Source of the DNA: Gammaproteobacteria bacterium | Lineage (GTDB): Bacteria; Pseudomonadota; Gammaproteobacteria; UBA4575 | Assembly (NCBI GenBank): GCA_965222615.1 | Contig: CBDCUI010000007.1 | Location: forward strand, 512,001-576,000 | Length of the DNA: 64,000 nucleotides | Direction of reading: 5' to 3' | In this document: positions 1 through 64,000 of the stretch, piece by piece | How positions within the stretch are numbered: the stretch's first letter is position 1 | Layout of the letters: each line of letters opens with the position of its first letter | Notes under the pieces: generated by a model | Database searches by the model: none | What the model was told of the DNA's origin: nothing | What the model saw: only the letters and a program-made list of their open reading frames with translations | Made by a program: the position numbers and the translations under genes

Positions 1-1
1 T

Positions 2-394
2 CCTAAATTTGACATTATTGATTTACTTCGGGGCAAAACTAAATTAGAGGATATCTTAGTAACTCCACATATAAATCGACTGACATTACTAACTGGAAAG
101 CGATCTTATGAAAACTCATCTGAGCTACTTGGAACTAAGGAAGTGATGAGGCTTATCTTAAGAATTAAGAACCGATATCCAGAGCGTATTGTTGTTATTG
201 ATGCCCCACCTATTTTAGGTTGTGACGATGTAGAAACCATGTCAAGATACGTAGATGCTGGTCTTATTGTAGTAAATCATGACACATATAAACATGAGCT
301 ACTAGATGCTATGGAACGTATCAGAGATATCAAAATAGTTGGTCATGTAATAAATCGATCAAAAGAAGCACGATTCAATCGGTATTATTATTAA
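2..394 (+). CDS. CpsD/CapB (Wzc-like) bacterial tyrosine kinase, C-terminal part (5' truncated by window edge)
   Basis: Frame of ORF 143..394 stays open back to base 2 (PKFDIIDLLRG...NSSELLG); Walker B-type VVIDAPP; C-terminal Tyr cluster RYYY. Confidence 0.8.
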   Translation, partial: PKFDIIDLLRGKTKLEDILVTPHINRLTLLTGKRSYENSSELLGTKEVMRLILRIKNRYPERIVVIDAPPILGCDDVETMSRYVDAGLIVVNHDTYKHELLDAMERIRDIKIVGHVINRSKEARFNRYYY

Positions 395-523
395 TCACTA
401 CAAAAGTAGTTCTACGAATTTCTCTAACTCTATATTACTAATAAATTAATCAGTGTGTGTTAACTGGTATTAAGATGATTTTTTAGAAATGACTTAAAAT
501 AATACGGTTAGGGAGAGGTATTA

Positions 524-1741
524 TTGATAAGACATAACAAAGCAATCGACTATACTAAGTTCGCACTATTAATATTTATATTCCTAGCTGCAACGGAATC
601 TTTTAGTCGCACAGGATCCTCAACATTATTCTGGTTTGCAATTTATGCAACGGTATCTTTTTTCATTGCCGCCGATTTAGATAGCACATTAGATACACTA
701 CGCAGAAATTGGATTGTAGTATTAACACCTATAATAGCTCTGATTTCCGTATTTTGGAGTCCAGTTCCAGCATGGACATTCAGAGCCTCAATACAATTGC
801 TATTTTCTGTAATAATTGGTGTTTGGATCGGAATGACATTTCAAGCATCAACAATTTATAAGGCATTGGTAATAGCCACGGGTATTGGGATTATTGCTTC
901 CTTGTTAAATTACCATTTTGGATTCATACCTGCATTTGATAGAGAAGATTACATTGGAGCTGAACAATATTTCGTTGGTATATACACGCAAAAAAATGTA
1001 TTGGGAAAGGTATTTGATCTTTTTGGTATTAGCCTGTTAATCATTGCAATTCGATCTGGGAAAGTTTGGCTAGGACTACCTATTCTATTAGCTCTCACCA
1101 TTCCACTACTTGAAGTAAAATCTGCATCTTCGTTAGTTGCTTATTTTATTATCCTTACATTGCCAATTTTATGGTGGATAAAGAAAAATGTGGTAAGTAT
1201 TGCATTACTATTTGTAGTTTCTATATTTATTAGTTTACTAATTATTTTTATAGCAACTACTGGAAGTGTTGATGTGCTTGAAAATGCATTAACAATGCTG
1301 GGTAAAGATACTACTTTTACTGGCCGAACATTACTCTGGGAGGCAGGCGGCAAGATCATCGCTGAAAATCCAATTCTTGGAGTGGGATTTCAAGCATACT
1401 GGCAACCAGGCCAATTTATGGACACTAAAGGCTTTCTAATTACAATAGTCGAAGGTTTAAATGGCTTCCATAACGTTTATATAGAAGTTTTAGTTGGGAC
1501 AGGGTTAATTGGCTTAATAGCATATCTTGGACTTCACATAACTGTAATTACTCAAACTATTCGTTGGGCTTCTCATAATAGTTCCGCGGAGGGATTGGGT
1601 ACAATTTATTTGGTACTAATAACAATATTACTCTCTTTTTTTGATGTTATTGCATACAGGCAACATGAAATATTTTTCATACTATTGATAGTAGTAATAA
1701 CTATGACATCAAGACCATTACAAACAGATTTAAAATCATAA
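524..1741 (+). CDS. Wzy_C/O-antigen ligase-family polysaccharide polymerase (ExoQ-like)
   Basis: Multi-TM; motifs QKNxLG, GKDTTFTGRTLLW, PILGVGFQAYW, HNVYIE; EPS cluster context. Confidence 0.8.
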   Translation: MIRHNKAIDYTKFALLIFIFLAATESFSRTGSSTLFWFAIYATVSFFIAADLDSTLDTLRRNWIVVLTPIIALISVFWSPVPAWTFRASIQLLFSVIIGVWIGMTFQASTIYKALVIATGIGIIASLLNYHFGFIPAFDREDYIGAEQYFVGIYTQKNVLGKVFDLFGISLLIIAIRSGKVWLGLPILLALTIPLLEVKSASSLVAYFIILTLPILWWIKKNVVSIALLFVVSIFISLLIIFIATTGSVDVLENALTMLGKDTTFTGRTLLWEAGGKIIAENPILGVGFQAYWQPGQFMDTKGFLITIVEGLNGFHNVYIEVLVGTGLIGLIAYLGLHITVITQTIRWASHNSSAEGLGTIYLVLITILLSFFDVIAYRQHEIFFILLIVVITMTSRPLQTDLKS

Positions 1742-1776
1742 TTACTAGGTAAAGTCGCAAAAGGAAAATTTTTCAA

Positions 1777-2931
1777 ATGGCCGCAGCACTAACATTTTCA
1801 TCCATATTGTTAATGCTGATATTTTTGTATCCATATTTAATTTATCCAATAATACTAAAATTACTACCTAAACAAAAAATTAACTACTCAGATAAAAATT
1901 CAATGAGCAATAATAAAGTTGCACTGTTATTTTGTGCCTATAATGAAGAAAATGCATTGTCTCAAAAACTAGCAAACTTAAAAATAATAAAGGATAAACA
2001 TCCAGACATAGAAATATTTGCTTATTCTGATTGTAGTACTGATGCTACTGACAAGATGTTAAATGACGCTGAAGATCTATTAACATTCACTCGAGGCAAA
2101 AAACGCATGGGCAAAGTAATGGGAATGCAGAAATTAGTATCTATGACCGATGCGGATATACTTATATTTACAGATGCAAATGTTATGATCGAGCCAGATA
2201 GTGTTTCTAAGTTGCTACATTACTTCTCATGTCCAGATATTGGCGCCGTTGCTTGTACATTAATATATAAAAGTCCGACAGAAAACTTTACAACTGCAAC
2301 CTCCGAAGTAAACAGTCTATATTGGAAGCTAGAGGAGCATATTAAAAAACTAGAAAGTGAAACGGGCTCAACAATGGGGGCAGATGGCGCTTTTTTTGCA
2401 CGCCGTAGTATTGGTTATCCCAATTTGGCTGCAGATTTAGTTGACGACATGGCAGCATCAATATCTGTTATATTTGATAATATGCAAATGCGCTGCATAT
2501 CAGCGCCTGATGTAATAGCTTATGAACACTCTATAAGCGATAGTGATGAAGAATTTCAAAGAAAAAAACGCATTGCTTGTGGTTCATATAGCACTTATCG
2601 CTTTTTAAAACCAGAAATTAGTCGGCTTCCATTTAAAGACAAATTTAAATTCTACTCACATAAAGTAATGCGCTGGTGGGGGGCTGCCTATCTACTTGTT
2701 GCTCTTGTTTGTTTATTCGCTAGTATTTCTATGTTCGGTTATGGTTTAACGTTTTTAAGTTTTTTATTAGTAGCGCTACCCACTTTTTGGGTACTAGCTA
2801 AAGCTAAAATACCATTTTTCTCATCTATTTATGAAATTTTACGAGCAGTTTTTGCAACAGGAATCGGAGTAGTAGAATCGCTTTGTGGGAAAAAGTACCA
2901 CACGTGGGAACCTGCAGATAGTCGTAACTAA
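1777..2931 (+). CDS. GT2 glycosyltransferase with N- and C-terminal TM segments
   Basis: AYNEE, SDCSTD, FTDAN (DxD-like), GADGA motifs. Confidence 0.85.
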   Translation: MAAALTFSSILLMLIFLYPYLIYPIILKLLPKQKINYSDKNSMSNNKVALLFCAYNEENALSQKLANLKIIKDKHPDIEIFAYSDCSTDATDKMLNDAEDLLTFTRGKKRMGKVMGMQKLVSMTDADILIFTDANVMIEPDSVSKLLHYFSCPDIGAVACTLIYKSPTENFTTATSEVNSLYWKLEEHIKKLESETGSTMGADGAFFARRSIGYPNLAADLVDDMAASISVIFDNMQMRCISAPDVIAYEHSISDSDEEFQRKKRIACGSYSTYRFLKPEISRLPFKDKFKFYSHKVMRWWGAAYLLVALVCLFASISMFGYGLTFLSFLLVALPTFWVLAKAKIPFFSSIYEILRAVFATGIGVVESLCGKKYHTWEPADSRN

Positions 2932-2933
2932 AC

Positions 2934-4094
2934 ATGGAGGGCCGCGGTACTAAATTGAGGAATATACGCCTCGTATATTTTGGCCACAATCGTAAGGATG
3001 TGGCTTTAATTAGACGTATTAATTCCTTCCAGGAAATTGGTATCAAAATAACCAGCTACACATTTCGGCGTGATGGTGAACCCAGCAAGCCTGCCCCCCC
3101 CTGGGAAAACGTTGATCTTGGCTATGTGGAACATGCGCAGTTACTTGCACGGGTAAAAGTTTTGCTCTTAGCGTTAGTACGACTTATACAACACAAAAGA
3201 GGTTTGCGTAACGCAGATATCATTTATGCTCGTAATCTAGATATGGCGATTTTGGCTTGGATATCAATGGCCATAATGCGTCTGACATCTGCTCAATTTG
3301 TGTATGAATGCCTTGATGTTCATGAATCATTAACTAAACAGGGACTACTTGCAAAAATTCTTCGATGGCTAGAACGAATAATATTGAAAAGAGCAAAGTT
3401 ATTAGTAGTAAGCTCGCCTGGCTTTATTCAATATTACTTTAAGCCATATCAAAACTATGATGGGGCATATTATTTGCTTGAAAACAAAATTCACTTTCAT
3501 AAAAACATAATAAAGCGCCCAAATATTAATTCTGTAGCGTCGCATGCAGACAAACCTATCATTTTAGTCTGGGCTGGAATTCTACGCTGCCAAAAAACAT
3601 TAGATGTACTAAAACAGTTAGCCTATTCGGCACAAGAAAACATCTATGTACGATTGCATGGAGTCATATCGGAATTTTTAATACCAGATTTCAAAAATCA
3701 AATAAAAGACATAATTAATATTGAATATATGGGGCCATATATTTGGCCAGATGGTCTTCAAGAAGTGTACAAAGATGCTGATATGGTATGGGCTCAAGAA
3801 TTATCGTGGAGGGGATATAACTCTGATTGGTTGATTCCGAACAGAGTATATGAGGCTAGTTACTTCGGTGTTCCTTCAATCGGAATAGCTGGCACACAAA
3901 CATCGAGAATGATAAAGGAACGGGCATTAGGATATGTGTTTGATGAAAGAGACTTGAGAAATCTAGCAGTTTTAATTACATCAATTAGCAAAAATGAACT
4001 AGAGAATAAAAAAAAGGAATTACTAAGCCGACCTAATCAAGAATTTGTTTCAAACAAAAATGACGCAGAATCATTAATCAATGCTATTATTTAA
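2934..4094 (+). CDS. exoL: Glycosyltransferase, succinoglycan ExoL-like
   Basis: YFGH...RRI...FRR, IYARNLDM, VYECLDVH, NSDWLIPNRVYE resemble ExoL-family motifs. Confidence 0.7.
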   Translation: MEGRGTKLRNIRLVYFGHNRKDVALIRRINSFQEIGIKITSYTFRRDGEPSKPAPPWENVDLGYVEHAQLLARVKVLLLALVRLIQHKRGLRNADIIYARNLDMAILAWISMAIMRLTSAQFVYECLDVHESLTKQGLLAKILRWLERIILKRAKLLVVSSPGFIQYYFKPYQNYDGAYYLLENKIHFHKNIIKRPNINSVASHADKPIILVWAGILRCQKTLDVLKQLAYSAQENIYVRLHGVISEFLIPDFKNQIKDIINIEYMGPYIWPDGLQEVYKDADMVWAQELSWRGYNSDWLIPNRVYEASYFGVPSIGIAGTQTSRMIKERALGYVFDERDLRNLAVLITSISKNELENKKKELLSRPNQEFVSNKNDAESLINAII

Positions 4095-4246
4095 AATATA
4101 AAACAAAACACATAAGCACATTCAGTTTTATAATTACGTAAAATAGATTTAAATTGAAAAACATCCATATTTTGCAACTGTGGATGTACCTCTAGTATCG
4201 ATAATGTAATATCTCACAGTTTTGTTTTTTATATAGGCATACCAAC

Positions 4247-5545
4247 TTGATTAAAGATTTCAAAAAAATTGTGGGAGTGTCTGGCTTAGTTATTGCTGCT
4301 CGTGTAACAGGCATGTTGCTTGCATTAGCATGGGTTATATTAATTACTCGTAATATCGATGTTAATCACGTAGGTCAACTGATTTTTGGTATTTCTCTGA
4401 GTAATTTATTGGCCATATTTGTATCATTAAATATGGGTGCAGTGGCAATAAAATTTATCCCTTCATATAACGCGAGTGACAAAACTAATTATGTAAGAGG
4501 TTATTTAAATGCAGCAAATTATCTCGTCATAATAATTGCAGTAGTTATTACAGTTCTTGTAGCTGGCTTTTATTTCTGGGAACAACGAATTTCTTCTGAA
4601 ATTATTCCAATATATATCTTAATAAGCCTTTTGTCTGCGCCTTTACTTGGATGGATTCAATTACAAGCAAATTATATGCGAGCATTTGAAAAGATTTTAC
4701 TTTCAGTTGTTCCTACTTTTTTATTGCAACCGATAATAATGCTGATTCTGATATGGGTAGGTCTTGAAATGGATCTACTTGCTCGAGCAGATCAATTAAT
4801 GCTTGTATATTTTACAACTCTTTTAATAGTCTTCTTTGCACAATATATAATGTTTCAAAGTACTCTGAGCAGTAGAACAAATGATAAAGCAAATTATTCA
4901 GAACTAAAGAGTTGGTTAATACAATCACTGCAACTAATCGTACCTCTTTTATTCTTACAGAATGCTGCTCAAACAATAGTTGTATTATCAGGAGGTGTGC
5001 TCACTGAGGAAGAGATTGCAGTATCAGGAGTAATTTTACGAATAATGTCATTATTACTGTTTAGCGTCGGCTCCATAACAATGGCAACAAGCCCTAAGCT
5101 ATCAAGAGAAGTTCATTTAAAGAATGACGCAGCTGTAACTCATACTTTAGTAATCAGCAGTTTGATAAAGGCCTTAATTGTACTACTTGGATTTCTCTCA
5201 ATATTTTGGTTTGGAGAATTTATTTTAAGATTTTTTGGAGATCAATACATTGTTGGCCACACAGCGCTATTAATCTTAACTTTTGTGCCTATTGTAACTG
5301 CTGTATTTGGACCAGTCGTGCTTTTTGTAAATTTATTGAACTTGCACCTGTATTCTTTAGGGGTATTTATAATCACTATGATTTTATTGGCCATATTGAT
5401 ACTTGTGCTGGGTAAGACCTATGGAGTAGAAGGCCAAGCATATGCAGTATTGATTGCTTGGATATTTTGGAACACGTGTTTATATACAATTGTACGAATT
5501 AAGGGTAGTTATGACATATCTATATTTAACTTATTTTCTAGATAA
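4247..5545 (+). CDS. Wzx-family polysaccharide flippase
   Basis: About 12 hydrophobic segments, MOP/PST-like organisation, EPS cluster context. Confidence 0.8.
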   Translation: MIKDFKKIVGVSGLVIAARVTGMLLALAWVILITRNIDVNHVGQLIFGISLSNLLAIFVSLNMGAVAIKFIPSYNASDKTNYVRGYLNAANYLVIIIAVVITVLVAGFYFWEQRISSEIIPIYILISLLSAPLLGWIQLQANYMRAFEKILLSVVPTFLLQPIIMLILIWVGLEMDLLARADQLMLVYFTTLLIVFFAQYIMFQSTLSSRTNDKANYSELKSWLIQSLQLIVPLLFLQNAAQTIVVLSGGVLTEEEIAVSGVILRIMSLLLFSVGSITMATSPKLSREVHLKNDAAVTHTLVISSLIKALIVLLGFLSIFWFGEFILRFFGDQYIVGHTALLILTFVPIVTAVFGPVVLFVNLLNLHLYSLGVFIITMILLAILILVLGKTYGVEGQAYAVLIAWIFWNTCLYTIVRIKGSYDISIFNLFSR

Positions 5546-5622
5546 CTCAGTATTATTGGTAAATAAGGTACTAGTTAAAACTACTAAAGAAGCTACAATT
5601 TCGTAAAATCAAAAATGTAGTT

Positions 5623-6474
5623 ATGAAACAGGATAACAACACTTTACCAGATTTTATTGTAATCGGCGCAATGCGATGTGCAACAACAACTTTATACAAC
5701 TACCTATCAGCTCATCCTGAAATTGGAATATCTCGTAAAAAAGAAACTGATTACTACATTAAAGAAAAAAATTATCATTTAGGCATTAAATGGTATAGCA
5801 ACCAGTTTTCAGATGGTTACAAATGCTATGGAGAAGTTTCACCAAACTATACTAAGTCTAGAGATTTTAAAGGCGTACCTGAACGAATTATCGGAGACAA
5901 TCCGAAATGTAAATTTATATATGTTGTGCGAGACCCTGTTGACAGGTTTATCTCACAGTATACTCATTCTTTATTTATGGGGGAAAAACTACCCGAGCCG
6001 AACAAACTATATCAGACTGAAAATTGGAACCACATCTTAGATGCCAGTCTTTATCACAAACAAATATCAGAGTACCTGCGATATGTAGAAATGGAAAATA
6101 TATGTATATTAGATTACGATAAACTCGTAACACAACCATTAATAGTACTTGAAATATTATCAAAGTTTTTAAACGTCTCCAATAAATGGGATAAAATTAA
6201 TGTGCAACAGGCAAATAGTTCTGTTGAACTTGCGCACACTAGAAAATGGATTCTCGAATTATCAAATAACAGCTTTATAAAACGCTATCGCCATTATATT
6301 CCTGTAGATATTATTAATGGTGTAAAAAAAATATCTGGCACTTCAAAAGGTAGGGATAAACCAGAATTTAGTGCTGATTTAAAAAAACTGATATATGAAT
6401 CAGTAAAGGACGACAGTCAAAAATTTAAAAAGGCTTTTGGATTATCGAATGATAAGTGGTTATATAAATTTTAA
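5623..6474 (+). CDS. PAPS-dependent sulfotransferase (Sulfotransfer_1/3 type)
   Basis: LPDFIVIGAMRCATTTL (5'-PSB loop), GEVSPNY, VVRDPVDRFISQY (3'-PB). Confidence 0.85.
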   Translation: MKQDNNTLPDFIVIGAMRCATTTLYNYLSAHPEIGISRKKETDYYIKEKNYHLGIKWYSNQFSDGYKCYGEVSPNYTKSRDFKGVPERIIGDNPKCKFIYVVRDPVDRFISQYTHSLFMGEKLPEPNKLYQTENWNHILDASLYHKQISEYLRYVEMENICILDYDKLVTQPLIVLEILSKFLNVSNKWDKINVQQANSSVELAHTRKWILELSNNSFIKRYRHYIPVDIINGVKKISGTSKGRDKPEFSADLKKLIYESVKDDSQKFKKAFGLSNDKWLYKF

Positions 6475-6592
6475 ATTATATTCAAGGTAGCGCATTATCA
6501 GCTTATTTCACTTTATTCTAACTATGTGTTAATGCTTTATCTTGAGCAATGACAACTTTTTTATCTTCTTTTGCTAAAAATTAATAACCGAG

Positions 6593-7495
6593 TTAGTAAA
6601 GCTCTTTTTCTGATAAGTTAAGCACTCCGGCTAAAACCCCTCTGTGAAAATGCGCTCTAAGATGCCAATATTTCGATGCTGTTTCATCTCCTCGCTTCAA
6701 TAACGCACCAACAAAACAATAAAGGACTTTACAAACTGAAACAATTCCTAATCGTGAACGTATTAGTAATGTAAAATCAGTAGTGCTGTGATAAGCATAG
6801 GATTGCCCTGAACGAAATTTGCGTTTTTTAATCCAGTTAAAGTTAAGTCTCTCAGGACCTACAGGTTCATAAACTACTGCATCTTCACAAATTTCCATTT
6901 TTGCCCCCATACGCCATAAGCGAAAAAAAAATTCAGTGTCTTCCCCTCCTGAACGTCCTTTTTCTAATAAAAATCTTTGTTTGCGAAAATCTTCACGCTT
7001 CCAATTAACAAGGGCATTACAAGTATGTCCAGTTTGCACTACTCCATTACGGCTAATAGGTATATTGGAGTGATAATTCCCCTCGCGTATCCAATTTGGT
7101 GTGGAATTGGGATATTGTGCATATGCTGGACCAAATATTACGTCTGCACCGGTTTTTTCTGCACAGTTAACAAGATTCATTAACCAATCTGGAGAGGCAA
7201 TTTCATCATCATCGATAAAAGCCAACCAATCCACATTAACATCCGCATGGTCAAGACTCGCATTGCGTGCGATGGAAATATTTTGTTTAGGCGCATGGAT
7301 ATACCTTATCTTCAATTCAGAAGCAGCAGCATAATTTTCTACAAGTTCACGCGCACTGTCGGTTTTGTCATTATCAACAACGATGACACGTATTGATATG
7401 TTATTTGGTAAATATTGACAAGTGAGCGATTGAAGAGCATGTAAAATTTCTGGCCTACGATAAGTACACATACAGATGTCAATATGTATTGTCAT
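6593..7495 (-). CDS. exoM: GT2 glucosyltransferase, succinoglycan ExoM-like
   Basis: IDICMCTYRR, VVDND, NISIARNA, AFIDDDE, GRSGGEDTEFF. Confidence 0.75.
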   Translation of the reverse strand: MTIHIDICMCTYRRPEILHALQSLTCQYLPNNISIRVIVVDNDKTDSARELVENYAAASELKIRYIHAPKQNISIARNASLDHADVNVDWLAFIDDDEIASPDWLMNLVNCAEKTGADVIFGPAYAQYPNSTPNWIREGNYHSNIPISRNGVVQTGHTCNALVNWKREDFRKQRFLLEKGRSGGEDTEFFFRLWRMGAKMEICEDAVVYEPVGPERLNFNWIKKRKFRSGQSYAYHSTTDFTLLIRSRLGIVSVCKVLYCFVGALLKRGDETASKYWHLRAHFHRGVLAGVLNLSEKELY

Positions 7496-7848
7496 TTAAA
7501 ACTTAATTTATGTGGGTTTCAAAAAGAAATTTAACAAATAGTTATATAAATTAATGGGCAATTAACCAACAATAATCATAATTTATTTCTGAAAATAAAA
7601 ACTAATTCCATTTAATTCGTTAAATTTACCTTATAATCAATTGTGTCAATTTTGGTAAGATAATTCATAGTACTATCATATTATACTAATAGGTAGCAGA
7701 ATCCCTTGAGTTTACATGGTTACAAAACAAAAATAATATGGATTACTAACATAGTGTATAGCTTTTATAAACAATGTTTTGCTATCGGCAAGATTCTCGT
7801 TACACTTTTAATCTTGATTTAAATACATCACAACATATAAAGAAATAA

Positions 7849-8970
7849 ATGTTTTTTAAATTAGAATCGTTACGCGGTGTTGCGGCATGCCTTGTGATAC
7901 TTTTCCATTCTCCATTTAATTATGGAGAAGAACCTCTTACATTTACTGTCAATAGTTATTTATTCGTAGATTTCTTCTTTGTTTTATCTGGGTTTGTAAT
8001 GTCATTCGCCTATACCGATAAGATCAATAATAGTATGTCGTTCGGCTCATATATTGCATTGAGATTAGGAAGAATCTATCCGCTACACATCTTTATGCTC
8101 TTTGTTTGGCTTTCATACCTCTTACTGATGCAGTACCTCTATATATCTGGATTCGGAGGCGGCGATCAATTTGAAGGTTCTAATAATAATGTATTTACCT
8201 TTTTTACAAATATAGCGCTTCTACACTCAATGGGAATTCATGATTTTTTAAGCTGGAATTATCCGAGCTGGAGTATTAGCACAGAATTTTTTGCATATGT
8301 GGCTTTTTTTATTTTTACAGTAACTCTAGATAAGAGTAAAAATATAATATTCCCTGTCGTTGTTTCATTTATCTGTTATATGTTTTTGTTCAGCCTTAAT
8401 CGAGAAAATTTTGATATAACATATGATTTTGGATTTATAAGATGTTTAGGTGCATTTTATCTAGGTGTGCTTGTTTACCGCTTGAAATTAAAAGTCCATT
8501 TAGACCTATCTAACATCGGCATACTAAGATTATTAGAAATTTTAGTTATCGTTATATCGGTAATTATGGTTCTACGATCAGAGGACGGTCCTGAATTTTT
8601 ACTCTTGTCTGTACTCAGCTTTGCATTAATTATTATGATTTTTTCCAACAAGCTATCTGGCTACTTAGGCAATCTATTAGAAAGTAGTATATTTAGAAAG
8701 TTAGGATTGTGGTCATACTCTATTTACATGTGGCATGCAATAGTACTAGCTCTGATTGGTAATGTTCTGAAAAATATTTTTAATTTTAATATCGATATAG
8801 CATTGGGCGCACAAGCCATTGCGTTAAATTGTTTTGTTTTACTTACAACAATAGCTTTGTCTAAATTCTCCTATGAATATATAGAAAATAAATTTCGAGG
8901 TCTGGTAAAAAACAAAGTGCGTGAATATGATAAATCTATGCAGCCAATTTCTAAATCAGCATCTGACTAA
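7849..8970 (+). CDS. Acyltransferase-3 family (OafA/ExoZ-like) polysaccharide O-acyltransferase
   Basis: LESLRGVAACLVILFH, VDFFFVLSGFVM, WSISTEFFAY, SYSIYMWH. Confidence 0.9.
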   Translation: MFFKLESLRGVAACLVILFHSPFNYGEEPLTFTVNSYLFVDFFFVLSGFVMSFAYTDKINNSMSFGSYIALRLGRIYPLHIFMLFVWLSYLLLMQYLYISGFGGGDQFEGSNNNVFTFFTNIALLHSMGIHDFLSWNYPSWSISTEFFAYVAFFIFTVTLDKSKNIIFPVVVSFICYMFLFSLNRENFDITYDFGFIRCLGAFYLGVLVYRLKLKVHLDLSNIGILRLLEILVIVISVIMVLRSEDGPEFLLLSVLSFALIIMIFSNKLSGYLGNLLESSIFRKLGLWSYSIYMWHAIVLALIGNVLKNIFNFNIDIALGAQAIALNCFVLLTTIALSKFSYEYIENKFRGLVKNKVREYDKSMQPISKSASD

Positions 8971-9013
8971 GTTATTATTTATATACTGCATTTTGTTATA
9001 TAAGACAGAATAA

Positions 9014-9892
9014 TTACTTAAAATGCTTGTCATACGCAAATTTGTACAGCTCAATATCATATTGGCAGAGTCTCTCAATTTTTTTCAATTGCTGAGGCGT
9101 AGGACTAATGCCATCTCCTTTAGCAAGGTTGTAGTGATGTATTATTGGTTTTACACCAAATTGAGCTTTAAACTGTTTGCAAAATACGTCCAGTTTATCT
9201 ATAAATCCGATGACTGAAAACTTATCCATATTTTCCTTTGCACGTTTAAGTGCCTTTAAACAATTTTCTTCTGGTATTTCAGCAATACCTGAAAAATATC
9301 GTAAATTAACTTGAGCGTGGCGACGGGCTACATCGCTATCCAGATAACTGTCTAAATCAGACAAAATAAACTCTTCAAATCTTGCAGAACGATAATTTGA
9401 AATGACCCTAGTAACCGGGTCTCTTAGTATGGTTATAAATTTATATGGCTCGCCGAAAAAGTCATCCGCTTTCTTGCTGAATAGAAAATGGCCATAAATT
9501 AACGCCATCTCTTGAGCCATATATGTCATTAGCTGAACTTCACGTAATTTAAACAGTTCTGCACAACGTGGGCCATCCTCATGTATTGTTGTAATATCAT
9601 TTTTACCAGCAAATTCAACTCCAGCTGCCTTTCTTGTAGATATTGCATCTATTGCACCGATATGTTGGTTAAGCGGAACAATTGCTCTTAGTGCTTCGTG
9701 CACTGATGATCCTCCAGATTTAGGAATATGCATATAGCAGCAATAATGTTTTAATCGTTTCCCCAGCATCATTCTTGTTATACGTGGAACATATATTCTA
9801 AGTCTACGCAGAGTTTTACTGTTGGTCATGTTAATTACATCGTTATTGCTATAAATGTAAGTATTATTTTTAATCCGTTTACATACAAACAA
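9014..9892 (-). CDS. Sulfotransferase family 2 protein (true start probably at a downstream ATG)
   Basis: HIPKSGGSS (PAPS loop), ITILRDPVTRVISNY, C-terminal DIELY. Confidence 0.8.
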   Translation of the reverse strand: MFVCKRIKNNTYIYSNNDVINMTNSKTLRRLRIYVPRITRMMLGKRLKHYCCYMHIPKSGGSSVHEALRAIVPLNQHIGAIDAISTRKAAGVEFAGKNDITTIHEDGPRCAELFKLREVQLMTYMAQEMALIYGHFLFSKKADDFFGEPYKFITILRDPVTRVISNYRSARFEEFILSDLDSYLDSDVARRHAQVNLRYFSGIAEIPEENCLKALKRAKENMDKFSVIGFIDKLDVFCKQFKAQFGVKPIIHHYNLAKGDGISPTPQQLKKIERLCQYDIELYKFAYDKHFK

Positions 9893-10217
9893 TTATTTTT
9901 TGAATGAGTTATATCAGATATTTATGTGGCTAATTTACAAATCAATATAGTTGCCAATTACAACAAGCTCATAGATATTCTTAGATTTAGTGTAAATTCG
10001 TATCAAATAAACTTGATGCGATGGTAAGAATGAAAGTAACAAACAAGATAACAATTTTGCTAGATATTTACGACTATATATCTACACACACTATATAAAT
10101 GGTGTTGCCCGGATATTACCTCTAGTCAAAATAACATAGTTAAATAACAAACTCTTTAGAAAATAAATGAATATATTAAGAATCGAGAGTTTTAATAACT
10201 CTTTTTATAAAATCAGA

Positions 10218-11627
10218 CTAATATGCGCTTTTGTTTACAAAGCCTTTGTAGAAAGTTTGTATTGCAATCATGACATCAAACAGTGGCGACCAGTTTTTAA
10301 CATAGTAAAGGTCATGTTCAATTCTTGCTTTTAGATCTGTGTCCCCTCTAAATCCATTCACTTGTGCCCAACCCGTTATGCCACCTTTCATCATATGCTT
10401 TTTCATGTAATCTGGAATTTGTGTTTTAAATTGCTCGATGAATTCAGGACGTTCTGGTCGTGGACCTATGATAGACATGTCACCCTTGAGTACGTTTATA
10501 AACTGAGGCAGTTCATCTAAACTAGTCTTTCTCAGAAATGCACCAAACTTGGTAGCGCGCTGCTCTCCAGGCTGCGCCCATTTAGGGCCGGTTTTTGACT
10601 CCACATCTACAGGCATAGAACGAAACTTCAGCATCGTAAATGGCTTGTTATTCCAGCTGATACGGATTTGTCGATAAAATATAGGCCCTGGCGAGCTTAA
10701 TTTAACCCCTAATGCTAACACCAGAAATAATGGACTGAAGATCATTAAAGCAATGCTAGCTATTATTTTGTCTTCGACATTTTTAACTGTTCGACCAACA
10801 ACTCCATCCATAGGACTGACATCGATATCGAGCAATGGAATGCTGCAAAAATCGGTAAGCGACTTTTCATTATTCTTGATCATATTCAAGTCAACCACAT
10901 AGCGAATACTGACTGTAGAATATTGCATAGATTCAATAACTTGTTTAGCCCTGTTCTCTGCATGCATGGGGTAAGTTATCCAGACTTGATCAATATTATA
11001 TTGAGCCGCAATCTCTTCGATCTGCTTTGCTGAACCGAGACGAGTTAGTTTGATATTTTTATCACTACGTCTCTGCTTTTCTCTGTCATCGACATAACCA
11101 ATAAGTTGAAGCCCAAGTTCTGGACGAGTCTTAATAATACGTAATATATCTCTTGCGGTCGTATGCGTTCCTACAAGTAATATATTTCTTTGGTTAAATC
11201 CAAGTGATCGAATGGATCTCAAAAAATTACGAGTAAAGATTCGTAGTAGAACCTGGAACACTATAGTTAAAGCTAACCAGAAAACTAACCATTTTAAGTT
11301 AGCGACAGAAGTTTCTAAACCAATTACGACTCCCATTACAGCCACACTAACCATCACATAAAGATCAATAATCACAATCAGTAATAACTCTGATCGAAGT
11401 CTGAGATCACGCCATGGCCGATAAAGATTAAATTTCTTTGCAATGATGCAAAAAACCAACAAGGCAATAATAATAAGACTTTTTACAAGCGTGTTTTGTG
11501 TGTAAGCATCATGCGTAGCAGTATAAGCAATTAGCCCAAATGCAATGACAAACAATAAATCAACAAACTTAAATAAAAAGAAGGCAAAGGACGAAAAAAT
11601 CCGGTAGTTTCTGTTATTTATTATCAT
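10218..11627 (-). CDS. wcaJ: Undecaprenyl-phosphate glucose phosphotransferase (priming glycosyltransferase)
   Basis: 4 N-terminal TMs; KFRSM, LRKTSLDELPQFINVLKGDMSIIGPRPERP, GITGWAQVNG. Confidence 0.9.
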   Translation of the reverse strand: MIINNRNYRIFSSFAFFLFKFVDLLFVIAFGLIAYTATHDAYTQNTLVKSLIIIALLVFCIIAKKFNLYRPWRDLRLRSELLLIVIIDLYVMVSVAVMGVVIGLETSVANLKWLVFWLALTIVFQVLLRIFTRNFLRSIRSLGFNQRNILLVGTHTTARDILRIIKTRPELGLQLIGYVDDREKQRRSDKNIKLTRLGSAKQIEEIAAQYNIDQVWITYPMHAENRAKQVIESMQYSTVSIRYVVDLNMIKNNEKSLTDFCSIPLLDIDVSPMDGVVGRTVKNVEDKIIASIALMIFSPLFLVLALGVKLSSPGPIFYRQIRISWNNKPFTMLKFRSMPVDVESKTGPKWAQPGEQRATKFGAFLRKTSLDELPQFINVLKGDMSIIGPRPERPEFIEQFKTQIPDYMKKHMMKGGITGWAQVNGFRGDTDLKARIEHDLYYVKNWSPLFDVMIAIQTFYKGFVNKSAY

Positions 11628-11921
11628 GGCATAAGGCCTATATATAATTCTTGATTATATAAAGCGAGTCACAGAAATACTGAACCGCTTATTATTAGTT
11701 ATATCAACTATTTAGTATTATTAATAATGATGAATTGTAAACAATTAGATGTAATCTACAAATATAGATACATGGTATTTGTAAAAGCCAAGTTATACAA
11801 CCACAAAAATACCGTCTACATTGTACCTAAACTTTCAGTGAGTTACTGAGCATAGGCAGCAGAAAAATTACACTAAAGCTATAAAAGACCTGGTTGATAG
11901 CTCCATAATTTGCCATAGGCT

Positions 11922-12890
11922 TCAAGATGTGCGCATGACCGCAAATTCAGTCAACTCAATCAGGGCATCACGATACTGGCTATCGGACAATTGTTCTATT
12001 TGCTGCTTGGCAATTAAAGCATGCTGAGTAGCAATTTTTTCCGTGTAGTCAATAGCGCCGGTTGATTTAATTGCCGACAAAATTTCTTGTAAATGATCCC
12101 CCCCACCGTTGATTATGGCATCTTGGATTAATGCTGCAATTGAACCATTGCTGTGTTGATATGCATAGATGAGTGGTAATGTAGGTTTACCTTCAGTCAA
12201 ATCGTCACCAAGATTTTTACCCATTTCTTCAGCTGATGATTGGTAATCTAACACATCATCTTTAATTTGAAATGCAGTGCCAATATGCTTCCCATACGTC
12301 ACACAGGCATTTTCGATATCTGGCGATTGCTTAGCGATTAAAGCACCAAGCTGACACGAAGCTTCAAATAATTTTGCAGTTTTAGATTGAATGACATTCA
12401 TGTAGCGTTCTTCTGTGGTTTCAGGGTCATTACAATTTAACAACTGCATCACTTCACCTTCAGCAATTGTATTCGAAGCATGCGCAAGAATTTCCATTAC
12501 GCGCATCTCTCCCACATCAACCATCATTTCAAATGATCTTGAAAATACAAAATCTCCCACCAAAACTGTAGATTCATTGCCCCAGATCGAATTTGCGGTT
12601 TCACTACCACGACGCATACTAGAATCATCAACGACATCGTCATGCAATAATGTTGCAGTGTGAATGAACTCGATGATGGCCGCGAGTAAATGATGCTTGT
12701 TTCCTGTGTAGCCACAGGCCCTCGCACACAAAATTGCCAGCATCGGGCGTAAGCGCTTACCGCCGCTATTAATAATATAGTTAGCCATTTGGTTGATGAG
12801 TAGAACTTCAGAATGCAGGTATCGCCGAATTACCGCATTCACCCCTTGCATATCCTCAGCCACTAAATCTTGTACAGCTCGAAAATCCAT
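11922..12890 (-). CDS. ispB: Octaprenyl diphosphate synthase
   Basis: GGKRLRP, LLHDDVVD and KDDVLD aspartate-rich motifs; divergent from rplU. Confidence 0.97.
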   Translation of the reverse strand: MDFRAVQDLVAEDMQGVNAVIRRYLHSEVLLINQMANYIINSGGKRLRPMLAILCARACGYTGNKHHLLAAIIEFIHTATLLHDDVVDDSSMRRGSETANSIWGNESTVLVGDFVFSRSFEMMVDVGEMRVMEILAHASNTIAEGEVMQLLNCNDPETTEERYMNVIQSKTAKLFEASCQLGALIAKQSPDIENACVTYGKHIGTAFQIKDDVLDYQSSAEEMGKNLGDDLTEGKPTLPLIYAYQHSNGSIAALIQDAIINGGGDHLQEILSAIKSTGAIDYTEKIATQHALIAKQQIEQLSDSQYRDALIELTEFAVMRTS

Positions 12891-12967
12891 TCTTATTCGC
12901 TTTATATTATTTTAACCAATTTAAGCCTTTATTTTAGTGAGGTCATACAATTCAATAGCTGAACTCA

Positions 12968-12996
12968 TTGACCCTAACACACCTGCTCGTTAGAAT
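12968..12996 (+). promoter_or_regulatory. sigma70 promoter of rplU-rpmA
   Basis: TTGACC-N17-TAGAAT, 38 bp upstream of rplU GTG; SD GGAGA. Confidence 0.75.
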
Positions 12997-13033
12997 TGCG
13001 CCTCTTTTGCTTCCCATACTCTGGAGAATATAG

Positions 13034-13345
13034 GTGTACGCAATCATCGCCACCGGCGGCAAACAATACCGTGTCCAACAAGGGGACCACATTAAAATCG
13101 AGAAACTTGCTGGGGATCCTGGCGACAAAATCGAGTTTGATCAAGTCTTATTATTGGCAGACGGTGAAGAGGTAACTATTGGTACCCCTTATGTAGAAGG
13201 CAGCAAAGTCACGGCTGAAGTCGAAGAACAAGCGCGTGGTAAAAAGATTGAAATAATCAAATTTAAGCGCCGTAAACACCATATGAAGCGTTTGGGACAC
13301 AGGCAGTACTATACACAGGTAAAGATTACTGATATTTCTAAGTAA
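13034..13345 (+). CDS. rplU: 50S ribosomal protein L21
   Basis: MYAIIATGGKQYRV...GHRQYYT. Confidence 0.99.
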   Translation: MYAIIATGGKQYRVQQGDHIKIEKLAGDPGDKIEFDQVLLLADGEEVTIGTPYVEGSKVTAEVEEQARGKKIEIIKFKRRKHHMKRLGHRQYYTQVKITDISK

Positions 13346-13368
13346 TATGATTTTTATAAGGATCTGCA

Positions 13369-13629
13369 ATGGCACATAAAAAAGCTGGCGGTAGTACGCG
13401 TAACGGGCGAGATTCAGAATCCAAACGTCTAGGTGTTAAACGCTTTGGTGGTGAACAAGTCCGAGCTGGAAATATTATTGTTCGTCAACGAGGCACACAA
13501 GTTCACGCAGGCGAAAATGTCGGCTGCGGGAAAGACCATACCTTATTTGCTACAGCAGACGGGTGTGTTGTATTTGAAACAAAGGGACCAAAAAACAGAA
13601 AATACGTGCGTATCGAAACGATGCACTGA
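13369..13629 (+). CDS. rpmA: 50S ribosomal protein L27
   Basis: [22 protein letters not shown]. Confidence 0.99.
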
Positions 13630-13654
13630 AGCTTTTGAATAATAATTTTATTAG

Positions 13655-13682
13655 AAGCCCCGCATCGTCGGGGCTTTTTTTT
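13655..13682 (+). terminator. Rho-independent terminator after rpmA
   Basis: AAGCCCCG-CATCGT-CGGGGCTT followed by a T run. Confidence 0.9.
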
Positions 13683-13743
13683 GCGAGTTTTACTTACAAA
13701 ATTAAAGAGGTTCTAATTTATTATGAGATTAAGCAAATCAGTT

Positions 13744-16015
<2,272 letters not shown>

Positions 16016-16036
16016 AAAATCTGTTCTAAACAATTC

Positions 16037-16173
16037 TTAAAGAAGCTCTGATTTATTAATGAAATGACTGAGGTTAGACAAAAAATGTTGAGAAAGCGGA
16101 GTGTATATGCCAATACATGAGTATTTCGAGACATTTTTTAACGACATCTCAGAATAAATCAGAGTTTCCTTAA
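16037..16173 (+). mobile_element. MITE/ERIC-RPE-like palindromic element, copy B
   Basis: TTAAAGAAGCTCTGATTTATT...AATAAATCAGAGTTTCCTTAA, 19/21 terminal IR, between convergent proB and rpsT. Confidence 0.9.
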
Positions 16174-16182
16174 ATCGTTAGG

Positions 16183-16443
16183 TTACATTGCCTTGATGCG
16201 TGCATTAAGCCGACTCTTATGACGAGCGGCCTTATTGGCATGAATGAGTTTTTTGTTAACGGCTGCATCAATCACCGGGACCGCCGATTTATACGCCGCT
16301 GCAGCCTCTTCTTTATTGCCAGCACTAATAGACTTCACCACTGCCTTAATTTTAGTGCGCAAATTTGAACGCTGGCTGGCATTCAGCTGACGATTTTTTA
16401 CAGCCTGTCGAGCCCGTTTTCTAGCTGATGCAATATTAGCCAA
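16183..16443 (-). CDS. rpsT: 30S ribosomal protein S20
   Basis: [13 protein letters not shown]...[13 protein letters not shown] start. Confidence 0.99.
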
Positions 16444-16492
16444 TGCGATGTCCTATTTTTCTCTTGTCAAAGTTCTAGCCATAGGGCCGCGT

Positions 16493-16521
16493 ACTATGGT
16501 AGTAAGATACAAAAATGTCAA
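16493..16521 (-). promoter_or_regulatory. sigma70 promoter of rpsT
   Basis: Minus strand TTGACA-N17-CATAGT followed by GC-rich discriminator ACGCGGCCC. Confidence 0.55.
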
Positions 16522-16557
16522 CCTTCGCAACTATTATCTCACCTCACCTATATAGAT

Positions 16558-18120
16558 ATGGCCGAACATAAAGCCTTATTTAAATCTACGGCCGTAATCA
16601 GCGTAATGACCTTTATCTCAAGGATATTCGGCTATATCCGTGATGCCGTTATTTTTATTTTTTTAGGAGCTACGGGTAGTACGGATGCTTTTTTTGTGGC
16701 CTTTCGTATCCCCAATTTTCTACGTAGATTATTCGCCGAAGGCGCTTTTTCACAGGCATTTGTTCCGGTTTTGTCCGAATATAAGGAGAAGCGTTCTAGA
16801 CAAGAACTACAAACATTAATCAATCACGTCTCCGGCATGCTAGGTCTGCTGCTGGTTTTTCTAAGTATTTTGGGCGTAATTCTTGCACCTATACTTATAT
16901 ATGTATTTGCACCAGGGTTTGTCGATGAGCAAGATCGCTATGATTTAGCCACCCAGATGCTGCGTATCACATTCCCCTATATATTATTTATATCACTGAC
17001 TGCCTTATCTGGGAGTATTCTAAACACCTTTAATCGATTTGCAGTTCCGGCATTCACGCCCACTTTCCTGAATTTGTCATTGATTGCTGCAACCCTGTGG
17101 CTAGCTCCGAAATTTGAACAACCGGTTATCGCTTTAGCATGGGGGGTATTTATTGCAGGGATCATTCAATTGTTATTTCAAATTCCTTTTTTATATAAAT
17201 TGGGTGTGTTACCTAAGTTTTCTTTGCATGGCGCAAAAGAAGGGGTGAGAAAAATAATACGCTTAATGCTACCCGCGATATTTGGCTCTTCTGTTGTACA
17301 GATTAATCTACTAATTAATACATTGATCGCTTCATTCTTAGCCGTAGGTAGCATAAGCTGGCTATATATTTCTGATCGCTTTGTTGAACTACCGCTAGCA
17401 ATATTTGGGGTGGCCACCGCCACAATCATTTTGCCAAGGTTATCCAAACAATTCGTCAATCAATCAGAATCCGGTTTTAATAAAACACTTGATTGGGCAT
17501 TACGTATATCGATAGTAATTGCCATACCGGCTATGCTTGGGCTCATCATTTTGGCCAAACCTATTCTTACCTCTTTAATTCAGTATCGAGAATTTACAGC
17601 CACGGATACTACTATGGCTGCATTTAGTTTAATGACTTACGCGTTTGGGCTTCCTGCATTTATACTCATTAAAGTATTAGCTCCAGGGTTTTATTCACGC
17701 CAAGATACCAAAACACCGGTAAAGATTGGTGTGATAGCAATGTTCTGTAATATTGCATTGAATTTAATTTTCATTTGGGCGTGGATCCATTGGCAATGGA
17801 AGGGACCTCACGCGGCTTTGGCATTGGCGACATCTTTATCTGCTTACATCAATGCTACGCTCTTATTTAAAAAACTTAAAAATTCGACCTCCATCACCTT
17901 ACAAGCTGGCTGGCCAAAATATATGTCTCAAATACTAATTGCTACCGCTATCATGACAGCTGTATTGCTATTCGTGCTGCCAGTTTCTAGTCAATGGCTT
18001 GCATGGAACGGGTTGGAGCGCATCGGCGCACTTCTAGGCTTTATGCTACTAGGGGCAGTGCTGTATATTGGCGCGTTGATTATTTTAGGAGTTAGAAAAG
18101 ATAACTTTGTTCTCAAATAG
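16558..18120 (+). CDS. murJ: Lipid II flippase MurJ (MviN)
   Basis: SRIFGYIRD, AFRIPNFLRRLFAEGAFSQAFVP, RQDTKTPV. Confidence 0.98.
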   Translation: MAEHKALFKSTAVISVMTFISRIFGYIRDAVIFIFLGATGSTDAFFVAFRIPNFLRRLFAEGAFSQAFVPVLSEYKEKRSRQELQTLINHVSGMLGLLLVFLSILGVILAPILIYVFAPGFVDEQDRYDLATQMLRITFPYILFISLTALSGSILNTFNRFAVPAFTPTFLNLSLIAATLWLAPKFEQPVIALAWGVFIAGIIQLLFQIPFLYKLGVLPKFSLHGAKEGVRKIIRLMLPAIFGSSVVQINLLINTLIASFLAVGSISWLYISDRFVELPLAIFGVATATIILPRLSKQFVNQSESGFNKTLDWALRISIVIAIPAMLGLIILAKPILTSLIQYREFTATDTTMAAFSLMTYAFGLPAFILIKVLAPGFYSRQDTKTPVKIGVIAMFCNIALNLIFIWAWIHWQWKGPHAALALATSLSAYINATLLFKKLKNSTSITLQAGWPKYMSQILIATAIMTAVLLFVLPVSSQWLAWNGLERIGALLGFMLLGAVLYIGALIILGVRKDNFVLK

Positions 18121-18122
18121 CC

Positions 18123-18257
18123 AATGAATTTCTGATTTATTCTGATATGTCGTTAAAATGATTTCTCAAAATACTCATGTATATATAAATACACTCCGTT
18201 TTTTCGAAATTATTTTGCCTAATCTCAGTCATTTCATTAATAAATCAGAACTTCATT
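18123..18257 (-). mobile_element. MITE/ERIC-RPE-like palindromic element, copy C (inverted)
   Basis: AATGAATTTCTGATTTATT...AATAAATCAGAACTTCATT, 18/19 IR; interior is the reverse complement of copy B. Confidence 0.9.
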
Positions 18258-18276
18258 TAGTACTTTAAATGCTGAT

Positions 18277-19209
18277 ATGAAACTAATACGAGACATACAC
18301 CGTAAACCAGATGTTGCTCATAATGTGGTTGCAACGATTGGTAACTTCGATGGAGTCCACCTTGGTCATCAAGCGGTATTGGAAAAAATTCTAGATAAGA
18401 GCAAGTCCTTAAATTTACCTTCGATGTTAATCGCATTTGAACCTTCGGCAAAAGAATTTTTTCTTAGAGATAATGCACCAGCGCGTCTTACAAATTTTCG
18501 AGATAAATTTACGATCATCAAAGATCTTGGAATAGACCAGTTTGTATGCTTGCGTTTTAATCAAAATCTAGCAAACATAGCTGCCGAAGATTTTATTAAG
18601 GATATTTTGATCGAAAATTTATGTGTAAAATACTTGACAGTTGGCGATAATTTCCGCTTTGGAAAAGGTCGTAAAGGTGATTTTGCATTACTACAAAAGT
18701 CAGCAAATCGATTTGATTTTGAAGTCGAGAATACCGAAAGTTACCTTATAAATAACAAGCGCGTCAGTAGCTCATCTATACGAGATCATCTTGCAAATGG
18801 AAATCTAGCCGACGCCGAGAAATTACTTGGACGTAACTATAGTATGTCAGGCCGCGTGATTCATGGAGACAAAAAAGGCCGCACGATAGGCTTTCCAACT
18901 GCTAATATTCCACTAAAAAGGCGTATTTCACCCATTAATGGTGTATTTGCAGTAAAGATAAAAATTGAAAACAGCTTGGAAAAAATTGGTGTTGCAAATA
19001 TAGGACATCGCCCAACAGTTAATGGCACCCGCACCCAACTCGAAGTTAATATATTCGATTTTTCCCAAAATATATATGGCAAACACTTAACAGTTTATTT
19101 TTGCAAAAAGCTAAGACCTGAAAAGAAGTTTGCAAGCTTTGATGCATTAAAAAAACAAATACAAATCGATGCTGGTCACGCACAAGATTATTTTAAAGAT
19201 GCTGCATAG
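18277..19209 (+). CDS. ribF: Bifunctional riboflavin kinase/FAD synthetase
   Basis: IGNFDGVHLGHQ, VSSSSIR, GRTIGFPTAN. Confidence 0.98.
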   Translation: MKLIRDIHRKPDVAHNVVATIGNFDGVHLGHQAVLEKILDKSKSLNLPSMLIAFEPSAKEFFLRDNAPARLTNFRDKFTIIKDLGIDQFVCLRFNQNLANIAAEDFIKDILIENLCVKYLTVGDNFRFGKGRKGDFALLQKSANRFDFEVENTESYLINNKRVSSSSIRDHLANGNLADAEKLLGRNYSMSGRVIHGDKKGRTIGFPTANIPLKRRISPINGVFAVKIKIENSLEKIGVANIGHRPTVNGTRTQLEVNIFDFSQNIYGKHLTVYFCKKLRPEKKFASFDALKKQIQIDAGHAQDYFKDAA

Positions 19210-19232
19210 TTTTTCGCTAGAGATAAATAAAC

Positions 19233-22091
19233 ATGAACGACTATAAAAGCACTTTAAATCTTCCAAAAACTTCTTTTCCAATGAAAGGCAACCTTGCACA
19301 ACGCGAACCAGTGATGTTAAAGCAATGGCAAGATAAAAATATCTATCAACAAATAAGAAAAGCACGCGAAGGTGCCCGAAAAGAGGGTAAGATATTTATT
19401 CTGCATGATGGTCCTCCTTATGCAAATGGTGACATTCATATTGGTCATGCGGTAAACAAAATCCTTAAAGACATCATTATCAAGAGCAAAACCCTTTCGG
19501 GTTTTGATGCGCCATATGTGCCTGGTTGGGATTGCCATGGCCTACCCATTGAACATCAAGTTGAGAAAAAGATTGGCAAGGCCGGCACTAAAAAGACACA
19601 CAAAGAATTTCGTAATGCTTGCAGAGAATTTGCCAACAAACAAATTGATAAACAGCGTAAAGATTTCATACGACTTGGAGTATTTGGTGAATGGGATGAA
19701 CCTTACCGCAGTATGGATTTCAAATTTGAAGCCGATATTGTTCGCGCCCTTGGCAAAATTTATGCAAAGGGACATATCGTTAGAGGATTTAAACCTGTTT
19801 ATTGGAGTGTCGTCGGCGCATCGGCATTGGCTGAAGCCGAAGTGGAATACCAGGATAAAACCTCTTTCGCAATTGATGTCAAGTTTAGTATTGGTGAAAA
19901 TGAAAGACAGAAACTGTTAAATTCATTTGACAACCATATTCTTAATAATCTTGACGAAATATCGATAGTGATTTGGACTACAACTCCTTGGACCCTACCA
20001 GCGAATCAAGCCGTATCACTACACCCAGAATTAGATTATGTTCTTATAGAAAGTAAAAAAAATAATAATTTTGAATGGCTGATTCTTGCAAACGACCTGC
20101 TCAAAACGTGTATGGATCGATACAATGTAGATAACTATACAATTCTAAGTAAATGCAAAGGTAGGGATCTAGAACACCTCAAACTACAGCATCCTTTCTA
20201 TGACAAGACTGTACCAATTATTCTTGGTGAACATGTAACCACTGAAACTGGTACTGGTGCAGTGCATACAGCTCCTGATCACGGTATAGAAGACTTTGTG
20301 ATCGGTAAAAAATATGGAATCGGCACATTAAATCTCGTAGATGATCATGGTGTGTTCAATGAGAAAACCGAACTATTTGCTGGCGAACATGTATATAAAG
20401 TTGATGAAAAAATTATTGATACTTTAGCAAGTAAAAATAAATTGCTACATCAAGAGAAATTTGAACATAGTTTCCCGCATTGTTGGCGCACTAAAACCCC
20501 TTTAATTTACCGCGCTACCCCTCAATGGTTCATCAGTATGCATGCCAATAACTTATTAGGAAACGTCAACCAACAAATAAATCAAGTGAAATGGATTCCT
20601 GATTGGGGCCAAGCCCGTATCAGCAGCATGCTTGCAAGTAGCCCGGACTGGTGTATCTCTCGCCAACGCACTTGGGGAGTTCCCATTACATTTTTTGTCG
20701 ATAAAAAAACCGAAACCCCCCATCCTAATACTACGGAGCTAATTGAAAAAGTTGCTGAAAAAATAGAACAACAAGGTATGGATGCCTGGTATGAGTCGGA
20801 TGCAACAGAGTTGCTGGGGAAAGACGCCGATAAATATAAAAAGGTTACCGATACGTTAGACGTGTGGTTTGATTCTGGTGTCACTCATTATGCCGTGGCC
20901 CAACAGAGATTAGGGATAAATTTAGAACAAAACCAACAGGTGGACTTATATCTTGAAGGTTCCGATCAACATCGCGGCTGGTTTCAGTCTTCATTGAAAA
21001 CTTCCGTAGCGATGTATGAGATTGCACCGTATAGAGAAGTACTCACCCACGGATTTACCGTTGATGCCGAAGGTAAAAAAATGTCTAAATCTTTAGGCAA
21101 TGTAGTGGCACCACAAAAGATTTGTAACTCACTTGGTGCTGATGTTCTACGTCTTTGGGTCGCTGCAACCGATTACAGTGGGGAGTTAAATGTATCAGAA
21201 GAAATTTTAAATCGAACTTCCGATGCTTACAGGCGTATACGCAATACAATCCGTTATTTGCTTTCAAACTTAGATGGATTTAACCCCACAAACGATGTAG
21301 TCGCAGCTAAGGAGATGATTGCTCTCGATTACTGGATTGTATGGAAGACTAAGCAACTTCAAAATCTCATATTGCAACACTATGAAAACTATCAGTTTCA
21401 TAAAATTTATACCCTTATCCATAATTTTTGCGTATTGGAGCTGGGCAGTGACTATTTAGATATCATTAAAGATCGACAATACACCACTCAAAAAAATAGT
21501 ACTGCACGCAAGTCTGCACAAACAGCGATGTTTCATATTGCCGAAGCATTGGTTCGTTGGATCGCTCCAATATTAAGTTTTACTGCAGAAGAAGCCTGGC
21601 AATATCTGCCCGGTGAACGAGGAGAAACGATCTTTACTCAATCTTGGTATAACTTGGACAATTTTAGTAATAATGGCGAAATCGACGCTGCAGACTGGAA
21701 TGGAATGCTTGAAACTAGAGAGAAAATCAGTAAAGAACTTGAAACACTACGCAACTCAAAAGAAATAGGCTCCTCACTTGATGCCGAGGTACAAATCTGG
21801 CAAGCGCCTAATTATTTAAATAAAGTGAAAAATGACGAGTTACGTTTTGTATTTATTACTTCATATGCCGATATTATTGATAACGGTGCGCCTCCTAATA
21901 CGGCAAAAAAATTCACTAACGCAGACGGTACTGAATACTTTGTTACAGTAATGAAATCCAAACATCAAAAATGTATTCGTTGTTGGCATCATCGCGAAGA
22001 TGTAGGCCAAGACAGCAAACATCCGGAATTATGTAGTCGTTGTGTAACAAATTTACCCGAGGGTTTAGGTGAAAAGCGTCTTTATGCATAA
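19233..22091 (+). CDS. ileS: Isoleucine--tRNA ligase (type 1)
   Basis: HIGH and KMSKS motifs, [11 protein letters not shown]-terminal KCIRCW...CSRC zinc finger. Confidence 0.99.
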
Positions 22092-22126
22092 GCTTTTTTC
22101 AATAGACCCAATAACACTTTGTCCCA

Positions 22127-22266
22127 TGTCATCGCGAGAAGCGAAGCGACGTGGCGATCCATTAAAGACTAGTAATACTAAAGTATTCCATTACATCAAC
22201 CATGATGAAAAACTTATTCGTACTTCCTCGTGCTCTCTGGATTGCTTCACTACGTTCGCAATGACG
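22127..22266. repeat. Inverted doublet of GTC-tagged REP-like palindromes (REPIN-like)
   Basis: TGTCATCGCGAGAAGCGAAGCGACGTGGCGATCCA (22127-22161) and CTGGATTGCTTCACTACGTTCGCAATGACG (22237-22266); the second matches 47313-47341 at 28/29 nt. Confidence 0.85.
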
Positions 22267-22298
22267 AATGGTGTGCCCATTTAAATAGGGTGAGAGAA

Positions 22299-22823
22299 AT
22301 GAGTAGTGCCACAATGCTTAAATGGCTTTGGTTAACTTTGCTTGTGGTTGTATTAGACCAAGCCAGCAAACAAGCTGCGGTGCAATTACTAGCTCCCCAT
22401 GAGCCTCATGCGTTTCTGCCTTTTTTTAATTTCACTTTAACTTTCAATAAGGGTGCTGCATTTAGTTTTTTGAGCACTGCGGGAGGTTGGCAACGCTGGT
22501 TTTTCACAGCTTTAGCTATAGGAGTAAGCATTTTTATTTTTTTCTGGTTAAAGAAACTCACTGCAAAAGAGAGGTTACTTGCAGCTAGTTTGTCATTAAT
22601 ATTAGGTGGTGCAATCGGTAATGTGATTGACCGTAGCCTTTATGGCCATGTTATCGATTTCATTGATTGGTTTTATCATTCCAGCACAAAGTGTCTACCT
22701 TTTTTCTATCAGGTAAATCAGGCAACATGTCATTGGCCAACTTTTAATTTAGCGGACTCAGCAATTTTTCTAGGAGCCGTGTTGATGATCATTCAAGCAG
22801 TTTTCAATAAAGAGAACCTCTGA
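22299..22823 (+). CDS. lspA: Lipoprotein signal peptidase II
   Basis: LDQASK, NKGAAFSF, GAIGNVIDR, VIDFI, FNLADSAI; start moved from 22230 (inside the repeat) to ATG 22299. Confidence 0.95.
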   Translation: MSSATMLKWLWLTLLVVVLDQASKQAAVQLLAPHEPHAFLPFFNFTLTFNKGAAFSFLSTAGGWQRWFFTALAIGVSIFIFFWLKKLTAKERLLAASLSLILGGAIGNVIDRSLYGHVIDFIDWFYHSSTKCLPFFYQVNQATCHWPTFNLADSAIFLGAVLMIIQAVFNKENL

Positions 22824-22835
22824 GGAAATTGGATA

Positions 22836-23768
22836 GTGGAAGTTTTACTCGCAAATCCGCGTGGTTTTTGTGCTGGTGTCGATCGTGCTATCGAAATTGT
22901 CGAACGTGCTCTACAGCTGTTTGGTGCACCGATTTATGTACGCCATGAAGTTGTACACAATAAATTTGTTGTTGACGACCTTAGACAAAAGGGCGCGGTA
23001 TTTGTAGATGAATTAAACGAGGTGCCCGATGGCGCTACCGTAATTTTCAGTGCCCATGGGGTTTCCAAGGCAGTACAAAATGAAGCAGCAAATCGAGACG
23101 TAAAGGTATTTGATGCCACCTGCCCATTAGTAACCAAAGTGCATTTAGAGGTAGCTCGTTATAGTCAAAAAGGTTTAGATACCATCTTAATTGGACATAA
23201 AGGTCACCCTGAAGTGGAAGGCACCATGGGTCAATATGACGAGTCTTTTGGTGGTGCCATTCATTTAGTTGAAAATGTAGATGACGTAAAAAAACTTAAG
23301 GTCAAACAAAAAAACAAAACCGCTTTTGTCACACAAACAACTTTATCGGTGGACGACACCAGTGACGTCATCGATGCACTTCGGCAACGCTTTCCAAACA
23401 TCATTGGTCCAAAAAAAGACGATATTTGTTATGCAACACAAAATAGACAAGATGCCGTGAAAAAACTTGTCGAAAAATGCGATTTGTTATTAGTGATTGG
23501 CTCTAAAAGCAGTTCCAACTCCAATCGCCTGCGAGAAATTGCCGATAAAAATAAAATTGAAGCACATTTAATTGATGGGCCAGAATATATTCAAGATTCG
23601 TGGCTAGAAAATAAAAAAACTGTTGGCGTCACTGCCGGCGCATCTGCACCCGAAGTGCTAGTGCAACGCGTTATAAAACATTTAAAAGAAAAAGAAAAAG
23701 CAGTGATTACTGAAGAACTAGGTAAATCTGAAAATGTAGTCTTCCCGTTACCAAAGATATTTAGATAG
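22836..23768 (+). CDS. ispH: 4-hydroxy-3-methylbut-2-enyl diphosphate reductase
   Basis: [31 protein letters not shown]. Confidence 0.99.
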
Positions 23769-23776
23769 AAACTAAA

Positions 23777-24196
23777 TTACTCCCATCCGCAAGCAGCGGC
23801 AGTATGAGTATTGTTTGAAATCAACTTTGCTTGGGCTTGGTTTATACCAAGATCGCCACACCCATCTCCAGTTTGTGCCCCTGCACGTGTCGCTGTTACC
23901 GTAAATGTTTGTGAGGGTGCTGCTGCTACAGTCGCAGTAATACTGTAAAAACCTTCGGGACTAGTAGCCAGAATTCCTGATCTCGCAAGCGTTGCACTAT
24001 AGCGCCCAAACTGCGTATAGAATCGTTCCATCCTAGCTGCAGCATCCATTAAAGCAGACTTGGCATCCGAACGACGGGTCTTTCTTACTTGTTCTTGATA
24101 AGACGGATAAGCGATCGATGCAATGATGGCAACGATCACTACCACAACCATTAACTCTATTAAATTAAAACCGCGTAATTTTTTCATACATTTCAT
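23777..24196 (-). CDS. pilE: Type IV minor pilin PilE-like (extra copy)
   Basis: G/FNLIELM prepilin site with E5, AYPSYQ..VRKTRRSDA, C-terminal Cys pair. Confidence 0.85.
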   Translation of the reverse strand: MKCMKKLRGFNLIELMVVVVIVAIIASIAYPSYQEQVRKTRRSDAKSALMDAAARMERFYTQFGRYSATLARSGILATSPEGFYSITATVAAAPSQTFTVTATRAGAQTGDGCGDLGINQAQAKLISNNTHTAAACGWE

Positions 24197-24263
24197 ATAA
24201 GAACTTACCTTAGCCTAACCAGTATGGCGCAAAAGTGATAGCCAACACAAAATTATCGATAGG

Positions 24264-24704
24264 CTACCATTTTTCCTTTGGTGTTTTTTCTCCCCGAGAA
24301 TTAAAAGTCAGATTACCATCCGAAGTTTGTCCCCCTACTGCAGTAGCAGTTAAGGCTACACACTGAGATAACGCAGTACCAGCTTCACAGGTTCCTGCGG
24401 TTATTTGATAAAAACCTTCATCCGAATCCACCTTCCCACTGCCTGCATCCGGATATCCTAACCCATTAGGATCTAATGCAACCAAGTTGTTCGTGTATGA
24501 CCCATAATTGGTAAAAAATCGTTCTTGTGCATTCATGACTTCCATCAACATTGCTTGGCCATCAGCACGGCGCGTTTTTCTCATTTGATCTTGATACGAT
24601 GGATAAGCAATGCTGGCGATAATACCAACAATGGCAACCACAATCATTAATTCAATAAGAGTTATTCCCTTAGCATATTTTATATTTTCATTATTCATGG
24701 TCAT
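24264..24704 (-). CDS. pilE: Type IV minor pilin PilE-like (operon 1)
   Basis: G/ITLIELMIVV, AYPSYQ..RKTRRADG; start at 24704 or 24698 rather than TTG 24731. Confidence 0.85.
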   Translation of the reverse strand: MTMNNENIKYAKGITLIELMIVVAIVGIIASIAYPSYQDQMRKTRRADGQAMLMEVMNAQERFFTNYGSYTNNLVALDPNGLGYPDAGSGKVDSDEGFYQITAGTCEAGTALSQCVALTATAVGGQTSDGNLTFNSRGEKTPKEKW

Positions 24705-24723
24705 ATGTATAAAAACTAAAATA

Positions 24724-25068
24724 TTAGTCAAGTTCTACTGTGTCTTTAGGTAAAATCCAAATTTCAGTAACTACTTTTCTCTTGGCATAAGGATCGGCTA
24801 ATGTGAAGCCTAGTTCCATGCCTTTTCGTAAAGAATTTATAGAAACTATATTGTTATTCAAAGTATGGACTTTCGTGTCATTACCAACTTTGTAAGCTGT
24901 AGCATTAATAATTAATGTATTCCCACCATTTTCTACTTTTTGAAAAATACCTTCGTTACTGAACGTGCTGGGATAAAATTCTGGTAACTTACCTTTACCC
25001 CATACTGGATTTGTAAGACTAAGCGTTAGCAATGTTAAAAAAATAAATTTTAACTTTGACTTTAGCAT
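24724..25068 (-). CDS. Small secreted protein, PilY2-like by size and position
   Basis: Signal peptide; lies between pilY1 and pilE; paralogous to 32890..33252 (LP.FYP..F, VH.L, GM...F.L, W.LP). Confidence 0.55.
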   Translation of the reverse strand: MLKSKLKFIFLTLLTLSLTNPVWGKGKLPEFYPSTFSNEGIFQKVENGGNTLIINATAYKVGNDTKVHTLNNNIVSINSLRKGMELGFTLADPYAKRKVVTEIWILPKDTVELD

Positions 25069-25088
25069 GGTAATTCTCCGTAATAACT

Positions 25089-28000
25089 CTAGTGAACAAT
25101 CAGTTCGCGCCAGGAGTTTCTTCCCGCAGTATTAGAATTCTTTGTATTAGTTCCGATTACACGTACGCTTTTGTCACTCTGTTGTGTTAGACGGTAATGA
25201 CTAATAAATGCTGCATCTGTAGGTGTTGTCGAATCAAACCGCATACCAGCAACAATATATGGAGCTCCAGTCAAATCATCAATATTGTCCAACAAATCAA
25301 ATGTACCATCTGCATTTATATCAAAAATTACTTTATCACCAGAGCCGCCCGTAATTGGATCAAATGCGAGTTCAAATCCACCTGCGCCATTATTACATGG
25401 GTTAGAGCTCTTCGGAATTACAGTGTTAACAAATAAAAAATCACCACGAAGCTGTATATTTCGTACTGCACGTTCACCTGGATATTCAACTCCACTACTG
25501 CTTCCAGCTGGAGGCATATCAAGATCAATGTACCAGCCCATGACACGGTTATTTGCGCTTCCATTATCTTTCCAATTCACATCATGATTGCTTAAGGATC
25601 GAACTGTGAATCCATGTTCTTTTACCGAATGATTAGTAAATACTTGTTCAACCAGCTGATTATTAGCACCAGGCATAGTGACTTCATAACCCGTATTGTT
25701 ATCCCAAATTCCATAGATTGACTGGATATCTGTATTCGTAGAGTCATCCGAAGTCATCCAACTTCCAGTTGCAGTGATCACAATATAACCAGGTGACGTT
25801 GGGTGCTTAACCACGATAGGCCTTGTTGTGATGGGTTGTGGAATAGTTCTTGAACCCGCTGGGCCATATTTAGCTCTAAATATAACATCTCGATTTGAGC
25901 TATTATCCCAGTCACTCGGTGAACTGCTGCTGATATCGATACGATAAAGATTGCCCTGCAAATCACCTGCATAGAGTCGATCAACTGTTCCATCATTATC
26001 TACATCGATACCGCGTACCGCTCCAATTCCATTTGGTGTTGTACCATCACTACTCTCTGCTTTACCGTAACCTGTACTGATTTTGATGTAATCGCTTCCT
26101 GCTGTCCAAACGCCATCTTGTCCCGCTTCTATAAATAAAATATAAATTGCTGCATCCCCATCTGCGCTGGTGCTGTTATAACCATTTCCGAATATCGCAA
26201 CCCATTTTTTCTCGTTATCGCCATATTCTGCATTACTCATCGCAATCAGTGGTTCACTATAAGTAAACCCAAGATCACTATTGCCTGCACCACCATCATC
26301 ATCATCGTCATCATCACCACTACCATCATCATCTTCAGTAAACTCCCACATCACATTAGCCACAGCGTTAGATTCTGAATTAAATGAACTTGGATCAGTG
26401 ATGTTTAAAGCGTAGTAACCTTTACCTCCATGGCCTAAACCACCGATTAATACGGAATTCCAGCTTTTGCTTGACTCGCCTTTTTTAGTCATAAATATAT
26501 CATTTACACTTGGCGTCAAATCAACGTAAAAACGATGTGAGTAACTGGGCTTAGTTAATTCAGATAAATTGCCAAACACAAGATTAGGGACATAAGCAAA
26601 TATCTCCTCACCCGTATCGGCATTGAACGCATGCAGCATGCCATCATTTCCACCGACATAAACAACCCCCTGGCGATTAGCATTGTCGCTTTTAAAAGTA
26701 TTATATAGATCAGCTACATTGTCCGGAAATGAACCCGGAAACGTACTTGAATTGCGACCAAAGTAAGGTGGCTTGCCTACATATACTGGAGTCGAATGAA
26801 CAAAGTCGCCTAACTTACCACTGTTAACTGGGCGAGGCCTAAATTCACCATCATCAAAACTCAAACCTTCATCTATCGAATGACCGCGTAAATAATTAAG
26901 ACGTTCGTCACCCACATTTGAAACGTTTGCAGGTACAGGTGAATTTAAAAGTGCTTGTTGCCCAACGGTGATATTATTGACACCGCCCCAACGAAACGCT
27001 TTCCCTGTACTGGAAAAGCCATTGTCATCATAAGTTATGATCACACGAGAATCACTTGAAGCTCCTGTTTTACCATCAAGTTGAGAAGCCGCACTCCACT
27101 CAAAAATTGGATTACCAGAGTTATCTGTATTGAGCGTTCCATCTGTGTTAATCCGCTGAGCAACTAAATCTCCAGTGTCGTTTTGTGTGTTAAAAAATGC
27201 GCGGTATACAACTGAGTCACTTTGGATAGTATGGGTGTTAAACGCTACGGATGACGCAGCACCTTCACCAATTCCTATTTCTTCAAACATGGCAGTAAGA
27301 GTATCTGCTAGCTCTTGGGGATCATTGGCAGTCTTAAAATCTCCACGTCCGTTATAAGCGGCATGTCGTAAGTCGTCAATTTTTTCTGCATTGCCAGCGA
27401 AAGGATTTGGCCAGTTAAATGCTGTCCTTGGGTTTTTTGGCATGGAAGATAATGTACCTTCCACACCTAGACCCAATGTATACGTGATCAAATGTTGATG
27501 TAACGTGTCGGTTTTATTCAAAACACCACTACCAGCGTAGCGATTAATTTCTAATTGGGTAATCGGAACATCATCAGATAAAGTATCGTGAAGATCACGT
27601 TCATAAAAATGCATAGCAACATCCGCTAAGGTCTTATGATCACTACCTGCAAAAGCGCCTCCATCAAACTCCGTATCGTTATCATCATCGGCATTAATTG
27701 CAATTGCTGGGCCTGTCGGGTCATTGTAAAAACCATCTGTCAAGGCTACTGCGTAGTTCTGTTGACAAATCCCTTTAGGTGCAGCCAACACCGCACAATT
27801 TGGGTCCCCTGGACTACTGTCAGATGTGGCACCAAAAATATCTTGCTGATTTGCACCACTACCGACTTTACATTCAAAGTAACGACCCAATTTTTCCAAA
27901 CCTGGTCGTAATGGAGTACCCCCTGTGGGTTGCGAGGTGAAAATTTTACTCAATAAATCTTTCTTAGGGCCTGGGACCGTAGAGGATTTATTCATCGCAG

Positions 28001-29078
28001 CCAACTTGGTATTAACACTATTATTGTTATGCAAGGTCGCATAACCAAGTCGCGCATTGGTGGCATTTTCAATGACATGACTTAATGCAGCTTTTGCGAT
28101 CAGATCACGTTTACGATAATAACTAAACCAGTTTTTAAAATTCTGTTTTTCTTCAGCAGAACTGCATGTAACCGTGCCATCTCCATTATCAGTACCGCAA
28201 TCAAGTCGTCCTACCTTTGTATTAGGATCGTACTTTGCTCGTATGAATTTGCTTGGACAAGGTATACTGGGAACGGCTGGACCTGTGCAAAACGGTCCGA
28301 AGTCTCCAATTCCAACCCATCGATGAGGCTCTAACGGGTCAACATGTCCATCACCGTCAGTATCTTTCCACAAATAATAGCGAGCAGGATACATCGGCAT
28401 GGTTAAATCTTCTTTCAAGGTATCTGTGTAATCACTCCAGCGCGTGGTGATATAAATGGTTGTGAAAAGATTTAATCCACCTAAGCTTGGATCATAAGGA
28501 TTATATGGCGCAGTTGTACTTGTGATGGGCCCATATAAATTGCCATTTTTATCTAAACCTTTCCACGGTTGATAAGTGATATCAGGATTATAGTAAACAC
28601 GATTATAATTGTGGATCCATGTTCTCCATATTCCTTCTTGATCAGCAACTGGAATACCCGCAGCTAATAATCCTGCCTCATTAGGCGCAAGACCTAAATC
28701 TTTACTTTGTGCATCATTACCATCAGTATCGTATAAGTTTTTAATGTTTGCAGCCGGCGCTTTTTTAGTTGTTACGCCTGGATCAGGGTGTGCATATTTA
28801 TAGGATTGACCTCTAAAGACAATATTACCATCACCTCCTTCAGTAGTCATGATCCCATGATCCATACTGCCTGAATCATCATTTAAAATCATCACGTTCG
28901 GTTCAACACCGGAAGTAACTTCCAGCACTGAGTTAGAAAGATTTAAATCTCCAGCACTGGAATATGTTGTGAATAGGGCTAATAGCATTAGTGCTAGTGC
29001 TTTAACCGTGTTACTAGCATAAAATTGATATTTAAACTTTCCTATTCTTTGCTGATACATTGTTCCAACTCCAAACAT
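25089..29078 (-). CDS. pilY1: PilY1/PilC type IV pilus tip adhesin, copy 1
   Basis: Signal peptide, vWA MIDAS DDSGS, LGDFVHSTP, YVGGNDGMLHAF, Ca loop DVDNDGTVD-RLYAGDLQGN, C-terminal GRNSWRE. Confidence 0.95.
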   Translation of the reverse strand: MFGVGTMYQQRIGKFKYQFYASNTVKALALMLLALFTTYSSAGDLNLSNSVLEVTSGVEPNVMILNDDSGSMDHGIMTTEGGDGNIVFRGQSYKYAHPDPGVTTKKAPAANIKNLYDTDGNDAQSKDLGLAPNEAGLLAAGIPVADQEGIWRTWIHNYNRVYYNPDITYQPWKGLDKNGNLYGPITSTTAPYNPYDPSLGGLNLFTTIYITTRWSDYTDTLKEDLTMPMYPARYYLWKDTDGDGHVDPLEPHRWVGIGDFGPFCTGPAVPSIPCPSKFIRAKYDPNTKVGRLDCGTDNGDGTVTCSSAEEKQNFKNWFSYYRKRDLIAKAALSHVIENATNARLGYATLHNNNSVNTKLAAMNKSSTVPGPKKDLLSKIFTSQPTGGTPLRPGLEKLGRYFECKVGSGANQQDIFGATSDSSPGDPNCAVLAAPKGICQQNYAVALTDGFYNDPTGPAIAINADDDNDTEFDGGAFAGSDHKTLADVAMHFYERDLHDTLSDDVPITQLEINRYAGSGVLNKTDTLHQHLITYTLGLGVEGTLSSMPKNPRTAFNWPNPFAGNAEKIDDLRHAAYNGRGDFKTANDPQELADTLTAMFEEIGIGEGAASSVAFNTHTIQSDSVVYRAFFNTQNDTGDLVAQRINTDGTLNTDNSGNPIFEWSAASQLDGKTGASSDSRVIITYDDNGFSSTGKAFRWGGVNNITVGQQALLNSPVPANVSNVGDERLNYLRGHSIDEGLSFDDGEFRPRPVNSGKLGDFVHSTPVYVGKPPYFGRNSSTFPGSFPDNVADLYNTFKSDNANRQGVVYVGGNDGMLHAFNADTGEEIFAYVPNLVFGNLSELTKPSYSHRFYVDLTPSVNDIFMTKKGESSKSWNSVLIGGLGHGGKGYYALNITDPSSFNSESNAVANVMWEFTEDDDGSGDDDDDDDGGAGNSDLGFTYSEPLIAMSNAEYGDNEKKWVAIFGNGYNSTSADGDAAIYILFIEAGQDGVWTAGSDYIKISTGYGKAESSDGTTPNGIGAVRGIDVDNDGTVDRLYAGDLQGNLYRIDISSSSPSDWDNSSNRDVIFRAKYGPAGSRTIPQPITTRPIVVKHPTSPGYIVITATGSWMTSDDSTNTDIQSIYGIWDNNTGYEVTMPGANNQLVEQVFTNHSVKEHGFTVRSLSNHDVNWKDNGSANNRVMGWYIDLDMPPAGSSSGVEYPGERAVRNIQLRGDFLFVNTVIPKSSNPCNNGAGGFELAFDPITGGSGDKVIFDINADGTFDLLDNIDDLTGAPYIVAGMRFDSTTPTDAAFISHYRLTQQSDKSVRVIGTNTKNSNTAGRNSWRELIVH
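26293..26336. repeat. (ATC/GAT)n microsatellite encoding an Asp-rich insert in PilY1-1
   Basis: CCATCATCATCATCGTCATCATCACCACTACCATCATCATC encodes EDDDGSGDDDDDDGG. Confidence 0.8.
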
Positions 29079-29121
29079 TTTTAAATCCTTTTAAAAATAT
29101 TATAAATAATTAAGCTAAACG

Positions 29122-29679
29122 CTATAGTTTTTTCCCATATGTTGTTTGTAGAAATACTGTTGTGTTGTCATTCAAACCGGTACCACGTGCCGTGACACGA
29201 AACATTTCTGTTACACCTGCACCTGTTCCATCGTTATAGTTACCTAAATTGAGAGAGTCATTTTCAGAAATTACAGATCCGTAATGTTCTATAACATATT
29301 TTGGCGACGTCTTAACTTTATATGTGCTATTAAATACACTATAGGTTTTTGCTTCATTATCATTTCCAGAGTCTGTGCTATCCCAATCAATTAAATTCCA
29401 AATCTTTTCATGAGCATCATCGTAAAAGCCATCTCTCCCATCGGCATCGAATACTCCTGTGGCGATTACATTGTTTTCTATATCGTTTTCTCCAGCCATT
29501 AATGCCGCTTCGGCTGCTTGAAATGCAGTATTTTTATCTTTCGTATTACCAGCCATTTTTTCTTCAAAAGTAGTCATGCGCATTCCTGTCAAACCAATTA
29601 AGGTTAAAACGATAAGCATTAACATGCCTATTACAAGAACAACGCCTTTTTGATTATGGTATGTATGTTTTAATTGCAT
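29122..29679 (-). CDS. pilX: Minor pilin PilX, copy 1
   Basis: QKG/VVLVIG prepilin without E5; EEKMAGN..D...AFQAAEAAL; FRVTARG. Confidence 0.92.
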   Translation of the reverse strand: MQLKHTYHNQKGVVLVIGMLMLIVLTLIGLTGMRMTTFEEKMAGNTKDKNTAFQAAEAALMAGENDIENNVIATGVFDADGRDGFYDDAHEKIWNLIDWDSTDSGNDNEAKTYSVFNSTYKVKTSPKYVIEHYGSVISENDSLNLGNYNDGTGAGVTEMFRVTARGTGLNDNTTVFLQTTYGKKL

Positions 29680-29700
29680 AAATTTATCTGTTTAAATTAA

Positions 29701-30825
29701 TTAAATACCACGATTACGTAGCTTGATGGTTGAATTGAATACGTTTCTTGATCGTTGATCACCGCCATGTGTGATCGTAGTGCCAGTATCAGCGATTTGT
29801 GTTCCGGCTACATTATAGGTATTCGTATCGTTAATTTTTTTAATTTGGTCAGGTGTATGAGCTAATAACCCAATCCTCACCGCAACGACATTATTCCATG
29901 TCAGTACATTGTTTGCAGTTACATAACTCTCTGGTTCAGTATCACCATCGGTATTTTCTCCATACAGAATTTGCATATTTTCAATACCATCAATTAGTTC
30001 TTCAATTACAAATCCAGCGTTAACCGTGCCATGATTAACGTCTAGCCTGCGTCGATAAAGTGAACGACTAGTTCCAGAAGAGCTGACACCAATGAAATAA
30101 CCCACGGCTTTGAACTTAACCATTTGAGCACCAGGCTCAAAGACATAAGGGAATAAACCACCTGGGTCTGAGCAATCTCCAATACCACCCAGACTCTTCG
30201 TGCAATTACCGGGAGAGGCCACACCATTGCCCGTATTGTGTACTATAGTCACGTTAGACGAATTCACGTTAGTCACTTGAAAAATTGCAGAATGAGTTCC
30301 GTCACATACTAATGCAATATCTCCATCATCTAAGGTATGCAAATCGTTTAGTTTAAAATTTGCTGAATTCTTATTTGGATTACTTTCTGCTACTTTAAAA
30401 ATTTCATCATCACCGCCTAATATGACTATTGCATCAGTCCCTGCTACGCGGTCACCAGGTGTGATACCCTCTGAAGGGAAACCAGCAAAAGAACTGACTC
30501 CGCCTTCATGTCCTACTAAGGACATGGTAAAAAAATCAAAAAAAGTTTCTGTTCCTTGAATGGTGTTCGCCATATTTTCATTGATACGGCATGGCAAAAA
30601 ACCTGCCATGCGGACATCTTGTGTTAGATATTGCATGGCAAATCGCGCGTTTTCTTGTAAACGCGATAAATTTTCCGAAAGATTGTAGGTGTCTTTAGTT
30701 GTTAAATAGACCTTGGTTATTCCGGTAGTAAGCAATAAGCCCAACACCATAGCTACCATTAATTCAACAATGCTGAAGCCATGTTGACAAGTTGTCTTCG
30801 ATATAGTTTTAATACTTGTGCTCAT
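29701..30825 (-). CDS. pilW: Minor pilin PilW, copy 1
   Basis: G/FSIVELMVAM, LQENARFA, DVRMAG, GIENMQILYG, LRNR. Confidence 0.92.
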   Translation of the reverse strand: MSTSIKTISKTTCQHGFSIVELMVAMVLGLLLTTGITKVYLTTKDTYNLSENLSRLQENARFAMQYLTQDVRMAGFLPCRINENMANTIQGTETFFDFFTMSLVGHEGGVSSFAGFPSEGITPGDRVAGTDAIVILGGDDEIFKVAESNPNKNSANFKLNDLHTLDDGDIALVCDGTHSAIFQVTNVNSSNVTIVHNTGNGVASPGNCTKSLGGIGDCSDPGGLFPYVFEPGAQMVKFKAVGYFIGVSSSGTSRSLYRRRLDVNHGTVNAGFVIEELIDGIENMQILYGENTDGDTEPESYVTANNVLTWNNVVAVRIGLLAHTPDQIKKINDTNTYNVAGTQIADTGTTITHGGDQRSRNVFNSTIKLRNRGI

Positions 30826-31358
30826 AGTTCTGTACTAACCTGAAAAGTTCTTTGTGTCTCGTCTCGATCATTCCAGCGAACACTTACTGTGTGAATATTT
30901 CCTGTTCTTGTAATTGATCCATCACCTCCTGGCAACATGCCACTAATAGATAAAGTTGTTGAGCATGTGTTTTGTAAATCCCAATTCCCTAATGAACATT
31001 TCCACTGATTAATATCAAATGTAACCAGATCTGATGAACTACAAGTAGAAGATTGACAATTTGTTGTCCCTGATGGAGCCACACCAAATGTAGTGACATA
31101 TTGGCCTGCTTGAGCAGCTGCAAGGTTTGCGCGCATTTTATCTACCATGTCATAAGCAAGGAAAGTAGCTTGAGTACGAAGATAAGCGCTATGGTTATTT
31201 TTAACACTTAACGTCTGTAAAGCTGCTAAACCAACTAAACCAGCAGAAACTACGACTGCAGCAACTAACACTTCAATTAAAGTAGTACCTAGTTGTTTTT
31301 TAATTGGTTGCATATATTTTTTATATGATTTACTCATTTTGACTAAGCTGGCGTACAA
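30822..31358 (-). CDS. pilV: Minor pilin PilV, copy 1 (start probably slightly downstream)
   Basis: G/TTLIEVLVA, AYLRTQATFLAYDMVDKMRAN. Confidence 0.92.
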   Translation of the reverse strand: MYASLVKMSKSYKKYMQPIKKQLGTTLIEVLVAAVVVSAGLVGLAALQTLSVKNNHSAYLRTQATFLAYDMVDKMRANLAAAQAGQYVTTFGVAPSGTTNCQSSTCSSSDLVTFDINQWKCSLGNWDLQNTCSTTLSISGMLPGGDGSITRTGNIHTVSVRWNDRDETQRTFQVSTEL

Positions 31359-31918
31359 ACAGTTATATTGTTACCCAAATCATCTTCAGGAATTTTGTCA
31401 TGATTGGCGTCCTTCGCAACTCGTGCACGTCCTGATGTAGTAATAAAAACTGCGCGCGATTTACTTATGTCACTTTTTTTACACAGCACAAAATGACCAT
31501 CAGTCGTACTAGTAACCCCGCCAGTAGGCAAATAGGAAATAAAATTTGCAAAGCTACTATTAGCACGAAGAGTTAAATTAGAATTTAAGGCTTCATGCAC
31601 TTTTAATAATTGTTCCCCTACATCAAAATCACCATTCACGGGTGAGTTTTCAATAAATACAATCCAGCCACCTTCATAACCTCCACTCGTAATACAGCTT
31701 GCCCCATTAATGCTTTTACAAACTGTAATACTTCTGCCTGTTTTAATCGATTCGCTACGCGCATATTGTAATGTGGAGATTAAATCGTTTACCTGTGTAG
31801 ATAACTGATTTTGTTCAATGATGCTAGAAAAACTAGGCACACCTACAGTAAGTAGTAAAGCAACTACTGCTACTGCAATCATCAATTCAATCACTGTAAA
31901 TCCGCGTTGTGTGTTCAT
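31343..31918 (-). CDS. fimU: FimU/FimT-family minor pilin, copy 1
   Basis: G/FTVIELMIAV, VPSF, LQYARSESIK, GWIVF, SGRAR. Confidence 0.9.
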   Translation of the reverse strand: MNTQRGFTVIELMIAVAVVALLLTVGVPSFSSIIEQNQLSTQVNDLISTLQYARSESIKTGRSITVCKSINGASCITSGGYEGGWIVFIENSPVNGDFDVGEQLLKVHEALNSNLTLRANSSFANFISYLPTGGVTSTTDGHFVLCKKSDISKSRAVFITTSGRARVAKDANHDKIPEDDLGNNITVCTPA

Positions 31919-32463
31919 TTAAAAATTCACAAAGTTAATAAAAATACTGCTCTAAAAAGGGAAGCTGGAACCTCTCTCTCGCAACAACGAGATAAACTTT
32001 ACATTGATTTTTAAGGATTTTTCTCAAGCAGGTTGTAACTCGCTTTGAATCTCTGATAAGCGGAAGCGCTTGATTTAAAAATGTGAACAGGGTTTATTGC
32101 GCGTAAAATAGCGCAACATTTTTCACCGATGAGCGGTAAAAACTACAATAATTAGACTGAAAATCTTTCCTTAACTCAAGTAAAAATTTTCTACGGAAAA
32201 TAATTTTCTAAAAGCTTTGATGTATGCACATATAAAACTGTGGATAGTGTGCAAAAAAATCCTGACCAACGCACACGATAAAAACTTACTCACAATAAAA
32301 GGTAGAAAAAAGCAGACTTGATGAGATCCGTTCGCATGCATTTTTAAAATGCTTCAAAACACACTGAATTCACATTAGTTATCAAATTTCCACGGATAAC
32401 GCTGCGATAAATCCAGACGAATGGAGAATTGATTCAGCCTTTTCTAGATATAAGATTTAGCTT

Positions 32464-32871
32464 TTACCATTTACTAGCAGGAGTTTTGTTATTTCTAGAA
32501 TCTAGTGTTAGATCACCATCTGCAACTTGGCCACCTTGTGCAGTCGCCGTTAATTCAACACATTGACTAAGTGTTAATGTGGGACATGCTTGTGCAGTTA
32601 CTAAATAGAATTGTTTATCTGAAAGCACGGTCCCTCCACCAGCATCTGGAAACCCTAAGTCTGCAATTAGATCTGCTGTGTAGATACTGTTACGCGAAAA
32701 AAACTTTTCTTGCGCTTGCATGATTTCTAATAGCACTTTTTGCCCATCGGTGCGTCGATTTTTGCGCATTTGACTTTGATATCCAGGGAATGCCAATGCA
32801 ACTATGATGGCTAGTATGACTACTACAACCATCAACTCGATAAGCGTTATACCAGTGTTTTGTTTAAACAA
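32464..32871 (-). CDS. pilE: Type IV minor pilin PilE-like (operon 2)
   Basis: G/ITLIELMVVV; clear paralogue of 24264..24704 (RR.DGQ, LSQCV.LTATA.GGQ, DG.LT..SR..KTP..KW). Confidence 0.85.
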   Translation of the reverse strand: MFKQNTGITLIELMVVVVILAIIVALAFPGYQSQMRKNRRTDGQKVLLEIMQAQEKFFSRNSIYTADLIADLGFPDAGGGTVLSDKQFYLVTAQACPTLTLSQCVELTATAQGGQVADGDLTLDSRNNKTPASKW

Positions 32872-32889
32872 GGTTGAATAGGTAACTGC

Positions 32890-33252
32890 TTAGTGAGCAG
32901 GGATCGTATACGCAGGTAATTGCCACAATTTTTTAATATGGCCTTTTTTAAGCGAGCCGCTATGCAAGCTGAACGCTACCGGCATGCCCGGTTGCAGTTG
33001 ATCGACCGTACCAAATTCAGTACTCAAAAGATGTACTTGTACATTTAGATCATATTTAATACGTAGTGCACCAAACAACATTTCGCTTTTCTTTTTATCA
33101 ATACCAGTGAAAATTGCAGAATGTTCGAAATAATCCGGATAGTATTGTGGTAAATTGGAAAGTGTTACTTGAGCAGGCTGTTCAGCAAACAATACTGCAG
33201 AAATTAAACTAAGTGCTACTACAAAAGTTAAATTTCGAATCTTCCTACACAT
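32890..33252 (-). CDS. Small secreted protein, PilY2-like by size and position, copy 2
   Basis: Signal peptide; between pilY1 and pilE; paralogue of 24724..25068. Confidence 0.55.
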   Translation of the reverse strand: MCRKIRNLTFVVALSLISAVLFAEQPAQVTLSNLPQYYPDYFEHSAIFTGIDKKKSEMLFGALRIKYDLNVQVHLLSTEFGTVDQLQPGMPVAFSLHSGSLKKGHIKKLWQLPAYTIPAH

Positions 33253-33264
33253 AACTAGTTACCG

Positions 33265-36200
33265 CTAATCAAAACGTATCTCTTTCCAGGAGTGTCTACC
33301 TAATAAACTACCCAAACCATCATCAAGGTCAGGATTTACCAGGATACGATCGAGTGTTTTATTGGATAGTTGAGTCACGCGATAGTCACCAACAAAAGTA
33401 GAGTCGCTGGGAGTACTTTCAAAGCGAGTGCCCACAATGATATTGGTAATACCACTTAAGTCATTCAAATTGTCATCCGCATTAAACACGCCATCAATAT
33501 TGATATCAAAGATTACATCTGAACCGGAACCGCCAGTAACGGGATCGATACTCAGACCAAATCCCCCTGGAGGCGGTGCACAAATCGTACCTTCTTGAGG
33601 AATCACGGTACTAAAGAACAATTGATTACTGCGCAATTGCAAATTACGTATAGGGCGTTCACCTGGAAACTGAATACCCGTGCCTGATGGCGGCGGCACA
33701 TCAAAATCGATATACCAGCCTCTAACTTGATTACTGCCAGTGTTATCCCAGGGAACGGGATTACTGGTCACCGTACGAACTTCTAGACCATTATCAATAG
33801 AAGTTGTTAAAGTCTGCTCGACTAATTCCGATGTAGTGCTGTTTAATTCAATAGGTAAGTTAGTGCCAAGCGTATCATCCCAAAGCCCGTAAAGGGTTTG
33901 AATGCCAGTGCTGGTGGCATCGTCTTTAGTAAAGAAGCTACCGGTTCCGACCACTATGATAAACCCATCTGCAGTGGGATGTTTAATTACCGTTGGTTGA
34001 TTGGTAATCGGTTGCGGCGTTGTGCGCGGAAAGCCGGAACTATATTTTGCTTGCAACAAAACTTTTGTATTACTTAAATTTGACCAATTACTCGCATTGC
34101 CACTGCTGATATCGACGACATAGACATTGCCTTGCAAGTCACCGGCATAGAGTCGATCTACCGTGCCATCGCCATCCGCATCGATACCTCGAACACCCGC
34201 AATGCCATTGGGCGTGCTGCCATCGACACTAGTTGTTTTTCCAATACCGGTATCGATCTTAATGAAATCACCAACATCGGCCCAGCCATTGAAACCTTCT
34301 TCAATAAATAGGATATAGATTACCGCATTGCCATCTGTACTGGTGCTGTTAAAGCCGTTGCCAAAAATTGCCACCCATTTATTATCACCATTTGCAGCTT
34401 CTACATTACTCATAGCAATTACGGGTTTACTAAAAGTAAAACCGAGGTCACTAGCACCCACACCACCATCGTCTTTCTCGGTGAACTCCCACATTACCGT
34501 ATTGGTATCAAAGCTAGTGGGATCAGTTATATCTAATGCGAAATAGCCTTTGCCACCGGCACCCAAACCATTAATTAGCACAGTACGCCATTCACGCGAT
34601 GATGCTGAGCCTGTTGGCAAAATATAAGCATCATTGATACTTGGCGTCGCATCGACAAAAAAGCGGTGGTTATAGTCTGGATCGGTATATAAAGGAATGT
34701 CACCCAGCAATACATTCGGAATATAAGCGAATTTTTCCACTCCATCGGCCACTTTAAATGCATGTAACATGCCATCATTAGCGCCCACATAGACCAACTG
34801 TTCACGTGTACGATTCGCCACTACGAATTCAAAATAGGAATTGCCAGAGGTGTTTGGGAATTCACCACCAAATCGACTAGCAAAAGGTGGTTCACCTACG
34901 AATACCGGTGCTGAATGTACAATGTCACCAATTTTCCCACCCGTAGTAATATTGTCTGTGCTGGTACTACGCGGAGCACGTATACGCATTTCACCATCAT
35001 CATAACTAACGCCTTCGTTTGAAGTATCACCACGTAAATAATTTACGCGTATGGGTGTAATGGCACTTGTGGGGCTTACATTTGCAGGTGGAGGCGAAGG
35101 TGCGGAAGCCAATGTGGTTTTTTGATTATTGGTCAAGCCATTTGCAGCGACTGCATCGAATACCCGACCGCCACGTGGTGATTCGTCACTATAGGTTAGT
35201 ATTAAGCGTGAACTTATTGGCAAATCATCCAACTCCCTTGCCGCACTCCATTCAAAAATTGGATTGCCCGTAATCGGATCTTCATTAAAAGTACCATCGG
35301 TATTAACACGTTGTGCCGCAAGCTCACCGCTGTTGTTACCTAGATTAGAAAAGGTTCTAAACACCAAGGTATCTTCGGTAATATTCTGTGTATTAAAGGC
35401 AACCGATGAGGTAGAGCTCTCATTGGTTGCGGCACGTGTAAACACAGTTTGCACATCTGTTTGTAATTGATCTAAGTCATCGGTAGTAAAAAAATCTCCG
35501 CGACCATTGAAAGCCGTATGTCGTAAGTCATCGGCCATGCCATCTAAAGTCGAGGGATCGGGCCAAGCAGGACTTGCTGCACTACTGGGTGGAGACGGAT
35601 TCGCCGATATAGTGCCAATCCCTTGTAAACCAATTCCGATCACATTAGTTTCAAGATGCTGTTGTAATTTATCGCCTGCTTGCAAAGTAGGTGTACTGGG
35701 ATCGCGATTTAAATCGATATTGGTAACCGGCACATCATCCACTAAAGAACTATGTAAATCTCTTTCATAATAGTGTATTGCCACATCTGCAAGTGTATTG
35801 CTAAAGCTATCCGCAAATGCCCCGCCATCAAAATCTGTATTATTATCACCATCCGCATTACCAACACTAGGAGCTACACCATCATAAGTACTATCGGTAA
35901 TTACAATGGTTGCGTTACGTTGACACGCACCTGTAGGAGCTGCTTCAACGGGACATACTGCATCACCCGGATTTGAATTTGAAGTACTGTTAAAAATATC
36001 TCCAGACAGACATTCAAAATAGCGGCCAACTTTGCCTAAGCTGGTTCGCAATGGGCTCCCGCCGATAGAGTTGGTTTTGTAGATTTCATCCAGGATTAGT
36101 TTTTTATCGCCAATGCGTGGTGATTGATTTAATAATTTCACTGCGACACCATTACTAGCATTCTGGTTAGTGGTTGCATAACCGATACGTGCAGAACTAT

Positions 36201-37053
36201 TCCCTGCGACCAATCTACCGGTAATCGCCTTAGCAACAAATTCTCGTTTGCGGTAATAAGTAAACCAGTTGGCAAACTTTTGTTGCAAAGCGGCTTCATT
36301 TTTAATTAAAAATTCTTGTGGCATCTCACTATCTTGTGCAATACCGTCATTATTGGCATCTATCCACTCGCCATAATATTTAAACCCGTCGCCATTAATA
36401 CGATTACCACTAGCATCCATGCCTGCTTTATGCAGGGTTAAATCAATAAAGTGTTGTGGATCAAATGGGTCATCGGGTGCATTGGTAATGGATGCATCGC
36501 CAAATGGATTGCCATTGATATCCACTCCCGACCACGGCGAATATTCTTTACTCGGATCAAAATACAAAGGATTAAAAGAAAAACTACGCGCTCGCCATGC
36601 ATCATCATCGGCGACAAAACAGTTTTCACTGCCTGCAACAGTTGGGCTACTGGTATTGGTTGGAAACGCAACGATATAGGCATAACCGCCTGCCGCACTG
36701 GACTCTGTCAAACAATTTGCATCACCGGGATCGCCATCATCTTCTCTTTGCGTAATCTCCGTAGGCAGTCCACTGCCATCCAAACCGGGGGCATTAAACC
36801 TGCCACCATTTAATGCATCTCGGGTTAATATCTCCCAGTCCATACTTGCCGAGTCATTACTAAGGATAAAAACATTAGGCGCGACAGAAGGGGTTAGCTC
36901 TAATGGAACATTCGAAATATCTAAAGGCCCTGCATTAATTTGTGTAGCGATAGAAAAAACAACTACGCACACCAAAGCATAAATGGTCTGTTTTAAGTTT
37001 TTTATAGCAGGAAAATTCACAAACTTAATTTTGTTAGAACCTATCGGAGCCAT
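33265..37053 (-). CDS. pilY1: PilY1/PilC type IV pilus tip adhesin, copy 2
   Basis: IGDIVHSAP, YVGANDGMLHAF, DADGDGTVDRLYAGDLQGN, GRHSWKE. Confidence 0.95.
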   Translation of the reverse strand: MAPIGSNKIKFVNFPAIKNLKQTIYALVCVVVFSIATQINAGPLDISNVPLELTPSVAPNVFILSNDSASMDWEILTRDALNGGRFNAPGLDGSGLPTEITQREDDGDPGDANCLTESSAAGGYAYIVAFPTNTSSPTVAGSENCFVADDDAWRARSFSFNPLYFDPSKEYSPWSGVDINGNPFGDASITNAPDDPFDPQHFIDLTLHKAGMDASGNRINGDGFKYYGEWIDANNDGIAQDSEMPQEFLIKNEAALQQKFANWFTYYRKREFVAKAITGRLVAGNSSARIGYATTNQNASNGVAVKLLNQSPRIGDKKLILDEIYKTNSIGGSPLRTSLGKVGRYFECLSGDIFNSTSNSNPGDAVCPVEAAPTGACQRNATIVITDSTYDGVAPSVGNADGDNNTDFDGGAFADSFSNTLADVAIHYYERDLHSSLVDDVPVTNIDLNRDPSTPTLQAGDKLQQHLETNVIGIGLQGIGTISANPSPPSSAASPAWPDPSTLDGMADDLRHTAFNGRGDFFTTDDLDQLQTDVQTVFTRAATNESSTSSVAFNTQNITEDTLVFRTFSNLGNNSGELAAQRVNTDGTFNEDPITGNPIFEWSAARELDDLPISSRLILTYSDESPRGGRVFDAVAANGLTNNQKTTLASAPSPPPANVSPTSAITPIRVNYLRGDTSNEGVSYDDGEMRIRAPRSTSTDNITTGGKIGDIVHSAPVFVGEPPFASRFGGEFPNTSGNSYFEFVVANRTREQLVYVGANDGMLHAFKVADGVEKFAYIPNVLLGDIPLYTDPDYNHRFFVDATPSINDAYILPTGSASSREWRTVLINGLGAGGKGYFALDITDPTSFDTNTVMWEFTEKDDGGVGASDLGFTFSKPVIAMSNVEAANGDNKWVAIFGNGFNSTSTDGNAVIYILFIEEGFNGWADVGDFIKIDTGIGKTTSVDGSTPNGIAGVRGIDADGDGTVDRLYAGDLQGNVYVVDISSGNASNWSNLSNTKVLLQAKYSSGFPRTTPQPITNQPTVIKHPTADGFIIVVGTGSFFTKDDATSTGIQTLYGLWDDTLGTNLPIELNSTTSELVEQTLTTSIDNGLEVRTVTSNPVPWDNTGSNQVRGWYIDFDVPPPSGTGIQFPGERPIRNLQLRSNQLFFSTVIPQEGTICAPPPGGFGLSIDPVTGGSGSDVIFDINIDGVFNADDNLNDLSGITNIIVGTRFESTPSDSTFVGDYRVTQLSNKTLDRILVNPDLDDGLGSLLGRHSWKEIRFD

Positions 37054-37579
37054 ATACAGACTGTAAAATTACGGCAGTGTTGTCACTGCCACCTGTGCCT
37101 CTTGAGGTGATACGGAAAAGTTGCACGGTTTTACTGGCTTCACCTTCACCATAATTTTCTAATTGAACCTTGGGTGCAATTTGTGTTTCTGCAATGTGTT
37201 GCACTACAAACTTTGGAGCTGTAATTACGTTAAGTAGATTAAATCCGGTGTGGGTACGTGAACCTGTGTCCCAATCAATCGCATCCCAAATCATGTCGTA
37301 TTGATTGTCATACAGACCATCACTACCATCATTATCAAACATGCCCAAAGTTAATGTGCCGGAATCAATTAAGGCTTCCCCTGCTTGTAAACCTGCTTCA
37401 GCCGCTTGAAATGTCACCATGCTATCGCGTGTATTACCTGCCATACGCTCTTCTAAGTTAGTACTCTGCATGCTGGTGATCGCAATGAGTGACATAATTA
37501 ACAACAGGATCAAACCAACAAACAATACGGCACCTTGTTGATTTGTAGATTGACTAATTATTGTTGTTTGAATTTTCAT
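37034..37579 (-). CDS. pilX: Minor pilin PilX, copy 2
   Basis: QQG/AVLFVG, EERMAGNTRD..FQAAEAGL, FRITSRG. Confidence 0.92.
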   Translation of the reverse strand: MKIQTTIISQSTNQQGAVLFVGLILLLIMSLIAITSMQSTNLEERMAGNTRDSMVTFQAAEAGLQAGEALIDSGTLTLGMFDNDGSDGLYDNQYDMIWDAIDWDTGSRTHTGFNLLNVITAPKFVVQHIAETQIAPKVQLENYGEGEASKTVQLFRITSRGTGGSDNTAVILQSVYGSDRF

Positions 37580-37581
37580 AA

Positions 37582-38646
37582 TTAATTAGCCACTCGGTTA
37601 CGTAAATTTACTGTGGTATTCACTACATAACGAAGTCTTTGATCACCTAAATGTGCAGGAGTCGAGCTATCAGAAATTAACGTGCCGGCGACATTATAGG
37701 TATTGGTGTCGACTTGAGTTGCAATCTGTTCACCCGTTGACATTAACAATCCAAGTCGTACCGTAATAACACTAGGCCATTCTGCTACATCGATGTCATT
37801 GGCGGCTTCATAACGATCTGCAACTTGGTCATTATCAACATCTAAGCCATACAGGATTTGCATAGTTTCGACACCTTCCAGTAACTCTTCCTCGTTCATA
37901 GTCACAGTTTCATTTCCACCAATTAATTCCGCTTCAAGTACACGCACTTTTAGGGCATTTACATTCGGGTTAAAGCTGCTTGGCGCAATGTAATAAATCA
38001 CTGGCTCATAAGAAGCGATTTGTGCATCTTCTCCAAACACACCAATATTAGTGATTGCATTTCCAGGTGCTATTCCAGCATTAGACCCGTAATCAATAGT
38101 CGCGTTACCGGGTAAGCTATTAAAAATTTGAAACATTGCAGCTTGACGAGGATCACAAACCAATGCGACTTCACCTTTTTTAAATTCTCCACTTGGAAAA
38201 GAGTCTTGCAGTTTAAATCGATCAATGCTGTCATCATGAAAAGCGATCGTACCTGCAAATACTCCACCTTTTAGAATCGCCACTGCGTCCGAGCCTGCAA
38301 CAACATCACTACTGATCTGAGTTGGAAAAGTACTCACACCACCCTCATAACCTCGTATGCCAAAATTAAAGTAATCTAAATACCAGTTGGTATTGCCCGT
38401 TACTGCATTAGTTACGGTTGATGGAAATCTACATGGCATATAACCAGCCATGCGAATATCGCGTGTCATGAATTCCAAGCTATAACGTAAATTTTCTTGC
38501 AAACGCGATAAATTATCCGTCATGCGATAGGTTTGTTTACTGCTTAAATACACACCAAGCACGCCACTTGTTAAAAATAGCCCCAACAATAATGCGACCA
38601 TTAACTCGACGACGGAAAAACCTCGTTGTTTAGCGACGATCTTCAT
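37582..38646 (-). CDS. pilW: Minor pilin PilW, copy 2
   Basis: G/FSVVELMVA, LQENLRY, DIRMAG, GVETMQILYG, LRNR. Confidence 0.92.
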   Translation of the reverse strand: MKIVAKQRGFSVVELMVALLLGLFLTSGVLGVYLSSKQTYRMTDNLSRLQENLRYSLEFMTRDIRMAGYMPCRFPSTVTNAVTGNTNWYLDYFNFGIRGYEGGVSTFPTQISSDVVAGSDAVAILKGGVFAGTIAFHDDSIDRFKLQDSFPSGEFKKGEVALVCDPRQAAMFQIFNSLPGNATIDYGSNAGIAPGNAITNIGVFGEDAQIASYEPVIYYIAPSSFNPNVNALKVRVLEAELIGGNETVTMNEEELLEGVETMQILYGLDVDNDQVADRYEAANDIDVAEWPSVITVRLGLLMSTGEQIATQVDTNTYNVAGTLISDSSTPAHLGDQRLRYVVNTTVNLRNRVAN

Positions 38647-39137
38647 AACTCAACTAAAACGGTTATAGACTCGGGATTAGGATTACCACGTTCCAACCAT
38701 TGCACAGTTACCGTAATCTCATTGCCATTGCGCGTAACGCTACCATCTCCACCAGGAAGAATCGTGGTTAAATTATGTGGTGCAATACATGCAGCATTCC
38801 CTGCATAAGCACCTAGTGCACATTTCCATTGCAATACATCAAAATTGGCAAGCTGTGAGGGAGAGCAGTCAGCCGTAGTAGTTTGACAATTAATAAAAGC
38901 CGGAATTGCATTCAAGGCAGTGTTGTAACCACCAACAAGTGCTTCGTCTCGATTGGCTCTTATTTTATCCACCATATCATAGGCAAAATAAGTCGCCTGT
39001 GTACGCATATAGGCATCGCGATTACTGGACAGGCTAAATAATTGCATACCTGCCATTCCCAATAAGCCAATGGATAACACGGCCAATGCCACTAATACTT
39101 CCATTAAAGTAAACGCGCTGTACTTACGAATATTCAT
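38643..39137 (-). CDS. pilV: Minor pilin PilV, copy 2
   Basis: A/FTLMEVLVA, AYMRTQATYFAYDMVDKIRAN. Confidence 0.92.
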   Translation of the reverse strand: MNIRKYSAFTLMEVLVALAVLSIGLLGMAGMQLFSLSSNRDAYMRTQATYFAYDMVDKIRANRDEALVGGYNTALNAIPAFINCQTTTADCSPSQLANFDVLQWKCALGAYAGNAACIAPHNLTTILPGGDGSVTRNGNEITVTVQWLERGNPNPESITVLVEL

Positions 39138-39147
39138 TTGAAGTAAA

Positions 39148-39717
39148 TCATAAACATGTTGTTATAGGATTACCGCCATCATCGAGAGGAGTACCATTAT
39201 TATCAAGCTGAGCAAGTCGCACTCTGCCACTTATAACTACGAATATTGCTCTTGCCTTGGTCAGATCACCATCTTTACACATAACAAAGCGGCCACTATC
39301 ATTTGTACGCCCGCTTGGTCGAAAAGAAAGATTACCGCTAAGATTATCACCAAGTGAAATATTTGCAGGTAATGCGGAATGCACACGTAAAATAACATCG
39401 TCAGGATTATCACGATCCCCATCTTTATCGATGTCTAAGAATATAATCCAGCCATCTTCAAAATCTGTGCCACTACAACTTGAACTGTCACTGCTGTGAC
39501 AAATAGAAACTCGCTGGTTTCTTCTTATTGCTTCACTACGCGCATAATTTAAGGATGCTACAAACTCATTTATGTTTGCAGTAAGTTGATTACGTTCAAT
39601 GACGCGTTCAAAGCTGGGGACCCCTAAAGTCAACACAATAGCGGCCACCGCGATGGCAATCATGAGCTCGATCAGTGTGAATCCAAAATACTGTATCCGC
39701 ATCGCTGTCACCCACAT
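39148..39717 (-). CDS. fimU: FimU/FimT-family minor pilin, copy 2
   Basis: G/FTLIELMIAI, VPSF, LNYARSEAIRR, GWIIF, SGRVR. Confidence 0.9.
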   Translation of the reverse strand: MWVTAMRIQYFGFTLIELMIAIAVAAIVLTLGVPSFERVIERNQLTANINEFVASLNYARSEAIRRNQRVSICHSSDSSSCSGTDFEDGWIIFLDIDKDGDRDNPDDVILRVHSALPANISLGDNLSGNLSFRPSGRTNDSGRFVMCKDGDLTKARAIFVVISGRVRLAQLDNNGTPLDDGGNPITTCL

Positions 39718-40113
39718 AAGTGATGCGATAGCACGACGTAAAGTTGACTAGGCCTATATCGTGGCCACTACCTTGTCAAAATTCTCAGTGCTCTAATATT
39801 ATAGAGCGTGTTCCTTCCTGAAACCTTCGCCGCGATATATCGCGATCTAATATTTTATTTAAATATAGTATAGCCTGTTGTTACAGTTTATTGTCTTGTC
39901 TGCCTATATTGTATTAGGTTCTATAAGTAAATTCTTGTTCCAAAACGAAAAACTTCTTTGCGGCTATGTGCTTGCTGGTAGGTAAGTTTTTTATTTTGCG
40001 GAATTTTTAACAGGTAAATGAGTTTACTCAAGGCGTGAATCTAGAGTACATATTTCCTTATAAAATATAAGGCTAAATGGATCTCAGGTGGGAGTTGAAT
40101 TTTCTTTATATAT

Positions 40114-40147
40114 AAATGAAAAACCCACGGCCTCGCGACCGTGGGTT
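40114..40147 (-). terminator. Rho-independent terminator
   Basis: Minus strand AACCCACGG-TCGCGAGG-CCGTGGGTT then TTTCATTT. Confidence 0.8.
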
Positions 40148-40176
40148 CGAAAGCCTGCTTCCCTGTAGGCTTATGC
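40114..40176 (-). ncRNA. Candidate ~60-nt RNA (AGGGA-loop hairpin plus terminator)
   Basis: -10 TAAAAT (40188-40183), CRP-like site at -41.5, hairpin AAGCCT-AC-AGGGAA-GC-AGGCTT, terminator. Confidence 0.45.
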
Positions 40177-40209
40177 GTAACCATTTTATTGAGAGGGTAA
40201 GTGTGAAAT

Positions 40210-40225
40210 CGTGAACCAGTTCACG
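40210..40225. promoter_or_regulatory. CRP/Vfr-like binding site
   Basis: CGTGA-ACCAGT-TCACG versus consensus TGTGA-N6-TCACA. Confidence 0.6.
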
Positions 40226-40294
40226 CAATTAGCAACGCCAATTTCCTTGCATCTTGTAAAGATTACCGATTATCCATGGTTATAAAAAACTACT

Positions 40295-40849
40295 CTAATT
40301 AGGCCTTTGTAAAGCTGCTTCCACTTGATTACGTTTTTCATTACCTGCTAAACAGGCAATAATTTCTAAAGCAAAATCCATTGCCGTACCAGGTCCACGT
40401 GAAGTAAAGATATTTCCATCTTGCTGCACTGCTGAATTTGTAATTTTCGTAGTTTTCAAATTTAACTCTTCTAAAACACCAGGATAAGCAGTTGCCTTTT
40501 TGTTTTCTAGCAAATTTGCATTAGCTAACACTTTTGGTGCAGCACATATTGCTCCAATCGGTTTGTTGTCGCTTAGCGTGCGCTTCAAGATTTCATGAAC
40601 CCTTTCGTCTTCATTCAAGTAATCAGCACCGGGTAACCCACCAGGTAGTACCACCATGTCAAACTCTTGATCCAACACTTGGTCCAGGGTTGTGTCGGCA
40701 ATAATTTTGGTACCACGGGATGCAGTAATGGCTTGTTCATCTAAACTTGCAGTAATAACTTCTATTTCCGCACGGCGTAATAAATCAATTATAGTGACCG
40801 CTTCCAGCTCTTCACAGCCTTGGGCTAAAGGGATGAGTACGCTTGCCAT
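40295..40849 (-). CDS. yajL: DJ-1/PfpI family protein (YajL/ThiJ)
   Basis: GCEELEAVT..DLLRRA, VLPGG, GAICAAP, TSRGPGTA. Confidence 0.92.
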   Translation of the reverse strand: MASVLIPLAQGCEELEAVTIIDLLRRAEIEVITASLDEQAITASRGTKIIADTTLDQVLDQEFDMVVLPGGLPGADYLNEDERVHEILKRTLSDNKPIGAICAAPKVLANANLLENKKATAYPGVLEELNLKTTKITNSAVQQDGNIFTSRGPGTAMDFALEIIACLAGNEKRNQVEAALQRPN

Positions 40850-41604
40850 TGTTTCGTTTTTGCTATTTCAATTAATTCGCTAACAGTTACTAGTCTTATA
40901 TTTTCTTTACCTAGTTTAGAAAGCTCTTGATCAAGTGCTTGCATGGTTGAATCATGAGGATGACCAATTGCTAGCGCATAGCCTTGATGTTTAGCAATTT
41001 TTATTAATCGTTTGATCTGCTTTTTCACAAATTCTTTATCATGTGCCTTAGTATCAAGAAAAACATCACGCACCAAGTTAGGAATATGGTATTCACTAGC
41101 AATATTGCCCGCAATGGTGCTGGCACTGGTTTTACTATCGATAAAGTATAAATAGTCATCTCGATTCGCGAGTGTTTGCATAAACAAGTCCATATGATCT
41201 TGATGCCGAGTTAATAAACTGCCCATGTGATTGTTAATACCGCGTGCATAAGGAACTGCGTCGATACTTGCATTGATAGTAAATATAAAGTCTTGTTTTT
41301 GCATGCCCATAGTCAATGCGCCATACCCAAGCTGTAGAGAATTATCTGCCTGCATGGGTAAATGCACCATCACCTCTTTACCTTTATGATGTGCAAGCTT
41401 TGCCAGTTCAATAGAATAAGGTCGCGCAGGTAGTATTGAACAGGTAATTTTCCAATCGGCATTGATGACGCGTTGACCTACACTGAGGCTATTACCCAAG
41501 TCGTCTATGATAATTGCTATGGCGGGTGAGCCAGCACTCACACCATTAAAAAGATGTACAAAAAATAAACTGGCGGCTATAGCCAGTCTATATAAATGTG
41601 TCAT
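40825..41604 (-). CDS. yibQ: Divergent polysaccharide deacetylase (YibQ-like)
   Basis: IIIDDLG, HLPMQ, GINNHMGS, FIDSKT, RDVFLD, AIGHP. Confidence 0.92.
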   Translation of the reverse strand: MTHLYRLAIAASLFFVHLFNGVSAGSPAIAIIIDDLGNSLSVGQRVINADWKITCSILPARPYSIELAKLAHHKGKEVMVHLPMQADNSLQLGYGALTMGMQKQDFIFTINASIDAVPYARGINNHMGSLLTRHQDHMDLFMQTLANRDDYLYFIDSKTSASTIAGNIASEYHIPNLVRDVFLDTKAHDKEFVKKQIKRLIKIAKHQGYALAIGHPHDSTMQALDQELSKLGKENIRLVTVSELIEIAKTKQWQAYSSL

Positions 41605-41615
41605 GTAGTTACATA

Positions 41616-42938
41616 CTAGGTTGCAGTATTGCTAGTATAACTCACGCCTTTTAAAACTTTTAGTGCCTCGTCCAACGCATAATCCGTAGTATCGCTATCG
41701 GTTGCTTTTGGAATCGTTATGACTGATTTGGGCTTACGTACATCTTCCTCTTGACCCTCGTTCTCAAGATGGCCAGCTAAATCGGCCTCAGAAATACCAC
41801 CAAACCCTTTGTCTTTCTCTTCGTCTTCACCTTCTTCTTTTAATAAAATATCTGGAACAATTCCTTGGCTTTGAATCGACCTACCTGATGGCGTGTAATA
41901 CCGTGCAGTGGTCAATTTTAACGCAGCATTTTCTTTTAGCGGTAAAATAGTTTGTACAGAACCTTTACCAAAAGAAGTGGTTCCTAAAATAGTTGCACGT
42001 TCATGGTCTTGCATTGCGCCTGCAACAATCTCAGAAGCAGAAGCAGAGCCCTGGTTTATTAATACCACCAATCTTGCGCCATCAAGAGAATCACCCGTAC
42101 TTGCTGTGTACTTAAGCTCAGATTCTTCTACACGCCCCTCGGTATAAACAATTAGTTTATTGTCCTTTAAAAATACATCGGAAACCCCAACTGCACCCGT
42201 TAACACTCCGCCTGGGTTGTTACGTAAATCTAAAACCAATCCTTTTAGGTCTCCCTCATTTTTCTTTTTTAAACTATCAATTGCATTGAGTAAACCACGT
42301 GTAGTTTTAGATTGAAAATTAGAAATGCGCACATAACCATAACCTGGCTCAAGCATACGGCTTCTTACACTGCGCACACGAATAACATCTCGTGTTATAG
42401 ATATGTTAAGCGGAGCATCCTCGCCTTCACGCACAACGGTTAACTCAATTTTAGTCCCCTTCTTGCCCCGCATCAGCTTTACAGCTTCTTCCAAAGTCAT
42501 GCCTTTAACTGATTTATCATCTAACTTGATGATCAAATCACCTGCCTTTACTCCAGCACGTTCTGCTGGGGTATCATCAATGGGAGCAATAACTTTTACA
42601 AAACCACTCTCCATACCTACTTCAATTCCCAAACCACCAAACTCACCAGAAGTGCCAATTTGCAATTCACGAAATTGTTCTTCGTCTAAAAAAGCCGAAT
42701 GCGGATCAAGACCAGATAACATGCCACGAATGGCATTTTCTAAAAGCTCGCTATCGTCAACCTCAGTTACATAATCTTGTTTAATACGCGCATACACATC
42801 CGTAAAGACACGTAAATCTTCGAGCGGTAGTGCTGCAACTTTTTGTTTCTCTGCCCACACATTATGAGCCAAAGTCAGAGTAAACCCGAACACTAGACCC
42901 AACATCACTCCGATACTCATAGGGTGTTTATACTTCAT
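41616..42938 (-). CDS. ctpA: Carboxy-terminal processing protease S41
   Basis: LDPHS, PDZ GGLGIEV, DLRNNPGG, SASASE, FGKGSVQ; start placed at ATG 42938 with SD AGGAG. Confidence 0.95.
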   Translation of the reverse strand: MKYKHPMSIGVMLGLVFGFTLTLAHNVWAEKQKVAALPLEDLRVFTDVYARIKQDYVTEVDDSELLENAIRGMLSGLDPHSAFLDEEQFRELQIGTSGEFGGLGIEVGMESGFVKVIAPIDDTPAERAGVKAGDLIIKLDDKSVKGMTLEEAVKLMRGKKGTKIELTVVREGEDAPLNISITRDVIRVRSVRSRMLEPGYGYVRISNFQSKTTRGLLNAIDSLKKKNEGDLKGLVLDLRNNPGGVLTGAVGVSDVFLKDNKLIVYTEGRVEESELKYTASTGDSLDGARLVVLINQGSASASEIVAGAMQDHERATILGTTSFGKGSVQTILPLKENAALKLTTARYYTPSGRSIQSQGIVPDILLKEEGEDEEKDKGFGGISEADLAGHLENEGQEEDVRKPKSVITIPKATDSDTTDYALDEALKVLKGVSYTSNTAT

Positions 42939-43165
42939 CGCGACACTCCTAGACTGTAATTTTTCCATCTAACCATCGCTCCATTATGAAAGGAAAATAT
43001 AGATACGCAATATATAAGACTGAACATTATTAAGGTTTAATCAAGTAAAAATGGTTCCAAATATTGGCTGTAATACTTAGATTATGGCTTAATTCGACAA
43101 AAATTTGCTTGAAATAAGTCACCTAGCACTGCAAATCCGACTACTGGATGATATTCAGCATCAAT

Positions 43166-44389
43166 TTATCCAGATCTTGTCGAAGACGCCGGTTTTGTAC
43201 ACCATTTAGCTGGATTTACCGGCTTTCCCTGTTTGCGAATTTCAAAATAAAGACCTGGACTCGCTTTACCTCCACTATTGCCAACTGTGGCGATCAAATC
43301 ACCCGCCTCCACCCATTCTCCAAGCTGCTTATAAAGGCTTTGATTGTGTCCATATAAACTCATATAGCCATCACCATGGTCAATGATAATCAGTAGCCCT
43401 AAACCACGCATCCACTCTGCAAAAGCAATTCGACCATGGAAAATACTACGTACATTATTACCTTCAGAGCTTGGAATAAAAACGCCTTGCCAATTTAATT
43501 TACTACGAGCTGCATTACGTCGTTGCCCAAATTTATTACTTGGCTTACCTACTACTGGCCAATAAAGTTTACCTTGCAGTTCTCCAAAACCTTGGCCTTG
43601 ATCAATAACAGGTATATTTGCGAGTGCATCACGGATCTCATTAATCAAATCCTTAAGCTGCGCTTCATCTTTTTCAAGACTGGACAATTTCGTCTGCTCG
43701 GAGGAAACACTAGCACTTAGGTCTGTCAATACAGATTTTCTTTCACTTTGTTGCTGTTGTAATAATTGTTTTTCACCAATCAGCTTTAACTTAGCTTGTT
43801 CAGCAAGCTTTTCTTGTGCCGCAATTTCGACGTGTACATCATTTACTGAACTTAAGATTTGTGAGGCTTGCTCAATTTCACGCAATCGGGCACGGTGCAA
43901 ATAATCGTAATATACAAGGTCACGCGATAACTTAGTCGGCTCTTGTTGACTCAATAACAACTTTAATTTTTGTTGACCGCTATAGAGATATTCAGACCTG
44001 ATTTGGGAATATAAAATATCACGATGTTGTGACAGCTCGTTGAGCAACCTCTGCTTTTGCGATGCTAAGCTTTGTATTTGTGTTCGAATATTATCCAGAT
44101 TGATCTTCGTCTGTCTGAGTAGTTCATTGAGTTTACCAATAGCTTGCTCGGATTCACGCAGCTTATTTTCAAGCCGGCCTACTTCGCCACGATCCTTGGC
44201 CATCTTTTGCTGACTTTTGCGAATTTGTGTCTGAATGTTCGCCAGTTTTTTCTCGACCTCTTGTTGCGAAGGTGCTGCCACAATGCTACTAAAGCCAAAC
44301 AGTACATATAAGATACAACCCACACATAAGCCTAGTAGGGCGGTACTTATACTCAATTTTTGTACCGAAGAAGAGGCTAGTAAAAACAT
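43166..44389 (-). CDS. envC: Murein hydrolase activator EnvC
   Basis: Long coiled coil plus degenerate M23 domain (WQGVFI, IIDHG, SLYGHNQ, LYFEIR). Confidence 0.93.
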   Translation of the reverse strand: MFLLASSSVQKLSISTALLGLCVGCILYVLFGFSSIVAAPSQQEVEKKLANIQTQIRKSQQKMAKDRGEVGRLENKLRESEQAIGKLNELLRQTKINLDNIRTQIQSLASQKQRLLNELSQHRDILYSQIRSEYLYSGQQKLKLLLSQQEPTKLSRDLVYYDYLHRARLREIEQASQILSSVNDVHVEIAAQEKLAEQAKLKLIGEKQLLQQQQSERKSVLTDLSASVSSEQTKLSSLEKDEAQLKDLINEIRDALANIPVIDQGQGFGELQGKLYWPVVGKPSNKFGQRRNAARSKLNWQGVFIPSSEGNNVRSIFHGRIAFAEWMRGLGLLIIIDHGDGYMSLYGHNQSLYKQLGEWVEAGDLIATVGNSGGKASPGLYFEIRKQGKPVNPAKWCTKPASSTRSG

Positions 44390-44488
44390 AAAAAGCTTGA
44401 TGAAATCATATAACTTATTGATTTATATGTTGTATTAATGTATTAGACATTTATAATATTAGCCTATACTATAGATATATAAACTAAC

Positions 44489-44848
44489 ATGGAAGTCACA
44501 TCGAACAACATATTGGACCATGACACTATGAGCATTACTGCAGAAGAACTTATTCATAAAGAAGAGGATATCGAGCAGGCATCCAGATCACTCAAGGCCA
44601 TGTCACACCCACTACGTTTAAAAATCCTGTGTGTGTTGGGGGAGCGTGAAATTAGTGTACAAGATATCGTCGACAACGTTGGTACATCGCAAAGTAATAT
44701 TTCACAACATTTAGCTATTCTACGCGACAAAGGTATTTTGGCCTCTCGCAAAGATGCAAATCGTGTGTATTATCGGGTTGGAGATGACCGTACCCTTAAG
44801 CTAATCGATATGATGCAGCAGGTTTTTTGCTCTACTCGCCATACTTAA
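44489..44848 (+). CDS. ArsR/SmtB-family transcriptional regulator
   Basis: LKAMSHPLRLKILC, SQSNISQHLAILR, C-terminal VFC (BigR-like Cys pair). Confidence 0.92.
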   Translation: MEVTSNNILDHDTMSITAEELIHKEEDIEQASRSLKAMSHPLRLKILCVLGEREISVQDIVDNVGTSQSNISQHLAILRDKGILASRKDANRVYYRVGDDRTLKLIDMMQQVFCSTRHT

Positions 44849-44929
44849 TAAGCTATGCTCTCGCTCATGGCATGTTAAATATGCCGGTATTCGATTGAAT
44901 ATAGCAATTCAGTTTAAAAAACTTCATAG

Positions 44930-45355
44930 ATGGAAGAATACATAAATTTCGCCAGTAAACACTATTGGCTGTTTGTAGCCTTAGGGGCTGTAATCACACT
45001 GATTATTGTTACTGAAGTACGTCGCTTTACACGAGGATATAAAGAAGTATCACCTAATGACGCTGTTCTCCTCATCAATAAAGAAGATGCATTAGTTCTA
45101 GATGTACGTGAACCAAGCGAACTCGCACAAGGCACTATAATTGGTGCCAAACATGTAGCTTTAAGCACGCTGCCACAAAACACAGACAGTATATCAACAG
45201 ATAAAAACAAACCGATTTTGGTATTTTGCAAAATGGGAAATCGATCACCACAAGCGTGTAAGTTATTACTAAAAAACAGTTATACAAAAGTATTTGGATT
45301 AAAGGGTGGTTTAACTGCCTGGATTAATGATGAGTTACCGATAACAAAAAAGTGA
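44930..45355 (+). CDS. yibN: Rhodanese-like membrane protein (YibN-like)
   Basis: N-terminal TM, LDVRE, CKMGNRS, LKGGLTAW. Confidence 0.88.
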   Translation: MEEYINFASKHYWLFVALGAVITLIIVTEVRRFTRGYKEVSPNDAVLLINKEDALVLDVREPSELAQGTIIGAKHVALSTLPQNTDSISTDKNKPILVFCKMGNRSPQACKLLLKNSYTKVFGLKGGLTAWINDELPITKK

Positions 45356-45362
45356 GCAGTTA

Positions 45363-45623
45363 ATGAGTAAAGTTACTATTACAATTTACACCGGCAATCG
45401 CTGCGCATATTGCAATGCTGCAAAGCGCTTGTTCGATAATAAAAATGCAACCTATGTTGAAGTAAATGTTGATGAAGACCCCGCTTTACGTGAAGAGATG
45501 GTTACACGTACACAACGTCGAACTGTTCCACAAATTATTATTGGTGATGTTCACGTAGGAGGCTTTGATGATCTCTCTGAGCTTAATCATGAGGGTAAAT
45601 TGGACGAGATGTTAATGTTATAA
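45363..45623 (+). CDS. grxC: Glutaredoxin 3
   Basis: CAYC active site, TVPQI, VGGFDDL. Confidence 0.95.
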   Translation: MSKVTITIYTGNRCAYCNAAKRLFDNKNATYVEVNVDEDPALREEMVTRTQRRTVPQIIIGDVHVGGFDDLSELNHEGKLDEMLML

Positions 45624-45635
45624 TGAGTATAAAGC

Positions 45636-45708
45636 TAAGGAAGCTCTGATTTATTCTGATATGTCCCAAAAAAGATAAATTAGCAATGATTTCTCAAAAT
45701 ACTTATGT
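45636..45708 (-). mobile_element. MITE remnant, copy D (one end only), overlapping the secB start codon
   Basis: TAAGGAAGCTCTGATTTATTCTGATATGTC...AATGATTTCTCAAAATACTTATGT matches the left half of copy C. Confidence 0.8.
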
Positions 45709-46166
45709 CTGAAGAAGAACAAAAATTTGAGATCCAAAAAATCTACGTGAAAGATATTTCTTTTGAAACTCCCAACTCCCCAAAAATATTTACCACAAAG
45801 TGGAATCCAAAGACCGACGTCCACATTCAAACTGAAAATTCCAAACTTGATAACGACATATTCGAAGTCTGCATAACGATAACGGTAACCGCGACACAGG
45901 AAGAAACTACTGCTTTTTTAGTTGAAGTAAAACAAGCGGGAATTTTTCTATTACAAAATTTTAAGAACGATCAACATGGCCAATTGCTTGGTAGTTATTG
46001 CCCCAATATATTATTTCCTTTTGCTCGTGAGGCGATTGCGGAGTTGATTGCAAAAGGTGGTTTCCCGCAGTTGCTATTGAATCCAGTTAACTTTGATGTC
46101 TTGTATCAACAGCATCAAGAAGCATTAAAAGAACAAAAGTCAAACCCCGATCAAATAAAGCACTAA
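45705..46166 (+). CDS. secB: Protein-export chaperone SecB
   Basis: IQKIYVKDISFETP, EVKQAGIF, CPNILFPFARE, GGFPQLLL. Confidence 0.98.
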   Translation: MSEEEQKFEIQKIYVKDISFETPNSPKIFTTKWNPKTDVHIQTENSKLDNDIFEVCITITVTATQEETTAFLVEVKQAGIFLLQNFKNDQHGQLLGSYCPNILFPFAREAIAELIAKGGFPQLLLNPVNFDVLYQQHQEALKEQKSNPDQIKH

Positions 46167-46219
46167 ACCCATATATTGCACGAGAGCGCTACTTAAGCAT
46201 CTATAAAGAATTAATAAAA

Positions 46220-47215
46220 ATGACTACTGTAGCGGTATTAGGAGCTGGATCATGGGGCACAGCGCTTGCTATCCAACTTTCTCGCAATGACCATGATGTA
46301 AAAGTGTGGGACTGCGATTCGGAGTTAATCAATTCCATGCAAAGCCAAAAACGTAATCTCCGTTACCTTCCTGATAACCCACTTCCTGATCTATTACTAC
46401 CACAACAAGATTTAGCATCTACATTAAAAAATGCAGATTTTATTTTAGCCGTAATACCAAGCTACGCCATGCGGACTGTTTGTGAACAGCTTACACAACA
46501 AAACTTTATATCAAAATTTGTGTGGGCTACCAAAGGATTCGAAAAACAAAGCAGGCTAATGATGCATCAAGTTATCACCGAAGTACTTGGTGATGAGTTA
46601 CAAACAGCTGTTATTTCAGGACCTTCTTTTGCAAAAGAAGTTGCTAATAATCTACCTACTGCAGTAACACTTGCATCAAAAAATTTAACTTTTGCAAAAG
46701 AAGTAGCTGGATATTTCCATAGTGATAATTTCCGCGTCTATATAAGTGACGATGTGATTGGTGTTGAGTTAGGTGGCACTATAAAGAATGTGCTTGCCAT
46801 CGCTGCTGGTATTGCCGACGGGCTTGGTTTTGGTGCCAATGCCCGCGCCGCTTTGATTACCAGAGGCCTTGCAGAAATGATGCGCTTAGGGAAAACACTT
46901 GGGGCAAATCCAAAAACGCTGATGGGGTTAGCCGGCATGGGCGATTTAGTCCTCACTTGTACGGATGATCAATCTCGCAATCGTCGTCTTGGCCTGGCAT
47001 TGGCTAACGGCAAAACTGCACAACAATATATGGAAGAAGTAGGTCAAGCGGTTGAAGGCTTTCATGCCGCACAAGTAATACACGAAATTGCTAAAAACAA
47101 TCAAACCGAAATGCCAATCTGTGAGCAAGTATGGCATGTGCTAAATGGTAAGTTAGATCTTAAAGTTGCAATATCAGAATTGCTTGGGCGTGATATGAAA
47201 GAAGAGTTTATTTAA
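46220..47215 (+). CDS. gpsA: NAD(P)H-dependent glycerol-3-phosphate dehydrogenase
   Basis: GAGSWGTALA, SGPSFA, KNVLAIAAG, GDLVLTC..SRN. Confidence 0.98.
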   Translation: MTTVAVLGAGSWGTALAIQLSRNDHDVKVWDCDSELINSMQSQKRNLRYLPDNPLPDLLLPQQDLASTLKNADFILAVIPSYAMRTVCEQLTQQNFISKFVWATKGFEKQSRLMMHQVITEVLGDELQTAVISGPSFAKEVANNLPTAVTLASKNLTFAKEVAGYFHSDNFRVYISDDVIGVELGGTIKNVLAIAAGIADGLGFGANARAALITRGLAEMMRLGKTLGANPKTLMGLAGMGDLVLTCTDDQSRNRRLGLALANGKTAQQYMEEVGQAVEGFHAAQVIHEIAKNNQTEMPICEQVWHVLNGKLDLKVAISELLGRDMKEEFI

Positions 47216-47312
47216 TAGCTAAAATTTCTTATTTCTTGTTGGTTTAGTTTTTTGATCTTGAATTGATTACGTCATCTTTGACGTAACTCTCACTTATACC
47301 TCCATATACTCG

Positions 47313-47342
47313 CTGGATTGCTTCACTCCGTTCGCAATGACA
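47313..47342 (-). repeat. GTC-tagged REP-like palindrome, downstream flank of the GIY-YIG gene
   Basis: Reverse complement TGTCATTGCGAACGGAGTGAAGCAATCCAG; ATTGC/GCAAT stem. Confidence 0.88.
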
Positions 47343-47463
47343 ACTGGGGCAAACTGCTTGGTACACAAGTGAAACAAAATACCTCATATAGACAATAATT
47401 AATTAATGTGCTGATGTCATGTCATTTTTAGTTTATTTTTCTTTATTAATAATAAACCTAAAA

Positions 47464-47760
47464 CTATAAAATATCTTGGTACAAATCATCCCAGTTGGGA
47501 TTATTTTTCTCTATTAGGTTTAATTTTTTCTTTCTTGAACCTGCTTTTATTTGCTTTTCTCTAAGAATTGCTGAGTTTATGTTTTCATGCACTTCATACC
47601 AAACAAGAATGTGCACGTTATATTTTTTGGTAAACCCATCAACTAAGTTATGTTTATGTTCATACACACGTTTTACTAAGTTGCTTGTAACACCTACATA
47701 TAGTGTCCCATTTCGTTTGCTTGCAAGTATATATACACAAAACTGCAAAGAGTTATTCAT
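47464..47760 (-). CDS. Stand-alone GIY-YIG nuclease (UPF0213/YhbQ-like small family)
   Basis: CVYILAS..NGTLYVGVTSNL.KRVYEH, GFTKKY, AILREKQIK, NPNWDDL. Confidence 0.93.
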   Translation of the reverse strand: MNNSLQFCVYILASKRNGTLYVGVTSNLVKRVYEHKHNLVDGFTKKYNVHILVWYEVHENINSAILREKQIKAGSRKKKLNLIEKNNPNWDDLYQDIL

Positions 47761-47777
47761 GTATCTAAAGGTTATAT

Positions 47778-47853
47778 TGTCATTGCGAACGAAGTTAAGC
47801 AGTCCAATAAATAACTATGGTATAGTCATTGCGAGTGAAACGAAGCAATCCAG
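47778..47853 (+). repeat. Two tandem GTC-tagged REP-like palindromes, upstream flank of the GIY-YIG gene
   Basis: TGTCATTGCGAACGAAGTTAAGCAGTCCA (47778-47806) and AGTCATTGCGAGTGAAACGAAGCAATCCAG (47824-47853). Confidence 0.88.
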
Positions 47854-47859
47854 TCATCA

Positions 47860-48315
47860 TTATCGAAAATTATTTTGACGCCAAGCTTCATACAAAATTA
47901 TCCCGACAGCATTGGCAAGATTAATACTACGGGATTCTTCACGCATCGGAATGCGAATAATGTGTTGTGAATCATATTGTTCAAGTATTGATGTTGGTAA
48001 GCCACGTGTCTCAGGACCAAAGATAAAAATATCTCCTGGCTGATAGCTTGGAATATGGTAATTTGTGCGTCCTTTAGTAGAACATGCGAAAATCCGTTGT
48101 GGCGATAGTTGGTCTAACATTGCTTGATAGCTTTGGTGTTCAGTAATTTGTGTCCATTCTTGGTAATCAAGCCCGGCTCGACGTAATTTTTTTTCATCTA
48201 AAGCAAAACCCAAAGGATGAATTAAATGTAAATGACAGCCCATGTTTGCACATAGGCGTATGATGTTACCGGTATTGGGTGGAATTTCAGGTTCAAATAA
48301 AACAACGTGAAACAT
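47860..48315 (-). CDS. trmL: tRNA (cytidine/uridine-34-2'-O)-methyltransferase
   Basis: PEIPPNTGNIIRLCAN, RRAGLDY, FGPETRGLP, RSINLAN. Confidence 0.97.
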   Translation of the reverse strand: MFHVVLFEPEIPPNTGNIIRLCANMGCHLHLIHPLGFALDEKKLRRAGLDYQEWTQITEHQSYQAMLDQLSPQRIFACSTKGRTNYHIPSYQPGDIFIFGPETRGLPTSILEQYDSQHIIRIPMREESRSINLANAVGIILYEAWRQNNFR

Positions 48316-48338
48316 GCTTAAAATATGAGCATTAAAAA

Positions 48339-49292
48339 ATGAACAACGATAAACTTAAACTTGAGTTTTGCGGTTTAAAGCTTTCTACACCACTCGTATT
48401 GCTTTCCGGATGTGTAGGCTTTGGAGAAGAATATACCCGTATTGAGGGATTCTCCAATCAAGATGTAGGTGCAGTATGTTTAAAAGGCACAACGTTAAAA
48501 CCCCGCTTGGGTAATGCCCCGCATCGTCTCGCAGAAACACCCGATGGCATGCTCAATGCAATTGGCTTACAAAATCCTGGTGTGGATTATGTTGTCAATG
48601 ACATTTTACCGAAATTGGATTTCACCGAGACACGATTCATTGCCAATGTAGCTGGTTCCACTATTGAAGAATATGCCGAAGTCACGCGTAAGTTTAATGA
48701 CTCCCCTATCGATGCCATTGAAATCAATATCTCCTGTCCTAATGTAAGAGAAGGCGGTGTAGTATTTGGCAACGATCCACAAATGTCAGCACGTGTAGTC
48801 GAAGCCTGTCGTGCAGTGACCAAAAAGCCGTTGATTACAAAACTATCCCCAAATCAAACAGACATTCAGCTCAACGCAAAACTTTGCCTTGAAGCAGGCA
48901 GTGATGCCTTTGCTGTAATCAACACCGTAATGGGCATGGCCATCGATATCGAAACCAAACAACCAATTGTTCACAATAATCAAGGCGGCTTATCCGGTCC
49001 TGCTATTAAACCTATTGCATTATTAAAAGTGCATGAAGTACATCAAGTGTGTAAGCCACATGATATTCCCATCATCGGCCAAGGCGGTGTGGTTAATGCA
49101 AAAGACGCCATCGAATTTTTCATCGCCGGTGCAACTGCTATCGGTGTTGGCACTGGGTTATTCTATAATCCATTGTGCTGCCAAAAAATTAACCACGGTA
49201 TTCTCGATTACTTAGAAAAAAATCATCACAAGCATATTAGTGAAATTATTGGCAGTTTAATTGTTCACTCAGACTCAACCAGTTATGTGTAA
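48339..49292 (+). CDS. pyrD: Dihydroorotate dehydrogenase, class 1 (family 1B-like catalytic subunit)
   Basis: GMLNAIGLQNPG, EINISCPN (catalytic Cys), KLSPN, GGLSGPAIKP; no membrane anchor. Confidence 0.92.
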   Translation: MNNDKLKLEFCGLKLSTPLVLLSGCVGFGEEYTRIEGFSNQDVGAVCLKGTTLKPRLGNAPHRLAETPDGMLNAIGLQNPGVDYVVNDILPKLDFTETRFIANVAGSTIEEYAEVTRKFNDSPIDAIEINISCPNVREGGVVFGNDPQMSARVVEACRAVTKKPLITKLSPNQTDIQLNAKLCLEAGSDAFAVINTVMGMAIDIETKQPIVHNNQGGLSGPAIKPIALLKVHEVHQVCKPHDIPIIGQGGVVNAKDAIEFFIAGATAIGVGTGLFYNPLCCQKINHGILDYLEKNHHKHISEIIGSLIVHSDSTSYV

Positions 49293-49400
49293 TTAATTAT
49301 TCGCCACACCATTCTGTCTATTTCTTTCAGCACGCTTCAATATGATGCCCTCCCCAAACCTCGAAGGATGGAGCTGCAAAAACATGTAAAAGAAATCTTC

Positions 49401-50273
49401 TTAGAACTCGTATTCCAAACTCCATTTAAGTGTCGTGTCAGGTGTATTATTGTTTAAGCCAATAAATAAACCTAAACCAAGGCTAAGAACTTCAGGGTCT
49501 TCATCTTCACCAATCACGTGATTAAAATATGCGATAGGCCCCAGACGATGTAAATTATGATCACCAAATAATTCAGCTTCTTCGCTTGGATTGCCTGTAT
49601 TACCTAACCGATCAATTGTGCCATATGCCTCTAAAGCAAAATCCCACTTGTCCGATTTTGCATAACTGATTTGCAAGGCATAAGTAAAATCCAATTTATC
49701 GTCTTTTTCATCACCGTTAAAAAATTGGACTAGGGCAGGATTAAAAACTATTGAATACTTACCAAACTGTGATTCCACTATTGGTCCCAAAACAAATGAA
49801 TCTGCTTCAGAACGGTCACGTATGAACTGATATTCAGCAAGAATTCCCCAACCAACCCCATAGTCTTCTACAGGTACAATTACAGCGACCCCTTCGAGTG
49901 CTATTTCTTCTAACTTCAATGACTCAAAGTCATTACGCTCAGAAAACAATAAAGGATCTTCTACACGCTCTTGTTCAAATTCAATTCCAAAGCGAGTACG
50001 AAGCCATTCTAATATGCCCACTTCAATTTCTAATGCATAGCGTTGACGTACAACGGTGTTTTCATCGAATTCAAATTCACCGGGTTCTTCTTCAACGAAT
50101 TCACGTTTAGGCTGTCCCCATGAGTAAGCATTTTGACTTTGAAATTCCCATTGCCCAACTTCAACTTCTAGGTCCTTTACTTCAAATTGGTTGATGGCTG
50201 GACCGCCTGCTTGGCAAATAGCCGAATAAAAAGCAAAACCTAAAAATAAGGCATTTCTAAACCAGCAACACAA
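49401..50273 (-). CDS. Putative outer-membrane beta-barrel protein
   Basis: Signal peptide, alternating amphipathic strands, BamA-type C-terminus LKWSLEYEF. Confidence 0.65.
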   Translation of the reverse strand: MCCWFRNALFLGFAFYSAICQAGGPAINQFEVKDLEVEVGQWEFQSQNAYSWGQPKREFVEEEPGEFEFDENTVVRQRYALEIEVGILEWLRTRFGIEFEQERVEDPLLFSERNDFESLKLEEIALEGVAVIVPVEDYGVGWGILAEYQFIRDRSEADSFVLGPIVESQFGKYSIVFNPALVQFFNGDEKDDKLDFTYALQISYAKSDKWDFALEAYGTIDRLGNTGNPSEEAELFGDHNLHRLGPIAYFNHVIGEDEDPEVLSLGLGLFIGLNNNTPDTTLKWSLEYEF

Positions 50274-50543
50274 AGAAACTCCTTGAATATGATTATTGTT
50301 TACTTTTTAAAAGTGGGTAGGGGATATAGTACGTGCATCCAAATCTAATAATACCAAAACTGAGAAATAGAAAACTTTAGACATTGCGACATATTTTGGA
50401 AGTATATCTATTCTTACTGAATAATTTTGACATACTCCAAGCCAAATACAATACTCGCGAATGAAAAACTAGTAGAAAACTAAAAACGAGCGGAACAATT
50501 TGAATTGAAAACACCCATAACTATTTCGCTACTTTAGAAAAAG

Positions 50544-50635
50544 TTATGTTTGAAACAACCCCAACTCTTGAATCTTTCTGGTTAAGGTATTTCTGCCCCA
50601 ACCTAAAAGTTTAGCTGCCTCTTGGCGTTTTCCTC
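50544..50635 (-). pseudogene. Displaced duplicate of the ntrC 3' end (att-like direct repeat)
   Basis: Matches 52024-52115; 66 bp identical (50550-50615 vs 52030-52095); reads KRQEAAKLLGWGRNTLTRKIQELGLFQT-stop. Confidence 0.95.
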
Positions 50636-50712
50636 AGCCTTGTACATCGCCGTGGTGTTCTTTTATTCTATAACACAGGTCAATTCTCTTTATTCTTTAG
50701 TGAAAACAATTT

Positions 50713-51319
50713 TTATGGTTGTTTATAGCCAACAAAATTAAACAAAGGCAGATAGTCACCGTTATCTGCTGCTCGAAGAGCATCGATATATTGTCGCCTG
50801 ATATCGTTTTCAGATTTAAGTGCGTCTTCACCACCCCATTCTATGGAATCAGTTTTGAATATTTTTGTCAGTAGCGCATCTGCCATGATACGCGCATGAC
50901 GACCGTTCCCATTTGGAAACAGATGGATATAAACCAGTCTATGGTGAAAACGCATAGCTATTTCTATATGGAGGATATATTTTTTTTTCAATCCAATATT
51001 GAACATCATCTAAAAGTAATCTTAACTGAGTACTTATCTGTAACGGATCTACTCCAATATTCTTTTCTGTTGTTCTGTAGATTCCTGCCCATTCCCAAAC
51101 TTCACCAAATAGTTTCATATGTAATTTTCTAGCAAATGCATCAGTTAGCATATCGGGGGTTTTTTGCTTATCCAGCCAAATTAAACCTTCTGCAATATTG
51201 GCACTTTCTAAATGATCCAGTTCACCGCGTGTTGTGATATGCGGGTGTTTAAGTCCCTCATTTTCATCTGGATCTAGTGGGGTTGCTCCATACGGAAGTT
51301 TATCTAAATCATCGACCAT
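50713..51319 (-). pseudogene. Mobile mystery protein B (Fic family), split by a 1-nt frameshift
   Basis: N-part GATPLDPDE..GL...LH..LFGEVWEWAG.YR; C-part FHHRLVYIHLFPNGNGRHAR; frame change near 50965-50990; ATG overlaps the stop of A (TAATG). Confidence 0.85.
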
Positions 51320-51783
51320 TATTTGTCCCACAGAGAAGATAAGTCATTTTTGAGGATATCTTCTGCGATACGATTTACTTCAAACTCAAGCTGTTCTTTT
51401 GTGAGTGATTGGGCTTCCAATGCCATTTGTAAATCTGTTTTTTTTACAACTTCTTTTGCTTTTTTAATCGCCCTGTTTTTTAGAATATCTCCAACAGAGC
51501 CATCTTTTGGAATCACTGCATAGACAAAACGACATTCCATAGCCTCAGCTATCTGCTGCATATTTTTTATCGATACCGCACCCGACTGCTCGGCAAGCTC
51601 GGTTTTGGATATATTTGCACGTGTGACTTGCATTCTTTTAGCCAGCTGCGCTCCAGACATGCCCAACGCATTTCTGGCAGTACGTAACCATCCTTCCGGG
51701 GGAATATGTAAATCCTTAACTTGCGCATATGCCTTATCAATAATGGACTGATACTGTTTTAATACGACTTCTTTAATACTCAT
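51319..51783 (-). CDS. Mobile mystery protein A (XRE-type HTH)
   Basis: PPEGWLRTARNALGMSGAQLAKR, AEAMECRFVYAVIP, MALEAQ, LWD. Confidence 0.9.
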   Translation of the reverse strand: MSIKEVVLKQYQSIIDKAYAQVKDLHIPPEGWLRTARNALGMSGAQLAKRMQVTRANISKTELAEQSGAVSIKNMQQIAEAMECRFVYAVIPKDGSVGDILKNRAIKKAKEVVKKTDLQMALEAQSLTKEQLEFEVNRIAEDILKNDLSSLWDK

Positions 51784-51796
51784 ACGTATACCTATA

Positions 51797-51872
51797 GGTT
51801 GACGCTATAATCTTATTTGTCAACTTATTAGTATACAGTAATAATGGGAATGTCAACTAAAAAGTTGACATT
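51797..51872. promoter_or_regulatory. Inverted-repeat operators upstream of mobile mystery A
   Basis: AATGTCAACT-AAAA-AGTTGACATT (51849-51872) plus a GTTGAC...GTCAAC pair at 51798-51824. Confidence 0.6.
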
Positions 51873-52023
51873 TTTTAACACTTAGGGAACACAGCTTTTA
51901 GGGGAGAAGGTCACACTCAAAAGTTATTACAGTAAGTACCAGGAAGGTGAATGGAAGAAAACACATACCATCTATCCCCCGGCCCCGTTGCAATCCGATC
52001 AAGTTTGGTAGAGTAAATTCCCC

Positions 52024-53436
52024 TTACGATTGAAACAACCCCAACTCTTGAATCTTTCTGGTTAAGGTATTTCTGCCCCAACCTAAAAGTTTAGCGGCTT
52101 CTTGGCGTTTGCCTCCCGTCTTGCGCATGGCTGCTTTGATCATCACTGCTTCAAACAAAGGGGTTGCTCGATCCAGAATACCGTCCTCACCTTTAGACAA
52201 CTCATGTTCTGCCCATTCATTTAATAAACTTTGCCAATCCGATGTTTCTTCAGTAGACATCTCGTCTTTAAGCATTTCTGCTGGCAAGTCTTGCATGCGA
52301 ATTTCATTACTGGATGCCATTACTGTTAACCAACGGCATACATTTTCTAACTGGCGAACGTTGCCTGGCCATTCTAATGCACTTAGATACTCTACAACTT
52401 CTGCAGTGAGTTTTTTTGGCTCTGCCGCTAACTCCTGTGCAGAACTTTTCATAAAGTGTTTTAACAGAATAGGAATATCTTCTTTACGTTCACTCAAAGT
52501 AGGCAGGTGAATTCGAATTACGTTTAGACGATGAAATAAATCTTCACGAAATTTTCCACTTTTAACCCTTGCTTCCAAATTTTGATGTGTAGCCGCAATA
52601 ATGCGCACATCGGCCTTGATCGGCTCATGCCCACCCACACGATAAAAATGTCCATCCGACAACACACGTAGTAAACGTGTTTGTAAATCTGCAGGCATAT
52701 CTCCAATTTCATCTAAAAATAATGTGCCTTGATGGGCTTGTTCAAAGCGCCCCTTGCGCTGCGTCTGTGCTCCTGTAAATGCGCCTTTTTCATGCCCGAA
52801 CAATTCGGATTCTAATAAGTCACGAGGAATCGCCGCCATATTCAATGCAATAAATGGTCCTTGGGCACATGGGCTGTGTTCATGCAGTGCCTGTGCGACT
52901 AGTTCTTTTCCCGTTCCTGATGCACCATTGATAAGTACTGTGATATTTGAATTCGATAATCTGCCAATGGCACGAAACACTTCTTGCATGGCAGGCGATT
53001 CACCAATGATTTTTGGTAGCTCTTGAGTAAGTACATTGTCTGTTTCGGTACTTTTGGCTTCGCTCTCATCGGCAGCCAAGCAAGCCCGCTTGGTGAGTTC
53101 CACGGCTTCATCTACATCAAATGGTTTTGGCAAATATTCAAACGCACCTTTTTGATAAGCGCCGACTGCACTTTGTAAATCAGAGTGCGCAGTCATAATA
53201 ATAATGGGTAAGCTTGGGTAATCTGTTTTAATACGATCAAGAAATTCTAATCCATCGATACCCGGCATACGCACATCGGTAAGAATTGCCGATGGTGTTT
53301 GTTGTTCTAATTCACGTATCGCGATACTAGCGGATTCAAAAGTAGTAACCGGTATTTCTGCTTTTTGAAACGCGCGCTCTAAGACCCAGCGCATCGCTTG
53401 ATCATCATCTATTACCCAAACATTCGTACAATTCAT
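52024..53436 (-). CDS. glnG: Nitrogen regulation response regulator NtrC
   Basis: Receiver VIDDD/TDVRMP, GASGTGKE, GAFTGA, FLDEIGD, HTH LGWGRNTLTRK. Confidence 0.98.
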   Translation of the reverse strand: MNCTNVWVIDDDQAMRWVLERAFQKAEIPVTTFESASIAIRELEQQTPSAILTDVRMPGIDGLEFLDRIKTDYPSLPIIIMTAHSDLQSAVGAYQKGAFEYLPKPFDVDEAVELTKRACLAADESEAKSTETDNVLTQELPKIIGESPAMQEVFRAIGRLSNSNITVLINGASGTGKELVAQALHEHSPCAQGPFIALNMAAIPRDLLESELFGHEKGAFTGAQTQRKGRFEQAHQGTLFLDEIGDMPADLQTRLLRVLSDGHFYRVGGHEPIKADVRIIAATHQNLEARVKSGKFREDLFHRLNVIRIHLPTLSERKEDIPILLKHFMKSSAQELAAEPKKLTAEVVEYLSALEWPGNVRQLENVCRWLTVMASSNEIRMQDLPAEMLKDEMSTEETSDWQSLLNEWAEHELSKGEDGILDRATPLFEAVMIKAAMRKTGGKRQEAAKLLGWGRNTLTRKIQELGLFQS

Positions 53437-53441
53437 AGCTT

Positions 53442-54518
53442 CTATACTTGTTTTTCTTTAGTAAAGTAATCTGCACCATTTAATGGTAACAACACTCTAA
53501 ATTCTGTATTCCCAGGAACAGAATCAAATTCGATTAAACCGCCATGCAGATTTATTAAATTTTGTGATATAGGTAGACCCAATCCTGTTCCATTTGCGTT
53601 TCCTGAAACCATTGGGAAAAATATTTGTGGTTGTAATTCTTCGGGAATTCCACAACCATTATCAATGACACTAATTTGTGCCACTAAACGATGACAAATA
53701 TCACCAACGGTGTATTTGCGTAAAACACGAGTTTTAATTGTAATCAGGGCATCAATGTCTACTGCACATACTGCGTTACGTACAATATTAAGGATGGCTT
53801 GCACAAGCAGATCACGGTCGGCTTTGATCAATGGAATACTAGGATCGTAATCGGTATTAAATTTAATTCGACTGGATGCCTCGGCAATGGCTAAATGACG
53901 AATATGCTCAAGTACATCGTGAATATTTATCTCTTGTTTTGCTGGTGTAATGTTTGGTCCGAGCATGCGATCAACAAGTTTTCGCAGGCGATCCGCTTCG
54001 CTAATGATTACGTCTGTGTATTCACGTAAATCTTGATCACTTAGCTCGCCCGATAATAATTGTGCTGCACCGCGTAACCCACCTAGTGGGTTTTTAATTT
54101 CATGCGCAAGTCCACGCAGCATGTTACGCGTGGCGTGACTTTCTAATAGCAGATGCTCTTCACGCGAAATACGTAACAAATGATCTACTTGAGTAATCTC
54201 CAATATACATTCTGATTTTTCTCCCTTGCTCAACATTGGCGTAATTGCACAATTAATAGTCATTTCATTTCCACCCAAGCGTTTAATGCACACTTCTCTT
54301 TGCGAGAAAGGGTGGCCGGTTCGTAATGATTTTTGAATGTGTGAAATAAAATTTCCGTCAACGTCTTGAATAAACTCAGTCAAAGGACGATTCAGAACAT
54401 GGCGAACACCCGTGCCCAAAAGCTCTTCGGCAGCCGGATTGACATAATTCAAGCGAAGTTCTTCATCGAGCAAAAAAATCGCCAAAGTTAAATTATCGAT
54501 AATCTTTTTATGTTCCAT
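53442..54518 (-). CDS. glnL: Nitrogen regulation sensor kinase NtrB
   Basis: PAS, LAHEIKNPLGGLRGAAQLL, DYDPSIP, FFPMVSG..GTGLGL; start moved to ATG 54518 because the sigma54 start site falls near 54574. Confidence 0.96.
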   Translation of the reverse strand: MEHKKIIDNLTLAIFLLDEELRLNYVNPAAEELLGTGVRHVLNRPLTEFIQDVDGNFISHIQKSLRTGHPFSQREVCIKRLGGNEMTINCAITPMLSKGEKSECILEITQVDHLLRISREEHLLLESHATRNMLRGLAHEIKNPLGGLRGAAQLLSGELSDQDLREYTDVIISEADRLRKLVDRMLGPNITPAKQEINIHDVLEHIRHLAIAEASSRIKFNTDYDPSIPLIKADRDLLVQAILNIVRNAVCAVDIDALITIKTRVLRKYTVGDICHRLVAQISVIDNGCGIPEELQPQIFFPMVSGNANGTGLGLPISQNLINLHGGLIEFDSVPGNTEFRVLLPLNGADYFTKEKQV

Positions 54519-54584
54519 GGCATGCGCAACATTTGGAATCTCGCCAAATACATGTTTTAAAACGGTAGTCATGCTGGTATTCAG

Positions 54585-54600
54585 TGCAATAATCGATCCA
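54585..54600 (-). promoter_or_regulatory. sigma54 -24/-12 promoter of ntrBC
   Basis: TGGATCGATTATTGCA, GG-N10-GC. Confidence 0.7.
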
Positions 54601-54661
54601 ATGTCTTTACATAATCTAAGCTAATGAAATCAACGGCTTAGCTCATACATACATGAATTAT

Positions 54662-54719
54662 AGCACTGAAATAGTGCATTAGCGTCATTCTAGGGCGCAG
54701 TATGCACTAAAATAGGGCT
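54662..54719. promoter_or_regulatory. NtrC binding sites upstream of ntrB
   Basis: AGCACTGAAATAGTGCA (54662-54678) and TGCACTAAAATAGGGCT (54703-54719) versus TGCACC-N5-GGTGCA. Confidence 0.8.
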
Positions 54720-54750
54720 AATGAGAAAGTAAAATACTTAGTACTGCAAA

Positions 54751-55428
54751 TTAGGGCAAAGTAGGTGGCGGTGGAGGAGGTGGTCGTTGTGGGAGCTTAG
54801 TATTGGTCGGGATATTAAACGAGTTGCTGCCATCACCACTATTGCCTTCATTGTTATCACCGCCTTCACCTCCGTCGTTAGCTGAATTAACAGTATTCTG
54901 CAGACGTGAATAGCGGTGTAATGTGAAACTTACCGGCTCAGAGCTAATTAAAGTACGGCCATTGCGAGCCACGATCGTTGCCTTTACTACATGGGTGCCT
55001 CGATCAACATTTTTTACCGTTACACTACCTTCGGTACCTTTGTAGACTTGTTTACCTCCAAGTATCACAACATATTTGTGACCTCGGCGTGTGTTCAGTG
55101 CCGGGCTAGCTTGAAAGGTAATATTCACTACACCTGAGTTATCACGAATACTCGTATCATTTCCTGGCGCAGTGATGGTTAAAGCTTGATAACCATTATT
55201 CTCTTTTTGTGTAGAGGAGCTCGATGTTGAGCTTGGCGAAGTGGTAAGTGGCTTGGTTTCAATTAATGTAGGTAATTTATCGGTCTTCACCTCTTCAGGT
55301 TGTGCGCATTCAGTAGGATTGTCGGTATATATGGTGTTGCCATCCTTATCTTTGCAGGTATAGATACGTGCCTGAGCGATGTTTACACAGACAATAACGA
55401 CTAGTAGTAATAACAAACTTCCACGCAT
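54751..55428 (-). CDS. DUF4124-domain secreted protein with Ig-like C-terminal part
   Basis: Signal peptide, IYTCKDKDGNTIYTDNP, DRGTH; usual position between glnA and ntrB; Gly/Asn and poly-Pro tail. Confidence 0.75.
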   Translation of the reverse strand: MRGSLLLLLVVIVCVNIAQARIYTCKDKDGNTIYTDNPTECAQPEEVKTDKLPTLIETKPLTTSPSSTSSSSTQKENNGYQALTITAPGNDTSIRDNSGVVNITFQASPALNTRRGHKYVVILGGKQVYKGTEGSVTVKNVDRGTHVVKATIVARNGRTLISSEPVSFTLHRYSRLQNTVNSANDGGEGGDNNEGNSGDGSNSFNIPTNTKLPQRPPPPPPPTLP

Positions 55429-55514
55429 CTTAAAAACTCAGGCTTAAAACTCCATCAACATGAATATAGTACTCTCTGATAGTAATTATGACTCAGGAAT
55501 TGTCGCCCAAGTTG

Positions 55515-55546
55515 CACAAAAAACGCCTCAAATGAGGCGTTTTGTG
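55515..55546 (-). terminator. Rho-independent terminator after glnA
   Basis: AAAACGCCTCA-AA-TGAGGCGTTTT with longer T run on the minus strand. Confidence 0.85.
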
Positions 55547-55579
55547 ACTGAATACTCGAGTTTGTAGGGTTTTAGCAGC

Positions 55580-56989
55580 TTAGCAGCTGTAGTACATATC
55601 AAACTCAATCGGATGGGTAGACATGCGTAAGGCAGTGACTTCATCCATCTTTAAATCGATATAGCCATCAATGCAGTCATCTGAGAATACACCACCAGCT
55701 TTAAGAAAGTCGCGATCGTTATCCAGTGCTTCCAATGCTTGATCGAGTGAAGCACAAACCGTTGGAATTTTTGCTTCTTCTTCAGGCGGCAGATCATACA
55801 GATCTTTGTCAATTGCTGGGCCTGGATCAATCTGATTTTGAATCCCATCTAACCCCGCCATTAACATCGCAGCAAACGTCAGGTATGGATTGCCCGTAGG
55901 ATCACCAAAACGAACCTCGATCCTGCGTCCTTTTGGATTACTCTCATAGGGAATACGAATGGATGCCGAGCGATTGCGCGCAGAATATGCCAGCATTACC
56001 GGCGCTTCAAAACCTGGAACCAGTCGTTTGTAGCTATTGGTACTAGCATTAGAGAATGCATTGATTGCACGCGCATGTTTAATAATGCCGCCGATATAAA
56101 ACATGGCCGTTTGCGAAAGATTACCGTATAGGTCCCCTGCAAATAAATTATCACCATCTTTGACTAAAGACTGATGTACATGCATGCCACTGCCATTGTC
56201 ACCAACGATAGGTTTGGGCATAAACGTAGCGGTTTTACCATAGTTGTGCGCAACATTGAGTACGACATATTTTAAAATTTGGTTCCAGTCTGCACGCTTA
56301 GTCAGGGTGTTATAAAGAGTACCAATTTCGCATTGTCCGGCTGTGCCCACCTCGTGGTGATGTACCTCAACTGTCACACCCATTTCTTCTAATACCTGGC
56401 ACATGGCCGAACGCAAATCTTGTAATGAATCCACTGGAGGCACTGGAAAATAACCGCCTTTAACGCCTGGGCGATGTCCAATATTGCCTTCTTCAAATCC
56501 CTTGTTTGAATTCCAAGCCGATTCATCCGAGTCAATGGCATAGGAAGCACTGGACATTTCATTCAACCATTTGATGTCGTCAAACACGAAAAACTCAGGC
56601 TCAGGGCCAAAGTTAGCGGTGTCGGCAATGCCTGTTGAGCGCAAATAGGCCTCAGCCCGTTTTGCTACCGAACGAGGGTCACGACCGTAACCTTCCATAG
56701 TAGAAGGTTCAAGAATATCGCAGCGTAGAATGAGTGTGGGGTCACTGAAAAACGGATCTATTACCGCCGTGCTTGGATCCGGCATTAATATCATGTCGGA
56801 CTCATTAATTCCTTTCCAACCTGCAATAGAAGAGCCATCAAACATTTTGCCTTTTTCAAAAATATCCTCTTCGATGACTGTAGCAGGTACAGAGACATGT
56901 TGTTCTTTACCTCGTGTATCAGTAAATCGAAAATCAACGAATTTAACATCGTTGTCACTCATCATCTTCATTACATCGCTCGCGGACAT
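55580..56989 (-). CDS. glnA: Glutamine synthetase type I
   Basis: [27 protein letters not shown], adenylylation site DLYDLP. Confidence 0.99.
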
Positions 56990-57073
56990 TAGGTTTCTCC
57001 TTAGCTTTTCGACTCGAATGTTATTCTTATGGTCGTGGTTAATTGCTAACCACGTACTCTCGACATCCTCTAA

Positions 57074-57090
57074 AGCACATTACGTGCCAG
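57074..57090 (-). promoter_or_regulatory. sigma54 promoter of glnA
   Basis: CTGGCACGTAATGTGCT, GG-N10-GC. Confidence 0.88.
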
Positions 57091-57173
57091 TAACATTGGA
57101 TGCACTTTATTGAGGCCAGGGCGGCATTATACGCGGCTTGCAGGCGATAGAAAGATCAATAAAGTAGGTTATT

Positions 57174-57212
57174 TGCACCAGGATAGTGCTTTATAAGCAC
57201 CAGAACAGTGCT
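57174..57212. promoter_or_regulatory. Tandem NtrC enhancer sites
   Basis: TGCACCAGGATAGTGCT and AGCACCAGAACAGTGCT, about 110-150 bp upstream of the predicted glnA start site. Confidence 0.88.
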
Positions 57213-57565
57213 TGTTGTTTGGAATTATTCTGCAGCTCTATAACACAAACGCCAAACTTACACGTTGAGCTTTAGTGAACAATGGAACCCTTGTTCATGG
57301 ATTTTTCCTACACCTCGACTTAGTCAAACATCGAGGACATAAACGCAAATCAATACAAGACTGGAGCATTAACTGCTGAAGAAATTGAACTTAAAAAAGT
57401 AGATATACATCACATCGGCAATGCCGAAATTTGTCACCAAAGGCCAAATTCTGGGGACAAAATTGGTCCAATTTGCGACTAAGGGTGTTTGTTAGCAAAT
57501 GCTAATACACACTTAACCTACCCTATGTCAGTAAGTTAATTACACTACTTCAAGTCGCCAAAAAG

Positions 57566-57582
57566 CTGGCATAGCCCTTGCT
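57566..57582 (+). promoter_or_regulatory. sigma54 promoter of the GGA-rich RNA
   Basis: CTGGCATAGCCCTTGCT, GG-N10-GC; first AGGGA motif lies just after the predicted +1. Confidence 0.78.
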
Positions 57583-57592
57583 CAAATAGCTA

Positions 57593-58030
57593 GTAATAGG
57601 GACGTTTTTATTTGCCAGGGATTGGCGAAACTATTTTAGACAAGGAGGTCAACATGGTCGGCAACACGGACGTACTCACAACATTATATGTTGTATGGAT
57701 CGCCGCTAGTGTAGCAGCGCTGGCTTGGGCCTATCGCGACACAGTGAAACAAAAACTTTGTGGCGTAAAAAAAGGCGCTTAAACACTAACAAGGATTCAT
57801 GGTGATAAGTGTTGAGCTTATCACGATGTGTAAGGATACGGACTTGTATGCAAGTGATACGGATATCTACTTTGCAAATCAAGTCACCATATTTAAGGAA
57901 TTTGCTAATGGTATGGATACCATGGCAAGCAAGGAAGCAACTGAATAGCTCATGCATCAGGAGAGCTTTTTACTTTAAGTCTTAGGGATGAGAGCTGCGT
58001 GACAGGGACGTCAACTCGCAGCTTCTTCAT
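57593..58030 (+). ncRNA. CsrB/Rsm-like CsrA-titrating RNA (candidate dual-function RNA)
   Basis: 15 GGA (14 ANGGA) on + strand versus none on - strand; many in short hairpin loops; ends in AGCTGCG...CGCAGCT hairpin plus pyrimidine tail. Confidence 0.72.
57654..57782 (+). CDS. 42-aa single-TM small protein (not in the ORF track)
   Basis: SD AAGGAGGT just upstream of ATG; MVGNTDVLTTLYVVWIAASVAALAWAYRDTVKQKLCGVKKGA, hydrophobic helix then basic tail. Confidence 0.65.
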   Translation: MVGNTDVLTTLYVVWIAASVAALAWAYRDTVKQKLCGVKKGA

Positions 58031-58114
58031 TCAAACTTCAATATATTCATTCATATGCTGGTCGCAGGACGGACGCATCGCTATACTCACGCTGCGTCAT
58101 TTGCCAGCAAAGAC

Positions 58115-59026
58115 ATGCCAAAGCCTCGATCAACACAAACTCAGATATCTTTTCAAGATCTAGTGCATAAACTTGAACAGTTTTGGGCTGCTCAGGGCTG
58201 TGTAATTGAACAACCGTATGACTTGGAAATGGGTGCAGCAACGTTTCATCCCGCCACATTTTTACGGGCTCTTGGACCAGAGCCTTGGCATGCTGCTTAT
58301 CCACAACCTTGTCGTCGCCCGACCGATGGACGTTATGGAGACAATCCAAATCGCTTGCAGCGTTACTTTCAGTTTCAGGTAATTTTAAAACCCTCACCAG
58401 ATAATATTCAGGATCTCTACTTAGAATCACTAATCAAATTGAATATTGATCCTCTGGTTCACGATATCCGTTTTGTCGAGGATAACTGGGAATCTCCAAC
58501 CTTAGGAGCATGGGGACTAGGCTGGGAAGTTTGGTTGGACGGCATGGAAATCTCTCAATTTACTTACTTTCAACAAGTGGGGGGATTAGATTGTAATCCA
58601 GTCAGTGGAGAAATTACCTATGGACTAGAACGTATCGCCATGTATTTACAAAACAAGGACAGCGTTTACGATTTAATTTGGACACAGCGGCAAGGTAAAG
58701 ACATAAGCTACGGAGAAATTTATCAACAAAATGAAAAAGAACAATCCGCCTATAATTTTGAACATGCCGATACAGAATTTTTATTCGCATCTTTTGATGC
58801 TCACGAAAAAGAATGCAATCAGCTTGTTGAGCTAGAACTTCCTATTGCAGCTTATGACCATGTATTAAAATGTTCACATGCATTCAATTTATTAGATGCG
58901 CGACAGGTGATTTCCGTAACGGAACGACAACAATATATTTTACGAATCCGTCGTTTAGCACAAGCCGTTGCAACAGGTTATTTCGAAAGCCGTGAAAACA
59001 TAAGCTTTCCTTTACTCAACAAATAA
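58115..59026 (+). CDS. glyQ: Glycine--tRNA ligase alpha subunit
   Basis: FQDL...[39 protein letters not shown]; start placed at ATG 58115. Confidence 0.98.
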
Positions 59027-59035
59027 ATTCTAAGC

Positions 59036-61111
59036 ATGAGTGACAAACGAGATTTATTAGTTGAGTTAGGCACAGAAGACTTGCCTGCACGTTTACTATC
59101 CAACCTCACCAATGAATTTGGTGAGAATTTAAAAGCACAATTATCAGATGCAGGACTTGAATTTATTGACTGTAAAGTTTTTTGCACACCACGTAGATTA
59201 GCCATCATTATTGAAGGCCTTGATAGCCGTCAACGAGATCAACAAATACAGCGCAAGGGGCCTAGCAAAGATAAGGCATTTGATAATGAAGGCAATCCAA
59301 CGCAAGCTGCCGTAGGCTTTGCGCGATCATGTGGTGTCGAAGTTGCACAGTTGGAGATTGACCACTCTGAGGCACAACCACGGCTACTCTTTCATGAACA
59401 TAAGCCGGGTGAAAATACTGTAGCGCTCTTACCACAATACTTAGAAACCTCGATAAAAAGATTGTCCATTCCTAAACGTATGCGTTGGAATGAAACCGGC
59501 GCAGAATTTATCCGGCCGGTACGCTGGCTATTGGTTATTTTTGGCACAAGCGTGGTACCCGTTTCATTATTTGGACAGCAAGCAGACAATCTTACTTATG
59601 GTCATCGATTTCACCATCCAGCAAGTATTGAAGTGGGCCAGGTCCTTGATTATGAAAACTTGTTGCATGAAAAAGGACAAGTGATTGCCGACTTTAGTAA
59701 GCGCAGACAATTGATTATCGACCAAGTAAGCTCGTTGGCGAAAAAGGCAAAGGCTAAACCCGCCTATAGCGCGGCTTTACTAGACGAAATCACCAGCTTG
59801 GTAGAGTGGCCACGTGCGTTGTTAGGCAGTTTTGATAAAAAATTTTTAGCCGTACACAAAGAGCTGTTAATCAACACCATGCAGGATAACCAAAAATATA
59901 TCCCTTTATTAAATAAAGAGGGTGAGCTTGCCCCCAAATTTATTGTGATAAGTAACATCGAGAGTAAAAATCCCGAAAGCGTTATACAAGGTAATGAAAA
60001 AGTTATCGTGCCGCGTTTTGAAGACGCGATGTTTTTCTGGAAAAGAGATAAAGGCAATAAACTAGAAGACAATTTAATAAAACTTGAAAGTGTAGTTTAT
60101 GAAAAACAATTGGGTACGCTTAAAGATAAAACTGATCGCATGGTAAAACTTTCTGCTTATTTGTCTAAGTTTACCCATGCGGATCAGTCACATTGTGAAC
60201 GTGCAGCAAAACTAAGTAAGTGTGACTTAGTCACTGAGACCGTGGCAGAGTTTCCAAAACTACAAGGGATTGTGGGTAGAAATTTAGCTTTATTAAATGC
60301 CGAAGAGCAAGAAGTGAGTCAAGCGCTAGAAGAACAATATCTGCCGTTACAAGCAGGCGGTGAATTACCAAACACCACTACAGGACAAACCCTTGCACTT
60401 GCCGATCGCCTAGATACCTTAATTGGAATTTTCGCCATTGGCAAAAAACCGACGGGGCTTAAAGACCCATACGGATTACGACGCGCTTCATTAGCTGTGT
60501 TGCGGATACTAATTGAAAAAGATATTGACCTTGATCTTCGACAAATCTTACAAACCACTGCAAATCTTTTCCCAAAAGACCTCAATGCTGCTTCTGTTGT
60601 TGGTGATGTATATGATTATATTACTGAGCGGTTGCGTGGCTATTTTTCTGATCAGGGTATAGCCATAGATACCGTTGATTCCGTTTTAGCCAATCGCCCC
60701 AACTCACCTAAAGATATCGCCGCACGTGTACAAGCCTTAGGTAATTTTCGCAAATTACCTAATGCTGAAAGCCTTGCTGCTGCTAATAAGCGTATTCGCA
60801 ATATATTGAAAAAAATCGATCGTGACTCAATTGGTCAAGTAAACAAGAGTTTATTGAGAGAAAATGCCGAGAATGACTTAAATGATGCATTAGAAAAACT
60901 ATCTAAAGATGTTGAAATCCATTTTCATCAACATGAATATGAACAAGCGCTAAATAAACTTGCAGACTTGCGTCAGCCTGTAGATACTTTTTTTGATGAT
61001 GTAATGGTAATGGATGAAGATGAGGCATTAAAAACTAACCGTATTGCATTACTTGCTAAAATTGATTCCTTATTTATGCATGTTGCAGATTTCTCAAGAC
61101 TACAGTCATAA
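59036..61111 (+). CDS. glyS: Glycine--tRNA ligase beta subunit
   Basis: LLVELGTEDLP, TPRRLA, FIRPVRW, DPYGLRR, FFDDVMVM. Confidence 0.98.
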   Translation: MSDKRDLLVELGTEDLPARLLSNLTNEFGENLKAQLSDAGLEFIDCKVFCTPRRLAIIIEGLDSRQRDQQIQRKGPSKDKAFDNEGNPTQAAVGFARSCGVEVAQLEIDHSEAQPRLLFHEHKPGENTVALLPQYLETSIKRLSIPKRMRWNETGAEFIRPVRWLLVIFGTSVVPVSLFGQQADNLTYGHRFHHPASIEVGQVLDYENLLHEKGQVIADFSKRRQLIIDQVSSLAKKAKAKPAYSAALLDEITSLVEWPRALLGSFDKKFLAVHKELLINTMQDNQKYIPLLNKEGELAPKFIVISNIESKNPESVIQGNEKVIVPRFEDAMFFWKRDKGNKLEDNLIKLESVVYEKQLGTLKDKTDRMVKLSAYLSKFTHADQSHCERAAKLSKCDLVTETVAEFPKLQGIVGRNLALLNAEEQEVSQALEEQYLPLQAGGELPNTTTGQTLALADRLDTLIGIFAIGKKPTGLKDPYGLRRASLAVLRILIEKDIDLDLRQILQTTANLFPKDLNAASVVGDVYDYITERLRGYFSDQGIAIDTVDSVLANRPNSPKDIAARVQALGNFRKLPNAESLAAANKRIRNILKKIDRDSIGQVNKSLLRENAENDLNDALEKLSKDVEIHFHQHEYEQALNKLADLRQPVDTFFDDVMVMDEDEALKTNRIALLAKIDSLFMHVADFSRLQS

Positions 61112-61116
61112 AAATA

Positions 61117-61249
61117 TATGGAAACTTTGATTTATCCTGATATAAAGTTAAAAAATGTCTCAAAATTCTCATGTATTCGCCTATACACTGCACTTTCTCA
61201 GCATTTTACCTCATCTCAGTCATTTCATTAATAAACCAGAGCTTCCATA
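61117..61249 (-). mobile_element. MITE/ERIC-RPE-like palindromic element, copy E (inverted)
   Basis: TATGGAAACTTTGATTTAT...ATAAACCAGAGCTTCCATA; interior CTCATGTAT and ATCTCAGTCATTTCATTAATAAA shared with copy C. Confidence 0.88.
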
Positions 61250-61263
61250 GGTAGTATTTAGCT

Positions 61264-61800
61264 ATGAGTGAATTAAAAGCAGTAATCATGGATCGAGATG
61301 GTGTAATCAACGAAGAGTCAGACGAATTCATAAAATCACCTGAAGAATGGATCGCAATCGAAGGCAGTCTAGAAGCCATAGCAAAATTAAATCATGCCAA
61401 GGTGAAAGTATTTATCGCCTCAAATCAATCTGGTGTTGAACGCGAATTATATGATTACAATGTATTAAACCAAATTCATCAAAAAATGTTGGCCGAACTT
61501 GCGCAACATGGTGGCCACATAGACGGGATTTTTATCTGTCCTTATAAGGAAGGTGAATGCCGCAAGCCCAACCCAGGAATGCTTGTTGAAATTGAAAAAC
61601 GTTCAAAAATATCTTTACAGAAAGCCCCTTTTATTGGCGACTCATTGCGTGATGTTCAGGCCGCGATTGCGCATGGATCGATGCCTATATTGGTACGTAC
61701 CGGTAACGGCTCGGTTACAGCGCAAAGCGAACAGCTACCAAGAAATATCCCCATTTATGATGACCTAGCCAGCTCCGTGGACGCATTATTAGCTCAGTAA
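61264..61800 (+). CDS. gmhB: D-glycero-D-manno-heptose 1,7-bisphosphate phosphatase
   Basis: MDRDGVIN, SNQSG, CRKPNPGM, IGDSLRD; glyS-gmhB-plsC synteny. Confidence 0.92.
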   Translation: MSELKAVIMDRDGVINEESDEFIKSPEEWIAIEGSLEAIAKLNHAKVKVFIASNQSGVERELYDYNVLNQIHQKMLAELAQHGGHIDGIFICPYKEGECRKPNPGMLVEIEKRSKISLQKAPFIGDSLRDVQAAIAHGSMPILVRTGNGSVTAQSEQLPRNIPIYDDLASSVDALLAQ

Positions 61801-61824
61801 ATTAAAAAATATAGCGTTGCTTTT

Positions 61825-62538
61825 ATGCAAACAATCCGCTCGATACTCTATTTATTAGGTATGGCCACACTTACTTTAGTTTTTGGCTTTTTATGCCTTT
61901 TTACTGTTTTAATACCTTACGAAACTCGTTATAAGTTTATTCTGTATTGGTGTGTATTTAATCTATGGTGGCTGCGTGTAACATGTGGGTTAAAACATAC
62001 CGTAGTCGGTGAAGAAAACATCCCCTCTGGACCTTGTATTGTGATGGCGAATCACCAGTCAACCTGGGAGACTCTGGCACTTGGAATGGTATTTCCACCT
62101 TTAACTTGGGTAGTAAAACGAGAACTTTTCTTAATTCCCATATTCGGATGGGGACTTGCGCTAACCTATCCCATTGCCTTAAATCGTAGTGCAGGCCGCA
62201 AGGCAGTTGATCAACTCGTAGAACAGGGTAAAAAAAAATTAAATCTTGGGCGGTGGATTTTAATTTTCCCTGAAGGTACTCGCATCCCGCCCAAAACCAA
62301 GCGAAAATTTAAAATTGGTGGTGCAATGCTCGCTGCTGAATCGGGTGTTCCTATTGTTCCCGTGGCACATAATTCAGGTAGTTTTTGGGCTAGAAAGCAG
62401 CTCACCAAAAAACCGGGCACTATTCAAATGGTAGTCGGTCCCGTAATACATAGTGATGGCAAAACCGCAGAACAAATTAATCAAGAAGTATTTGATTGGA
62501 TTAGTACACAACGCGATGTACTAGAATCATCACTATGA
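61825..62538 (+). CDS. plsC: 1-acyl-sn-glycerol-3-phosphate acyltransferase
   Basis: NHQSTWE, KRELF.IP.FGW, IFPEGTR, IVPVA. Confidence 0.93.
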   Translation: MQTIRSILYLLGMATLTLVFGFLCLFTVLIPYETRYKFILYWCVFNLWWLRVTCGLKHTVVGEENIPSGPCIVMANHQSTWETLALGMVFPPLTWVVKRELFLIPIFGWGLALTYPIALNRSAGRKAVDQLVEQGKKKLNLGRWILIFPEGTRIPPKTKRKFKIGGAMLAAESGVPIVPVAHNSGSFWARKQLTKKPGTIQMVVGPVIHSDGKTAEQINQEVFDWISTQRDVLESSL

Positions 62539-62594
62539 AAGGTTTATTTAAAAAACCTTTTTACTCTAATAAAATTCAGCTAGGTGACTGAAGG

Positions 62595-62810
62595 TTATTT
62601 TAAAGCCAACTGTTCTTGCGAATAAATTTGATGATAGTTCTCTATAGTGAATTTGGTTACCGCCAATAATCCACTTATCAAAACTAGACCCGCAATAGCA
62701 CTTATCACGCTATAGCGAATTATTCTTGTATGTATATCTGCACTACATGAAGGGCAGTATTGTTCACCACAATCTGCTCCACAACATTGGCACTCGCATC
62801 TCATAATCAT
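62595..62810 (-). CDS. Small Cys-rich (zinc-ribbon-like) membrane protein
   Basis: SD AGAGGAG upstream of ATG 62810; CECQCCGADCGEQYCPSC followed by one TM helix. Confidence 0.6.
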   Translation of the reverse strand: MIMRCECQCCGADCGEQYCPSCSADIHTRIIRYSVISAIAGLVLISGLLAVTKFTIENYHQIYSQEQLALK

Positions 62811-62857
62811 AAGCACTCCTCTTAGCTTTGATTATTACTTCCCCAACGTTAGGTAAG

Positions 62858-62919
62858 ATTATACAAATTATTATTTGTTTATTTTTGATTTGTTAATTGA
62901 AAATGTGAATTTATTCACA
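62858..62919 (-). promoter_or_regulatory. CRP/Vfr site plus -10 element (class I geometry)
   Basis: Perfect TGTGA-ATTTAT-TCACA (62904-62919); TATAAT at 62863-62858; site centre near -61. Confidence 0.7.
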
Positions 62920-63097
62920 CTTAAATAAACGTTATAGATATTTATAAAGCTACTTTAAAGTAAATACTGAGGATTAAATGGGAAAATTGCACAATACTGC
63001 TATTGATTAGCACAAACTTTTTGGTAAATACAAAACTATATGAGTAAAAAGTTATTAGGTCTTATCCTTGAATATTTGCTATGCAATTCAAAGATGT

Positions 63098-63433
63098 TTA
63101 AAAACAAATTTTTGTTTTAATAATTTTCCAACGTCTACCGTGCTGATCTTCACCTGTAGAACCATCACCCAACAAATATGGTGAATTCAGTTCAATAATA
63201 TAAGGGTCCTCACCATCCAGATATATAATTACATATGTAGAGTGACCGCTGTAGTTATGCGTCTTATAGCTTCTATTCAATGCATCACCACTTGTAATAA
63301 CAGCCTCGATTTCTTGACCTTTAGACCATTTATAATTTTCTCTAAATTTTGCACATACCAGATCATCTTCACCACCAAAAACAACTTTGGAAAGTACACA
63401 AAAAACTAATGTAAAAACTAATGCTCGATACAC
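63098..63433 (-). CDS. Hypothetical secreted protein
   Basis: Signal-peptide-like N-terminus, Cys near both ends of the mature chain; no recognised motif. Confidence 0.55.
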   Translation of the reverse strand: MYRALVFTLVFCVLSKVVFGGEDDLVCAKFRENYKWSKGQEIEAVITSGDALNRSYKTHNYSGHSTYVIIYLDGEDPYIIELNSPYLLGDGSTGEDQHGRRWKIIKTKICF

Positions 63434-63488
63434 TTTGATTTCTAAAAGGCCTTATAAAAAGTTACCCCTGTGTTGGCGTGTGTAAACT

Positions 63489-64000
63489 TTATGGACAAGG
63501 ATTGGGTTGTAGTTGGTGCAATTTTTCTATTTCAGCATATACTTCTTGTGATATTTCTAAATTAATACTGTCAATATTTTCTTTTAGTTGCTCTAGATTT
63601 GTTGCGCCAATTATGTTGGATGTTACAAAAGGTCTAGTATTGACAAATGCTAACGCCATTTGCGTGGCCGAATAACCATATCGCTGTGCTAATTCAACAT
63701 ATGATTTAGTCGCTGTGATACCTTGTTCATTAGTATATCGATCAAAACGTTCAAATAAGGTAAGGCGCGCAGTTGCTGGTGCATTGCCGTCTAAATATTT
63801 ACCGCTTAATACACCAAAACCGAGTGGTGAATATGCAAGTAAACCAATATTTTCGCAATGCGAGACTTCTGCCAGGCCTACTTCATAGGTACGATTCAAT
63901 AGGCTATATGGATTCTGGATACTCACAATACGTGGCCATGAATTTTTAGATGCGCAAAACTGATACCGCATAACTCCCCACGGAGTTTCATTACTGATCC
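63489..64000 (-). CDS. tas: NADP(H)-dependent aldo/keto reductase Tas (5' truncated by window edge)
   Basis: ISNETPWGVM continues in frame to the window end; IQNPYSLLNR, LLAYSPLGFGVLSGKY, IIGAT, PNPCP. Confidence 0.92.
   Translation of the reverse strand, partial: ISNETPWGVMRYQFCASKNSWPRIVSIQNPYSLLNRTYEVGLAEVSHCENIGLLAYSPLGFGVLSGKYLDGNAPATARLTLFERFDRYTNEQGITATKSYVELAQRYGYSATQMALAFVNTRPFVTSNIIGATNLEQLKENIDSINLEISQEVYAEIEKLHQLQPNPCP

What the first reader, a model, noticed from the sequence alone, without database searches (positions are those of the whole stretch)
47267..47853. GIY-YIG nuclease bracketed by GTC-tagged REP palindromes: candidate RAYT-like mobiliser using a different enzyme
Seen: a 98-aa stand-alone GIY-YIG gene between gpsA and trmL, flanked by one unit on the left (47313-47342) and two on the right (47778-47806, 47824-47853). 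Consensus is GTC-ATTGCGA-N-AAGCAATCCA, with all GTC tags facing the gene. A further perfect hairpin TTACGTCA-TCTT-TGACGTAA lies at 47267-47286, and the same unit occurs as a gene-less doublet at 22127-22266. Established: GTAG-tagged REPs flank and are processed by HUH RAYT (TnpA-REP) transposases; to my knowledge the CGTC-tagged REP class has no assigned mobilising enzyme. Inference: this GIY-YIG subfamily is the cognate nuclease that recognises the hairpin plus tag and spreads or maintains these repeats.
Basis: partly seen in the sequence, partly recalled or inferred. Interest (0 to 1): 0.85.

Follow-up and report, generated by a model that had tools for sequence, protein, structure and literature searches.

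The report
Ssn nuclease with its repeat hairpins
This small gene belongs to a recently described family of enzymes that cut single-stranded DNA next to a short repeated hairpin; the gene and its repeats were inserted together between two housekeeping genes, so the idea is sound but already in print.

Summary
A 98-aa single-domain GIY-YIG gene (47464-47760, minus strand) lies between gpsA and trmL. It has one GTC-tagged unit on the left and two on the right, with all tags facing the gene.

Chenal et al. 2025 (PMC11893778) described the Ssn family: about 94-aa GIY-YIG enzymes that bind a CGTC-tagged hairpin repeat only as single-stranded DNA and cut a few bases upstream, and whose genes are flanked by those repeats.

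This protein is 60% identical (E 4e-42) to the Neisseria gonorrhoeae homologue, which sits among 10 copies of the published repeat. It keeps the three residues whose mutation abolished cutting.

The role as "mobiliser" remains unproven.

What I add:
- The 644-bp cassette is an insertion: the gpsA-trmL spacer is -4 to 15 bp in 5 of 5 relatives.
- About 35 units occur in this genome and none in the same-genus relative.
- The unit type here (ATTGCGA...GCAAT) is missed by the published search motif in 0 of 22 loci.
- That unit type pairs perfectly with Gly instead of Trp at protein position 74 (77 of 77 independent metagenome loci).

The extra hairpin at 47267-47286 is unique in the genome and not part of the repeat family.

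The parts
47216..47859 (.). 644-bp cassette inserted between the stop codons of gpsA and trmL. G+C is 32%, against 42% and 38% in the two neighbours.
   Evidence: The gpsA-trmL spacer is -4 to 15 bp in 5 of 5 relatives (G001, G002, G006, G007, G015). G+C. A diverged relative's contig in run X1 joins 47218 to 47974 with 128 letters in place of 755.
47464..47760 (-). ssn: a 98-aa single-domain GIY-YIG nuclease of the Ssn family. Predicted catalytic residues are Y10, Y21, R31, H35, E68 and N87. Gly74 marks the subclass.
   Evidence: PF01541 at E 6.6e-16. 60% identity, E 4e-42, to the NTS-flanked N. gonorrhoeae homologue. Invariant residues. AlphaFold2 model pLDDT 93.3, with GIY-YIG proteins as best fold matches. 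Gly74 rule.
47313..47342 (-). Repeat unit L (read on the minus strand: TGTC-ATTGC-GAACGGAGTGAA-GCAAT-CCAG). Its tag points to the 3' end of ssn.
   Evidence: 96.6% identical over 29 nt to three other copies in the genome.
47777..47806 (+). Repeat unit R1, with its tag 18 nt from the ssn start codon. The 3' arm is degenerate (GCAGT).
47824..47853 (+). Repeat unit R2. It ends 6 nt before the trmL stop codon.
   Evidence: 30 of 30 nt identical to a copy at contig C8:395880-395909.
47267..47286 (.). Unique perfect 8-bp hairpin between gpsA and unit L. It is not a member of the repeat family. It may be an RNA or terminator-like hairpin between the convergent genes, but it has no T-run.
22127..22161 (+). 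Repeat unit of the long form, with the compensatory stem ATCGC/GCGAT. It is the left half of a tail-to-tail doublet between ileS and lspA.
   Evidence: In the same-genus genome G001, ileS and lspA overlap with no spacer.
22236..22266 (-). Repeat unit of the short form, the right half of the ileS-lspA doublet.

Best explanation
The ORF is a member of the Ssn family: small single-domain GIY-YIG enzymes that cut single-stranded DNA at a specific site. The GTC-tagged units around it, and about 35 more across the genome, are its cognate recognition repeats. The 2025 paper calls these Ssn-related motifs; Di Nocera 2013 called them CGTC-tagged REPs.

Proposed mechanism, with its basis:
- When a unit is exposed as single-stranded DNA (replication, incoming DNA, transcription bubbles), one Ssn monomer binds the strand that carries the tag. 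Inferred from the family's biochemistry.
- It reads the GTC tag, the AT-started stem and the C that follows the stem. Inferred from the published mutagenesis.
- It hydrolyses the same strand a few bases 5' of the tag, using Mg2+ and Y10/Y21/E68. Inferred from the published mapping; the residues are shown to be conserved here.
- Double-stranded DNA, RNA and the opposite strand are not cut. Published for four homologues, not tested here.

At this locus the predicted cuts fall just inside the cassette, between each unit and the gene. In the genome's 8 head-to-head pairs, both predicted cuts fall in the 9-13 nt spacer.

Shown here: the gene and its repeats entered this lineage together as a 644-bp insertion, and this protein belongs to a Gly74 subclass that goes with ATTGCGA-type units.

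Not shown: what the system does for this cell. My best guess is trimming of single-stranded DNA at repeat-marked places, as in Neisseria transformation, combined with selfish persistence of the cassette.
For: Family membership:
- 98 aa, a single GIY-YIG domain.
- 60% identity over 90 aa (E 4e-42) to the N. gonorrhoeae homologue. That homologue has 10 copies of the published NTS repeat (6 exact, 4 with up to 2 mismatches) within 700 bp.
- 70% identity to a homologue flanked by exact NTS copies (L005).
- Y10, Y21 and E68 are invariant in 19 of 19 aligned homologues. They align with the residues mutated in the paper (Y6, Y17, E64 in 94-aa numbering).
- AlphaFold2 model with pLDDT 93.3; the best solved matches are GIY-YIG proteins BH0048, Slx1 and UvrC-N.

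Link between gene and repeats:
- 74 of 80 homologue loci from genomes have a tagged hairpin within 300 bp, 59 of them on both sides. The reversed-sequence control gives 5 of 80 and 0.
- Unit density is 4.82 per kb near the gene and 0.31 per kb further out.

Protein and repeat class vary together:
- Two changes of repeat class on the protein tree, against 19.9 expected; 0 of 500 shuffles were as low.
- Position 74 is Gly in 20 of 20 rows of the main ATTGC clade. It is Gly, Ala and Gly in a second, independent clade, and Trp in 51 of 51 ATTCC-type rows.
- In 80 independent metagenome loci, 44 of 44 Trp rows have ATTCC-type flanks and 33 of 33 Gly rows have ATTGC-type flanks. Three loci had no unit.

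Joint gain in this lineage:
- Empty gpsA-trmL site in 5 of 5 relatives.
- 15 strict units in this genome, 0 in the same-genus genome and 0-4 in 39 other relatives.
- Seven further repeat-bearing spacers were compared with G001 and G002. They are longer here than in G001 at 6 of 7 (1 inconclusive) and longer than in G002 at 6 of 7.

Genome level: among 399 genomes of the class, 20 of the 30 with 10 or more units have an Ssn homologue, against 70 of the other 369.

Published biochemistry: PMC11893778, sections 7, 8, 10 and 12 read.
Against: - No enzyme assay exists for this protein or, as far as I could see, for any Gly74-type member. The paper's supplements, which name the tested Wolbachia repeat, were closed.
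- The paper's printed degenerate motif matches 0 of 5 units in this window. By the published operational definition, this gene is therefore not 'SRM-flanked'.
- The short units fold no better than shuffled sequence.
- 10 of the 30 repeat-rich genomes in the class sample gave no Ssn match with this query. One of them has 233 units.
- The CDD assignment to cd10448 could not be checked.
- Related genomes and loci are not independent, so the association counts overstate their statistical weight. The position-74 rule rests on only two inferred switches.
Confidence: 0.85

Rival explanations
1. Ssn is the mobilising enzyme of the CGTC-tagged repeats, working like a RAYT with REPINs. Its nicks next to units seed copying or excision and reinsertion of units, of head-to-head pairs and of its own cassette. 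This does not conflict with the molecular activity above; it adds a biological role to it.
For: - The cassette is an insertion at a site that is empty in 5 of 5 relatives.
- About 35 units are present here and none in the same-genus genome. Repeat-bearing spacers are longer here than in two relatives.
- Dispersed copies are identical down to the loop: 30 of 30 nt and 28 of 29 nt.
- The ssn cassette has the same head-to-head geometry as the 8 gene-less pairs, with the 9-13 nt spacer replaced by 436 nt carrying the gene. This is the relation a RAYT has to its REPINs.
- Homologues 65-76% identical occur across distant phyla, often on contigs of about 1 kb.
- The genome's one Y1 transposase has no unit within 900 bp, so no RAYT serves these repeats.
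Against: - GIY-YIG nucleases hydrolyse DNA and are not known to form a covalent intermediate or to join strands (established knowledge of the superfamily, recalled). The enzyme alone cannot cut and paste.
- No target-site duplication or defined element ends could be found at 47216 or 47859.
- The layout of units around the gene is not fixed across loci.
- In the one genome with many ssn copies (G336), all 10 full copies ride inside an insertion sequence with its own DDE transposase.
- 10 of 30 repeat-rich genomes lack a match.
- The only tested biological role is modulation of transformation (PMC11893778, Discussion read).
Confidence: 0.25
2. A homing-type selfish gene. The repeats came first, and ssn is a free-standing homing nuclease. 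It breaks the spacer of head-to-head pairs and is then copied into the break by repair from an ssn-bearing pair.
For: - Here the gene lies exactly in the spacer of a head-to-head pair, where both predicted cuts would fall (cut position from PMC11893778, section 8).
- The gene has a patchy distribution and cross-phylum similarity.
Against: - The tags-inward layout seen here is rare. '-|gene|+' was seen in 2 of 92 Trp-type loci, while '+|gene|-' is the commonest layout.
- The published enzyme does not cut double-stranded DNA.
- Flanking units give only about 30 nt of homology for repair.
- The gene is single-copy here despite 8 empty head-to-head pairs in the same genome.
Confidence: 0.08
3. The units are ordinary extragenic palindromes (RNA stabilisers or terminators) that happen to lie beside an unrelated small nuclease gene.
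For: - Units lie between genes, often after convergent genes.
- Di Nocera 2013 suggests RNA roles for such repeats (abstract seen).
Against: - Enrichment is 16-fold next to homologues, in 74 of 80 loci from many phyla.
- Gly/Trp74 matches the repeat class perfectly in an independent sample.
- The units fold weakly, and the consensus scan reported no terminator-like site at any unit.
- Binding and cutting are published for four homologues.
Confidence: 0.03

Closest known systems
Ssn family: SsnA of Neisseria meningitidis and homologues, cd10448 GIY-YIG_unchar_3 (Chenal et al. 2025, Nat Commun 16:2388, PMC11893778)
   Same: - Size (98 against 94 aa) and a single GIY-YIG domain.
- 60% identity to the N. 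gonorrhoeae homologue.
- The same spacing of the two Tyr and the Glu.
- The gene is bracketed by oriented hairpin repeats that share CGTCAT at the 5' end and AATCCAG at the 3' end.
- Repeats are dispersed through the genome and cluster around accessory genes.
   Different: - The repeat core here is ATTGC-GAG...GAA-GCAAT: a 5-bp stem, an internal loop and an optional variable inner hairpin. The Neisseria repeat has the continuous 8-9 bp palindrome ATTCCCGCG.
- The paper's printed search motif misses this type (0 of 22 loci).
- The protein has Gly where all ATTCC-type members have Trp (position 74).
- The copy number is low, about 35.
- Tags face the gene.
- Activity and role are untested.
CGTC-tagged REP superfamily (Di Nocera, De Gregorio, Rocco 2013, BMC Genomics 14:522, PMC3733652)
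   Same: - 5' tag CGTC, TGTC or AGTC.
- The stem starts with AT.
- The tail is CCA.
- Mostly head-to-head pairs.
- Their CGTC-1 class in Neisseria is dRS3, the same repeat that Chenal et al. extend to the NTS.
   Different: - That paper found no enzyme and concluded that CGTC repeats lack a dedicated transposase.
- It describes stems of 8-9 bp and loops of 4-5 nt, which the short units here do not have.
- Chenal et al. do not cite it (0 hits for 'Nocera'), so the two descriptions had not been joined in the text I could read.
RAYT/REPIN systems (HUH Y1 transposases flanked by GTAG-tagged REPs)
   Same: - A single-copy gene flanked by inverted copies of a short tagged hairpin that is also dispersed as pairs.
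- The enzyme acts on the single-stranded hairpin.
- The distribution is patchy.
   Different: - The enzyme fold and chemistry are unrelated: hydrolytic GIY-YIG against HUH with a covalent tyrosine intermediate.
- No strand-joining activity is known.
- Mobilisation has not been shown.
GIY-YIG homing endonucleases (I-TevI type)
   Same: The catalytic domain and selfish-looking horizontal spread.
   Different: - There is no separate DNA-binding domain.
- The TIGR01453 match scores 20.6 bits against a cut-off of 56.
- Published relatives cut single-stranded, not double-stranded, DNA.

Membership tests
Ssn (Chenal 2025) | Single-domain GIY-YIG protein of about 94 aa (150 aa or less) | tested here: met
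   98 aa. PF01541 covers residues 7-81 and no other domain is found. The model is one compact GIY-YIG fold.
Ssn (Chenal 2025) | BLASTP similarity to Neisseria SsnA at E < 1e-10 | tested here: met
   Tested against the N. gonorrhoeae homologue, not the N. meningitidis protein itself, which no tool gave me. 60% identity over 90 aa, E 4e-42 pairwise and 8e-31 in the database search. That locus carries 10 NTS copies.
Ssn (Chenal 2025) | Conserved Tyr, Tyr and Glu whose mutation abolishes cutting (Y6, Y17, E64) | tested here: met
   Y10, Y21 and E68 are invariant in 19 of 19 sequences. They align with the Neisseria residues at the same spacing, 11 and 47.
Ssn (Chenal 2025) | Assignment to CDD cd10448 | not testable with these tools
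   No CDD library was on hand. NCBIfam has no model for the family.
Ssn (Chenal 2025) | Flanked on both sides within 500 bp by the published degenerate SRM string | tested here: not met
   The printed string HGTCWYN(0-2)YYVSBRHN(0-5)WNVSBRGN(0-2)RNCYNB matches 0 of 5 window units. It also matches 0 of 22 ATTGC-type homologue loci, against 47 of 51 ATTCC-type loci. It fails at the two pyrimidines required after the tag.
Ssn (Chenal 2025) | Flanked by oriented hairpins that carry the positions shown to matter (three bases before the stem, C after the stem) | tested here: met
   GTC precedes and C follows the stem in all three flanking units. The importance of these positions comes from section 8 of the paper.
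Ssn (Chenal 2025) | Cuts only single-stranded DNA, upstream of the repeat, on the tagged strand | not testable with these tools
   This needs an enzyme assay.
CGTC-tagged REPs (Di Nocera 2013) | Unpaired 5' tag CGTC (or TGTC, CCTC), a stem starting with AT, and a tail CCA | tested here: met
   The tags are TGTC, TGTC, AGTC, TGTC and CGTC. All stems start with AT and all tails are CCA. Features as listed in section 6 of the paper.
CGTC-tagged REPs (Di Nocera 2013) | Stem of 8-9 bp with a loop of 4-5 nt | tested here: not met
   The short units have a 5-bp stem and a 12-nt loop. The long units have an interrupted stem.
CGTC-tagged REPs (Di Nocera 2013) | Mostly head-to-head pairs | tested here: met
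   8 head-to-head pairs with 9-13 nt between the tags, against 3 tail-to-tail pairs.
RAYT/REPIN | HUH Y1 transposase flanked by the repeats | tested here: not met
   The flanked gene is GIY-YIG. The genome's one PF01797 gene (C8:549505-549831) has no unit within 900 bp.
GIY-YIG homing endonuclease | Catalytic domain joined to a DNA-binding domain; passes the family model cut-off | tested here: not met
   TIGR01453 scores 20.6 bits against a cut-off of 56.05, and only residues 9-39 match.

The most novel reading that the evidence does not exclude
Ssn and the CGTC-tagged repeats form a second, chemically unrelated REPIN/RAYT-like system. Ssn nicks seed the copying of units, of head-to-head pairs and of its own cassette. 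A single switch at the helix junction after the catalytic Glu (Trp74 to Gly or Ala) re-aims the enzyme from ATTCC-type to ATTGCGA-type repeats. This would explain two repeat classes that together account for nearly all family members.
Probability: 0.25. Interest if true: 0.75.

Novelty: new member of a known kind. Interest (0 to 1): 0.33.

Why it matters
The main idea is correct but no longer new: it was published in 2025 with enzyme assays. This locus adds four points.

1. It gives a clean empty-site case. The repeat-gene-repeat cassette and about 35 repeats arrived in one lineage together. This bears on the still open question of whether these systems are mobile.

2. It belongs to a repeat class that the published search motif does not find. 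In my sample that class makes up 22 of 80 homologue loci. The published survey found no motif near 29% of homologues, a similar share. I could not check whether the two sets overlap, because the supplements were closed.

3. One protein position (Gly against Trp74) predicts the repeat class without exception in 77 independent loci. That is a direct lead to the specificity determinant of enzymes now proposed as programmable single-stranded DNA cutters.

4. It joins two descriptions of the same repeats (CGTC-tagged REPs of 2013, NTS/SRM of 2025) that do not cite each other.

Tried and rejected
- Rfam: no family fits the region. All three matches have E above 5 and score far below their gathering thresholds.
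- NCBIfam: only a sub-threshold group I intron endonuclease match.
- PDB by sequence: nothing at E 0.01 or better, so no solved Ssn structure.
- Phage collection: no homologue.
- The hairpin at 47267-47286 as part of the repeat system: rejected. It is unique in the genome and within chance expectation.
- Thermodynamic support for the unit hairpins: not found. I relied on covariation instead.
- A generic tagged-hairpin finder on this low-G+C genome: useless. It gave 325 hits against 444 in the reversed genome. The figure of about 35 units is therefore my own hand curation, and is approximate.
- G336, which has 12 ssn matches, as evidence that Ssn moves itself: rejected. The 10 full copies lie in a 1.3-kb insertion sequence with a DDE transposase.
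- Target-site duplication or sharp element ends at the cassette borders: none seen.
- Naming the organism through GpsA: no named close relative. The best other protein is 82% identical and unnamed. The window's own 90% cluster has one member on one contig. From this I infer a rarely sequenced organism, not a heavily sequenced listed pathogen. This is an inference, not an identification.
- Sequencing runs: no RNA holder is listed. All four runs laid were contigs. They show the same sequence in two further studies and one diverged relative with an empty site, but nothing on present-day excision.
- Supplements of PMC11893778 were closed. They may show whether ATTGCGA-type repeats were among the 29 curated genomes, and what the tested Wolbachia repeat looks like.
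I then used the search for homologous proteins for the same question.
- The class tallies include the unpublished genomes G063, G165, G319 and G331. None of them is among the 30 repeat-rich genomes. G319 is one of the 70 'other' genomes with an Ssn match. No other claim rests on them.
Full report
**What is there**

The window is G000:C7:512001-576000. Between the convergent genes gpsA (46220-47215, plus strand) and trmL (47860-48315, minus strand) lie 644 bp. This stretch holds a 98-aa ORF on the minus strand (47464-47760) with one Pfam domain, GIY-YIG (E 6.6e-16).

Three copies of a roughly 30-nt unit flank the ORF:
- 47313-47342 (minus strand)
- 47777-47806 (plus strand)
- 47824-47853 (plus strand)

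Each unit reads tag (T/A)GTC, then ATTGC, about 12 nt, GCAAT, and the tail CCAG. All three tags point to the gene. The doublet at 22127-22266 is also real, with its tags pointing outward. The strict pattern occurs 15 times in the genome and 0 times when read backwards.

**The units as structures**

The short units are poor hairpins by energy: -1.8 to -2.4 kcal/mol, no better than shuffled sequence. The 5-bp stem is nevertheless real. I detected units without asking for complementarity at two of the stem positions. Of 123 such units, 116 are Watson-Crick at both positions, in five pair types: TT/AA 79, TC/GA 27, CT/AG 7, TG/CA 2, TA/TA 1.

Longer units carry a variable inner hairpin between GAG and GAA. 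By hand curation, the genome holds about 35 units. They form 8 head-to-head pairs with 9-13 nt between the tags and 3 tail-to-tail pairs.

The separate hairpin at 47267-47286 is stable. It is unique in the genome and within chance expectation, with 0.23 such hairpins expected in 644 bp. It has no T-run. I do not count it as part of the system.

**It is already known in kind**

A full-text search led to Chenal et al. 2025 (PMC11893778). I read the outline, sections 7, 8, 10 and 12, and passages. The paper reports:
- The Ssn family (CDD cd10448) consists of single-domain GIY-YIG proteins of about 94 aa.
- The N. meningitidis enzyme binds the repeat CGTCATTCCCGCGMAVGCGGGAATCYRG only as single-stranded DNA, on one strand.
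- It cuts a few bases upstream of the repeat.
- It is inactivated by Y6A, Y17A and E64A.
- Cutting depends mostly on the three bases before the palindrome. Binding depends most on the C after it.
- Three further homologues cut next to their own repeats.
- 71% of homologues have such a motif nearby, and 42% have one on both sides.
- In N. meningitidis the system lowers transformation with repeat-bearing DNA.
- The resemblance of repeat-gene-repeat to an insertion sequence, and to RAYTs, is raised as a hypothesis only.

Di Nocera et al. 2013 (PMC3733652) had defined CGTC-tagged REPs: head-to-head pairs, tail CCA, and Neisseria dRS3 as class CGTC-1. They found no enzyme for them. I read passages and section 6. 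The 2025 paper does not cite the 2013 paper.

No later paper on the family appeared in three searches. Searches for GIY-YIG with COG2827, and with 'repetitive extragenic palindromic', gave nothing relevant.

**Membership**

The plasmid collection happens to hold two 2.17-Mb N. gonorrhoeae records. In one of them the homologue has 10 NTS copies within 700 bp, 6 of them exact. My protein is 60% identical to it over 90 aa, at E 4e-42.

Y10, Y21 and E68 are invariant in 19 of 19 aligned homologues. They align with the mutated Neisseria residues at the same spacing. The AlphaFold2 model is confident (pLDDT 93.3), and its best solved matches are GIY-YIG proteins. There is no solved Ssn structure. 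The cd10448 assignment could not be tested.

**Independent test of the association**

I took the 80 best homologue loci from one-genome-per-species contigs and used a simple rule for a unit: GTC, a 5-nt stem, its complement, then C.
- 74 of 80 loci have a unit within 300 bp of the gene, and 59 have one on both sides.
- The same sequences reversed give 5 of 80 and 0.
- Unit density is 4.82 per kb near the gene and 0.31 per kb further out.

In a sample of 399 other genomes of the class, 20 of the 30 with 10 or more strict units have an Ssn homologue (E 1e-15 or better). Among the other 369, 70 have one. Ten repeat-rich genomes gave no match, one of them with 233 units. This genome's one Y1 transposase is not flanked by units.

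**What is new here**

(a) Two repeat classes.
- Units near homologues fall mainly into ATTCC-type (continuous palindrome, as in Neisseria) and ATTGC/ATCGC-type (as in this window).
- The paper's printed degenerate motif finds 47 of 51 ATTCC-type loci, 0 of 22 ATTGC-type loci and 0 of 5 window units.

(b) The protein follows the repeat class.
- The class needs only 2 changes on the protein tree, against 19.9 in shuffles; 0 of 500 shuffles were as low. Seven unlabelled rows were left out.
- This protein sits in the ATTGC clade (SH-aLRT 94).
- Only positions 73-75 discriminate the two classes.
- Position 74 is Gly in 20 of 20 rows of the main ATTGC clade. It is Gly, Ala and Gly in a second clade nested among Trp-type proteins, and Trp in 51 of 51 ATTCC-type rows.
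- In 80 further loci from metagenomes, all 44 Trp rows have ATTCC-type flanks and all 33 Gly rows have ATTGC-type flanks. Three loci had no unit.
- In the model, residue 74 lies at the break between the helix that carries E68 and the next helix.
- Related sequences are not independent, and only two switches are inferred. The rule did predict an independent sample without error.
- The paper's main text does not mention this. Its supplements were closed.

(c) The cassette is an insertion.
- In 5 of 5 relatives, gpsA and trmL are -4 to 15 bp apart, against 644 bp here.
- A diverged relative's contig in run X1 shows the same compact junction.
- The cassette has 32% G+C, against 42% in gpsA and 38% in trmL.
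- A close Ssn homologue was found in only 2 of 40 relatives, and not in the same-genus genome.
- The same-genus genome has 0 strict units, against 15 here.
- At seven further repeat-bearing spacers, this genome has the longer spacer than G001 at 6 (1 inconclusive) and than G002 at 6. At the seventh, G002 has an unrelated spacer of similar length.
- Gene and repeats were therefore gained together in this lineage.

**Mobiliser or not**

The joint gain, the identical dispersed copies and the shared head-to-head geometry of cassette and empty pairs fit a RAYT-like role.

Against it:
- The fold is a hydrolase with no known joining activity (recalled).
- I saw no target duplication at the cassette borders.
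- The layout of units around the gene varies. The tags-inward layout seen here is rare, and '+|gene|-' is the commonest.
- In the one genome with many ssn copies, the copies ride in an IS4/IS5-type element with its own transposase.

I put this reading at about 0.25.

**Verdict**

This locus is a new member of a known kind, in a subclass (Gly74, ATTGCGA-type units) that the published motif does not cover.

Noticed in passing
L103:242-1553 (G336:C4), with 9 further copies in L104-L112: In an unrelated genome of the class, ssn (96 aa) lies inside a roughly 1.31-kb element present in at least 10 copies that are 95.6-99.9% identical. The element has about 70-bp terminal inverted repeats, an IS4/IS5-type DDE transposase split into 198 and 47 aa, CTAG at both borders, and a GC-rich hairpin followed by ATCCAG inside each terminal repeat. 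An insertion sequence has taken ssn and its hairpins as passengers.
   Followed up: partly
G000:C8:158500-167500 (L122), outside the window: Seven or eight units cluster here. They bracket an IS3-type integrase gene, an AAA_14/DUF4143 ATPase, a metallo-beta-lactamase-fold protein, a short-chain dehydrogenase and a ParE toxin gene. Repeats therefore mark accessory genes, much as described for Neisseria.
   Followed up: partly
L080:4824-5830: Two ssn copies lie in tandem (5001-5279 and 5427-5705). Each is separated from the next by the same minus/plus pair of two different unit types, giving a repeating module of about 426 bp.
   Followed up: no
window 47488-47501 (+): The only terminator-like site in the spacer (ATCCCAGTTGGGAT followed by a T-run) lies inside the 3' end of ssn on the opposite strand. 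It is placed to stop read-through from gpsA.
   Followed up: no
G000:C7:652400-655500 (L115): A head-to-head pair sits at the edge of a 1.4-kb segment that is absent from this site in G001 and G002. Part of the segment matches a different place in G001, so a repeat lies at a rearrangement border.
   Followed up: no
plasmid collection records NZ_CP119140.1 and NZ_CP119142.1: Two 2.17-Mb Neisseria gonorrhoeae records are filed as plasmids, yet their size suggests whole chromosomes. This was useful here, but it is a labelling oddity.
   Followed up: no
runs X4 and X5 on window 47254-47963: Contigs identical to parts of the cassette and its junction with trmL occur in runs of two other studies under other organism labels. 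The same organism is probably present there at low depth.
   Followed up: no

Follow-up and report, generated by a model that had tools for sequence, protein, structure and literature searches.

Between the genes for glutamine synthetase (glnA) and glycyl-tRNA synthetase (glyQ), in the 64,000-nucleotide stretch of DNA analysed here (hereafter the window), lies a region which, in the reading that we favour with modest confidence, would be transcribed as one sigma54-dependent RNA of some 430 nt, acting both as a nitrogen-wired, CsrB-like sponge for the translational regulator CsrA and as the mRNA of a small protein. The transcript would run from near position 57593 to a closing stem at 57993-58023 or shortly past it. 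Its 5' part would be the mRNA, composed of a leader hairpin with GGA, a GGA-bearing Shine-Dalgarno sequence and an open reading frame, ORF1, and its 3' part (57783-58030) would form approximately 8-10 short hairpins carrying A(N)GGA in their loops, an architecture of the CsrB/RsmZ type. Such an array would bind several CsrA dimers and would thereby titrate CsrA off its mRNA targets. An earlier note on this DNA had taken the entire 430 nt or so to be a non-coding sRNA serving as a CsrA sponge wired to a sigma54 activator. The part of that reading which posits a sigma54-promoted, CsrB/Rsm-like GGA-hairpin RNA is strengthened by the conserved promoter, the conserved GGA columns, covariation, the presence of csrA and an ORF-less form in a sister genus, whereas the wholly non-coding reading has to be abandoned, the first third being ORF1, which is conserved and under purifying selection.

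The sigma54 promoter and its surroundings

The -24/-12 promoter proposed by the earlier note, TGGCATAGCCCTTGCT (57567-57582, plus strand), reads TGGCAT-N5-TTGCT and is the sole zero-mismatch match to TGGCAYN5TTGCW within the 64-kb window. The comparison set comprised 56 genomes of the family, in which 20 orthologous loci were recognised, and TGGCAY-N5-TTGCT is kept in all 20 of these as well as in seven loci of the sister genus g8; a blastn match in genus g3 (L014) was discarded as spurious. Transcription is predicted, from the promoter spacing, to start near 57593. The marks of a sigma54-dependent gene are present at the level of sequence, namely the exact promoter match, with GG at -24 and GC at -12 in 4-nt-exact spacing, rpoN and six activator-type genes in the same genome, and rpoN was detected in 52 of the 56 family genomes.

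The predicted RNA is divergent from glnA (55580-56989, minus strand), as had been noticed from the sequence alone. The glnAp2-type sigma54 promoter of glnA, TGGCACGTAATGTGCT (57074-57089, minus strand), has one mismatch and is kept in 12 of 12 aligned spacers. Two conserved GCAC-N-GTGC pairs, TGCACCAGGATAGTGC and GCACCAGAACAGTGC (57174-57211), stand between the divergent promoters and are called NtrC-type enhancer sites by comparison with the NtrC site consensus; they lie 355-395 nt upstream of the RNA promoter and are common to glnAp2. Nearer to the RNA, some 95-140 nt upstream of the -24 element, a further block, ATTTGTCACCA...GACAAAATTGGTCC (57429-57472, plus strand), is conserved in every one of the 20 orthologues and can still be made out in genus g8. 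With the other 19 orthologues as the source of a scoring matrix, this block reaches 57, against 14 for the next-best place in the genome. A conserved block of columns between it and the promoter, TCAGTAAGTTA (57528-57538, plus strand), is labelled IHF-like here by comparison with WATCAANNNNTTR, the IHF consensus.

On the other flank, and outside the RNA, are the probable -10 element of glyQ, TATACT (58082-58087), and the probable true start codon of that gene, an ATG at 58115 (together 58082-58117, plus strand). TATACT before glyQ is seen also in genera without the GGA element, and the GlyQ alignments of genus g7 begin at residues 13-26 of the long glyQ ORF.

Candidate activators

Transcription from this promoter would need an enhancer-binding activator because the promoter is of the sigma54 type, and the best candidate would be NtrC, from the adjoining glnA-ntrBC locus. 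In genome G015, listed as 100% complete, ntrC is the one sigma54 activator found at E<=1e-25, 4.4 kb from the locus, yet the sigma54 promoter and the RNA are retained, which makes NtrC the likeliest driver of the RNA promoter; G073 (83% complete) also combines the RNA with a single activator. The upstream block, however, is unlike the adjacent NtrC sites, so the true activator or a co-regulator may be something else. Besides ntrC, the genome studied here has five further activator-like genes. A 503-aa activator of this genome was dismissed as a conserved driver on the grounds that 54 of the 55 other genomes, all close kin among them, lack its N-terminal domain, the single weak match being that of G065 at 26% identity. 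PilR was considered as well: TTTGTCAC-N17-GGACAAA recurs at G000:C8:976391, where a sigma54-like promoter and a pilin-like gene lie downstream of it, and GACAAAATTTGTC lies between a pilR-like gene and pilA. PilR was not adopted as the activator, the pilin site ranking only 7th-8th in an unbiased matrix scan, among chance-typical scores, and no second site was found in five complete relatives; the PilR link may be regarded as a weak lead.

As for the GacA/UvrY route, the spacer contains one box at three mismatches from the consensus TGTAAG-N6-CTTACA, in an unconserved stretch and at chance level (35 such boxes in the window against 36.8 expected). The GacA-like response regulator of the genome scores 178 bits against a family cut-off of 280, with no uvrC beside its gene. 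A scan of the genome for GacA boxes together with GGA returned 12 weak places.

ORF1, a conserved small-protein gene

ORF1 (57654-57782 with its stop codon, plus strand) encodes a 42-aa protein, MVGNTDVLTTLYVVWIAASVAALAWAYRDTVKQKLCGVKKGA, and is marked by both conservation and coding constraint. Its strong Shine-Dalgarno sequence, AAGGAGGT (57642-57649, plus strand), lies 5 nt before the ATG and has a GGA inside it; GGAGGTC is kept at this place across the 20 orthologues, with GGAGCTC in L006. ORF1 was detected in 20 of the 56 family genomes, among them all 15 of genus g7, and is carried by the genus of the present genome and four others. The alignment holds 19 distinct sequences and 12 invariant columns; variable sites number 21, 13 and 33 of 37 at the three successive codon positions, pN/pS is 0.24, and pN is smaller than pS in 190 of 190 pairs. 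ORF1 is under purifying selection and clearly coding. Its product is probably a small single-pass membrane protein with one helix and a basic tail that is likewise probably cytoplasmic. No Pfam or NCBIfam family matched ORF1. A homologue search returned 36 clusters, the named ones being hypothetical proteins, while an exhaustive HMMER search gave three representatives at E<=1e-10 along with one repetitive chance match, and an Atlas search gave nothing above 0.84.

A second open reading frame, ORF2 (57799-57948, 49 aa), was rejected as a gene because tblastn against the orthologous loci yielded only weak fragments (E>=0.033) and the region contains indels that are not multiples of three. The 250 nt or so that follow the ORF1 stop codon are non-coding.

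The GGA array

The count given by the earlier note was reproduced exactly: 57566-58030 contains 15 GGA on the plus strand, 14 of them ANGGA, and no TCC, hence none on the opposite strand. They lie at 57600, 57619, 57644, 57668, 57697, 57793, 57834, 57840, 57861, 57897, 57915, 57933, 57960, 57986 and 58006, one of them within the Shine-Dalgarno sequence, two inside ORF1 and ten in the 3' non-coding hairpin domain (57783-58030, plus strand), which is itself devoid of TCC. A GGA/TCC skew this strong occurs in only 0.16% of the 465-nt windows in the 64 kb, all of them overlapping the locus. The earlier note would have given up its reading had the GGA positions not been conserved in orthologous spacers; the 20 orthologous 3' regions contain 8-13 GGA each with 0-1 TCC, and within the 3' domain GGA stands at fixed alignment columns in 15-20 of the 20. 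The register of the hairpins here is that of the CsrA site obtained by SELEX, RUACARGGAUGU (PMC4347634), with GGA in the loop. The core ACARGGA occurs 36 times in the 20 3' regions, approximately 5 per kb, compared with 0.075 per kb per strand across the genome.

A CsrA to be bound is at hand: csrA, whose presence the earlier reading presupposed, was found in the genome itself (PF02599, 92 bits against a cut-off of 27; G000:C8:997499-997654) and in 52 of the 56 family genomes. The Rfam Csr/Rsm models, by which the locus might have been recognised, do not match it even at E<=1, a scan of 55000-61000 with all Rfam families having returned only a chance match on the promoter, with no T-box or other leader. 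Neither CsrB nor RsmZ matched anywhere in the genome, and RsmY reached 28.6 bits against a threshold of 57 at a place away from the locus, a match that consists mostly of a terminator and was rejected as a canonical sponge. In two genome-wide scans, the locus stood alone among non-coding stretches as ANGGA-dense under the stricter threshold, and it supplied 3 of the 10 windows under the looser one. The genome has two further GGA-rich places between genes, neither with an Rfam match.

Hairpins, folding and the 3' end

All hairpins that had been picked out from the letters (57611-57629, 57640-57651, 57830-57839, 57856-57867, 57908-57923 and 58000-58013, plus strand) are present in the sequence, as is the closing AGCTGCG/CGCAGCT stem (57993-58023, plus strand). 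The accompanying claim that GGA motifs sit in hairpin loops fares well by its conserved register and covarying stems and less well in the single-sequence fold, the minimum-free-energy structure of 57593-58030 leaving only 7 of 15 GGA with at least two bases unpaired, and 5 in closed hairpin loops. Applied to the entire 3' alignment, RNAalifold returned no more than 25 pairs, with a covariation term of -0.82 kcal/mol, and was uninformative because the hairpin arms are misaligned between clades; covariation was assessed instead in GGA-anchored windows.

The leader hairpin (57611-57629, plus strand), with GGA in its loop and a short U run after it, is paired in 84.9% of alignment cells as opposed to 75.6% in shuffles, and five of its six pairs change on both sides; its covariation score is 0.361 against 0.183 in shuffles (0 of 500 reaching the score), and 15 of 20 orthologues have GGA in the loop. 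The same hairpin was flagged as terminator-like. In hairpin He, ATGGTA-TGGA-TACCAT (57908-57923, plus strand), six of seven pairs change on both sides around a GGA that is invariant in 20 of 20, and the score of 0.486, which none of 500 shuffles reaches (their value being 0.223), falls to 0.05-0.18 when the partner is slid. The terminal module (57980-58023, plus strand), made up of TCTT-AGGGAT-GAGA and then the AGCTGCG/CGCAGCT stem around GAC-AGGGAC-GTC, is near-invariant in all 20 orthologues and falls within the 105-bit match of model R1 (57902-58025). The 3' domain of the present genome folds at -74 kcal/mol (z = -3.34), a stability that none of 200 shuffles attains; for L009, an orthologue from g7, the fold is no more stable than those of shuffles (z = -1.45, equalled by 14 of 200).

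The 3' end of the RNA is uncertain because a U-rich terminator past the last stem was not found in this genome and its closest kin; nor was a strong terminator found between the element and glyQ in this genome. In the g7 genomes the RNA and glyQ are set apart by a clear intrinsic terminator.

An ORF-less form and the rival explanations

In the same spacer of sister genus g8, the sigma54 promoter recurs and is followed by GGA-hairpin RNAs without a conserved ORF (7 loci), 168-267 nt in length and with 6-12 GGA, which argues that the RNA module works on its own. These loci bear directly on the most serious rival, that the transcript is an ordinary small-protein mRNA and a target of CsrA, its 3' UTR hairpins acting in cis on its stability or shielding its 3' end without meaningful titration of CsrA. 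ORF1 is, after all, clearly coding; GGA in the Shine-Dalgarno sequence in 20 of 20 orthologues and in the leader hairpin in 15 of 20 is the classic layout of a CsrA-repressed message, and many GGA on an mRNA fit a target as well as a sponge. The level at which an RNA is expressed decides whether it can act as a sponge at all. Against this reading, the array in g8 stands behind the same promoter without the ORF and is therefore kept for its own sake, and the 8-13 sites per molecule far exceed the need of control in cis and match those of sponge RNAs. We consider a pure target mRNA unlikely. Another proposal divides the locus into two genes, ORF1 being served by the sigma54 promoter and the GGA RNA by a separate one in or just after ORF1, or else has the 3' domain processed out as a 3'-UTR-derived sRNA. 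Such sRNAs are common, a nitrogen-regulated one being GlnZ, which derives from glnA's 3' UTR (PMC13501541), and the conserved AAGGATTCAT directly after the ORF1 stop codon could point to processing there or to a new 5' end. Yet a search of 56900-58300 found no sigma70-like promoter (shuffles gave a mean of 3.0), which suggests that ORF1 and the GGA domain share one transcript; the first conserved GGA comes only 10-20 nt after the stop codon, and the g8 RNA is driven straight from the sigma54 promoter. This arrangement appears improbable, and processing of the 3' domain would in any case be compatible with the sponge mRNA favoured here.

It might also be supposed that the hairpin GGA, a glycine codon, is read by a partner other than CsrA, for instance the anticodon of tRNA-Gly(UCC), the element then being a leader or sensor for glyQS, or by another RNA-binding protein. 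The element is indeed directly upstream of glyQS in every genome that carries it, and the present genome has no strong terminator before glyQ. Genera g3, g4 and g10, however, have the glnA-glyQ adjacency without the element, and glyQ has its own TATACT -10 there as it does here; an intrinsic terminator parts the RNA from glyQ in g7, no T-box or other Rfam leader matches 55000-61000, and the conserved flanks ACA-R-GGA-U-G-U are specific to CsrA sites. A reader of this kind seems very improbable indeed.

Under the favoured reading of one transcript that is both CsrA sponge and mRNA, nitrogen limitation would lower free CsrA and at the same time bring about synthesis of the small membrane protein, and CsrA may feed back on ORF1 translation through the GGA sites of the leader and the Shine-Dalgarno sequence.

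Comparison with known systems

The CsrB/CsrC/RsmX/RsmY/RsmZ RNAs (Rfam clan CL00106) likewise have many A(N)GGA on one strand in short hairpin loops without complementary TCC, are intergenic and occur in genomes with csrA, and the present 250 nt or so with 8-13 GGA are within their known range. They differ from the RNA predicted here in being driven by sigma70 with a GacA/UvrY box, where this locus has sigma54 and only a chance-level box with three mismatches, and in being non-coding, where this locus has a conserved ORF at its 5' end (the g8 form being non-coding). In addition, the locus lacks an Rfam sequence or structure match and, in its own genus, a U-tract terminator. The CsrA-sequestering sRNAs Pf1-3 of Pseudoalteromonas carry 9 GGA in Pf3 and 21 in Pf2 (PMC11882849).

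The nearest parallel in promoter and location is NrsZ of Pseudomonas aeruginosa, which has a TGGCAC-N5-TTGC promoter in the glnA-ntrBC region and is induced by NtrB/C and RpoN under nitrogen limitation (PMC4253122). Both have modular, repeated stem-loops behind a sigma54 promoter at that region. NrsZ, however, is arranged tail-to-tail with ntrC and has no ORF, whereas the present RNA is divergent from glnA and carries ORF1; NrsZ base-pairs on rhlA and is processed into forms of about 40 nt and 140 nt, and the string GGA does not occur in the text of the paper describing it (PMC4253122). CrcZ, an sRNA with an RpoN promoter (PMC4253122) and a competitor for Hfq (PMC13501541), follows with CrcY of Pseudomonas the same logic, a global translational repressor being sequestered by the repeated motifs of an RNA that depends on sigma54; CrcZ does so with A-rich motifs, Hfq/Crc and the activator CbrB and is non-coding, where GGA, CsrA (as predicted) and ORF1 are found here. 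Coding RNAs that antagonise CsrA have been reported, namely the flaA mRNA of Campylobacter jejuni (PMC4894983) and the fimAICDHF 5' UTR of Salmonella (PMC13501541). These are translated mRNAs that titrate CsrA, as ours would be, but with few sites in the 5' UTR of a large structural gene, in place of a 250-nt array after a tiny ORF with an ORF-less form in relatives. Dual-function sRNAs such as SgrS/SgrT, Spot 42/SpfP, AzuCR and SR1 have been reviewed (PMC12612679), and in that 2025 review CsrA-binding sRNAs are named only as a class where small ORFs might yet emerge. They resemble the predicted RNA in joining a small ORF to a regulatory RNA, with the ORF in part of the range of the RNA, as for sgrT; the known examples are base-pairing RNAs, whereas a CsrA sponge is predicted here.

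Significance

CsrA sponges are the main means by which bacteria set the activity of this global translational regulator. To our knowledge, those of the gammaproteobacteria studied so far are non-coding and driven by BarA/UvrY (GacS/GacA). A sponge driven by sigma54 or NtrC was not found in the literature searched, which consisted of openly accessible sources, a 2026 review among them. If the present reading is correct, an order-level clade of mostly uncultured, marine-type gammaproteobacteria would use sigma54, most likely with NtrC, as the input to its sponge, and the control of carbon storage and lifestyle by CsrA would be directly tied to nitrogen limitation. The RNA would, moreover, be the first to sequester CsrA and at once serve as an mRNA with a conserved small-protein gene, and it may be an instance in which a regulatory RNA gave rise to a small protein. 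It is tentatively proposed, as a possibility short of an even chance, that an ancestral sponge transcribed by NtrC and sigma54, by which the Csr network was wired to nitrogen, gained at its 5' end in one lineage an orphan, clade-restricted gene for the 42-residue membrane protein. The ORF-less and ORF-bearing sister lineages would then offer a natural experiment on the way in which a small protein and a regulatory RNA are brought together in one transcript.

Locus, promoter, and GGA-hairpin array

The element lies in the 1065-nt spacer (56990-58054) between glnA (55580-56989, minus strand) and a long glyQ open reading frame starting at 58055, with glyS next. On the minus strand, glnA is followed by the gene of a DUF4124 protein (54754-55428), ntrB, and ntrC (52024-53436), the last scoring 731 bits with the NtrC model against a cut-off of 559. 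The source genome (G000) comprises 3.10 Mb at 39% G+C and is 99.8% complete, and its GTDB order consists of a single family, with 56 species spread over 11 genera (g1-g11). The glyQ frame is probably too long at 58055, an ATG at 58115 giving a GlyQ of 303 residues; GlyQ alignments from g7 begin at residues 13-26 of the long frame, and a TATACT -10 element (58082-58087) is kept before glyQ also in genera without the RNA.

An earlier note proposed that 57566-58030, divergent from glnA, specifies an unannotated, sigma54-dependent CsrB/Rsm-like RNA sequestering CsrA. Its -24/-12 promoter, TGGCATAGCCCTTGCT (57567-57582, plus strand), proved to be the sole exact TGGCAYN5TTGCW match in the window, a recount returned the 15 GGA (14 ANGGA) and no TCC, and every hairpin listed was found in the sequence. 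An equal GGA skew is reached by only 0.16% of same-length windows across the 64 kb, all of which overlap the locus. The proposal had been staked on GGA positions conserved among orthologues, and these occupy fixed columns: in the alignment of 20 genomes from the ORF1 stop to glyQ, same-column GGA were present in 19, 15, 15, 15, 19, 20, 18, 20, and 20 of the 20 sequences, each of which holds 8-13 GGA and 0-1 TCC. When the alignment was anchored on GGA, the flanks were shown to pair in register (-2/+3, -3/+4, and so on), equal to that of the CsrA SELEX ligand RUACARGGAUGU, in which GGA sits in a hairpin loop (PMC4347634). The ACARGGA core occurs 36 times in the 20 3' regions, or about 5 per kb, versus 0.075 per kb per strand genome-wide.

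Covariation was demonstrated for two hairpins. In one within the array (57908-57923), both sides change in six of seven pairs while the GGA is invariant; its score of 0.486, against 0.223 +/- 0.039 when shuffled, was reached by none of 500 shuffles and fell to 0.05-0.18 when the partner was slid as a control. In the leader hairpin (57611-57629), whose loop contains GGA in 15 of 20 sequences, both sides change in five of six pairs (0.361 versus 0.183; 0/500 shuffles). A short U run follows, and the whole (57611-57639) was flagged as terminator-like; the leader hairpin could be an attenuator whose fate is set by CsrA binding. The source genome's own 3' domain (57783-58030) folds at -74 kcal/mol (z = -3.34), the fold of one g7 orthologue reached only z = -1.45, and RNAalifold gave a poor result on the raw 3' alignment. 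Folded as a single sequence, the whole predicted transcript keeps at least two bases unpaired in 7 of the 15 GGA, with a mean unpaired probability of 0.57 for GGA versus 0.39 for all bases. There is little doubt that the locus is real, conserved, and structured.

A small-protein gene in the 5' third

The proposed RNA of about 430 nt had been described as non-coding throughout. Its GGA array stands, being fixed in conserved columns of 20 orthologues, but its 5' third is occupied by ORF1 (57654-57782, plus strand), a 42-codon frame opening with ATG 5 nt beyond AAGGAGGT (57642-57649, plus strand). The product combines a single hydrophobic helix with a basic tail. A profile built from 19 distinct orthologues, with 12 invariant columns, matched in 20 of the 56 family genomes, belonging to g1, g2, g6, g9, and all 15 of g7, and found ORF1 in none of g3, g4, g5, g8, g10, and g11. 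Over 37 codons, 21, 13, and 33 sites vary at codon positions 1, 2, and 3; pN/pS averages 0.24, and every one of the 190 pairs has pN lower than pS. ORF1 is thus judged a gene with high confidence; a second small frame (57799-57948) was rejected for want of conservation. Neither Pfam nor NCBIfam holds a family for the protein, a collection of 5.8 billion proteins returned close relatives only (36 clusters, the named ones hypothetical), and exhaustive HMMER over 1.84 billion representatives gave only three at E<=1e-10. These comparisons mark it as a small orphan protein of the clade.

The activator of the promoter

Transcription by sigma54 requires an activator to start, and six activator-type genes were recognised in the source genome: NtrC, NtrX-like, FleQ-like, FleR-like, PilR-like (adjoining pilS and pilA), and one of 503 residues (C9:112186-113697) with a 180-residue N-terminal domain lacking assignment. 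The last was set aside as peculiar to this genome, there being one weak match (26% identity) elsewhere in the family. When activators were counted as PF00158 matches at E<=1e-25, G015, listed as 100% complete, had only ntrC, on the same contig 4.4 kb from the locus, and yet keeps the RNA and an intact promoter with 16 core bases identical to that of the window; G073 (83% complete) likewise has one activator and the RNA, and G070 has two activators. Because sigma54 needs an activator and the promoter and RNA persist with ntrC alone, NtrC is the best candidate, and the balance tips slightly towards its driving the promoter. It would probably act through the enhancer that this promoter shares with glnAp2 (57174-57211), with the help of an IHF-like bend.

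All 20 orthologues conserve an upstream block of 44 nt (57429-57472) that includes the inverted repeat ATTTGTC/GACAAAT and can still be recognised in g8. It occurs once in the genome (matrix score 57, next best 14); it is unlike NtrC sites and matched no placeable motif. A pilin-like gene (C8:976391-976640) has a sigma54-like promoter, TGGCATATCTTCTGCA, and about 190 nt upstream TTTGTCAC-N17-GGACAAA, which resembles the block; GACAAAATTTGTC lies between the pilR-like gene and pilA (C8:388650-389030). PilR was nevertheless dropped as the activator, the likeness not standing out in an unbiased matrix scan.

CsrA and other candidate sponges

The csrA gene on which the proposal depended is present in the source genome and in 52 of 56 family genomes, across all 11 genera; rpoN is likewise found in 52 of 56. 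The Rfam Csr/Rsm models bore out no family membership, with no match at the locus and nothing above threshold genome-wide. In genome-wide ANGGA scans, no dense non-coding region besides the locus emerged at the strict setting, and at the loose one it accounted for 3 of 10 windows. The highest-scoring GacA/UvrY-like regulator reaches 178 bits, short of its cut-off of 280, and lacks a neighbouring uvrC; the only GacA box in the spacer has three mismatches, which is chance level. The 3' domain quite probably binds CsrA; that the RNA acts as a sponge is somewhat less sure, though favoured.

Elsewhere in the genome, a convergent spacer just past an ORF stop (L135, 489-598; C7:374388-374497, minus strand) carries two perfect GGA-loop hairpins, GCGTCA-TGGA-TGACGC and CGCCA-TGGA-TGGCG, with additional GGA nearby and no Rfam match; it could be a further small RNA or 3' UTR that binds CsrA. 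Another non-coding stretch (C9:80282-80391, minus strand), also without Rfam match, shows several hairpins and 12 GGA within roughly 350 nt. Directly after an ORF (L137, 284-378; C8:469383-469477), RsmY matched below threshold (28.6 bits; 57 required); this is probably no Rsm RNA, as it has two GGA only and its strong terminator draws matches from several Rfam families. One g3 genome (G012) has five csrA-type matches, one with an internal TGA; other matching genomes have one each.

The element would work like the CsrB/Rsm sponges but differs in model match, GacA-type promoter, and non-coding nature. CrcZ, a sigma54-driven protein sponge, shares its logic, but for Hfq. NrsZ is an NtrC/RpoN sRNA from the same kind of locus, but a base-pairing one, and no GGA appears in the text of that paper (PMC4253122); GlnZ is a nitrogen-regulated sRNA out of the glnA 3' UTR (PMC13501541). 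The abstracts and excerpts searched contained no sigma54- or NtrC-driven CsrA sponge, and a 2025 review of dual-function RNAs, in the part available, mentions CsrA-binding sRNAs solely as a group in which small ORFs could still turn up (PMC12612679).

Distribution and history in the family

A covariance model from the last 124 positions of the RNA found exactly one copy in each ORF1 genome (20/20; 95-132 bits) and weak full-length matches (26-31 bits) in 6 of 16 genomes of g8, a sister genus, all in the glnA-glyQ spacer; blastn added a seventh. At these seven loci, a TGGCAY-N5-TTGC promoter, with upstream block and IHF-like site as in the window, is directly followed by a putative RNA of 168-267 nt. 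This RNA shares the terminal module GAC-A(N)GGA(Y)-GTC, holds 6-12 GGA in hairpins, and lacks a conserved ORF. In G023, a g8 genome, the copy is eroded, and one g5 genome has a short piece; in four genomes from g3, g4, and g10, the spacer is short and lacks the element. A tree of GlnA (1-190) and GlyQ (33-300), with 25 rows and a midpoint root only, separates g8 and g5 from all others (support 100/100) and nests the element-less g3, g4, and g10 among ORF1 bearers (95/89). Its root and inner branches are weak, so the order of gains and losses is inferred. On the simplest reading, the sigma54 GGA RNA would be ancestral, ORF1 would have arisen on one side of the split or disappeared from the other, and the whole element would have been lost in the small-genome genera.

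Follow-up and report, generated by a model that had tools for sequence, protein, structure and literature searches.

The intergenic space between glnA and glyQ of this Gammaproteobacteria genome holds a conserved RNA of ~430 bases, which is best read, with a probability that we put at roughly 55%, as a sigma-54-driven bifunctional transcript that would act both as the mRNA of a small membrane peptide and as a CsrA sponge, and in which the Shine-Dalgarno (SD) sequence of the peptide gene would itself form a CsrA-type hairpin. Coordinates refer to the window, the whole 64-kb stretch of DNA analyzed, and all features lie on its forward strand. The putative single transcript would cover ~57593-58022 (roughly 430 nt), its start near 57593 being placed from the usual promoter spacing. 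The first 190 nt correspond to the peptide mRNA part, which includes a 42-codon open reading frame (ORF), and the last 240 nt to a GGA-rich part.

The ORF and the GGA-rich domain are probably co-transcribed. Between them, neither a terminator-like site (terminator scan) nor a promoter-like site is present. The fold of the RNA has a z-score of -4.65 against shuffled sequence, with 0 of 100 shuffles equally good. The unit may include a weak internal promoter or processing site.

A GGA-rich 3' domain and conserved hairpins

The 3' domain (57783-58022), presumed to be the CsrA-sequestering part, carries the ten GGA motifs that a preliminary description of this DNA had counted beyond the stop codon, all of which could be located (57793, 57834, 57840, 57861, 57897, 57915, 57933, 57960, 57986 and 58006). 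Its hairpins include gata-CGGA-tatc (57857-57868), atggta-TGGA-taccat (57908-57923) and tctta-GGGA-tgaga (57980-57993), and covarying stems are found for GGTA/TACC, GTGGCA/TGCCAC, TGTAACTA/TAGTTACA and ACTC/GAGT. Among all 250-nt windows on both strands of the 3.1-Mb genome, the segment 57826-58075 has the maximum number of A(N)GGA/AGGA motifs (11). The raw GGA count is not unique, the glyQ coding region reaching 16-17 in 450-nt windows versus 15 here. A second GGA-dense non-coding spot in the genome (C9:80180-80429) was found in 0 of 25 relatives and had no Rfam match.

In the reference transcript, local hairpins with stems of at least 4 bp hold 8 of the 15 GGA in their loops, as compared with a shuffle mean of 2.6 and with 0 of 200 shuffles reaching 8. 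Across 17 distinct transcripts, the 3' region contains 8-13 GGA (mean 10.8) versus 6.2 in dinucleotide shuffles, and the number of GGA placed in hairpin loops closed by at least 4 bp averages 8.6 versus 3.0 in shuffled sequences. The predicted unpaired probability is 0.73 for GGA versus 0.37 for other bases. The observed loop count is equaled by at most 3 of 200 shuffles in 14 of the 17 transcripts; loop placement is weak in L002, L032 and L005, where 56, 22 and 11 of 200 shuffles, respectively, attain the observed value, and GGA enrichment is weak in L005, L030, L032 and L033 (attained by at least 8 of 200 shuffles). Taking 222 GGA together, 92% are A(N)GGA or AGGA, with Y at -3 in 81%, A at -2 in 79%, U at +3 in 43% and G at +4 in 50%. 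At the level of sequence, this context matches the SELEX consensus of CsrA, YA(A)GGA(U)G in short hairpin loops.

The domain closes with a terminal nested hairpin, GCTGCG-tGACAgGGACGTCa-CGCAGC followed by CTTCTTCATTC (57994-58022), the core of which is invariant in 18/18 loci and which presumably marks the 3' end as a weak terminator. In g7-type loci a canonical GC-rich hairpin and T run come after it; these are absent in the reference locus, where the terminator scan returned no site at the terminal hairpin. Since the hairpin lacks a clean T run, the position of the 3' end is tentative, and transcription may continue into glyQS. A reading of the unit as a glyQS leader was dropped because a canonical terminator stands between the unit and glyQS in the g7-type loci.

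The 5' UTR is predicted to form a hairpin, tttgcca-GGGAT-tggcgaa (57611-57629), with a GGA in its loop. A hairpin is predicted at the same place in 18/18 orthologs, with differing stem sequences, and the stretch contains a GGA in 17/18, mostly within the hairpin loop. An attenuator function for this hairpin was rejected because its T-rich tail is not conserved. Further downstream, the segment AAGGAGGT (57642-57649) contains the SD proper (GGAGG, 57644-57648), 5 nt upstream of the ATG at 57654, and GGAG[GC]TCA is invariant here across 18 loci. A GGA within a strong SD (GGAGG) is expected in any case. The SD had been drawn in the preliminary description as the loop of gac-AAGGAG-gtc, and this hairpin does occur, at 57639-57650: its A(N)GGAG hexaloop has a closing stem of at least 3 bp in 17/18 orthologs and of at least 5 bp in 13/18, the reference locus having 3 bp only. 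With the SD presented in such a hexaloop hairpin and a second GGA hairpin ~25 nt upstream, CsrA would probably repress synthesis of the peptide.

Conserved sites of CsrA type, both at the SD and elsewhere in the 5' UTR, are also what an ordinary CsrA-regulated mRNA would display, its 3' UTR hairpins acting in cis on stability or translation with no meaningful effect on the CsrA pool, and any titration would depend on the abundance of the RNA. We nevertheless judge a purely cis-acting role unlikely. A count of 8-13 sites per RNA compares with that of dedicated sponges, 7 being the number given for RsmW and RsmY in PMC4950607; the locus is the densest A(N)GGA stretch of the genome; and sister genera retain the GGA-rich RNA and its promoter without an ORF to regulate.

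Promoter, distribution and linkage of the two parts

The sigma-54 consensus is TGGCAC-N5-TTGCW, with the -24 GG and -12 GC at canonical spacing. A candidate promoter with both elements, TGGCATAGCCCTTGCT, lies at 57567-57582, and the motif is kept in 18/18 loci as TGGCA[CT]-N5-TTGCT, 79-94 nt upstream of the ATG. Strict matches to the sigma-54 box number only 24 genome-wide, several of them preceding flagellar genes. Alongside the -24/-12 elements, the genome encodes rpoN (C8:315614-316090) and enhancer-binding proteins, six proteins having a Sigma54_activat domain (132-248 bits), one of which is NtrC, above its cut-off. Neither the promoter nor the ORF-less sister RNAs described below figured in the preliminary description.

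Farther upstream, a 50-nt block (57422-57471, ~-171 to -122 relative to the presumed start) is conserved in 18/18 loci and includes GTCACCA and the palindrome-like GGACAAAATTGGTCC; it is a putative enhancer (UAS) at which a sigma-54 activator may bind. An nhmmer profile of the block picks out this place alone in the genome (E 1.7e-14, against 0.62 for the next match), and, the block being single, no regulon could be derived from it. Between block and promoter, an IHF-like site, TCAGTAAGTTA (57528-57538), is a candidate for binding by IHF, and TCA.T..GTTA is kept in 18/18 loci as well as in the ORF-less loci of genera g8 and g11. NtrC was considered as the activator because glnA-ntrBC is the neighbor. 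The block is unlike the canonical NtrC sites (GCAC-N7-GTGC) adjoining glnA; these are located 320-420 nt upstream, from where action at a distance is possible. One activator other than NtrC has orthologs in the RNA-bearing genera, and also in g11 and half of g8, a distribution that is compatible with a role at this locus and not diagnostic of one.

To follow the 3' domain across the family, an RNA model (R1) was built on its last 103 nt (57922-58025). Of the 56 family genomes, 20 have exactly one R1 match each, and these belong to g1, g2, g6, g9 and, in 15/15 genomes, g7. The peptide ORF is directly upstream of the R1 match in 20/20 genomes, and searching whole genomes with a profile of the peptide gives a single match in each of these 20/56. 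The only further match to the peptide profile is partial and at chance level (E 0.008). Peptide and GGA domain are strictly linked. Between glnA and glyQ of 12/16 g8 genomes and of the single g11 genome (1/1), there is instead an ORF-less GGA-rich RNA of ~250-300 nt. The 11 aligned ORF-less loci have the same promoter type, the IHF-like site and 7-12 GGA, without the peptide, and R1 matches the 3' end of the ORF-less RNA in 12/12 loci (15-22 bits). The g8 and g11 RNAs keep the promoter, which in these ORF-less loci would therefore drive the GGA domain directly.

The ORF-less RNAs also show the GGA domain to be a self-standing unit, which is what would be expected if the locus consisted of two adjoining but independent genes, with the GGA-rich sRNA expressed from a promoter of its own in or just after the ORF and no functional coupling between them. 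A weak -35/-10-like pair (TTGTGG ... TAAACA) is readable across the ORF end, and an internal -35 is also discussed for RsmW in the published description (PMC4950607). The would-be -10, however, overlaps the stop codon and varies among loci (TAAACA, TAAATA, TAGATT, TAAAAG), third positions at the ORF end vary freely, and a promoter scan of 56900-58200 gave no sigma-70-like site. Conserved GGA motifs begin only 8-10 nt past the stop codon, the GGA RNA of g8 and g11 directly follows the homologous sigma-54 promoter, by which it would be driven, and both parts occur together in 20/20 genomes. Two uncoupled genes appear to us quite unlikely on this evidence.

CsrA and relation to the Csr/Rsm class

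The genome encodes a single copy of csrA (G000:C8:997499-997654; 110.9 bits versus an equivalog cut-off of 73), and csrA is present in 52 of 56 family genomes. With its conserved GGA hairpin loops and a csrA gene in the same genome, the RNA has the CsrB-type anatomy that the preliminary description had attributed to it. Two features of the Csr/Rsm functional class, exposure of GGA and a CsrA-encoding genome, are thus found here; activation by GacA, UvrY or LetA through an upstream palindromic box is not, a sigma-54 promoter standing in its place. A search for the GacA-type box, TGTAAG-N6-CTTACA, allowing up to 3 mismatches and covering -400 to +250 of the 18 loci, gave no conserved position, with scattered matches in 6/18 loci.

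Searches with all Rfam families, including CsrB, CsrC, RsmX, RsmY and PrrB_RsmZ, gave 0 matches in the 64-kb window at the gathering threshold, and the CsrB and PrrB_RsmZ models had 0 matches genome-wide. At E up to 10, the matches in the window were chance matches only, and the best of them, SpR20, merely matched the sigma-54 box. Sub-threshold matches to the RsmY model elsewhere in the genome were rejected as sponges, being terminators at gene ends.

The lack of any match to Rfam Csr/Rsm models and of a GacA-type box would suit a reading in which the GGA hairpins serve another RNA-binding protein or base-pairing with targets, and the likeness to Csr/Rsm RNAs is convergent. Against such a role, which we hold to be improbable, stand the YA(A)GGA(U)G context in short hairpin loops, which is the CsrA consensus itself, and the presence of csrA in 18/20 RNA-bearing genomes, the other two being fragmented assemblies.

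The small ORF and its predicted peptide

The preliminary description had placed a 42-aa ORF with an SD at this position, and the ORF is present at 57654-57782, encoding MVGNTDVLTTLYVVWIAASVAALAWAYRDTVKQKLCGVKKGA and ending in TAA. An ORF of such size is unremarkable by itself, 52 ORFs of at least 25 aa overlapping 4.5 kb here. A check of coding conservation, which the same description had called for, came out in favor of a coding sequence. The frame is open in 18/18 distinct orthologous loci, the other five frames containing stops in most, and the variable columns are distributed over the three codon positions as 19/11/32 of 37. Mean pN is 0.112 versus a pS of 0.499 (pN/pS 0.22), and third-position variation spans the entire ORF, including its end; 18 residues are invariant among the 8 sequences compared. 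By this pattern of substitution the ORF is confirmed as a real gene under purifying selection at the protein level, a feature that the locus has in common with dual-function RNAs.

The product was described beforehand as having one transmembrane (TM) segment and a basic tail, and the predictions bear this out. The best 19-residue Kyte-Doolittle window covers residues 7-25 (mean 1.92), which corresponds to the single TM segment (~7-25), K/R residues flanking it number 0 on the N side and 5 on the C side, and AlphaFold2 predicts a single helix over residues 3-41 (mean pLDDT 79). The predicted orientation in the inner membrane is N-out, C-in.

Pfam and NCBIfam searches assigned no family to the peptide, returning chance-level matches only (FtsL, E 0.04-0.09; CysG_dimeriser, E 0.002 in 3/8). 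In the ESM Atlas the best score, 0.84, was too low to count, and a cluster labeled 'transporter small subunit-like' (0.77) in the same resource can be taken as a lead only. A library of 1.84 billion representative proteins yielded only 3 related clusters at E < 1e-10, with unnamed members, and two weaker matches to long unrelated proteins. The exact reference peptide is absent from the public protein collection and was never called as a gene there. That the ORF is untranslated and owes its conservation to RNA structure or DNA signals, as a peptide without known family, unnamed in public collections, might suggest, is highly improbable in view of the third-position-biased change, the invariant ATG with GGAGG at 5 nt and a frame open in 18/18 loci while the others are closed.

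A candidate mechanism and its implications

In the bifunctional reading that we favor, transcription would depend on sigma-54 and on an enhancer-binding activator at the upstream block, assisted by a bend at the IHF-like site, and would make no use of a GacA/UvrY-type regulator. The 5' part of the RNA would be translated into a 42-residue, single-pass inner-membrane peptide. Its 3' part would serve as a decoy displaying ~ten A(N)GGA motifs, mostly in hairpin loops, that sequester dimers of the single CsrA of the genome and thereby relieve CsrA control of target mRNAs. Synthesis of the peptide would probably also be repressed by CsrA until the RNA exceeds free CsrA. The joint transcript, its binding by CsrA, the translation of the peptide and its repression at the SD are inferred, as is an inducing signal.

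A stronger version of this proposal, which we regard as conceivable though doubtful, is that of a self-timing, two-output device. The decoy would first buffer free CsrA, the ribosome-binding site would be freed once decoy exceeds CsrA, and the peptide would then act on a membrane partner (e.g. a sensor kinase or transporter), locking in or feeding back on the new state. If that were so, genera g1, g2, g6, g7 and g9, with the ORF, and g8 and g11, without it, would constitute a natural with/without experiment on a sponge RNA gaining or losing coding capacity.

CsrA sponges are known as textbook non-coding RNAs activated by GacA-type regulators. If the bifunctional reading is correct, the present RNAs would represent a new sponge family with two new properties, namely sigma-54 wiring and, in one clade, the coding of a conserved membrane peptide with an apparently CsrA-gated start of translation. 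A sponge wired to sigma-54 and an enhancer-binding activator would allow a different class of signal to reach the Csr network. With sister genera that naturally lack the ORF, it can be tested directly whether a regulatory RNA has gained or lost its coding function. The carriers so far are mostly uncultured Gammaproteobacteria, which limits immediate bench work to heterologous systems.

Comparison with known systems

Like CsrB, CsrC and RsmX/Y/Z, the RNA described here comes from a CsrA-encoding genome, has a terminal hairpin and presents numerous A(N)GGA motifs in single-stranded stretches and hairpin loops; unlike them, it matches no Rfam model, lacks a GacA-box-like palindrome, and has a sigma-54 promoter and a conserved coding ORF. 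Its promoter region, with a putative activator block and an IHF-like site, resembles that of the sigma-54-dependent regulatory RNAs GlmY, Qrr, CrcZ and NrsZ, which combine a -24/-12 promoter, an upstream activator site and an IHF bend with a small regulatory RNA as product. CrcZ is a protein sponge, and to our knowledge none of the four is a CsrA sponge. A literature search found no description of a sigma-54-dependent Csr/Rsm RNA.

As a putative short transcript combining a regulatory RNA with a small ORF, it is comparable to SgrS/SgrT, Spot 42/SpfP and SR1/SR1P as these are summarized in PMC12612679, and the ORF is absent from some homologs, as in SgrS. Those RNAs act by base-pairing, whereas a CsrA sponge is proposed here. 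In the sections of that 2025 review of dual-function RNAs that deal with them, CsrA-binding sRNAs are named only as a possible site of future small-ORF discovery (PMC12612679).

According to the preliminary description, peptide-coding RNAs of the CsrB type are not known. This calls for some qualification, given that the flaA mRNA of Campylobacter jejuni is reported to code for flagellin, to be translationally repressed by CsrA and also to titrate CsrA (PMC4894983). As portrayed in that source, the flaA transcript is long and encodes an abundant structural protein, with CsrA binding the leader and FliW as the main antagonist; the present RNA has a multi-site decoy domain and a tiny ORF.

A second parallel, drawn here by description, is RsmW/pa4570 of Pseudomonas aeruginosa, where an RsmA(CsrA)-binding RNA comes right after a small ORF with no terminator between (PMC4950607; bioRxiv 10.64898/2026.09.03.749296). 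According to these accounts, RsmW is co-transcribed with pa4570, is not GacA-activated and carries several GGA (7) on stem-loops; it is cut from the pa4570 3' UTR by RNase E, so that the 3' UTR of an mRNA is the sponge. The pa4570 product has 74 aa and is not presented there as a membrane peptide, in contrast to the 42-aa single-pass membrane peptide predicted here, and RsmW is iron-regulated, likely via Fur, as opposed to the sigma-54 promoter and upstream activator block of the present locus. Compared with the 7 GGA given for RsmW, there are 8-13 here, and the SD is a CsrA-type hairpin. The combination of mRNA and sponge is, on these published descriptions of RsmW/pa4570 and flaA, not wholly unprecedented, and RsmW/pa4570 together with the present locus suggests that sponge-tailed mRNAs are a recurring design.

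A conserved small open reading frame between glnA and glyQ

The small ORF and the GGA-rich RNA sit in the 1.1-kb intergenic gap between glnA (55580-56989, minus strand; 861 bits against a cut-off of 845 for glutamate--ammonia ligase) and glyQ (58115-59026, plus strand, with glyS next downstream). The preliminary description had reported here a Shine-Dalgarno (SD) sequence AAGGAGGT and a 42-codon ORF encoding a peptide with one transmembrane segment and a basic tail. All of these elements can be read on the plus strand, with the SD at 57642-57649, the ATG at 57654 and the TAA at 57780-57782. Residues 7-25 form the only hydrophobic stretch of the peptide (mean Kyte-Doolittle 1.92), flanked by five K/R residues on the C-terminal side and none on the N-terminal side, and the AlphaFold2 model is a single helix spanning residues 3-41 (mean pLDDT 79). 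ORF size alone is not beyond chance, as 4.5 kb here is overlapped by 52 ORFs of 25 aa or longer.

A DNA search of 41 related genomes detected the region in eight, and tblastn, the check proposed for coding conservation, recovered the peptide in all eight, with 67–95% amino acid identity against only 69–80% for DNA. A scan of 185,579 species, represented by one genome each, contributed 16 further loci, labelled in their records as metagenome-assembled Gammaproteobacteria or 'Thiotrichales', and removal of six duplicates left 18 distinct orthologous loci. The small ORF is open in every one of them (39–43 codons), with stops in the other five frames in most. Variable alignment columns at codon positions 1, 2 and 3 number 19, 11 and 32 of 37, respectively, and mean pN is 0.112 versus a pS of 0.499 (ratio 0.22). 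Third positions change throughout the ORF, up to and including its 3' end; this speaks against an unseen signal in the DNA or RNA as what keeps the ORF conserved. Judged by this substitution pattern, the small ORF is a real gene. Neither Pfam nor NCBIfam holds a family for the peptide; only three related clusters, none of them named, were found among 1.84 billion representative proteins, and a 15-billion-protein collection has no gene call for the exact window peptide. In two metagenome runs, a 42-nt unitig over the ORF core (57714-57755) reached depths of 22.6 and 33.6, compared with 2 to 30.7 for the flanking contigs, consistent with several relatives occurring together and having this conserved stretch in common.

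Predicted sigma-54 promoters

All 18 loci have a sigma-54 box, TGGCA[CT]-N5-TTGCT (57567-57582 in the window, plus strand), at a distance of 79–94 nt from the ATG downstream; the usual sigma-54 spacing would place the transcription start near 57593. Upstream of the box are an invariant TCA.T..GTTA element (57528-57538, plus strand), which we take to resemble the IHF consensus, and a 50-nt block (57422-57471, plus strand) that all 18 loci conserve and that occurs nowhere else in the genome (nhmmer E-value 1.7e-14 here; next best 0.62). The genome has just 24 strict sigma-54 matches, several of them ahead of flagellar genes and one ahead of a hydrogenase gene. The genome carries rpoN and six activators with a sigma-54 interaction domain (132–248 bits), one of which, NtrC (730.7 bits against a cut-off of 558.6), belongs to the neighbouring glnA-ntrB-ntrC cluster. 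On its motifs, the small-ORF promoter is of the sigma-54 type, a feature overlooked in the preliminary description.

The predicted glnA promoter has a textbook sigma-54/NtrC arrangement, with a minus-strand box TGGCAC-N5-GTGCT (TGGCACGTAATGTGCT, 57074-57089) and two NtrC-type GCAC-N7-GTGC sites (57175-57189 and 57197-57211), all kept in 17–18 of the 18 loci. The 50-nt block of the small ORF shows no match to these NtrC sites, so it does not allow the small-ORF activator to be assigned to NtrC; NtrC acting at a distance from a shared enhancer is possible. No conserved GacA-box-like palindrome was found in the orthologous loci examined. Between the terminal hairpin of the RNA and glyQ, a -10-like GCTATACT (58080-58087) is conserved in seven of eight aligned loci, where the alignment reaches, and glyQS therefore probably has its own promoter.

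On the minus strand, glnA is followed by a 225-aa ORF (54751-55428; no NCBIfam match at E ≤1e-10), ntrB and ntrC. Elsewhere in the genome, strict sigma-54 boxes precede flagellar-type genes (G000:C8:872719-898552), with N-termini like those of rod, hook-associated and FliL proteins, and a [NiFe]-hydrogenase small-subunit-like gene (C9:114134), these identities coming from N-terminal sequence only. The flagellar cluster has two activators at its flanks, and another is found next to the hydrogenase gene.

Ribosome-binding site and GGA-rich 3' domain

The SD had been described as the loop of GAC-AAGGAG-GTC, and this small inverted repeat does occur at 57639-57650 (plus strand). The stem is only 3 bp in the window's own SD hairpin; across the orthologs, the SD occupies an A(N)GGAG hexaloop whose stem has 3 bp or more in 17 of 18 and 5 bp or more in 13 of 18 (AUGAC-AUGGAG-GUCAU). 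A second hairpin, with GGA in its loop in most orthologs, lies ~25–30 nt upstream; in known CsrA-repressed leaders, a CsrA dimer bridges two such sites at such spacing. Since every strong SD has GGA, its presence in an SD is weak evidence alone, and it is the conserved hairpin presentation that adds weight to a putative CsrA-type SD.

The ten GGA said to follow the stop codon were all counted between the stop and 58022. Raw GGA count is not beyond chance, with 15 per 450 nt here versus 16–17 in the glyQ coding region; it is the motif context that is unusual, the 11 A(N)GGA/AGGA motifs at 57826-58075 being the maximum of all 250-nt windows on both strands of the 3.1-Mb genome. Local hairpins with stems of 4 bp or more present eight of the 15 GGA of this RNA in their loops (shuffle mean 2.6; 0 of 200 shuffles reach 8), and the folding z of the RNA is -4.65. 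The post-stop region holds 8–13 GGA in all 18 loci, many positionally conserved. In the alignment, the first conserved GGA motif, A(A/C)GGATTCA, starts 8–10 nt past the stop codon, and the 3' domain also keeps GACA-AGGA(T)-TGTC, GC-AAGGA(A/T)-GC and CTTAGGGA(A/T)GAG, together with a covarying hairpin in which stem substitutions are compensatory (GGTA/TACC, GTGGCA/TGCCAC, TGTAACTA/TAGTTACA, ACTC/GAGT) and the GGA loop is retained. The presumed end of the RNA is a nested hairpin with an invariant core, GCTGCG...GACA(N)GGA(C/T)GTC...GCAGC.

Across 17 distinct full transcripts, the 3' region averages 10.8 GGA versus 6.2 in dinucleotide-preserving shuffles, hairpin loops closed by 4 bp or more hold a mean of 8.6 GGA versus 3.0, and predicted unpaired probability is 0.73 for GGA versus 0.37 for other bases. 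Both tests are unevenly strong across loci, the observed GGA count being matched by 42, 19, 12 and 8 of 200 shuffles in L005, L030, L032 and L033, and loop placement by 56, 22 and 11 in L002, L032 and L005.

Another GGA-dense stretch outside coding sequence, with 8 A(N)GGA in 250 nt, adjoins an apparent small DNA-binding gene at G000:C9:80180-80429 (minus strand; about 781-1030 of locus L037). It has no Rfam match, was not detected in any of 25 relatives searched and is probably strain-specific.

ORF-less sister RNAs and candidate mechanism

R1, a covariance model built on the final 103 nt of the 3' domain (57922-58025), matched exactly once per genome in 20 of 56 family genomes, namely every searched genome of genera g1, g2, g6 and g9 and 15 of 15 in g7, with no match in g3 (13 genomes), g8 (16), g5 (3), g10 (2), g4 or g11. 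The glnA-glyQ neighbourhood is also kept in genera lacking R1, with a gap of ~350 nt and no plus-strand sigma-54 box in g3 and g4, and of ~770–870 nt with such a box in g8.

A DNA search with the g8 gap found it in 12 of 16 g8 genomes and the single g11 genome, where an ORF-less GGA RNA of ~250–300 nt lies between glnA and glyQ (L060, L062-L074). In the 11 alignable loci, the RNA carries 7–12 GGA in hairpin loops and is preceded by a sigma-54 box, by the same IHF-like TCAGTAAGTTA and by a comparable upstream block; its 3' end is CTGTCAAGACA(N)GGATGTCTTGTGACAG. The peptide profile found nothing there (best E-value 0.75 in 18 loci; positive control 20 of 20). With filters off, R1 matched the 3' end of the ORF-less RNA in 12 of 12 loci on the correct strand (15–22 bits; E-values 0.001–0.05 for 38 kb), a weak but consistent indication of common descent. 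The g8/g11 RNA appears to form a new sponge-like family of its own. These sisters, in which this type of promoter drives the GGA RNA with no ORF between, offer the best argument available that the ORF-bearing clade would produce its GGA domain as the tail end of the transcript that carries the ORF.

We rank as most likely, at a probability of about 0.55, that one sigma-54-dependent RNA would act both as mRNA for the membrane peptide and as a CsrA decoy, and that CsrA would also control synthesis of the peptide. What the sequences themselves show is selection on the coding frame, the promoter motifs, the arrangement of the GGA hairpins, the linkage of ORF and GGA domain, and sister RNAs that lack the ORF. 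On some inducing signal, ORF and GGA domain would be co-transcribed, the hairpins would bind CsrA and titrate it in trans, possibly after processing, and the peptide would be translated from an SD otherwise repressed. The earlier interpretation, a peptide translated only once its RNA has titrated CsrA, stands in part: the conserved coding ORF, the SD hairpin and the predicted CsrA-type GGA anatomy hold, and the switch stays conditional. The locus is richer than first described, by a sigma-54 promoter and natural ORF-less variants.

The alternative that survives best, though unlikely, is a CsrA-regulated mRNA with GGA sites acting in cis only; the conserved SD hairpin speaks for it, and the sister RNAs, which carry GGA hairpins with no ORF, speak against it. 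Slightly less credible is that ORF and GGA RNA are independent genes that adjoin, as the ORF-less RNAs might suggest. Against this, the peptide lies immediately upstream of the R1 match in 20 of 20 genomes, and a whole-genome profile search found it once in each of the same 20, the sole extra match being partial (E-value 0.008); neither a terminator-like nor a sigma-70-like site is predicted between ORF and GGA domain. By this distribution, the two are inherited as a single unit.

A GGA-hairpin ligand other than CsrA is improbable. In its favour, no Rfam family matches anywhere in the window, and the Rfam CsrB, PrrB_RsmZ and RsmY models have no match in the genome, the sole RsmY signals being sub-threshold and on terminators. 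Against it, the 222 GGA outside the ORF body have the context Y (81%), A (79%), A (53%), GGA, U (43%), G (50%), presumably the CsrA-binding consensus of SELEX work, and 92% are A(N)GGA or AGGA; csrA is single-copy in the genome (110.9 bits against a cut-off of 73) and present in 52 of 56 family genomes. That the small ORF goes untranslated is barely credible beside its pN/pS of 0.22.

Comparison with known systems

The closest precedent for a small ORF followed by a GGA-rich RNA is RsmW of P. aeruginosa, described as an RsmA-binding RNA with 7 GGA that is not GacA-activated and that follows the 74-codon ORF pa4570 without an intervening terminator, the pa4570 promoter expressing RsmW (PMC4950607). 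Its RNase E-dependent cleavage from the 3' UTR and induction by iron limitation are reported in a 2026 preprint (bioRxiv 10.64898/2026.09.03.749296). Where a 2025 review of dual-function RNAs touches on CsrA-binding sRNAs, it mentions them only as a class possibly yet to yield small ORFs (PMC12612679). Our literature search found no description of a sigma-54-dependent Csr/Rsm RNA, which is not proof of absence. The novelty lies in the combination: a predicted sponge family not described before, under sigma-54 control, would be joined to a conserved membrane peptide whose start site is of the CsrA type, in organisms that are mostly uncultured. On the Rfam and GacA-box results, the present RNA falls outside the curated Csr/Rsm families; by every sequence-level criterion tested, it is like the Csr/Rsm RNAs.
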